A stretch of 64,000 bases of DNA, from positions 158,658,001 to 158,722,000 of the forward strand of contig OZ024740.1 in NCBI GenBank assembly GCA_964016885.1, given 5' to 3'. The notes under the pieces are model-generated. The model worked only from the letters and a program-made list of their open reading frames with translations, had not been told where the DNA came from and did no database searches. The stretch comes from Eledone cirrhosa. Lineage: Eukaryota. The position numbers were made by a program, and so were the translations under genes. Of the stretch, positions 1 through 64,000 are shown piece by piece. Each line of letters begins with the position of its first letter. The stretch's first letter is position 1.

Positions 1-3000
1 AAACCAGCAACAACACTACCAACAACCACCACACCACCAACAACACTACCAACAACCACCACACCAGCAACAACACTACCAACAACCACCACACCACCAA
101 CAACACTACCAACAACCACCACACCAGCAACAACACTACCAACAACCACCACACCACCAACAACACTACCAACAACCACCACACCACCAACAACACTACC
201 AACAACCACCACACCACCAACAACACTACCAACAACCACCACACCACCAACAACACTACCAACAACCACCACACCACCAACAACACTACCAACAACCACC
301 ACACCAGCAACAACACTACCAACAACCACCACACCACCAACAACACTACCAACAACCACCACACCACCAACAACACTACCAACAACCACCACACCACCAA
401 CAACACTACCAACAACCACCACACCACCAACAACACTACCAACAACCACCACACCACCAACAACACTACCAACAACCACCACACCACCAACAACACTACC
501 AACAACCACCACACCACCAACAACACTACCAACAACCACCACACCACCAACAACACTACCAACAACCACCACACCAGCAACAACACTACCAACAACCACC
601 ACACCACCAACAACACTACCAACAACCACCACACCACCAACAACACTACCAACAACCACCACACCACCAACAACACTACCAACAACCACCACACCACCAA
701 CAACACTACCAACAACCACCACACCACCAACAACACTACCAACAACCACCACACCACCAACAACACTACCAACAACCACCACACCAGCAACAACACTACC
801 AACAACCACCACACCACCAGCAACACTACCAACAACCACCACACCAGCAACATCACTACCAACAACCACCACACCACCAACAACACTACCAACAACCACC
901 ACACTAACAACAACACTACCAAATACCACCACACCACCAACAACACTACCAACAACCACCACACCAGCAACAACACTACCAACAACCACCACACCAGCAA
1001 CAAGACTACCAACAACCACCACACCAGCAACAACACTACCAACAACCACCACACCAGCAACAACACTACCAACGACCACCACACCAGCAACAACACTACC
1101 AACAACCACCACACCACCAACAAGACTACCAACAACCACCACACCACCAACAACGCTACCAACAACCACCACACCAACAACAACACTACCAACAACCACC
1201 ACACCAACAACAACACTACCAACAACCACCACACCAACAACAACACTACCAACAACCACCACACCAACAACAACACTACCAACAACCACCACACCAGCAA
1301 CAACACTACCAACAACCACCACACCAGCAACAACACTACCAACAACCACCACACCACCAACAAGACTACCAACAACCACCACACCACCAACAACGCTACC
1401 AACAACCACCACACCAACAACAACACTACCAACAACCACCACACCAACAACAACACTACCAACAACCACCACACCAACAACAACACTACCAACAACCACC
1501 ACACCAGCAACAACACTACCAACGACCACCACACCAGCAACAACACTACCAACAACCACCACACCACCAACAACACTACCAACAGCCACCACACCAGCAA
1601 CAACACTACCAACAACCACCACACCACCAGCAACACTACCAACAACCACCACACCACCAACAACACTACCAACAACCACCACACCACCAACAACACTACC
1701 AACAACCACCACACCAGCAACACTACCAACAGCCACCACACCACCAACAACACTACCAACAACCACCACACCAACAACACTACCAACAACCACCACACCA
1801 CCAACAACACTACCAACAACCACCACACCAGCAACACTACCAACAGCCACCACACCACCAACAACACTACCAACAACCACCACACCAACAACACTACCAA
1901 CAACCACCACACCACCAACAACACTACCAACGACCACCACACCAGCAACAACACTACCAACAGCCACCACACCACCAACAACACTACCAACAACCACCAC
2001 ACCACCAACAACACTACCAACCACCACCACACCAACAACACTACCAACAACCACCACACCACCAACAACACTACCAACAACCACCACACCAACAAACTAC
2101 CAACAACCACCACACCACCAACAACACTACCAACAGCCACCACACCACCAACAACACTACCAACAACCACCACACCACCAACAACACTACCAACAACCAC
2201 CACACCAGCAACAACACTACCAACAGCCACCACACCACCAACAACACTACCAACAACCACCACACCAGCAACAACACTACCAACAACCACCACACCACCA
2301 ACAACCAGCACACCAGCAACAACACTACCAACAACCACCACACCACCAACAACACTACCAACAACCACCACACCAGCAACAACACTACCAACAACCACCA
2401 CACCAGCAACAACACTACCAACAGCCACCACACCACCAACAACACTACCAACAACCACCACACCAGCAACAACACTACCAACAACCACCACACCACCAAC
2501 AACACTACCAACAACCACCACACCAGCAACAACACTACCAACAACCACCACACCACCAACAACACTACCAACGACCACCACACCAGCAACAACACTACCA
2601 ACAGCCACCACACCACCAACAACACTACCAACAACCACCACACCAACAACAACACTACCAACAACCACCACACCAGCAACAACACTACCAACAACCACCA
2701 CACCAGCAACAACACTACCAACAGCCACCACACCAGCAACAACACTACCAACAACCACCACACCAACAACAACACTACCAACAACCACCACACCACCAAC
2801 AACACTACCAACAACCACCACACCAGCAACAACACTACCAACAGCCACCACACCACCAACAACACTACCAACAACCACCACACCACCAACAACACTACCA
2901 ACAACCACCACACCACCAACAAGACTACCAACAACCACCACACCACCAACAACACTACCAACAACCACCACACCAGCAACACTACCAACAACCACCATAC

Positions 3001-6000
3001 CACCAACCACCACACCACCAACAACACTACCAACAACCACCACACCAGCAACACTACCAACAACCACCACACCACCAACCACCACACCACCAACAACACT
3101 ACCAACAACCACCACACCAGCAACACTACCAACAACCACCACACCAACAACAACACTACCAACAACCACCACACCACCAACAACACTACCAACAACCACC
3201 ACACCACCAACAACACTACCAACGACCACCACACCAGCAACAACACTACCAACAGCCACCACACCACCAACAACACTACCAACAACCACCACACCAACAA
3301 CAACACTACCAACAACCACCACACCAGCAACAACACTACCAACAACCACCACACCAGCAACAACACTACCAACAGCCACCACACCAGCAACAACACTACC
3401 AACAACCACCACACCAACAACAACACTACCAACAACCACCACACCACCAACAACACTACCAACAACCACCACACCAGCAACAACACTACCAACAGCCACC
3501 ACACCACCAACAACACTACCAACAACCACCACACCACCAACAACACTACCAACAACCACCACACCACCAACAAGACTACCAACAACCACCACACCACCAA
3601 CAACACTACCAACAACCACCACACCAGCAACACTACCAACAACCACCATACCACCAACCACCACACCACCAACAACACTACCAACAACCACCACACCAGC
3701 AACACTACCAACAACCACCATACCACCAACCACCACACCACCAACAACACTACCAACAACCACCACACCAGCAACACTACCAACAACCACCACACCAACA
3801 ACAACACTACCAACAACCACCACACCACCAACAACACTACCAACAACCACCACACCACCAACAACACTACCAACAACCACCACACCACCAACAACACTAC
3901 CAACAACCACCACACCAACAGAACTACCAACAACCACCACACCACCAACAACACTACCAACAACCACCACACCAGCAACAACACTACCAACAGCCACCAC
4001 ACCACCAACAACACTACCAACAACCACCACACCACCAACAACACTACCAACAACCACCACACCAACAACACTACCAACAACCACCACACCACCAACAACA
4101 CTACCAACAACCACCACACCAGCAACAACACTACCAACATCCACCACACCAGCAACAACACTACCAATAACCACCACACCACCAACAACACTACCAACAA
4201 CCACCACACCAACAACAACACTACCAACAGCCACTACACCAGCAACAACACTACCAACAGCCACCACACCACCAACAACACTACCAACAACCACCACACC
4301 ACCAACAACACTACCAACAACCACCACACCACCAACAACACTACCAACAGCCACCACACCACCAACAACACTACCAACAACCACCACACCACCAACAACA
4401 CTACCAACAACCACCACACCAGCAACAACACTACCAACAACCACCACACCACCAACAACACTACCAACAACCACCACACCAGCAACAACACTACCAACAA
4501 CCACCACACCAGCAACAACACTACCAACAACCACCACACCACCAACAACACTACCAACAACCACCACACCACCAACAACACTACCAACAACCACCACACC
4601 AGCAACAACACTACCAACAACCACCACACCAGCAACAACACTACCAACAACCACCACACCACCAACAACACTACCAACAACCACCACACCACCAACAACA
4701 CTACCAACAACCACCACACCAGCAACAACACTACCAACAACCACCACACCACCAACAACACTACCAACAACCACCACACCAGCAACAACACTACCAACAA
4801 CCACCACACCAGCAACAACACTACCAACAACCACCACACCAGCAACAACACTACCAACAACCACCACACCAGCAACAACACTACCAACAACCACCACACC
4901 ACCAACAACACTACCAACAACCACCACACCAGCAACACTACCAACAACCACCACACCACCAACAACACTACCAACATCCACCACACCAACAACACTACCA
5001 ACAACCACCACACCACCAACAACACTACCAACAACCACCACACCACCAACAACACTACCAACAGCCACCACACCACCAACAACACTACCAACAACCACCA
5101 CACCACCAACAACACTACCAACAACCACCACACCAGCAACAACACTACCAACAACCACCACACCAGCAACAACACTACCAACAGCCACCACACCAGCAAC
5201 AACACTACCAACAACCACCACACCACCAACAACACTACCAACAACCACCACACCAGCAACAACACTACCAACAACCACCACACCAGCAACAACACTACCA
5301 ACAGCCACCACACCACCAACAACACTACCAACAACCACCACACCAGCAACAACACTACCAACAACCACCACACCACCAACAACACTACCAACAACCACCA
5401 CACCACCAACAACACTACCAACAACCACCACACCACCAACAACACTACCAACGACCACCACACCAGCAACAACACTACCAACAGCCACCACACCACCAAC
5501 AACACTACCAACAACCACCACACCAACAACAACACTACCAACCACCACCACACCAACAACAACACTACCAACAACCACCACACCAGCAACAACACTACCA
5601 ACAACCACCACACCAGCAACAACACTACCAACAGCCACCACACCACTAACAACACTACCAACAACCACCACACCAACAACAACACTACCAACCACCACCA
5701 CACCAACAACAACACTACCAACAACCACCACACCAGCAACAACACTACCAACAACCACCACACCACCAACAACACTACCAACAACCACCACACCAACAAC
5801 AACACTACCAACAACCGCCACACCAGCAACAACACTACCAACCACCACCACACCAACAACAACACTACCAACAACCACCACACCAGCAACAACACTACCA
5901 ACAACCACCACACCAGCAACAACACTACCAACAGCCACCACACCACTAACAACACTACCAACAACCACCACACCAACAACAACACTACCAACCACCACCA

Positions 6001-9000
6001 CACCAACAACAACACTACCAACAACCACCACACCAGCAACAACACTACCAACAACCACCACACCACCAACAACACTACCAACAACCACCACACCACCAAC
6101 AACACTACCAACAACCACCACACCACCAACAACACTACCAACAACCACCACACCACCAACAACACTACCAACGACCACCACACCAGCAACAACACTACCA
6201 ACAGCCACCACACCACCAACAACACTACCAACAACCACCACACCACCAACAACACTACCAACCACCACCACACCAACAACACTACCAACAACCACCACAC
6301 CACCAACAACACTACCAACAACCACCACACCAGCAACAACACTACCAACAACCACCACACCACCAACAACACTACCAACAACCACCACACCACCAACAAC
6401 ACTACCAACAACCACCACACCAACAACACTACCAACAACCACCACACCACCAACAACACTACCAACAGCCACCACACTACCAGCCACCACACCACCAACA
6501 ACACTACCAACAACCACCACACCACCAACAACACTACCAACAGCCACCACACCACCAACACTACCTACAGCCACCACACCACCAACAACCACCACACCAC
6601 CAACAACACTACCAACAACCACCACACCAGCAACAACACTACCAACAACCACCACACCAGCAACAACACTACCAACAACCACCACACCAGCAACAACACT
6701 ACTAACAACCACCACACCAGCAACAACACTACCAAAAACCACCACACCACCAACAACACTACCAACAACCACCACACCAGCAACAACACTACCAACAACC
6801 ACCACACCAGCAACAACACTACCAACAACCACCACACCACCAACAACACTACCACCAACAACACTACCAACAACACTACCAACAACCACCACACCACCAA
6901 CAACACTACCAACAACCACCACACCACCAACAACACTACCAACAACCACCACACCAGCAACAACACTACCAACAACCACCACACCACCAACAACACTACC
7001 ACCAACAACACCACCAACAACACTACCAACAACCACCACACCAACAACAACACTACCAACAACCACCACACCAGCAACAACACTACCAACAACCACCACA
7101 CCACCAACAACACTACCACCAACCACCACACCACCAACAACACTACCAACAACCACCACACCACCAACAATACTACCAACAACCACCACACCACCAACAA
7201 CACTACCAACAACCACCACACCAGCAACAACACTACCAACAACCACCACACCACCAACAACACTACCAACAACCACCACACCAGCAACAACACTACCAAC
7301 AACCACCACACCACCAACAACACTACCAACAACCACCACACCACCAACAACACTACCAACAACCACCACACCAGCAACAACACTACCAACAACCACCACA
7401 CCACCAACAACACTACCAACAACCACCACACCACCAACAACACTACCAACAAGCACCACACCACCAACAACACTACCAACAACCACCACACCAGCAACAA
7501 CACTACTAACAACCACCACACCACCAACAACACTACCAACAACCACCACACCACCAACAACACTACCAACAACCACCACACCAACAACAACACTACCAAC
7601 AGCGACCACACCACCAACAACACTACCAAATACCACCACACCAATAACAACACTACCAACAACCACCACACCAGCAACAACACTACCAACAACCACCACA
7701 CCAGCAACAACACTACCAACAACCACCACACCAGCAACAACACTACCAACAACCACCACACCACCAACAACACTACTAACAACCACCACACCAGCAACAC
7801 CACTACCAACAACCACCACACCAGCAACAACACTACCAACAACCACCACACCACCAACAACACTACCAACAACCACCACACCAGCAACAACACTACCAAC
7901 AACCACCACACCAGCAACAACACTACCAACAACCACCACACCACCAACAACACTACCAACAACCACCACACCACCAACAACACTACCAACAACCACCACA
8001 CCAACAACAACACTACCTACAACCACCACACCAGCAACAACACTACCAACAACCACCACACCACCAACAACACTACCAACAAGCACCACACCAACAACAA
8101 CACTACCAACAGCCACCACACCAGCAACAACACTACGAACAACCACCACACCAGCAACAACACTACGAACAACCACCACACCAGCAACAACACTACCAAC
8201 AACCAGCACACCACCAGCAACACTACCAACAACCACCACACCACCAACAACACTACGAACAACCACCACACCAGCAACAACACTACCAACAACCACCACA
8301 CCAGCAACAACACTACCAACAACACTACCAACAACCACCACACCAGCAACATCACTACCAACAAGCACCACACCAACAACAACACTACCAACAACCACCA
8401 CACCACCAACATCACTACCAACAAGCACCACACCAACAACAACACTACCAACAGCCACCACACCAGCAACAACACTACGAACAACCACCACACCAGCAAC
8501 AACACTACCAACAACCACCACACCACCAGCAACACTACCAACAACCACCACACCACCAACAACACTACGAACAACCACCACACCAGCAACAACACTACCA
8601 ACAACCACCACACCAGCAACAACACTACCAACAACCACCACACCAGCAACAACACTACCAACAACAACACTACCAACAACCACCACACCACCAACAACAC
8701 TACCAACAGCCACCACACCAGCAACAACACTACCAACAACCACCGCACCACCAACAACACTACTAACAACCACCACACCAGCAACACCACTACCAACAAC
8801 CACCACACCAGCAACAACACTACCAACAACCACCACACCACCAACAACACTACCAACAACCACCACACCACCAACAACACTACCAACAACCACCACACCA
8901 CCAACAACACTACCAACAACCACCGCACCACCAACAACACTACTAACAACCACCACACCAGCAACACCACTACCAACAACCACCACACCAGCAACAACAC

Positions 9001-12000
9001 TACCAACAACCACCACACCACCAACAACACTACCAACAACCACCACACCACCAACAACACTACCAACAACCACCACACCAACAACAACACTACCAACAAC
9101 CACCACACCACCAACAACACTACCAACAGCCACCACACCACCAACAACCACCACACCACCAACAACACTACCAACAACCACCACACCACCAACAACACTA
9201 CCAACAACCACCACACCACCAACAACACTACCAACAGCCACCACACCACCAACAACACTACCAACAACCACCACACCACCAACAACACTACCAACAACCA
9301 CCACACCAGCAACGACACTACCAACAACCACCACACCAGCAACAACACTACCAACAACCACCACACCACCAACAACACTACCAACAACCACCACACCACC
9401 AACAACACTACCAACAACCACCACACCACCAACAACACTACCAACAACCACCACACCACCAACAACCACCACACCACCAACAACACTACCAACAACCACC
9501 ACACCAGCAACGACACTACCAACAACCACCACACCAGCAACAACACTACCAACAACCACCACACCACCAACAACACTACCAACAACCACCACACCACCAA
9601 CAACACTACCAACAACCACCACACCACCAACAAGACTACCAACAACCACCACACCACCAACAACACTACCAACAACCACCACACCAACAACAACACTACC
9701 AACAACCACCACACCAACAACAACACTACCAACAACCACCACACCAACAACAACACTACCAACAACCACCACACCAGCAACAACACTACCAACAACCACC
9801 ACACCACCAACAACACTACCAACAACCACCACACCAACAACACTACCAACAACCACCACACCAGCAACACTACCAACAACCACCACACCAACAATGACAC
9901 TACCAACAGCCACCACACCAACAACAACACTACCAACGACCACCACACCAGCAACAACACTACCAACAACCACCACACCACCAACAACACTACCAACAAC
10001 CACCACACCACCAACAACACTACCAACAACCACAACACCACCAACAACACTACCAACAACCACCACACCACCAACAACACTACCAACAACCACCACACCA
10101 CCAACAACACTACCAACAACCACCACACCAGCAACAACAATACCAACAACCACCACACCAGCAACAACACTACCAACAACCACCACACCAGCAACAAAAC
10201 TACCAACAGCCACCACACCAGCAACAACACTACCAACAACCACCACACCAGCAACAACAATACCAACAACCACCACACCAGCAACAACACTACCAACAAC
10301 CACCACACCAGCAACAACACTACCAACAACCACCACACCAGCAACAACATTACCAACAACCACCACACCAGCAACAACACTACCAACAACCACCACACCA
10401 GCAACAACACTACCAACAACCACCACACCACCAACAACACTACCAACAAGCACCACACCACCAACAACACTACCAACAACCACCACACCACCAACAACAC
10501 TACCAACAACCACCACACCACCAACCACCACACCACCAACAACACTACCAACAAGCACCACACCACCAACAACACTACCAACAAGCACCACACCACCAAA
10601 AACACTACCAACAACCACCACACCACCAACAACACTACCAACAACCACCACACCACCAACAACACTACCAACAGCCACCACACCACCAACACTACCTACA
10701 GCCACCACACCACCAACAACCACCACACCACCAACAACACTACCAACAACCACCACACCACTAACAACACTACCAACAACCACCACACCAGCAACAACAC
10801 TACCAACAACCACCACACCAGCAACAACACTACCAACAACCACCACACCACCAACAACACTACCAACAAGCACCACACCACCAACAACACTACCAACAAC
10901 CACCACACCACCAACAACACTACCAACAACCACCACACCACCAACAACACTACCAACAACCACCACACCACCAACCACCACACCACCAACAACACTACCA
11001 ACAAGCACCACACCACCAACAACACTACCAACAAGCACCACACCACCAAAAACACTACCAACAACCACCACACCACCAACAACACTACCAACAACCACCA
11101 CACCACCAACAACACTACCAACAACCACCACACCACCAACAATACTACCAACAACCACCACACCACCAACAACACTACCTACAACCACCACACTAGCAAC
11201 AACACTACCAACAACCACCACTCCACCAACAACACTACCAACAACCACCAGACCACCAACAACCACCAACCACCACACCACCAACAACACTACCAACAAC
11301 CACCACACCACCAACAACACTACCAACAACCACCACACCACCAACAACACTACCAACAACCACCACACCACCAACAACACTACTAACAACCACCACACCA
11401 CCAACAACACTACCAACAACCACCACACCACCAACAACACTACTAACAACCACCACACCACCAACAACACTACCAACAACACTACCAACAACCACCACAC
11501 CACCAACATCACTACCAACAGCCACCACACCACCAACAACACTACCAAATACCACCACACCAATAACAACACTACCAACAACCACCACACCAGCAACAAC
11601 ACTACCAACAACCACCACACCAGCAACAACACTACCAACAACCACCACACCAGCAACAACACTACCAACAGCCACCACACCAACAACAACACTACCAACA
11701 ACCACCACACCACCAACAACACTACCAACAACCACCACACCAGCAACAACACTACCAACAACCACCACACCAACAACAACACTACCAACAACCACCACAC
11801 CAACAACAACACTACCAACAACCACCACACCAACAACAACACTACCAACAACCACCACACCAGCAACAACACTACCAACGACCACCACACCAGCAACAAC
11901 ACTACCAACAGCCACCACACCAGCAACAACACTACCAACAACTACCACACCAGCAACAACACTACCAACCACCACCACACCACCAACACTACCAACAACC

Positions 12001-15000
12001 ACCACACCACCAACAACACTACCAACAGCCACCACACCACCAACAACACTACCAACAACCACCACACCACCAACAACACTACCAACAGCCACCACACCAC
12101 CAACAACACTACCAACAACCACCACACCACCAACAACACTACCAACAACCACCACACCAGCAACAACACTACCAACAACCACCACACCAGCAACAACATT
12201 ACCAACAACCACCACACCAGCAACAACACTACCAACAACTACCACACCAGCAACACTACCAACAACCACCACACCACCAACAACACTACCAACAACCACC
12301 ACACCAACAACACTACCAACAACCACCACACCAACAACAACACTACCAACAACCACCACACCACCAACAACACTACCAACGACCACCACACCATCAACAA
12401 CACTGCCAACAACCACCACACCAGCAACAACACTACCAACAACTACCACACCAGCAACACTACCAACAACCACCACACCAGAAACAACACTACCAACAAC
12501 CACCACACCAGAAACAACACTACCAACAACCACCACACCAGCAACAACACTACCAACAACCACCACACCACCAACAAAACTACCAACAACCACCACACCA
12601 GCAACAACACTACCAACAACCACCACACCACCAACAACACTACCAACAACCACCACACCAACAACACTACCAACAACCACCACACCACCAACAACACTAC
12701 CAACAACCACCACACCACCAACAACACTACCAACAACCACCACACCACCAACAACACTACCAACAACCACCACACCACCAACAACACTACCAACAACCAC
12801 CACACCACCAACAACCACACCACCAACAACACTACCAACAACCACCACACCAACAACACTACCAACAACCACCACACCAACAACAACACTACCAACAACC
12901 ACCACACCAACAACAACACTACCAACAACCACCACACCAACAACAACACTACCAACAACCACCACACCACCAACAAGACTACCAACAACCACCACACCAG
13001 CAACAACACTACCAACAACCACCACACCACCAACAAGACTACCAACAACCACCACACCAGCAACAACACTACCAACAACCACCACACCAGCAACAACACT
13101 ACCAACAACCACCACACCACCAACAAAACTACCAACAACCACCACACCAGCAACAACACTACCAACAACCACCACACCACCAACAACACTACCAACAACC
13201 ACCACACCAACAACACTACCAACAACCACCACACCACCAACAACACTACCAACAGCCACCACACCACCAACCACCACACCACCAACAACACTACCAACAA
13301 CCACCACACCACCAACAACACTACCAACAACCACCACACCACCAACAACACTACCAACAGCCACCACACCACCAACACTACCTACAGCCACCACACCACC
13401 AACAACCACCACACCACCAACAACACTACCAACAACCACCACACCACCAACAACACTACCAACAACCACCACACCAGCAACAACACTACCAACAACCACC
13501 ACACCAGCAACAACACTACCAACAACAACACTACCAACAACCACCACACCACCAACAACACTACCAACAACCACCACACCACCAACAACACTACCAACAA
13601 CCACCACACCACCAACAACACTACCAACAAGCACCACACCAACAACAACACTACCAACAACCACCACACCACCAACAACACTACCAACAACCACCACACC
13701 ACCAACCACCACACCACCAACAACACTACCAACAAGCACCACACCACCAACAACACTACCAACAACCACCACACCACCAACAACACTACCAACAACCACC
13801 ACACCAGCAACAACACTACCAACAACCACCACACCAGCAACAACACTACCAACAACCACCACACCACCAACAACACTACCAACAACCACCACACCACCAA
13901 CAACACTACCAACAACCACCACACCACCAACAACACTACCAACAACCACCACACCAACAACAACACTACCAACAACCACCACACCACCAGCAACACTACC
14001 AACGACCACCACACCATCAACAACACTGCCAACAACCACCACACCAGCAACAACACTACCAACAACCACCACACCACCAACAACACTACCAACAACCACC
14101 ACACCACCAACAACACTACCAACAACCACCACACCACCAGCAACACTACCAACGACCACCACACCATCAACAACACTACCAACAACTACCACACCAGCAA
14201 CACTACCAACAACCACCACACCAGAAACAACACTACCAACAACCACCACACCAGAAACAACACTACCAACAACCACCACACCAGCAACAACACTACCAAC
14301 AACCACCACACCACCAACAAAACTACCAACAACCACCACACCAGCAACAACACTACCAACAACTACCACACCAGCAACACTACCAACAACCACCACACCA
14401 GAAACAACACTACCAACAACCACCACACCAGAAACAACACTACCAACAACCACCACACCAGCAACAACACTACCAACAACCACCACACCACCAACAAAAC
14501 TACCAACAACCACCACACCAGCAACAACACTACCAACAACCACCACACCACCAACAACACTACCAACAACCACCACACCAACAACACTACCAACAACCAC
14601 CACACCACCAACAACACTACCAACAACCACCACACCACCAACAACACTACCAACAACCACCACACCACCAACAACACTACCAACAACCACCACACCACCA
14701 ACAACACTACCAACAACCACCACACCACCAACAACACTACCAACAACCACCACACCAACAACACTACCAACAACCACCACACCAACAACAACACTACCAA
14801 CAACCACCACACCAACAACAACACTACCAACAACCACCACACCACCAACAAGACTACCAACAACCACCACACCAGCAACAACACTACCAACAACCACCAC
14901 ACCACCAACAACACTACCAACAACCACCACACCAACAACACTACCAACAACACTACCAACAACCACCACACCACCAACAACACTACCAACAGCCACCACA

Positions 15001-18000
15001 CCACCAACCACCACACCACCAACAACACTACCAACAACCACCACACCACCAACAACACTACCAACAGCCACCACACCACCAACACTACCTACAGCCACCA
15101 CACCACCAACAACCACCACACCACCAACAACACTACCAACAACCACCACACCACCAACAACACTACCAACAACCACCACACCAGCAACAACACTACCAAC
15201 AACCACCACACCAGCAACAACACTACCAACAACAACACTACCAACAACCACCACACCACCAACAACACTACCAACAACCACCACACCACCAACAACACTA
15301 CCAACAACCACCACACCACCAACAACACTACCAACAAGCACCACACCAACAACAACACTACCAACAACCACCACACCACCAACAACACTACCAACAACCA
15401 CCACACCACCAACCACCACACCACCACCAACAAGCACCACACCACCAACAACACTACCAACAAGCACCACACCACCAACAACACTACCAACAACCACCAC
15501 ACCACCAACAACACTACCAACAACCACCACACCACCAACCACCACACCACCAACAACACTACCAACAACCACCACACCACCAACAATACTACCAACAACC
15601 ACCACACCACCAACAACACTACCAACAACCACCACACCAGCAACAACACTACCAACAACCACCACACCACCAACAACACTACCAACAACCACCACACCAA
15701 CAACACTACCAACAACCACCACACCACCACCAACACTACCAACAACCACCACACCACCAACAAGACTACCAACAACCACCACACCACCAACAACACTACC
15801 AACAACCACCACACCAACAACAACACTACCAACAACCACCACACCAGCAACAACACTACCAACAACCACCACACCAGCAACAACACTACCAACAACCACC
15901 ACACCAGCAACAACACTACCAACAACCACCACACCACCAACAACACTACCAACAACCACCACACCAGCAACAACACTACCAACAACCACCACACCACCAA
16001 CAACACTACTAACAACCACCACACCACCAACAACACTACCAACAACCACCACACCACCAACATCACTACCAACAGCCACCACACCACAAACAACACTACC
16101 AACAGCCACCACACCACCAACAACACTACCAACAACCACCACACCACCAACAACACTACCAACAACCACCACACCAGCAACAACACTACCAACAACCACC
16201 TCACCAGCAACAACACTACCAACAACCACCACACCAGCAACAACACTACCAACAACCACCACACCAACAACAACACTACCAACAGCCACCACACCACCAA
16301 CAACACTACCAACAACCACCACACCAACAACAACACTACCAACAACCACCACACCAGCAACAACACTACCAACAACCACCTCACCAGCAACAACACTACC
16401 AACAGCCACCACAACAGCAACAACACTACCAACAGCCACTACACCACCAACAACACTACCAACAACCACCACACCAACAACACTACCAACAACCACCACA
16501 CCACCAACAACACTACCAACAACCACCACACCACCAGCAACACTACCAACAACCACCACACCAGCAACAACACTACCAACAACCACCACACCACCAACAA
16601 CACTACCAACAACCACCACACCACCAACAACACTACCAACAACCACCACACCACCAACAACACTACCAACAGCCACCACACCAACAACACTACCAACAAC
16701 CACCACACCACCAACAGCACTACCAACAACCACCACACCAGCAACAACACTACCAACAACTACCACACCAGCAACAACACTACCAACAGCCACCACACCA
16801 CCAACAACACTACCAACAACCACCACACCAACAACAACACTACCAACAACCACCACACCACCAACAACACTACCAACAACCACCACACCAGCAACACTAC
16901 CAACAACCACCACACCACCAACAACACTACCAACAACCACCACACCAGCAACAACACTACCAACAACCACCACACCACCAACAACACTACCAACAACCAC
17001 CACACCACCAACAACACTACCAACAACCACCACACCACCAACATCACTACCAACAGCCACCACACCACCAACAACACTACCAACAGCCACCACACCACCA
17101 ACAACACTACCAACAACCACCACACCACCAACAACACTACCAACAACCACCACACCAGCAACAACACTACCAACAACCACCTCACCAGCAACAACACTAC
17201 CAACAACCACCACACCAGCAACAACACTACCAACAACCACCACACCAACAACAACACTACCAACAGCCACCACACCACCAACAACACTACCAACAACCAC
17301 CACACCAACAACAACACTACCAACAACCACCACACCAGCAACAACACTACCAACAACCACCTCACCAGCAACAACACTACCAACAGCCACCACAACAGCA
17401 ACAACACTACCAACAGCCACTACACCACCAACAACACTACCAACAACCACCACACCAACAACACTACCAACAACCACCACACCACCAACAACACTACCAA
17501 CAACCACCACACCACCAGCAACACTACCAACAACCACCACACCAGCAACAACACTACCAACAACCACCACACCACCAACAACACTACCAACAACCACCAC
17601 ACCACCAACAACACTACCAACAACCACCACACCACCAACAACACTACCAACAGCCACCACACCAACAACACTACCAACAACCACCACACCACCAACAGCA
17701 CTACCAACAACCACCACACCAGCAACAACACTACCAACAACTACCACACCAGCAACAACACTACCAACAGCCACCACACCACCAACAACACTACCAACAA
17801 CCACCACACCAACAACAACACTACCAACAACCACCACACCACCAACAACACTACCAACAACCACCACACCAGCAACACTACCAACAACCACCACACCACC
17901 AACAACACTACCAACAACCACCACACCAGCAACAACACTACCAACAACCACCACACCACCAACAACACTACCAACAACCACCACACCACCAACAACACTA

Positions 18001-21000
18001 CCAACAACCACCACACCACCAACAACACTACCAACAGCCACCACACCACCAACAACACTACCAACAACCACCACACCACCAACAACACTACCAACAACCA
18101 CCACACCACCAACAACACTACCAACAACCACCACACCACCAACAACACTACCAACAACCACCACACCACCAACAACACTACCAACAGCCACCACACCAGC
18201 AACAACACTACCAACAACCACGACACCACCAACAACACTACTAACAACCACCACACCACCAACAACACTACCAACAACCACCACACCAGCAACATCAATA
18301 CCAACAGCCACCACACCAGCAACAAAACTACCAACAACCACCACACCAGCAACAACACTACCAACAACCACCACACCACCAACAACACTACCAACAACCA
18401 CCACACCAGCAACAAAACTACCAACAGCCACCACACCAGCAACAACACTACCAACAACCACCACACCAGCAACAACACTACCAACAACCACCACACCACC
18501 AACAACACTACCAACAACCACCACACCACCAACAACACTACCAACAACCACCACACCAGCAACAAAACTGCCAACAACCACCACACCACCAACAACACTA
18601 CCAACAACCACCACACCAGCAACAACACTACCAACAACCACCACACCACCAACAACACTACCAACAGCCACCACACCACCAACAACACTACCAACAACCA
18701 CGACACCACCAACAACACTACTAACAACCACCACACCACCAACAACACTACCAACAACCACGACACCACCAACAACACTACCAACAACCACCACACCACC
18801 AACAACACTACCAACAGCCACCAAACCAACAACAACACTACTAACAACCACCACACCACCAACAACACTACCAACAACCACCACACCACCAACATCACTA
18901 CCAACAGCCACCACACCACAAACAACACTACCAACAACCACCACACCAACAACAACACTACCAACAACCACCATACCACCAACCACCACACCACCAACAA
19001 CACTACCAACAACCACCACACCAGCAACACTACCAACAGCCACCACACCACCAACAACACTACCAACATCCACCACACCAACAACACTACCAACAACCAC
19101 CACACCACCAACAACACTACCAACAACCACCACACCACCAACAACACTACTAACAACCACCACACCACCAACAACACTACCAACAACCACCACACCACCA
19201 ACATCACTACCAACAGCCACCACACCACAAACAACACTACCAACAGCCACCACACCACCAACAACACTACCAACAACCACCACACCAACAACAACACAAC
19301 CAACAACCACCACACCAACAACAACACTACCAACAACCACCACACCAGCAACAACACTACCAACAACCACCACACCAACAACAACACTACCAACAACCAC
19401 CACACCAGCAACAACACTACCAACAACCACCACACCAACAACAACACTACCAACAACCACCACACCACCAACAACACTACCAACAACCACCACACCACCA
19501 ACATCACTACCAACAGCCACCACACCACAAACAACACTACCAACAGCCACCACACCACCAACAACACTACCAACAACCACCACACCAACAACAACACTAC
19601 CAACAACCACCACACCAGCAACAACACTACCAACAACCACCACACCAACAACAACACTACCAACAACCACCACACCACCAACAACACTACCAACAACCAC
19701 CACACCACCAACAACACTACCAACAACCACCACACCAGCAACAATACTACCAACAACCACCACACCAGCAACAACACTACCAACAACCACCACACCACCA
19801 ACAACACTACCAACAACCACCACACCACCAACAACACTACCAACAACCACCACACTACCAACAACACTACCAACAACCACCACACCACCAGCAACACTAC
19901 CAACAACCACCACACCAGCAACAACACTACCAACAACCACCACACCACCAACAACACTACCAACAACCACCACACCAGCAACAACACTACCTACAACCAC
20001 CACACCACCAACAACACTACCAACAACCACCACACCAGCAACAACACTACCAACAACCACCACACCACCAACAACACTACCAACAACCACCACACCACCA
20101 ACATCACTACCAACAGCCACCACACCAGCAACAACACTACCAACAACCACCACACCAGCAACCTACAACCCACAACCACCACACCAACAACAACACTACC
20201 AACAACCACCACACCAGCAACACTACCAACAACCACCACACCAACAACAACACTACCAACAATCACCAGACCAGCAACAACACTACCAACAACCACCACA
20301 CCACCAACAACACTACCAACAACCACCACACCAGCAACAACACTACCAACAACCACCATACCAGCAACAAGACTACCAACAACCACCACACCAGCAACAA
20401 CACTACCAACAACCACCACACCACCAACAACACTACCAACAACCACCACACCAGCAACAACACTACCAACAACCACCACACCAGCAACACTACCAACAAC
20501 CACCACACCAGCAACACTACCAACAACCACCACACTAGCAACAACACTACCAACAACCACCACACCAGCAACAACACTACCAACAACCACCACACCAACA
20601 ACAACACTACCAACAACCACCACACCAGCAACAACACTACCAACAACCACCACACCAGCAACACTACCAACAACCACCACACCAACAACCTACAACCCAC
20701 AACCACCACACCAACAACAACACTACCAACAATCACCAGACCAGCAACAACACTACCCACAACCACCACACCACCAACAACACTACCCACAACCACCACA
20801 CCACCAACAACACTACCAACAACCACCACACCAACAACACTACCAACAACCACCACACCAGCAACACTACCAACAACCACCACACCAGCAACACTACCAA
20901 CAGCCACCACACCACCAACAACACTACCAACATCCACCACACCAACAACACTACCAACAACCACCACACCACCAACAACACTACCAACAACCACCACACC

Positions 21001-22880
21001 ACCAACAACACTACTAACAACCACCACACCACCAACAACACTACCAACAACCACCACACCACCAACATCACTACCAACAGCCACCACACCACAAACAACA
21101 CTACCAACAGCCACCACACCACCAACAACACTACCAACAACCACCACACCAACAACAACACTACCAACAACCACCACACCAACAACAACACTACCAACAA
21201 CCACCACACCAGCAACAACACTACCAACAACCACCACACCAACAACAACACTACCAACAACCACCACACCAGCAACAACACTACCAACAACCACCACACC
21301 AACAACAACACTACCAACAACCACCACACCACCAACAACACTACCAACAACCACCACACCACCAACATCACTACCAACAGCCACCACACCACAAACAACA
21401 CTACCAACAGCCACCACACCACCAACAACACTACCAACAACCACCACACCAACAACAACACTACCAACAACCACCACACCAGCAACAACACTACCAACAA
21501 CCACCACACCAACAACAACACTACCAACAACCACCACACCACCAACAACACTACCAACAACCACCACACCACCAACAACACTACCAACAACCACCACACC
21601 AGCAACAATACTACCAACAACCACCACACCAGCAACAACACTACCAACAACCACCACACCACCAACAACACTACCAACAACCACCACACCACCAACAACA
21701 CTACCAACAACCACCACACTACCAACAACACTACCAACAACCACCACACCACCAGCAACACTACCAACAACCACCACACCAGCAACAACACTACCAACAA
21801 CCACCACACCACCAACAACACTACCAACAACCACCACACCAGCAACAACACTACCTACAACCACCACACCACCAACAACACTACCAACAACCACCACACC
21901 AGCAACAACACTACCAACAACCACCACACCACCAACAACACTACCAACAACCACCACACCACCAACATCACTACCAACAGCCACCACACCAGCAACAACA
22001 CTACCAACAACCACCACACCAGCAACCTACAACCCACAACCACCACACCAACAACAACACTACCAACAACCACCACACCAGCAACACTACCAACAACCAC
22101 CACACCAACAACAACACTACCAACAATCACCAGACCAGCAACAACACTACCAACAACCACCACACCACCAACAACACTACCAACAACCACCACACCAGCA
22201 ACAACACTACCAACAACCACCATACCAGCAACAAGACTACCAACAACCACCACACCAGCAACAACACTACCAACAACCACCACACCACCAACAACACTAC
22301 CAACAACCACCACACCAGCAACAACACTACCAACAACCACCACACCAGCAACACTACCAACAACCACCACACCAGCAACACTACCAACAACCACCACACT
22401 AGCAACAACACTACCAACAACCACCACACCAGCAACAACACTACCAACAACCACCACACCAACAACAACACTACCAACAACCACCACACCAGCAACAACA
22501 CTACCAACAACCACCACACCAGCAACACTACCAACAACCACCACACCAACAACCTACAACCCACAACCACCACACCAACAACAACACTACCAACAATCAC
22601 CAGACCAGCAACAACACTACCCACAACCACCACACCACCAACAACACTACCCACAACCACCACACCACCAACAACACTACCAACAACCACCACACCAACA
22701 ACACTACCAACAACCACCACACCAGCAACACTACCAACAACAAATGTACTAGCACCATCACCAACAACTCTACCAACAATAAAAACATCAGCACCCGCAT
22801 TATCAACAACGACCATGCTATCAACACTACCAACAATAAACACACCAGCACTACCAACAACTACTATACTAGCACCATGA
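1..22880 (+). CDS. Putative mucin-like PTS-domain exon (PTTLPTTTTP repeats), frameshifted as assembled; may be a pseudogene or non-coding minisatellite
   Basis: The local PTTLP frame has no stop until TGA 22878-22880. Many unit variants are synonymous in this frame (acg, act, cct, ccc, ctg, tta), and most indels are multiples of 3. Frameshifts at ~2095, ~11265, ~20161, ~20688, ~22025, ~22552. No start, signal peptide or flanking domain in the window. Confidence 0.5.
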
Positions 22881-22992
22881 CCATCAACCACCATACCAGC
22901 AACACCACCAACAATAAACACACCAGCACTAGCAACAACCACACCTGCACCACAACCACCAACCTCCACACCAATAACAACACCAAAGACTT
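1..22992 (+). repeat. Giant 30-bp minisatellite array (~760 units, with 27/18-bp variants); begins upstream of the window
   Basis: Unit ACCAACAACACTACCAACAACCACCACACC is visible throughout; it degenerates from ~22,740 and ends at ...ACACCAAAGACTTGTAAATAG. Confidence 0.98.
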
Positions 22993-24099
22993 GTAAATAG
23001 CTATGGTTCTCTAGCAGTATTTATATATTCCATACATAGCAGTGAGGAGTCCATGGTGCAAAGCTATATATAATTTTAAAGTCCATTGATTATAACTGCT
23101 ACTACCAAGGAGGAGGAATAGGAGGAAGTAGAAGCGGAGGAGTGTTAGTAGTTAGAGGATATGTTGTTGGATTAAGAAGGGTTGTGATGGGAGTCTATGT
23201 GGTGTTAAGATTGGGGTAAGGATTGCTTGATGGTCTACCATTTAGCTCTTAACGTCCTGCACCACATGAAACCACATTAGCAAGATATTCCTGAAATGTA
23301 TAAAACTGCACTATGACTGCATCAAATTAAAAATGAAGCCTTCAATTTAGTTTACTGTGAATTTTTATAATGATTTGTCCACTAGTAAAGATGATATAAA
23401 GATTTAAATTCACAGATTAATTTTTAGATATTTTCTACTAGATCATTATAGGATGGTAAGTGTTAATTATCAGCTCTGTTATGATGGTATTACTAATAAT
23501 GGTGATGTTGGGGATAGTATATTTAGTAGCGGTAGCTGATGTTGCTAACCCCAACCCTTATCCGGTTGAGGTTTGATGAAACATATTCCAGCCAGGTCCA
23601 TTCAGTTATATATTCAATGTTAGTGTATCTAAGTCAACTTTTTCCACTCAGCCTTTTTTTAAAGATGGTAGGGTGACATGGTTGTTATTTCCAAACAGCC
23701 ACACAGAAACCTTCTTTTGCTCTTACTCTTTCTCATTCATTGACTCATGTAGTTATATCTAAGTGATGCTTTGGGTCGTTATATTAGCCTTCAAAGAATA
23801 GAGATAGCAGAATGAAACAAACTCTTTTGCTTTGTAGGGGTGAAGGCATCTCCTCTAGTGTTGGTGCAACAATAAAATGTGCCCAACACACTGTAAAAAA
23901 GATGGAAATTGAAGAGAGACAATGTACAGCAGAGAGGGCTTTTTACATTGTCAAGGACATGGCAACCTCTCTAATACTGATGTCATGATAAAATGCACCC
24001 AGTACATTCTGTATAGTGGTTCACAATTGAACAAAAAAAATATAAGGTAGAGAGAGCTTGTTAGTTTTGTCAAAGGCCTGATGACATCTCTAACGCACC

Positions 24100-24322
24100 A
24101 TCTAGGATAGAATACACACTGTAACCTCTGTAAAGTGGCGCTAGGAAGGGTATCTAGTTGTAGAAACCATGCTAAAAATGGGGCATACAACAACCAGGAT
24201 ATGATCCTCTGACCGATCGAGGAGAGCAGTACCTCCAAATAAGACATGATTCAGACCATAACGACATCTCCAACCCATGCGATCATGGAAAGCAGACATA
24301 AAATGATGATGATGATGATGAT
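24100..24322 (+). mobile_element. Degenerate 3' end of RTE-type LINE family with (GAT)n tail
   Basis: TAGGAAGGGTATCTAGTTGTAGAAACC ... CAACCCATGCGATCATGGAAAGCAGACATAAAATGATGATG matches the 3' UTR of the LINE at 58401-59559. Confidence 0.65.
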
Positions 24323-24791
24323 GTGTGTGTGTGTGTGATCTTGGCGTTGACAAGATTGAAAACACTGAATGGGGAATAAATTTTCACAATGGACAAATAA
24401 CAACAACACTCTGTCTGTCTCACTAAGTGCACATGATATGCTGGTTCCTTACCCACTTCTTTCTTGCCTGGAAAGTATCACTGCAAGGCCAATTATTAAG
24501 TGAAACCACACCTTTGTGTCTATGTAATCTGTCTTGGGAGACTGGTCCTTGATATATGTGTTTCTTTCCCAGCATGCTATGTTTGTCTGTCTGGGGTGAA
24601 GTTGGAAGAAGGTGGAAGAAGTCCAACAGTGATAATAGACATGTCCGTATAGGTGATTTGAAGGGTTTACCAGACAGAGAAGAGACTGAGAGGTGAAAGA
24701 GAAGAGGAGGAGGAGGGGGAGAGAATGAATGGTAGCCTTCAAGGGATATTAAGAGATAAGACAAAAAATACTCTATGTATATATATGTATA

Positions 24792-24843
<52 letters not shown>

Positions 24844-25400
24844 TAAAATGATAAAATTGACATTGGTGTACTGAGTGCCGTGCATGATAAATTCCTAACT
24901 TATTAAAATTTCCTTTGTGGACAGCAAAGGCAATATAAAAACCTGCCGGTGATTGTTAACAACTGTGAATGTGAAGGGGAGATCATTTAAAGAAATTAAT
25001 AATGCATTCTTAAGGAATAAACATATTAGGAAAAAAAGACAAATCTGTCATTCATTGTGGAGGCAAAGGACAGCTAAGACCACGTGTCTCTGCCTCAATA
25101 GTCTTCATCAGCTTAACGTTGCCCTTCTTGCCTCAGAATAGATCTTGACATTTTGACATAAAGAAAAAGAGTTGAGAACATTCTTGGCCAATGGTAATTT
25201 ACATAATTAAAATGAAAAAGTGCTAAGAGAAAATAACTCAAAAGGGTTAACTGGATGAATTTGGATTACAAAGTGGATGGTCGTGTAGTTACATATGTGT
25301 GTTTGTGTGTGTCTGCCTCTGTGTGTGTGTATATCAATGTATGTGTGTGTGTGTCTCCGGATTAATCAGTATCAGTCTTTTTTGTTGATTAATTGAAATC

Positions 25401-25935
25401 ATTATTATTGATAAGGCGGTGGATTGGCAGAGTTGGTAGAGGATTGGACATGCTTTCCAGCATAGTTACGTCCCTTTACGATCTGAGTTCAAATCCCGCC
25501 GAAGTTAACTTTGCCTTTCATCCTTACGAGGTCGATAAAATAAAGTACCAGTAATGTACTGGGTTATTGCTGGCCTTGTGCCGAAAGTAGAAACAATTAT
25601 TATTGATAAGGATGGTCTGAGTTCAAATCCCGCCGAGGTTAACTTTACCTTTCATCCTTACGGGGTCGATAAAATAAAGTACCAGTAATACACTGCGATA
25701 ATTGCTGACCTTGTGCCAAAAGTAGAAACAATTATTATTGATAAGGATGGTGGATTGGCAGTATTTAGTCATGACACTTTACATTGTGAGTTCAAATCCT
25801 GCTGAGGTTAGCTTTGCCTTTCATCCTTACGGGGTCGATAAAATAAAGTACCAGCAACGCACCGGTGTTGGTTTAATCAATTTCCCCTTCCCTTCAAATT
25901 ACTGGCCTTGTGCCAAAAGTAAAAATAATTATTGT
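25401..25935 (+). mobile_element. Three tandem copies of tRNA-derived SINE (family A)
   Basis: Box A-like TGGCAGAGTTGG, box B GAGTTCAAATCCC, shared body CTTTCATCCTTACGGGGTCGATAAAATAAAGTACCAG and ATTATT tail; junction ATTATTATTGATAAGG occurs three times. Confidence 0.85.
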
Positions 25936-26151
25936 TGAAGAAAACCATGGGTGAAAACCATTGCAAGAAAACCATGGGTGACAGAAAAATACTGAAAACA
26001 CATTGGATTCAACATATAGAACTACATAAGGGGCATGTAGTATTTCATATGACAATGTAATATAACTCTATTCCTAGTGCTCAAATGCATTGACCTACTC
26101 AACTGGAAATTAGTTTCAACTACCTAGTGTGTGTAACTCCCTGTAGGTTAA

Positions 26152-26363
26152 CCCTTTAGCATTTAAACCACCCGTATCTGACCAGAATTCTCTCACCTCT
26201 TTCTGTTCAAACCAGCAGTAACGTGCCACTCATACTTATGTTAAGGTATTGTTTTCGAAATAAATAATATCAAAATCTCATAGATTCAATATTATGTGAG
26301 ATAAAACCTTTACCATGAAAATATTATACTATAATATACAGAGAGTAATGTAAATGCTAAGGG
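26152..26363 (+). mobile_element. piggyBac-like MITE
   Basis: TTAA on both sides; TIRs CCCTTTAGCATTTA / TAAATGCTAAGGG; five related copies in the window. Confidence 0.85.
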
Positions 26364-26484
26364 TTAAAAGGGTGTTAATGAAGGAGAATGACACTCCTAC
26401 CCACCTGAGAGGATATGTGTTTAACTGATTTTTTAAAAAAGGAATTAATTTAATTATAAAGATTCTGATTACATGTTTATTTAA

Positions 26485-26678
26485 CCCTTTAGCATTTACA
26501 TTACTCTATATTTACTATTATATTTTCATGGTAAAGGCTTTATCTCATAATTATCTCACATGATATCGAATCTATGAGATTTTGATATTTATTTTGAAAA
26601 CAACACCTTAACAGCTGGTTTGAACAGAAAGAGGTGAGAGAATTCTGGCTGGATATGGCTGGTTTAAATGCTAAAGGG
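26485..26678 (-). mobile_element. piggyBac-like MITE, inverted copy of the same family
   Basis: TTAA flanks; TIRs CCCTTTAGCATTTA / TAAATGCTAAAGGG; interior is the reverse complement of 26152-26363. Confidence 0.85.
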
Positions 26679-27027
26679 TTAAAGGTATTCAAAATGTTTC
26701 CCAGTAATAATGATTCCTGTTATCTTATCTTACTAAAACAAAACATACAATTTAATGATCAAATTTAAGAACTGGTAAATTTATATGTTTGTCAACAGTT
26801 CTCTATTTTTAAAACAAAGCTGATTTCTTGCAGGCATGTGTATGTTACCTTTTATGGTAAAATCTGCCTAATTTTGACACCATGTGCTCTGAAATAATAG
26901 CTCATTAATTGTAATTAATTTTGAAATATTATAATACTATACTTACACAATACATAATTACACATTAGATAATCAACAACTGATTAATCAGCCAATTTGA
27001 TTATTGGTCCATCCTTAGTATATATAT

Positions 27028-27525
27028 ATCATCATCACTGTTTAACGTCTATTTTTCCACTCTAGGGTTAAATGAGTTGTCCTGTTGTGAGCAATGCCAG
27101 GTCAGGTGACCATGTCTTGCTCATACAGAACTGATTCTGGCTTGGTTTCTACAGCTAGATGCCCTTCCTAACACCAACCTTATTTACAGTGTGAACTGGG
27201 TGCTTTATATCATAAAAAGTGATCAGTGACATTACTTAGGTTTGTCATAAACAATATTTCCAGTTAGAATGATTGTTTTGTGACATATATCATATTTTAG
27301 TAAAAAGTATTAGTTGGTATGTAGAAGGTTGCCACAAAAGTCTTTTCCCAACCCATCTAAGCATGGTAAAAGTGGATTTAAAAATGACGATGATTTTTAT
27401 ATATCATTGTTTAATGCCCGATTTCCATGCTAGCATGGGTTAGATGGGTTGTCCCATTTGAGGCAAGTTGGGTTAGGTGACCGTGTCTTACTCTTATAGA
27501 ACTGTTTCTGGCTAGGTTTCTATGG
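27028..27525 (-). mobile_element. Cluster of short RTE-family 3'-end fragments
   Basis: CATCATCA..GTTTAACGTC..., TTCTACAGCTAGATGCCCTTCCTAACACCAACC and CCATGCTAGCATGGGTTAGA match 58401-58600. Confidence 0.7.
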
Positions 27526-28528
27526 AGTAAGAGACAAGATAAAACAATAACTCCATGGAGTAAGAGACAAGATAAAACAATAACTCATAACCATTAAGCC
27601 ATAACAAGTACACATAGAATATATATATTAAGTATAACAAGATAAAATTTCAATTAGAGTTTTTTGAGCAGTTATTAATTTTTTCAGGCGTCCCCCTTCC
27701 CTGCACACTTTTATTCCAACCCTGCTGCTTATTAAATTTTGCTAATCTATCTCTGGCAAAATTTTATTGTAAGTGATTCATATCAATACAGCAGCTGGAG
27801 AATCTAATAATAATTTTATTTTACATTAAAAAAACATATGATAAAAAAAAAAAAGAACATTACAAGAAATCTCATATTTACGAATGTACATTATACACCC
27901 CCCCCCCTCCCGCTTATTAGAATTTAAGCAAATGTGCACCCCCACCCCTGCTTATTCCAATGCCCTCTATTATTTGGGACCTGAGAGTACGTATGTTTCA
28001 CAGATGATTGGCTCAAGACCTATATTTATGTTACAGACTCAACTCCATCAATCTGCTCATCAGATTTGTTGATTAAACTAAAAACAAAATCTCATCGTTT
28101 GCTGTGATATTACTTTGTTATACTCCTTGCAAATATGATGAAATAATATATCTGATTTGATTCTGCTTAATTGTATATCTGATAATTGCATTACTTCAAT
28201 ACTCTGTACTATTTAGCATCAAACCTCTGTAACATTGGTTGGTTAATTGTATTTGCAAATAAAGTCAATTTCAGTTAATTGTATAACATCTTTTTCTAAA
28301 TTTGAGAGAATAAAACATTGGTAAAAATCTAGTTTAGAATTAGATATTTGATTTAATATAAATAAGGTGATTCTGAAAAATTCTATTTTCATGATTGAAA
28401 ATGACAGTCATTGGTACTTCATGTTTACAAAATGATGATGTCAAAAAATCTCATGTATTTCATTTACCCTATTTTCAGTTGCATAATAAAGTATTTCAAT
28501 AAATATCCACATTGTTAATAAAACTGAA

Positions 28529-28660
28529 GGCACGTAGCTTGGTGGTTAGAGAGTTGTATTCGCAGTGATGAGGTTGCAAATTCAATTCTTGGACTGGGTG
28601 ATGCGTTGTGTCCTTGAGCAGGACAGTTTATTTCACGTTGCTCTTTCTACCAGGAGTTGC
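28529..28660 (+). mobile_element. tRNA-derived SINE (family B), partial
   Basis: TAGCTTGGTGGTTAGAG box A, ATTCAATTC box B remnant, then TGTGTCCTTGAGCAGGACA; homologous to 34461 and 36358. Confidence 0.7.
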
Positions 28661-29044
28661 GACCAGTAGATAGTATCAGCAATGGAAAGACCAATGGAAA
28701 CATTGTTTCCTTGGTTTGATTTGACAAGGTCCACCCCATTCGGCAAGCGAATGAGGTCTGGGATCTTGTTGATTGATCAGAGCGATAGATAAAACTTTTT
28801 AAATGATAGTTTGGAACCAAGTGGGGGAATAGACAGTATTTTGTTGTTTTCAAAATAGGTATTTTATATGATTAGCCTCTAACCCAATTAAATTTGTTTT
28901 CAATCAATATGCTCCAAGTTATTATTGAATAACTCGAAGCATGTGAAAGTCATTGTCGAGGACATATGAATCTGGCTAAGGTAATTGAAGAACATCAAAG
29001 TAAATGGTAAAACCTGATAGGTGATAATTAAAATGGTTGCATTG

Positions 29045-29366
29045 TCATCATCATCATCATTTTACGTCCGCTTTTTCCCTGCTTGCAAGGGTGGGACGGG
29101 AACTGATACTGGCTTGATTTCTACAGCTGGATGCCCTTCCTAACACCAACCTCATTTACAGTGAGTGGTGGGTGCTTTTTTGCCATGGCACCTCCATGAT
29201 CACTTTGCAATGGAATGATAGGGACCTCAGTCCCTATCAGCTCATTTCTACAGCTGAGTAAACTGGAACAATGTGAAATAAAGTCTCTTGCTCAAGGAAA
29301 CAACACATCATCCGACCCGAGAATTGAACTCACAACCTTTCGATTGCAAGGCCAATGCTCTAACCA
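29045..29366 (-). mobile_element. RTE 3'-end fragment joined to a SINE head
   Basis: (CAT)n + CTGGATGCCCTTCCTAACACCAACC, then GCTCAAGGAAACAACAC...GAATTGAACTC...GCTCTAACCA, the reverse complement of a family B-like head. Confidence 0.65.
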
Positions 29367-29513
29367 AATACTGTCTATTCCCCCACTTGGTTCAATACCA
29401 ATCAATAAACAAATAACTTGGGACTGTGTTGAACAAAAGTAAATTATGTATAGACAGTAGTTGCTTTATGGGAATAACGAGATTGGAACAATTAGGGGAA
29501 GCATTGCAGCAAA

Positions 29514-29850
29514 GAGTTACGGCTCTTTATGGTCTGAGTTCAAATCCCGCCGAGGTTAACTTTGCCTTTCATCCTTACGGGGTCGATAAAATAAAGTACC
29601 AGTAATACACTGGGTATTTGCTGGCCTTGTGTCAAAAGTAGAAACAATTATATAATGGGTGGTGGATTGGCAGTATCGGTAGTGAGTCGGACGCCATGCT
29701 TTGACGCATAGAGTTACGGCCCTTGCCATTCTGAGTTCAAATCTCGCCGAGGTTAACTTTGCCTTTCATCTTTACGGGGGTCGATAAAATAAAGTACCAG
29801 TAATACACTGGGTAATTGCTGGCCTTGTGCCAAAAGTAGAAACAATTATT
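29514..29850 (+). mobile_element. Two tandem SINE family A copies
   Basis: Same box B and body as 25401-25935. Confidence 0.85.
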
Positions 29851-31174
29851 TCAATACTAGATGTAGTATTATCTAACGTTCCTTTGAAAATAGTGAAGTG
29901 ATTTTTGTGAAAATAGTGAAGTGAGGTGATACCTAATTTGGGACCCTATCCTGGCTTATGGATCTTCCCCTCCCCTGACTTTGAAATGTGAGGTTAGTTT
30001 TGTTGCAGAAATTACTAACAGATACCTGTCCTGAGTGAGGGCCTGTGATGAGGCTTGTAATCATGTGGAACAGAGATATCTCATGCCTTAGTGCTCCATA
30101 GGGAACAAAAGGGACTAAAGCAGGAGGAGGGGAAGAAGCAGAAGAAGAAATGTTGTTGTTGTCATCATCAAGACATATGAATCTGTTTTAGATTGGGTTA
30201 TTGAAGAATATCCACAGGATTAAATAAAACATTTGTCATGCCAATTCATATCAACAACAAAAAACCAAAACAAACTTAGGCTGGGTGTACACAAAATGAG
30301 TTTAAACCTTTTTTATACTAACCCACTTCAAATTGCCTCTGGTGTTATGAAACCAAACCATCCCTTCTAAAAGGTTCCTATTCAGATTAAAGTTTCCCAA
30401 CAAATACCATCTTAAAACTGAAATAATTAATCATTTTAGTGAATTCTTTATTAATTTATTGAAATGTAGTGTATACCATTAGAAATATCATCATGAAAGG
30501 GTTAGGTAAAAAAAAATTATTTTATTATATAATCTATAGAGGAAGAAATATTGGTTATTAATGGAAAAGATTGTTGTTACGACTACTGGTGTGATTGGTT
30601 GCTAGATTGCTGCTCTTCTCTGTCAAATTGTATGAATGTGTCACATGTGAGGAAGTAGCTCTGTGAGGTGGAAAGACTGATGTAGCAAGTAGCTCTGTGA
30701 GGTGGAAAGACTGATGTAGCAAGTATCACTGGGTTTTCTTTGTGTCAATGCTTTTCCTATCTTGTTCATAAAGTCTAGCTGATTAACTAATGGTGTGGAG
30801 TTTGCTTTATTTTTGTTTGGTTATTGTTTATGTGTATTTGAAAAATAAATATCTCATGTGTGAGATGGCCACAGTATCTTACTACTGACAACATATTGAA
30901 ATCTCATGATATATTACCAATACTACAAATTTGGTCATTGCATACACTAGTTAATTGCAGAAGAATCTCAATTCTTGAGGCCATGCAATTAAGTGCATAC
31001 AACATAAAAACAAACATAACACTTGCTAACAATATAGAAACTGAAAGATCTTTTCATAAGAAGAACTAGGTAATATGTATCTTCAGAGAAGAACTAGGTA
31101 ATATGTTTGTTGAAAAAGAGATGAGGAATCTATAATATAGAATACATTACAGAGTTTGTATGAGACAAGTGTAT

Positions 31175-31468
31175 GCAGCATGGCCAAATGGTTAAGAGGT
31201 TCGCTTCACAATCATTAGGTCCTGGGTTCAATCCTCCTGTGCAGCATTTTGGGCAAGTTTCATTTACCATAATATTGAATTAGCCAATACATTGTGAGTA
31301 GAGAAAAACTGTTTGGATAGACTGTCTCTATAATTCAAAGAGCCAGATGTCAGACTGAATTTTCCAGGGAATTACATTATAAGTAATCATGTCTGTGGAA
31401 TGCACAGCTATGTACATGTTAATTTCACAAGCAGACTGTTCCATTGATTAAATAACTGAAGCACTCAT
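31175..31468 (+). mobile_element. tRNA-derived SINE (family C)
   Basis: TGGCCAAATGGTTAAG box A, GGTTCAATCC box B, TTGGGCAAG; a partial reverse copy lies at ~32110-32285. Confidence 0.65.
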
Positions 31469-31489
31469 AGTTGAAACTGACAGAGGTCC

Positions 31490-31940
31490 ATTCTATTTGT
31501 ATGGGATAATCTGCAACAACAAATCAGATCTTTGGATGGAACAATGTTCCAGACAGACAGAATGTGATATGGTAATGAAATGGCATTGTAGATAGTGGTA
31601 TAAAACCTAATAAATAAAAAGGCCTGGAGAGAACGGAAGACTGTTGTGAGCAAGGAAAAATTTCATGTAGCTAAAAGAAAAACTAGATGTCAGGTATACA
31701 TAGTAATAGAAGTGAAAGTAAGATGTTTACTAGTGTTCTGCAATATGAGGATCAGAGGTGTGAGGTATTCCAAATTGCAAAGCAATGTGTCAGTGTCGAT
31801 CATGACTGACTTGGACTTCTATGGAGAAATGTGGATATATAGTAATAACAATGCATTAACCCTCACTTTCAATGAGAAGGAGGTGTAGAAATGCTACTAT
31901 GACACTAAGACAGGTAGCTGAATGAGGAGAATTTATTGGG
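31490..31940 (+). mobile_element. Decayed RTE-type LINE ORF fragment (region between APE and RT)
   Basis: Translates across stops/frameshifts as ...KKAWRERK...KEKFHVAKRKTRCQVY...FTSVLQYEDQRCEVFQIAKQCV, resembling the RTE linker; recognised by eye only. Confidence 0.5.
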
Positions 31941-31972
31941 GAGAGAGTGACGCACACACACACATATATATA

Positions 31973-32072
31973 CAGGGTGTTCCCCAAAAATGTATACATA
32001 CTTTGATTACCTGTACAGGCAATATTTATTAGAATGCTATTGAAGTGTGTATACATTTTTTGGGACACCCTG
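31973..32072. mobile_element. 100-bp Tc1/mariner-type MITE
   Basis: TA|CAGGGTGTTCCCCAAAAATGTATACA ... TGTATACATTTTTTGGGACACCCTG|TA. Confidence 0.85.
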
Positions 32073-32626
32073 TATATATATAATGTATTTTCTCTTCTAT
32101 TTTGACAAATGAATGTTGCAATTATATGATCAAGGGAACTACTACCTACTCAGTGAATTACAGTGTAAGTAGCTGAGTATTCCACAGACATTTGTACCTC
32201 TAATGAAAAACCTAGGATGAATCAGTGTGACAATGTGTGTAACATTGTTTCACCCTTGAATCACCTCTTCTCATAACACAAATTGATTTATAATTCTAGA
32301 AGTGTCATTTTTTTCCTTTTATCTAATCCTAAAGGTAAAATAAACATTATCTCTTAAAAACTCATCACCATTTTTAACAGACCGATTACAGAAACTTAAT
32401 ATGCCAGTGTACACTTGTAAATCAATTATTATTTTGTATCTTTTCCTCTATGGAAGCAAAATTCTTTGAAGAACTTTTTTAAGACTTCTTTTAACCATAC
32501 AACACCGAAATTATCTATATGTATCTGATAAATATCACTAAACATTTTTTTTTAGTTTATAAGTAAATGATGCAGAAAGTTTGAGTAAGGTGTAAGTTAT
32601 ATGCATGCATGTGTGTGTGTGTTTAT

Positions 32627-32812
32627 GAACAGATTCAGGACCCTGACGGCTGAGCTCCGGTCGTTTCGACAACTAGATCCGGATCTAGCTGTCAAAACGG
32701 CTGGAGCTCAGCTGTCGGGGTCCTAAATCTTTTCGTATTACCCGCTCTACTACCTCAAATATCGAGTACTCTGGTGGGTTATGGTCCACCTGGTTTTTAC
32801 CACACCCTATCT
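32627..32812 (+). mobile_element. Fold-back element with one-sided tail (family H4) containing the 3' half of a hammerhead
   Basis: Palindrome 32627-32734 centred on CTAGATCC|GGATCTAG; tail to 32812 abuts (TA)n; homologues at 32841-32895 and 62701-62890. Confidence 0.75.
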
Positions 32813-33859
32813 GATATATATATATATATATATAGGAACCAGTAAGACCCCGACAGCTGAGCTCAAGCCGTTTCGACGGCTAATTCTGGACTAAATGAAA
32901 ATTTATCCTGGTATTTAAATAGCCGATCTTCTCAAGGGGTAATTCCATATATGGTCAAAGTGATTGTCAAAAATCAGTAGTAATTCTGTGGTTGCAAATT
33001 AGTAGGGGAGATGGTGGCTAAACCTGCCAGTAGGAGAAAGAGGGGAGGGGGTGGAGTAGACCCAATCAAGCGTTGGTAGTGCCAGCTACAGCTGGGCATG
33101 AGGTCAAAGAAGATACAGGGGAGGGGCAGGGGGAGGAAGTCGGAACGGTAGGTAGAACAATGGGGGGTAGAAATATATGAATATTGGCAACAGGTACAAA
33201 ATTGTGGGATCACCAGCTGTCAAAATGGATGTACGCATTTTCGCCCCCTACCAATGGTACAGCTGGTCCATCCAGGGTCACAGTGTTTGACATGTGGGAA
33301 GTCAAACACTCTCCATAGATTAAGATCAAAACAAAACTTTGTGTATAGAATTAAATGCATGACATATAAGTTGTACAATATGTTTAAAGGGTCAGTTAGA
33401 CTTGTTGACAAAAACACACCTAGAAAGTGACACAGAGGGAAAATGTTAGCTAGTTTTAACTGTTACTACTAGATAGTGTGGAAGACACCAAGACAAAAGG
33501 ACAAGACAGTAGTCACGTGATAGAAGAGGAGATATGTCACAGTAAATAGGCAACTTAATTATTGCCAATGTTGGAATATTATCTATGACACATGTGGCTC
33601 CCCTTCACTTCTTTTGTTAAATTACTTATGTTGTACATTTAATTCTATATGCATAAGTTTTCTCTCGTTTTCATCTTAATACTTCAATACAAGCAGTACC
33701 GTTGGTAGGGGTTGGAACTGTGTATATCCATTTGACCGCCGATGGCCACTGAGTTTTGTACCTGTTGCTAATATTGCAAAATTATCTGTGATGCATGCAG
33801 CTCCACTTCTCTTTTGTTAAGTATATATATATCCTCAATTTATCTTATTTCTCATCCTT

Positions 33860-33895
33860 TCTTCTGATGAAGGACTAGCGTCCGAAACGTTAAGA
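33860..33895 (+). ncRNA. Minimal type I hammerhead ribozyme motif
   Basis: TCTT CTGATGA A GGAC TAGC GTCC GAAACGTT AAGA: intact core, 4-bp stem II, stem I TCTT/AAGA, palindromic stem III (ACGT). It sits in a ~155-bp element between TA runs. Confidence 0.8.
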
Positions 33896-34139
33896 CCCTC
33901 TTCCTGTTATATCAAGCGTTAACCTAATATATCCCTTCCATATACTGTACCGATTGTGTTGTTATTTCTGTTTACCTTTTACATATATATATATAAAATC
34001 TGTATTTAATTAGTTACAACAGTGACAAATACAGGTACTTAGGTTTTGTTGGGTTATACATCGCCAACTCATTCTGCCTGTTGGCAACTTATCCTATGGT
34101 CTGAGTGTTCTTACCCCTGGATATTTCTAACAAACTTAT

Positions 34140-34177
<38 letters not shown>

Positions 34178-34267
34178 CATCATTCAACAGGATATAGGCA
34201 TTTATACCACATTAGCTGCCCATCTCGGTATCATTTTAACACATTTTCTTATTTCTTATTCTTACTC

Positions 34268-34301
34268 TACTTTGATAAAGGGTTTAACCCAAAACGTCAG
34301 A
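34268..34301 (+). ncRNA. Degenerate hammerhead motif
   Basis: TTGATAA A GGG TTTAA CCC AAAACGTC AGA: U3-A8-type core, G12 lost (AAAAC), weak stem I. Confidence 0.45.
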
Positions 34302-34460
34302 TCCTTTCTCTTTTAATTCGGCATAAATATTTTCACTGTACACACATTATCTATATTTTTGTGCTTACATTTTATTAACCACATCTTTTTTTACTTTTTG
34401 TTTACTTGGTTTTAAACTCCTTATTCATGTTTTTTTTTTTAACCTATATATGTTTAGGAA

Positions 34461-34785
34461 GGTGTATGGCTTAGTGGTTAGAGCGTTGGAATTGAATCGG
34501 GAGGTTGTGAGTTTGATTTTTGGACAGGATGATGCGTTGTGTCCTTGAGAAAGACATTTTATTTCATGTTCCTCCAGTTTACTCAGATTTAGAAATGAGT
34601 TGCGATGTCATGGGTGCCAAGTTGTAATGGCCATTGCCTTTCCCTTGGAGGGGAAGCTGCTATGCATGGGCGATCACTGATTTTCCTCTAACAAACTTGC
34701 CTGGACTTGTGCCACAGAGGGGAACCTTCTAGGTACAAATCCCATGGTCATTCGTGACCAAAGGGAATTTTTATTTTACCTTTTA
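34461..34785 (+). mobile_element. tRNA-derived SINE family B, near full length
   Basis: TGGCTTAGTGGTTAGAGCG head, TGTGTCCTTGAG, body shared with 36358-36650. Confidence 0.8.
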
Positions 34786-35040
34786 TACATATATCTGAAG
34801 CTGCATGAATGTGTATTTAAACATGTCTTATTTACATATTTCTCTGTAACTTGGAAAGGACGAATAGCTTGACCTGAGTTTTGTTTCTAATTGGAACTAT
34901 TCGCAAAAGATGTGCATATCTTGTAACATTCATGGAGAAATATATAACTATTAGCTTTATAAGCCTACCAAATATGTGTAATGTGTAAGTACCAATTTAG
35001 ATATTATTAGTGTGTTTGCTGTAATTCAGTTATATATTAA

Positions 35041-35248
35041 CCCTTTACCATTTAAACTGGCCATATCCAGTCAGAATTCTCTCACCTCTTTCTTTTCAAA
35101 CTGGCCATAACCGGTCACTCATACTTATGTTAAGGTATTGTTCTCAAAATAAATAGTATCAAAATCTCATAGATTCATTATTATGTGAAATAAAGCCTTT
35201 ACCGTGAAAATTGAATAGTAAATCTAGAGTAATGTAAATACTAAAGTG
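35041..35248 (+). mobile_element. piggyBac-like MITE
   Basis: TTAA flanks, degenerate TIRs, interior matches 26152-26363. Confidence 0.8.
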
Positions 35249-35486
35249 TTAAACATTGCACTGAACTATACTATAAGTACATACCTGTACGAGAATACCT
35301 TCTTCCCATCAATGTCAGAAGCCTCAAAAATTGTAATGGTCGTCACCCTTCATTCCCTGGCTAAAAACAGTAGAACATAAAAAGGAGTCTCACTCTATTG
35401 AATTTATTTTTCCAGCTTGTCACTTGACTGTTATATCAATATTGTGTTATCAAGCTAAAGAATAAATTGCTGCTGTCTCATAAAGG

Positions 35487-35646
35487 TATATGTGTATGTA
35501 TCTATGTATGTATGTATGTATGTATGTATATACTTATACTTACATATATATATATATATATATATACATACACACACACACATATATACATATATACATA
35601 TACACATATATCTACATTATACATATACATTATACATTATACATAT

Positions 35647-35685
<39 letters not shown>

Positions 35686-35787
35686 AATACATATACATTA
35701 TACATATATATATACACACACACACATATATATATAAATAAATACATATACATTATACATATATATACACACATATATACATTATAC

Positions 35788-35862
<75 letters not shown>
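35487..35862. repeat. (TA)/(CA)/(TATG) compound microsatellite
   Basis: Directly visible. Confidence 0.95.
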
Positions 35863-36357
35863 AAGAATCAGGACTTCTATGGAAATCATATGTTCATGTT
35901 TGCACAGCTGTTGTTCTATCCATGGTTGACCTCATCAAAGGTTTTGCTTCACTGGCAAAACTAAAAGCTCTGAATATGATAGCTTAATCAATACCTTTGA
36001 TAGGGTGACTTCTATTGAAACTATCACTGAAAACAGATGTGAATAATCCGGTGTCATTTCTCATTCATGAAGCCAGACAACTGCAGATCCAATCTGCTCA
36101 CCCCCCACCCCCCCTTCTAGCCAATCTGCTCACCCCCCACCCCCCTTCTAGCCATTTTCTGCTCTGGGCTTCACACTTCACTCTATGTCCAGCTACCAAA
36201 ACCTAAATAACTAGATATTGACACTAGGTGCTATGCTAAGGAAACATTGTCCATTGTTACGTGGGTTGAGACATGACATTTTAAGGTAGGTTTTCCAATG
36301 TTGGATGCCTATCCTAATGCCAATACATACTTTATTTTAGGTGCTGTGTATATATGA

Positions 36358-36650
36358 GGTGCATGGCTTAGTGGTTAGAGTGTCAGGCTTACAATCGTGA
36401 GGTTGAGTTCAATTCTTGGACTGGGCTTGAGACACTTTATTTCTCTCTGCTCGAGTTCACTCAGGTGTAGAAATGAGATGTGAATTCACTGTTACTAAGC
36501 TGTGTTAGCTCTAGCCTTTCCATTGGACAACATCGGTGGCATGGAGAGGGGAGACTGGTATGCATGGGCAACTGCTGATCTTCCACAAACAACCTTGCCT
36601 GGACTTGTGCCTCAGAGGGGAACTTTCGTGACCAAAGGGTTTTTTTTACC
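36358..36650 (+). mobile_element. tRNA-derived SINE family B
   Basis: TGGCTTAGTGGTTAGAG, GAGTTCAATTC, body shared with 34461. Confidence 0.8.
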
Positions 36651-36835
36651 CTAGTGTATATATACTGTTGATGTTCATTGAACAAGCACATTTTGTTTTA
36701 AATGGTGACTGGCATATTCTTTCCCTCATATATCGAATGGTTAGGACTCCCGATCTTTACCTAAGTGGCCTATATTGGGTTCCCAGCTTGGGAACAACTA
36801 TTTTGTCTAACCCATGGAAATTTGATGTTAAACGG

Positions 36836-37022
36836 TAATAATTGTTTCTACTTTTGGCACAAGGCCAGCAATTACCCAGTGCATTACTGGTACTTTATTT
36901 TATTGACCCCATAAGGATGAAAGGCAAAGTTAACCTCGGCAGGATTTGAACTCAGAATGGCAAGGGCCGTAACTCTATGCGTCAAAGCATGGCATCTGAC
37001 TCTACCGATACTGCCAATCCAA
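36836..37022 (-). mobile_element. SINE family A
   Basis: Reverse complement of the 29657-29850 copy. Confidence 0.85.
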
Positions 37023-37357
37023 TAATGATTGTAACACACACACACACACACACATATTGATCAACCTGAAGATGCCATGCTATGGGACTACATGGTTCTG
37101 AAGCAAACCCCTTAACCACACAGCTAAGTCTGCATCTATATCACAAACATTATCATAACTTTACATCTATTTTTCATGCTTGCATGGGTTTGACGGACTG
37201 TCACATTCAGAATTTAGACAGGTCACGTGACCACATCTTGCTTATACATCCTGTCAAGGCATGGAATATATATGACATATATATGACATGGAATATATAT
37301 ATGACATGTCAAACATGGAAAAGCAGATGTAAAATGGGGATGATGATGATGATGATG

Positions 37358-37397
<40 letters not shown>

Positions 37398-37400
<3 letters not shown>

Positions 37401-38504
37401 ATAATAATAAATTTGAAGACTAAAATCCAAAGAGGGCTCGATAAGGATAAATATATATCAAATATATAAGAACCGTAGAGCAAATATTTATTAAAATAAC
37501 AGATTAAAATTTAAGCAAAGAATCGCTGCTTTCACCCTTAACGCCATCTTCTGAAACTAAAAAAATCAATCTGTGAACGCAGAAGTAAATATTTCGAAAA
37601 ACGTTGCAGCCGAAGGAAGACAAGAAGACGATACTTTGGTTCGTGGAAACGTTCCCTGGCAAAGAGCGGAAAAAAGCGAAGATAATACGTCATTAATAGG
37701 AGCGGTGAAAACAATTACACGCAATGACAAACCACGTTTAGTGTATAAATGAAGTCGTAGACTAATATTCTATTAGGTGGTTCCTGGAGACGTTCTCTGG
37801 CAATGAATGGGAAAAACGAAGATAATACGTCATTATGTGTATCGTTGAGAACAATTACACGCAAAGACAACAAAACCACGTTTATGGTATAACTGAAGTC
37901 GTAGACTAAAATTCTATTTAGAAACCGAATGATTCTCGGCTTCAGAGTTAAGAATAATGTAAATAAATTACAGAGGTTTTCGCGTATGCATGTGTATGTA
38001 CTTATATGGATGCATGCATAATAACCTCTGCAATTTATTTACATTATTCTTAACTCTGAAGCCGAGAATCATTCAGTTTCCTAAATAGAATTTTAGTCTA
38101 CGACTTCAGTTATACTATGTGGTTTTGTCTTTGCATGTAATTGTTCTCACCGCTCCACATAATGACGTATTATCTTCGTTTTTTCCGTTCATTGCCAGAG
38201 AACGTCTCCAGGAACCACCTCATAGAATATTAGTCTACGACTTCATTCATACCATAAACGTGGTTTTGTCTTTGCGTGTAATTGTTTTCACTGCTCCAAA
38301 TAATGACGTATTATATTCGTTTTTTTCCATTCTTTGCCAGGGAACGTTTCCACGAACCAAAGTATCGTCTTCCTGTCTTCCTTCGGTTGCAACGTTTTTC
38401 GAATTATTTACTTCTGCGTTCACAGATTGATTTCTTTAGTTTCAGAAGATCCCGTTAAGCGTGAAAGCAGCAATTCTTTGCTTAAACTTTAATCTGTTAT
38501 TTTA

Positions 38505-38512
<8 letters not shown>
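37398..38512. mobile_element. ~1.1-kb fold-back element (family H1) inserted in (TA)n
   Basis: Inverted arms ~37484-37978 and ~38023-38512, each with a ~140-bp internal direct repeat; ~86-bp unpaired extension on the left; TA tracts on both sides. Confidence 0.9.
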
Positions 38513-38535
<23 letters not shown>

Positions 38536-38600
38536 GTTTCCAGTAGGTATATTGGTGTTATATTAAGCAGAGAGTAATAATAATAATAATAATAATAATA

Positions 38601-38780
38601 GAATTGGCAGTATCGGTAGAGGGTCGGACATGCTTTCCAGCATAGTTACGTCGCTTTACGATCTGAGTTCAAATCTCGCCGAGGTTACCTTTCCCTTTCA
38701 TCCTTACAGGGTCAATAAAATAAAGTACCAGTAATGCACTGGGTAATTGCTGGCCTTGTGCCAAAAGTAGAAACAATTAT
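38601..38780 (+). mobile_element. SINE family A
   Basis: Same boxes and body as 25415-25600. Confidence 0.85.
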
Positions 38781-39587
38781 ATTATAATACACAGAACCTA
38801 CTTTGATGTTAATAGTTTTAGTCCAATATTCAATCTCAAGGACCACCAGATGACCACTTCGAGTACTCTGACAAACACTTTCTCTAGGTCAACAAAAACT
38901 ACATATCGAAGCTTATGCTTAGCTAATAACTTCGCTTGAGTTGTCTTACTAAAAAGATGACATCTGTGGCACTCCTCTCAGACATGAAACTGAACTGCAT
39001 CTCATCTAATTTGACTATTTCCTTAATTAATTATGTTAGAACTCTTTGTGATACTTTCATAACTTGATCTGTTAGTTTTATTCACGTGTAGTTGCTCCTG
39101 TCCCTTTAATGATTGTACTGCTGCACCAGTCATTGGGTATGACCCCATCCTGTATTATCTGATTAACTAGTTCAACCCCTATCTCCCCAAATGCTTTTAG
39201 CATCTCAGCATCTATCTCAGACGGTTGTGCATATATATAAAGCTTATGAATTATTCAATTGCTGGAAGCGTTTGAAATTTGGAAATGTGAATCTCAAATG
39301 CCTGTATCCCCTATTTTTCCATCACTAGGTTAATGTACTAAATTTTCACAACTATTATCTATAGTGGTCTACTGTTATTGCTGTTATCTTTTTCATTTGG
39401 GATTCTCACATTTTCATATATATGTATGTGTATATATATATATATATATATATGTATATGTATATATATATATATGAAAATAAATAAAATGGTTGACTGA
39501 GTGCGCATATGTTCTTTACTCAATTTTTTTTCTGTCCCTTCCTCTTCTGACTCTATCTTTCTATTTCATCTTTTATTTCTCATTCTA

Positions 39588-39623
39588 TCGTCTGATGGAG
39601 AACTATTGTTCGAAACGTTAAGA
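39588..39623 (+). ncRNA. Hammerhead motif, same family as 33860, core variant
   Basis: TCGT CTGATGG A GAAC TATT GTTC GAAACGTT AAGA; flanks homologous to 33830-33985. Confidence 0.65.
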
Positions 39624-39705
39624 CTCTTTTCCTATTATTTCAACCATGAAACTAATATATTTCTTTATTGTACTGTGTTATTTACTTTCTTATTTCTGTT
39701 TACTT

Positions 39706-39781
<76 letters not shown>

Positions 39782-40564
39782 TGTAGACAAACATTCATAT
39801 ACAGGTAAAAAATCATTCCTTCTGCTCTTTTTTTTCCGCTCTCTTTCTACTTCACTCTTTCCCATATTTTCTTACTCTTTATTTTCTTTACCAAGCCTTC
39901 TTCTCAGTAAGCCCCCCCCCTTCTTTTATGTCTCCTTTTCATTTGCACACACATACGCGTGTGCATGCACACATACACATGCACAATATTACACACTGCT
40001 GCATGACACTTCCCTTTCCCTTCCCTATATTCTCATCTCACATCATTCACACCCTTCTCTGTTTTTTTTTCTCTCTCTCTCTCATTCTCGTCTCTCATCC
40101 ACCCCCTATATCTAGCTGTCTCTCATACACCCTCTCCGTTTGTCACTCTGTCTCTCCCTCCCTACCCCCTCTCTCTCATTGTCTTCTCTCATACACCCCA
40201 TCTCTGTCTCTCATACACCCACTCCCTTTCTCTCTCTCCCCCCACCTTTGCATTCTCTTCACCTCCCATTTCCTCCACCACTTTGTCTTTTCTCAAGCTA
40301 AAATACAAAAAAAACAAAAACGCCAGCAGCCTCTTAATGCAGTTTATGGGGAAGAGAGAGAGAGAGGGGGGAGAGAGAGAGATAAGGGTGACCGTGAGAG
40401 GGAGGGTGTGAGAGAGAGAGAAGGGTGAGGGTGAGAAAGAGACAGACACATGCAGAAGGAAGTGGGATGAAAGTAGATGACAGAGGGTGTTGATAAAGAG
40501 AGAGTTGCTGCTACCACCACCACTGTCACCAACACCGCACCACTATTGCACCCTCTCTCCTGCA

Positions 40565-42730
40565 ATGATCACCACCACCACCACCACCAATGCTCCCTCT
40601 TCTACCATCACCACCACCACCACCTCCACCAATGCTCCCTCTCCTACCATCACCACCGCTACCACCACCACCACCAACACCACCACATCCACCACCACCA
40701 CCAATGCTCCCTCTCCTACCATCACCACCACCACCACCTCCACCAATGCTCCCTCTCCTACCATCACCACCGCCACCACCACCACCATCACCACCACCAC
40801 CACCTCCACCAATGCTCCCTCTCCTACCATCACCACCGCTACCACCACCACCACCACCACCACCACCACCTCCACCAATGCTCCCTCTCCTACCATCACC
40901 ACCACCACCAACACCACCACATCCACCACCTCCACCACCTCCACCAATGCTCCCTCTCCTACCATCACCACCGCCACCACCACCACCACCACCACCTCCA
41001 CCACATCCACCAATGCTCCCTTTCCTACCATCACCACCACCACCACCACCACCACCACCACCTCCACCACCTCCACCAATGCTCCCTCACCTACCACCAC
41101 CACCACCACCACCACCACCACCACCTCCACCACCTCCACCACCTCCACCAATGCTCCCTCTCCTACCATCACCACCACCACCACCACCACCACCACCACC
41201 ACCTCCACCACCTCCACCAATGCTCCCTCTCCTACCATCACCACCACCACCACCACCACCACCACCACCTCCACCACCTCCACCAATGCTCCCTCTCCTA
41301 CCATCACCACCACCACCTCCACCACCATCACCACCACCTCCACCTCCACCAATGCTCCCTCTCCTACCATCACCACCGCCACCACCACCACCACCTCCAC
41401 CACCTCCACCAATGCGCCCTCACCTACCATCACCACCACCACCACCACCACCTCCACCACCTCCACCAATGCGCCCTCACCTACCATCACCACCACCACC
41501 ACCACCATCTCCACCACCTCCACCAATGCGCCCTCACCTACCATCATCACCACCACCATCACCACCACCACCACCACCACCACCTCCACCACCTCCACCT
41601 CCACCACCTCCACCAATGCGCCCTCACCTACCATCACCACCACCACCACCACCACCACCACCACCACCACCACCTCCACCACCTCCACCAATGCGCCCTC
41701 ACCTACCATCACCACCACCACCACCACCACCACCACCACCTCCACCAATGCGCCCTCACCTACCACCACCACCACCACCACCACCACCTCCACCACCTCC
41801 ACCAATGCGCCCTCACCTACCATCACCACCACCACCACCACCACCTCCACCACCTCCACCAATGCGCCCTCACCTACCATCACCACCACCACCACCACCA
41901 CCACCACCACCACCACCACCTCCACCACCTCCACCAATGCGCCCTCACCTACCATCACCACCACCACCACCACCACCACCACCACCTCCACCAATGCGCC
42001 CTCACCTACCACCACCACCACCACCACCACCACCTCCACCACCTCCACCAATGCGCCCTCTCCTACCATCACCACCACCACCACCACCACCACCACCACC
42101 TCCACCAATGCGCCCTCACCTACCATCATCAGCACTCACCACCACCATCGCCACCACCAATGCTCCCTCTCCTACCACCACCACCACCAATGCTCCCTCT
42201 CCTACCATCACCACCACATCCACCACCACCACCACATCCACCACCACCACCAATATGCCCTCTCCTACAATCATCAGCACTCACCACCACCACCACCGCC
42301 ACCACTGCCGCCAATGCGCCCTCACCTACCACCACCACCACCACCACCACCACCACCACATCAACCACCTCCACTGCCGCCAATGCACCCTCTCCTACCA
42401 CCACCACCACCTCCACCAATGCTCCCTCTCCTACCATATTCACCACCACCACCACATCCACCACCACCACTTCCACCTCCACCAATGCACCCTCTCCTAC
42501 CCTCATCACTGCCACCACCACCACCACATCAACCACCACCTCCACCAATGCGCCCTCTCCTACCATCATCATCATCACCACCACCACCAACACCACCACA
42601 TCCACCACCACCACCACCACCACCTCCACCAATGTGCCCTCTCCTACCATCATCATCACCACCACCACCACCTCCACCAATGCTCCCTCTCCTACAATCA
42701 CCACCACCACTACCACCACAGCCACATTCC
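40565..42730 (+). repeat. Compound minisatellite: fixed core ACCAATGC(T/G/A)CCCTC(T/A)CCTACC separated by variable (ACC)n; possible Thr-rich mucin-like exon (TNAPSPT+Tn)
   Basis: Roughly 40 cores are visible. The main core variants are synonymous in the TNAPSPT frame; frameshifts at ~42130 and ~42275. The repeat is certain, its coding status is not. Confidence 0.9.
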
Positions 42731-42893
42731 CACACATTCAACCGTTCTCCTCCACTTCATGTTACCCATACTCCTTACTATTGGATGCTTTAACAGCCTG
42801 CACCTACTAATACTGTTCCACGAAACACAAAGTCAGTACTCTTCGCTACTCTATTTTCATATACTCTTTCTGTTACTGCCTGTATGTGTGTAT

Positions 42894-42928
<35 letters not shown>

Positions 42929-42930
<2 letters not shown>

Positions 42931-43022
42931 ACATGTATATATTCATACACACATACATACACATGCTTATACATGTATAATATATATGTTGACATGCCTA
43001 TATATATGGCCATGTCTCTCTC

Positions 43023-43084
<62 letters not shown>

Positions 43085-43214
43085 CTTATATATATACCTA
43101 CACACACACACACACACACACCACATATATATATTCATACACACATACATACACATGCTTATACATGTATAATATATATGTTGACATGCCTATATATATG
43201 GCCATGTCTCTCTC

Positions 43215-43220
<6 letters not shown>
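42929..43220. repeat. Tandem duplication of a ~190-bp microsatellite-embedded unit
   Basis: CATGCTTATACATGTATAATATATATGTTGACATGCCTATATATATGGCCATGTCTC occurs twice. Confidence 0.9.
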
Positions 43221-43246
<26 letters not shown>

Positions 43247-43256
43247 TTTATATACT

Positions 43257-43328
<72 letters not shown>

Positions 43329-43814
43329 AATATATATAAACATGAATTAGTTTTGCAAGGTTTTTTTTATATGAAATCGTGTGTCGAAACAAATATTGTT
43401 ATACTTGGGGAGGGTTATTAATTCTGGCAATATTACACAAATATATAAACATGTATACATGTATATTCAAATTCATGTATATATATATATATATATATAC
43501 ACACTTATTCATATTTCACTCATTGTCTGTCTGTCTCTCTCTCATATATGGCTATATATATGTACACATGGATATATATATTTATATATACATGTATATG
43601 AATATATGTATGTGTATGTATATATATGTGTATATATATATATATATGTATGTAAATATACATGTATATATGTATATATATGTATATGTGTATGTATGTA
43701 TGTATATATATGTGTATATATATATATATGTATGTAAATATACATGTATATATGTATATATATGTATATGTGTATGTATGTATATATATATATGTATGTA
43801 TATATATACATATG

Positions 43815-43847
<33 letters not shown>

Positions 43848-43871
43848 GTATGTATATATGTATGTATGTAT

Positions 43872-44352
43872 GTTCTTCTGGTTTTATAATTTCACAAAGT
43901 TTTACCAATAGAGAGAGAGTCGGTTTCTAACATAGACACAAGACTCTCTCATTGGAATTTACACAACATCAACTAGGTAGATATGTATCTCTGCATGCAT
44001 GTGTAGATATGGATGTTATTGAATGTGTGGATGTGTATATTTTGAGTTGTATGTGTGCATGTGTATATGCTTTGTATCTGTACATGTGTAGATGCAGTTA
44101 TTAGATGCAACATTTTTGGAATGTTTTACATATTTTTACTGTTCCATTAATGGATTGTACTTGTAGTTTCCTAACTAGTTGTGTTCTTTCTGTTCCTGTG
44201 AAGCCTAGCTGCTCAAGATTTGTATTGAGGCAGTTACTAACATATCCCAGTGCCCCAATAATCACAGGCATAAATCTGAAGGTGTAATCAGGGTGGAGTA
44301 TCTGCAGATTTCTCATCAGTTCTGCATAAATATTCTCCTTTTCACTAATCTT
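43872..44352 (-). mobile_element. 5'-truncated R4/Dong-like (RLE-type) non-LTR retrotransposon 3' end
   Basis: ORF end ...YAELMRNLQILHPDYTFRFMPVIIGALGYV...KICKTFQKCCI* carries the PVIIGALG motif typical of RLE-element C-termini; followed by a 3' UTR and embedded in (TATG)/(TA)n. Confidence 0.7.
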
Positions 44353-44419
44353 TGTATGTATGTATATGTATATATGTATGTATATATGTATGTATATATA
44401 TATATATACATATATATTT

Positions 44420-58400: not shown

Positions 58401-59559
58401 ATCATCATCATCATCATCATCACCGTTTTACGTCCGTTCTTCCACGCTAGCATGGGTTAGACGGGTTGTCCTGTTGTGGGCAGTGTCTGGTCGGCTGACC
58501 ATGCCTTGCTCATACAGGAACTGATCTGGCTTGATTTCTACAGCTGGATGCCCTTCCTAACACCAACCTCATTTACAGTGAGTGCTGGGTGCTTTTTCGT
58601 GGCGCCTACACGTCCACTTTACAGTGTGGGCTGGGTGCTTTTTTGCCGTGGCACCTCCACGACCACCTTGCGGTGGGGGGGGGGGGGGGGCATATTGTTT
58701 ATATGCTTCAGCATGGGAGGTCGGGTACCCTGTATTACTGCGTGACGCCAGAAGTCACGGTCGTGTGTCATTGACTTTGAGAGGTGTAGTTGGGTAAGGT
58801 CGGCTTTTATCACCTCATCCCAAGTCATCTTGGGTCTCCCCACTCTGCGGTTTCCATCAACTTCTAGTGCTCTGCACCTTTTTATGCAGCTGTCATCCTT
58901 CATACGCATCACATGTCCATACCAGCGTAACCGCCTCTCCTGCACGCAGCATTTGATTCCTCTTATGCTCAGTCTCTCTCTCAATTCCTTTATGCTTTGT
59001 CGTTCACGTATATTACTGTTACACATCCATCGGAGCATGCAGGCTTCGTTTCTCTCTAATCTACGTAAGTCTTCCACCTTCAGCGCCCAGGTCTCACTAC
59101 CATGCAACATCGCTGTTCGGATACACGCATCATACATTCTGCCTTTCATTCTGAGGGAGAAGCCTTTTGCAGCTAGCAGTGGTAGTAGTTCCCTAAACTT
59201 CTTCCGTCCCGTTCTTACCCTAGTTATTGTACTTTCTGAGCACCCACCTCCGTTGCTAATTCGGTCACCTAGGTAGCAGAAGCTGTCTACTGTTTCTACA
59301 GGGCCCTCCCAGAGATTGGTGGTACTTGTTTCCTGTGGCTGTTTGCTTGCTGTTTCAGCACAGCTGCTGCATGTGAATCCTACATTCTTAATTAAGCTTC
59401 CTGAGATCCCGCTACATCTCTTGTGTACCCATTGTTTGCATTTGGGGAAGAGAATGGAGTTCCTACCTACACCTTTCCTACATACTGAGCAAGGCCATTT
59501 CCCTGAGGGGATCTGGGTTCTGTTTTCTCGTCTACTTATAAGGACCTTAGTCTTTGTCG
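58401..59559 (-). mobile_element. 5'-truncated RTE-clade LINE: RT C-terminal part with PHD-like finger, 3' UTR and (GAT)n tail
   Basis: Open frame KTKVL..WPCSVCRKGVG..KCKQWVHKRCSG..FTCSSC..FCYLGD..MLHGSETW..RRLRWYGHVMRM..GRPKMTW; these motifs are typical of RTE ORFs. Confidence 0.9.
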
Positions 59560-59671
59560 TTATATATATATAACATTATATATATATAACGAGTGACCCT
59601 AGTCTCACTCGTTATATATATATAACGAGTGGTTACTCCTTCATTACGTTTATATATATATATATATATAT

Positions 59672-59732
<61 letters not shown>

Positions 59733-59803
59733 CATATATATATATACATACATATATATATATACATATATACATACATATATATATATACATATATACA
59801 TAC

Positions 59804-59838
<35 letters not shown>

Positions 59839-59857
59839 CATATATACATATATATAC

Positions 59858-59922
<65 letters not shown>

Positions 59923-60012
59923 AATACATATATATACATATATATATATAAATACATATATATACATATATATATATACATATATATATACACATATATA
60001 TACACACATATA

Positions 60013-60064
<52 letters not shown>

Positions 60065-60065
60065 C

Positions 60066-60100
<35 letters not shown>

Positions 60101-60143
60101 CATATATATATACATATATATATATATACATATATATATATAC

Positions 60144-60248
<105 letters not shown>

Positions 60249-60333
60249 CATATATACATATATATATACATATATATATATATGTATAATATATATGTAT
60301 AATATATATGTATATATATATATATATATATAC

Positions 60334-60414
<81 letters not shown>

Positions 60415-60668
60415 CGAATATATATACATATATATATACATATATATATACATATATATTATACATATATATATACATATATATTATACATATATATATA
60501 CATATATATATACATATATACGGGGTCTCTAACAAAATACACCCCGTCCCACCACCACCACCCCCACCCCATCCACACCGCCCCGTTCTATGTAAAGTTA
60601 TGTTGGTGCCGCGCCATCGAGGCCGAAACAAATGAGATCGTGTAGGTGTCACGACAAAAAAAACACAC

Positions 60669-60897
60669 AGTCCACGCTGTAATGTGGCCGTGTAGGCAAC
60701 ACGGTAAAAACCTCCCAGACCCACACTGTAAATGTGGTTGGTGTTAGGAAGGGCATCCAACTGTAGAAAACCTGCCAGACAGTCCTATGCGAGCAAGACA
60801 ATCACTCTTGCCTCAAGTGGGACTACCCCCGTCCAAACCCATGCAAGCGTGGAACACGGACGTTAAACGTTGATGATGATGATGATGATGATGATGA
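60669..60897 (+). mobile_element. Short RTE-family 3'-end element
   Basis: Near-identical to 56188-56411. Confidence 0.8.
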
Positions 60898-61036
60898 TAT
60901 ATACATATATATATACATATATATATACATATATATATACATATATATATATATATACATATATATATACATATATATATACATATATATATACATATAT
61001 ATATACATTTATACATATATATATATATATATATTT

Positions 61037-61107
<71 letters not shown>

Positions 61108-61110
<3 letters not shown>

Positions 61111-61442
61111 GAGGTGAGTTTTATTGTAGAACAATAAAACTATGCATATATCGGATATGTATCACTCAACAGTTTATAGGACTGGAGTATATATAAGAAG
61201 AAATGAAAAGATGGTTAAAAAAGTTCTATATATTTTATTATGCGCATTTCAAAAACAAATATCATCCTTGGACGATAGTTGTGTTCTCATCAAATAAAAT
61301 AAGGTAACATGTTTTTTAGGCGTCATATCATGTTACCTTATTTTATCTGATGAGAACACAACTATCGTCCTAGGATGTTTTTGAAATGCGCATAATAAAA
61401 TATATGGAACTTTTTTAACCATCTTTTAATTTCCTCTTATAC
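61108..61442. mobile_element. Fold-back HHR element (family H3), opposite orientation to 54291
   Basis: Tail 61108-61192, palindrome ~61193-61442, TA tracts on both sides. Confidence 0.85.
61339..61402 (+). ncRNA. Minimal type I hammerhead ribozyme motif
   Basis: TATTTTAT CTGATGA GAACA...TGTTTTT GAAATGCGCATA ATAAAATA: 8-bp stem I, intact core, palindromic ATGCGCAT stem III, AUA triplet. Confidence 0.8.
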
Positions 61443-61527
61443 ATATATATATACATATATTTACATATTTATATATACATATATTTATATGTATACATAT
61501 ATTTATATATACATATATTTATGTATT

Positions 61528-61585
<58 letters not shown>

Positions 61586-61674
61586 CACACACATACACAC
61601 ACATTCATATGTATATATGATATATATATATTTATATATATATATATATATATACATATATTTATATATTTTTA

Positions 61675-61705
<31 letters not shown>

Positions 61706-61763
61706 GCAAATTGTTTCAGAAGATCATCCTTAATAGGTTGAAAGCAGAAATTCTTTGCTTAAA

Positions 61764-61893
61764 TAATATCGAATCTATTAGATTTTGATATTATTTATTT
61801 TGAGAACAATACGTTAACATCAGTATGAGTGGCCAATTACAACTGGTTTGAACAGAAGAGGTGAGAGAATTTGACCGTTTAAATGCTAAAGGG
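61764..61893 (-). mobile_element. piggyBac-like MITE, partial
   Basis: One TIR TAAATGCTAAAGGG|TTAA plus family interior. Confidence 0.75.
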
Positions 61894-61913
61894 TTAAACA
61901 TTAATCTGTACTG

Positions 61914-61974
<61 letters not shown>

Positions 61975-62158
61975 ATATCCAAAATTAAGATAAATTAAAA
62001 AATTATCTCCTGTGATTATTCATGTTTATTTATATGTTAATCAATTTCTAGTTATTATATATATATATATATATATAATGGAAAATTTGAACAGGAACAA
62101 GACAGAGAGGCAGTACAACGAATGTTTATTAATTTCACGCTCTTGAGAGTGGGGTGGT

Positions 62159-62202
<44 letters not shown>

Positions 62203-62220
62203 CAGTACAGATTAATGTTT

Positions 62221-62373
62221 CCTTGAAATATGTATAATGATATAAATATGGTTTTATAAATATAGTTTCCATTTGTTAATATCGTATTTTTTACTCCAAT
62301 TATTTGTTGAGTGCTTTATATCAGTTATAAAAATATTTGCTTGTTGCATCACAACAATTTAAATAGAAATTTT
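62221..62373 (+). mobile_element. Truncated single-arm copy of family H2
   Basis: Starts at CCTTGAAATATGTATAAT (HHR 3' half) and continues through the arm and tail of 63553-63712. Confidence 0.7.
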
Positions 62374-62700
62374 ACATATATATATATATATATATCATAT
62401 ATACTAGATGGTGAGACATCGTGTAAAAGGTGATTTGAGAAGTATACTATTGCCACAGGTGTTAATATACAGTAAAACTATCTAATGGGGCTTATTCATG
62501 ATAATGGCACCAATTCTAAAATATTTAATGTAAAATATGATTTCTCATTTACGTTTGTGCAATAAGCATTATCAATAAAAATTATACTGTATTGCTCTTT
62601 GAAAGAAAGGGAGACAGTGAATTATACAACCCTCCTCCTCCTATTGATCTATATTTTCAAGTATGTATGTATCATATATATATTAGTATTCATATATATA

Positions 62701-62890
62701 ACGAAGGAAGTGTGGCAAGGAACCAGATGGACCATAACGCACCAGAGTACTCAATACTTAGGGTAGCAGTGTGGGTAATAGGAAAAGGTTTAACCCCGAC
62801 GGCAGAACTCAAGCCGCTTCGACGGCTAGTCCAGAAATAGCCATCGAAATGGCTCGAGCTCTGCCATCGGGGTTAAACATTTTCCTATTA
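62701..62890 (-). mobile_element. Fold-back element family H4
   Basis: Palindrome 62776-62890 plus a tail that is the reverse complement of 32735-32812. Confidence 0.8.
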
Positions 62891-63055
62891 TATCTATCTT
62901 TAGAGAGAGAGATATGTATATGTATAGATGTATATATATGTGTGAGAGAGAGAGATATGTATAGATGTATATATATCTTTAGAGAGAGATATGTATATGT
63001 ATAGTTGTATATATATGTGTGTGTATGTCAATAAATATATGTGTGTTTATATATG

Positions 63056-63086
<31 letters not shown>

Positions 63087-63147
63087 CAATAAATAAATGT
63101 GTGTACATAAATATGTAGATAAATATATATACATATATGTGTGAGTA

Positions 63148-63194
<47 letters not shown>

Positions 63195-63243
63195 GTGTGT
63201 ACATAAATATGTAGATAAATATATATACATATATGTGTGTGTA

Positions 63244-63309
<66 letters not shown>

Positions 63310-63314
<5 letters not shown>

Positions 63315-63711
63315 ATATTAAATAAATTGAAACTATATTTATAAAACCATATTTATTCTATTATATATATATTTCAAGGGTTCCAAAAACTTTGGTACGC
63401 TTTCATCAGATAAAATACAAAGTGTGTTTATAAACTTTTGACATAGACAAGGAAGGAAAATTCAACTGATAAGGTATGTTCCTTGGCTATGTCAAAATTT
63501 ATAAAACACACTTTGTATTTTATTTGATGAAAGCGTACCAAAGTTTTTGGTACCCTTGAAATATATATAATAGAATAAATATGGTTTTATAAATATAGTT
63601 TCCATTTATTTAATATCATTGAATATTTACTCCGGAAAACTGCCGAGTGCTCTGAATCAGTTATAAACATTTATATTTGTTGAATTTCCAACAAATTAAA
63701 TATCCCTTCTG

Positions 63712-63712
<1 letters not shown>
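63310..63712. mobile_element. Fold-back HHR element (family H2)
   Basis: Palindrome 63310-63621 plus right tail. Minus HHR 63354-63417 (CTGATGA intact); plus HHR 63516-63577 (TTGATGA, stem II GTACCAAA/TTTGGTAC). Confidence 0.85.
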
Positions 63713-63773
<61 letters not shown>

Positions 63774-64000
63774 ATATGTGTGTGTGTGTCAATAAATATA
63801 TGTGTGTACATAAATATGTAGATAAATATATATGCATATATGTGTGTGTGTATATATGTATATATATGTATATATAGATGTATATATATGTATATAGATG
63901 TATATATAGATGTATATATATGTATATAGATGTATATATAGATGTATATACATATATATATATGGATGTATATATATATGTATATAGATGTATATATATA

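Follow-up and report, generated by a model that had tools for sequence, protein, structure and literature searches.

Hammerheads with a small palindromic helix III in the pLTRs of metazoan Penelope-like elements (PLEs) were reportedly described by Lunse, Weinberg and Breaker in 2016. The joining of two ribozymes through a palindromic helix III has been published for both PLEs and animal retrozymes (PMC4209133, in its accessible part; reviews PMC6765202 and PMC6466107). In the minimal hammerheads of Cervera and De la Pena 2014 (PMC4209133), as described in that part, helix I is 4-5 bp long, an extra base lies between positions 9 and 10.1, stem II opens with a G10.1-C11.1 pair and there is essentially no helix III; dimers and trimers were cleaved weakly and the monomer was not, and cleavage as a same-strand dimer was proposed. 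Better cleavage as dimers is recorded for hammerheads with a short stem III there and in the available text of PMC7229834, according to which cloned single repeats from coral and mussel cleave and a stem III of 2 bp with a tetraloop is the invertebrate form. The non-LTR retrozymes of animals have been proposed to be non-autonomous PLE derivatives, and their axolotl forms cleave better as dimers (PMC7229834 and Li, Clavereau and Pollet 2026, 10.64898/2026.07.22.740005, each in its available text).

On the insertion side, a PLE protein acts on both strands of AT-rich DNA, which it nicks and extends, and primes at two internal RNA sites that bound the tail; the PLE hammerhead cleaves only when the protein is present, and uncut RNA is the main substrate (PMC11167929). 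An inverted, 5'-truncated partner copy and a one-sided tail of 30-40 bp are standard for PLE insertions in the accessible part of 10.1101/2021.04.23.441226. A literature search, which was incomplete and ran without supplements, found no description of an octopus hammerhead and, among the papers listed, none on a template-pairing role for the hammerhead palindrome.

The motif analysed here lies at 61339-61402 on the plus strand of the window, that is, of the whole 64-kb stretch of Eledone cirrhosa DNA that was analysed. It sits in one arm of a two-armed insertion (A1) of a repeat family, A, that has a homologue, B, in the same window. Compared with the hammerheads of Cervera and De la Pena in the accessible text of PMC4209133, it shares the type I topology, the palindrome made up of 15.2-16.2 and loop 3, the presence of copies 100-700 bp apart on opposite strands and, in another family of the window, a U3/A8 variant. 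It differs in its longer stem I (8 bp against their 4-5 bp), in having no extra base after A9, in the base of stem II, which is G-U or A-U here and G-C in theirs, in retaining a 2-bp stem III and in being linked to no RT gene. With a G-U pair at the base of its own stem II, the motif does not bear out the label 'minimal' used in a preliminary description of this DNA.

Like the insertions of endonuclease-bearing PLEs (10.1101/2021.04.23.441226, available text; Frangieh et al. 2024, PMC11167929), A1 has an inverted arm, a one-sided tail between two fixed 3' ends and an AT-rich or microsatellite target, and its family includes copies that span the uncut ribozyme. Unlike the insertions described in those available texts, the tail between the short and long 3' ends is about 80-85 nt rather than 30-40, and most copies are no longer than about 255 nt, with a fixed 5' start and no ORF. 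The non-coding, AT-rich character, a unit of 170-400 nt and a type I hammerhead with 2 bp and a tetraloop are shared with animal non-LTR retrozymes as the available text of PMC7229834 and of Li, Clavereau and Pollet 2026 (10.64898/2026.07.22.740005) describes them, whereas no head-to-tail tandem was found at A1 or among the joints listed. On sequence, the A1 motif appears to resemble the dimer-type hammerheads of PLEs and retrozymes and to carry the footprint of a PLE; nothing found here places it in an autonomous PLE, among the minimal hammerheads or in a tandem retrozyme.

Anatomy of the motif

The elements CUGANGA, GAAA and NUH are arranged at 61339-61402 around three helices, open at stem I, as in a type I hammerhead (Table 1). 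The perfect stem I and intact core claimed for it earlier both held up, with all eight pairs of stem I Watson-Crick and every core element present. A relaxed pattern scan of 22701-64000 found ten sites, nine of them with a palindromic stem III and three with a perfect core and an 8-bp stem I. When the same scan was applied to 60 local dinucleotide shuffles with a stem I threshold of at least 4 bp, 100 matches were obtained, of which five were palindromic and none combined a perfect core with an 8-bp stem I. The motif goes beyond chance and is a real but damaged copy.

Table 1. Positions of the hammerhead motif, the insertions that carry it and related features (window coordinates)
Feature	Position	Strand	Description or basis
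Type I hammerhead motif	61339..61402	+	Sequence, pattern scan, folding, arm alignment
Stem I	61339-61346 with 61395-61402	+	Watson-Crick 8/8
Core CUGAUGA	61347-61353	+	Sequence
Stem II	61354-61382	+	Private 7-nt deletion
GAA	61383-61385	+	Sequence
Palindromic stem III ATGCGCAT (A15.1 to U16.1)	61386-61393	+	Monomer form is 2 bp plus GCGC loop
H17 = A	61394	+	Predicted cut directly 3' of A61394
Insertion A1, short-end arm	61309..61442	+	About 20 nt of upstream sequence, ribozyme, 40 nt downstream, (TA)n at end
Insertion A1, long-end arm	61110..61311	-	Sister hammerhead and one-sided tail of about 80 nt
Sister hammerhead in A1 long-end arm	61301-61231	-	Core at 61293, C3 -> U at 61293, stem II full
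Left (TA)n-type flank of A1	60897..61107	.	Repeat analysis
Right (TA)n-type flank of A1	61438..61705	.	Repeat analysis
Insertion A2 (second of family A), short-end arm	54290..54456	-	Starts at the fixed 5' point of the family; of the family-A hammerheads its own is the best preserved (core at 54390, palindrome at 54344-54337)
Insertion A2, long-end arm	54457..54604	+	Begins just 5' of GAA; 65/66 letters match the other arm in the overlap
Insertion B1 (homologous family B, two-armed)	63310..63710	.	Hammerheads 63409(-) and 63524(+); ATATATAT-type palindrome
Insertion B2 (family B)	52640..53055	.	Hammerhead 52948(+); damaged sister on minus strand
Tail-start hairpin TACTCC...GAGTG	61164..61189(-), 54520-54545, 52732(-), 62292, 63628		Lies past the short end, where the tail starts; seen in each of the five long arms of both families
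ATGCGCAT palindrome	4 places in window		Family A
ATATATAT palindrome	52948(+), 63524(+); 10-nt version at 63409(-)		Family B
Minimal hammerhead with ACGT, unrelated	33860..33895 (33864)	+	Stem I of 4 bp, G-C at the base of stem II, one extra A following the core
Second ACGT motif, altered core	near 39594		Relaxed scan
Hammerhead with ACCGGT, U3/A8 core variant, unrelated	54196..54233 (54229)	-	Core of second copy at 47901(-)

No Rfam hammerhead model matched the motif at gathering score, none was present among the 32 matches to 61100-61450 at E<=10, which consisted of miRNA-type hairpin noise only, and none was among the 150 of 208 matches listed in a further search. The isolated 81-mer folded no better than shuffles (z 0.46). 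As Rfam gave no match and the isolated fold does not stand out, the case is made by the anatomy of the motif and by variation within the family. A pattern scan of metagenome contigs returned no matches.

The description of this copy as the best preserved did not survive comparison with its relatives. Stem II is 7 nt shorter than that of the sister arm, and its folding energy is -0.5 kcal/mol (61347+) against -9.8 in the sister (61293-) and -8.4 in the copy at 54390(-), which is a better-preserved hammerhead. The 7 nt absent at 61354-61382 are present in the sister arm and in reads (124/380 and 152/495). The idea that stem III is reduced to a palindrome was right in so far as ATGCGCAT is present, but 61386-61393 can also be drawn as a 2-bp stem (A-U, U-A) that closes a loop of 4 nt.

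Other hammerheads in the window

The four palindromes listed in the preliminary description (ATGCGCAT, ATATATAT, ACGT and ACCGGT) were all located. The ACGT motif at 33864(+) fits the definition of a minimal hammerhead, unlike that at 61339-61402. The U3/A8 covariation in the core is seen at 54229(-) and 47901(-), and possibly also at 34260. In the family-B ribozyme at 63353-63417(-) the palindrome is longer by one TA unit (10 nt), making a 3-bp monomer stem III possible; that of its sister arm is 8 nt.

A large two-armed inverted insertion at 37400-38510, with two 140-bp tandem units in each arm, contains a hammerhead-like motif with the core CAGAAGA, and related pieces lie near 53290 and 61715. 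Its stem III region is not palindromic, and from the sequence it may be an exception to the palindrome rule or no ribozyme at all.

Structure and abundance of the insertions

A1 consists of two back-to-back arms between (TA)n tracts, one with a short and one with a long 3' end, and this two-ended layout is repeated in A2, B1 and B2. Within each of the four two-armed loci the arms are closely similar (111/117, 65/66, 142/147 and 131/138 identities), compared with 126/145 between A1 and A2. The A1 arms differ at 6 of 117 letters and by a gap. Families A and B are homologous through the ribozyme and the tail, with 118 identities in a local alignment. Each of the four family-A arms in the window crosses the cut site uncut, and three of them include the whole ribozyme. 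The hairpin TACTCC...GAGTG found in every long arm is a candidate RT-binding or priming signal, judging by its position. The short-end arms of B1 and B2 likewise begin at about the CAGTTGAA motif, as does family A at its fixed start (54452-54456). A decayed long arm of family B at 62190-62385 has ATATGTAT where the palindrome stood and no intact core.

The family joints start at 54452-54456 in 14 of the 15 listed (41 in all) and run to scattered places at 54505-54585; only A, AT or ATA lies between the joined parts in 9 of the 12 rows listed. Measured from the cut, the short-end arm usually has a single fixed starting point 121 nt upstream, and the long end is reached 134 nt downstream. The family-A unit is non-coding and about 255 nt long (121+134); its 5' start is fixed, it has two 3' ends, and at both of these the loose ends consist of (TA)n. 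With its type I hammerhead it falls in the range of about 170-400 nt of the non-coding units of non-LTR retrozymes. A minority of copies (7 contigs and 228 reads at 54462) run past the fixed start into other sequence, and these possibly derive from a longer parent. Family A is abundant in public runs: matching reads number 4909-5624 in each RAD run and matching contigs 1917-3789 in each large contig run, read depth not being taken as copy number.

The RT and GIY-YIG ORF that would stand next to a pLTR was found beside no family-A arm within the 64-kb window. Head-to-tail joints of family-A units were absent from the 14 joints at A1 and the 15 of 41 listed at A2. No second same-strand tandem copy was found at either family-A locus in the window, where the partner of 61339-61402 is antisense, and the contigs surveyed were short. 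The inverted partner copy with a one-sided tail and the AT-rich/microsatellite target are those of Penelope-like elements, and insertion by a Penelope-type jumping gene appears likely, this footprint being the one line of evidence for PLE mobilization. Two 3' ends, two arms and an uncut ribozyme in all four family-A arms would be expected, since a PLE protein primes at two internal sites on uncut RNA; the fixed ends and uncut copies fit that in vitro result on unprocessed RNA (PMC11167929).

Conservation of the palindrome

The loops of families A and B are GCGC and ATAT, respectively, and are both palindromic with all four inner positions changed. The earlier statement that self-complementarity is kept while sequence is not was confirmed by these homologous families. 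At this base composition the chance of a palindromic loop is about 0.09 per family and about 0.009 for two. That palindromy is kept despite changed letters supports selection for dimer pairing; the contribution of family B is weakened by ATAT being also local microsatellite. The palindrome itself is a known feature, to which this finding adds one more example. Two homologous families that have changed four loop bases and are still self-complementary provide a natural comparison favouring pairing selection in vivo, which matters since PLE hammerheads cleave poorly in vitro.

The palindrome also appears conserved among the copies listed. In public runs on A2 the 40 variants listed, of 77, include none in 54335-54356, the segment of the minus arm that holds H17, the palindrome and GAA; in one run (X3) the unpaired positions neighbouring this segment vary at 13-53%. 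Low-level palindrome variants could exist among the 37 rows at A2 and the 58 at A1 beyond those listed. A stem III of at most 2 bp with a palindromic loop, the dimer-type arrangement, is kept across the variants listed. Among DNA-run changes listed at paired positions of stems I and II, pairing was kept in 9/9, for which the probability is 0.008 if they are independent transitions; the nine may have been inherited together. A further run (X7) yielded one 60-letter contig; it differs at a single position, which lies outside the palindrome, and is not enough to base a cross-species claim on.

Variants 61245 and 54464, the only palindrome-breaking ones listed, were set aside as RAD ascertainment because they are found in 0-1 contigs in the large contig runs and because the reads end 3 letters away at a new AATT(C) end. 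This read end presumably reflects an EcoRI cut.

Folding energies, which ignore tertiary contacts, favour the double-hammerhead fold only when the palindrome is intact: relative to two monomers folded as hammerheads, the double-hammerhead dimer gains 19.9 kcal/mol, an advantage that falls to 12.0 when one inner base is changed and to 2.8 when two are. The GC-rich palindrome duplex has an energy of -10.5 kcal/mol, and the hammerhead monomer fold of family A lies 4-8 kcal/mol above the free fold. For the isolated 64-mer (61339-61402), folding as a dimer gains 3.5 kcal/mol over two free monomers, and an inactive dimer has an advantage of 11.9 kcal/mol over the double hammerhead; for 54390(-) the latter gap is 1.0. 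The 54390(-) copy is a ready construct for an assay of monomer versus dimer. Classification as a dimer-type hammerhead fits PMC4209133 (accessible part) and PMC6765202, the palindromic loops of both families and the requirement of the double-hammerhead fold for an intact palindrome. Obligate cleavage as a dimer would go further and is not established, since invertebrate hammerheads with 2 bp and a tetraloop cleave in single-ribozyme constructs (PMC7229834, available text).

The antisense arm and the read-through hairpin

RNA read through A1 is predicted to fold into a hairpin of about 117 bp, with an energy of -172 kcal/mol for one strand and -171 for the other, in which the whole ribozyme is paired to the sister arm. 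The A1 ribozyme is predicted from this model to be buried, or silenced, by its own antisense arm. The partner copy was correctly described earlier as antisense, its core lying at 61293(-). It needs no explanation in terms of the ribozyme, because a two-armed PLE insertion accounts for it, and the arm is likely a by-product of such an insertion into (TA)n. The conclusion then drawn, that dimerization must occur in trans, is logically right at A1 but probably beside the point for a decayed copy that lies in a -172 kcal/mol hairpin and has such a by-product for its partner. The palindrome was most likely selected in the source elements rather than at this locus. The palindrome of the sister arm was also considered as a partner in cis and rejected; the base that follows it does not continue into a partner strand for stem I, and instead the entire arm is paired.

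In one public run (X5; 88 million letters from another sample, kind not on record), A>G/T>C made up 19/37 of the changes at 54286-54612, compared with 3/22 in X3 (Fisher p 0.005), with both orientations of the family affected. In seven contigs of this run the four-A run beside the palindrome reads GGGG. These changes look like A-to-I editing of family-A double-stranded RNA, X5 not being confirmed as RNA.

Competing explanations

We favour, with a probability of roughly 0.7, an explanation in which the type I hammerhead with its palindromic stem III belongs to an abundant repeat of about 255 nt, whose uncut RNA a Penelope-type reverse transcriptase would have copied into (TA)n, and in which the copy at A1 is decayed and buried. 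The two 3' ends of the family would then be two priming sites on the RNA and the antisense arm an insertion by-product. In the source elements the palindromes would let two same-strand ribozymes pair into a double hammerhead, the partner being either another RNA or a tandem neighbour in the source locus; intact copies would be able to spread thanks to weak cleavage by the monomer. Dimer cleavage, if it occurs, would most likely belong to those source elements that have a same-strand partner.

One proposal for the source is a tandem locus cut by double hammerheads in cis to give a circle of about 255 nt, as in retrozymes, on which two primings would each run to the start of the other and so fix the 5' start just behind the long end. 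This is compatible with the favoured explanation, for which it names a source, and we regard it as possible if somewhat doubtful. The fixed start is followed by only A, AT or ATA in most of the rows listed, like the AT after the long end, the unit of 121+134 nt is of retrozyme size, and Li et al. 2026 (10.64898/2026.07.22.740005, in the text available) derive retrozymes from pLTRs. The joints listed, however, include none that is head-to-tail, the letters beyond the long end are (TA)n, and some copies continue past the fixed start.

It is less probable, though still to be reckoned with, that the 2-bp stem III with its tetraloop cleaves alone, helped by contacts between stems I and II or by the PLE protein, so that the palindrome would be optional or would boost the rate. 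Such a stem can be drawn at 61386-61393, and in the accessible part of PMC7229834 a stem of 2 bp with a tetraloop is called 'similar to invertebrate HHRs' and cloned single repeats cleave at about 0.8/min (coral) and 0.1/min (mussel). Cleavage of the anole PLE hammerhead only with protein (PMC11167929) would suit this reading, as would a mismatch common to families A and B at the fourth position of the long stem II, a possible contact site. It is opposed by the composition of stem III, in which both pairs are A-U, by the cost of the family-A monomer fold relative to the free fold and by the palindromic loop of both homologous families.

A tentative synthesis, to which we give similarly limited credence, is that a ribozyme RNA of about 255 nt, possibly a circle, would be copied by a dimeric PLE protein from two fixed priming sites, with the palindrome acting as a pairing switch that is silent singly and becomes active, or pairs templates, when two same-strand units meet. 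If this were true, the fixed 5' start would mark where one RT meets the priming site of the other, and the family would be a direct read-out of two-ended PLE insertion.

We consider it improbable that the main role of the palindrome is to join two template RNAs, each serving one arm, in a dimeric PLE particle, and that cleavage is of secondary importance. The anole PLE protein is a predicted dimer that extends both strands and does not need cleavage (PMC11167929), the arms in the window continue unbroken through the cut site and the palindrome duplex is GC-rich. Against this, the arms of all four two-armed loci match each other as members of one subfamily, well above the A1-A2 figure, the long arms in the joints listed stop near the short-end site, which a single RNA shared by both arms would predict, and Naiad PLEs make inverted insertions without hammerheads (10.1101/2021.04.23.441226, available text).

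The suggestion in the preliminary description, that A1 RNA dimerizes in trans with other transcripts and is cut after 61394, is very improbable. An intact core and stem I, an isolated dimer more stable than two free monomers and a family abundant enough for partners to exist speak for it. Opposed to these are the nearly unstable stem II at 61354-61382, the greater stability of the inactive dimer than of the double hammerhead, the read-through hairpin, the differences and gap between the A1 arms, which mark a drifting copy, and the editing-like changes in X5, which point to long double-stranded RNA in family A. Finally, that the hammerhead is a chance motif or a side effect of AT-rich inverted repeats, in keeping with the missing Rfam match, the unexceptional isolated fold and the microsatellite look of the ATAT loops, is scarcely credible and is largely refuted by the shuffles (no comparable match in 60, against three in the real sequence) and by variation among copies that preserves pairing, and the GCGC loop is unlike microsatellite.

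Other features of the window

Several features of the window are unrelated to the hammerhead. A 22.7-kb array of a 30-bp unit occupies 3-22741 and has long open frames, rich in Thr/Pro or in Gln/His; from its sequence it may be either a satellite or a mucin-like exon. A 2-kb CAC-rich array with 57/66-bp periods is present at 40570-42720, with open frames of more than 770 codons. The 318-codon open frame at 58619-59575(-) resembles the reverse transcriptase of an RTE-type LINE at its 3' end. A MITE-like family with TAACCCTTTAGCATT terminal inverted repeats is represented at 26150-26345, 26485-26680, 35040-35250, 46790-47010 and 61800-61900, and short near-palindromic elements of one family are found at 32640-32725 and 62795-62880.
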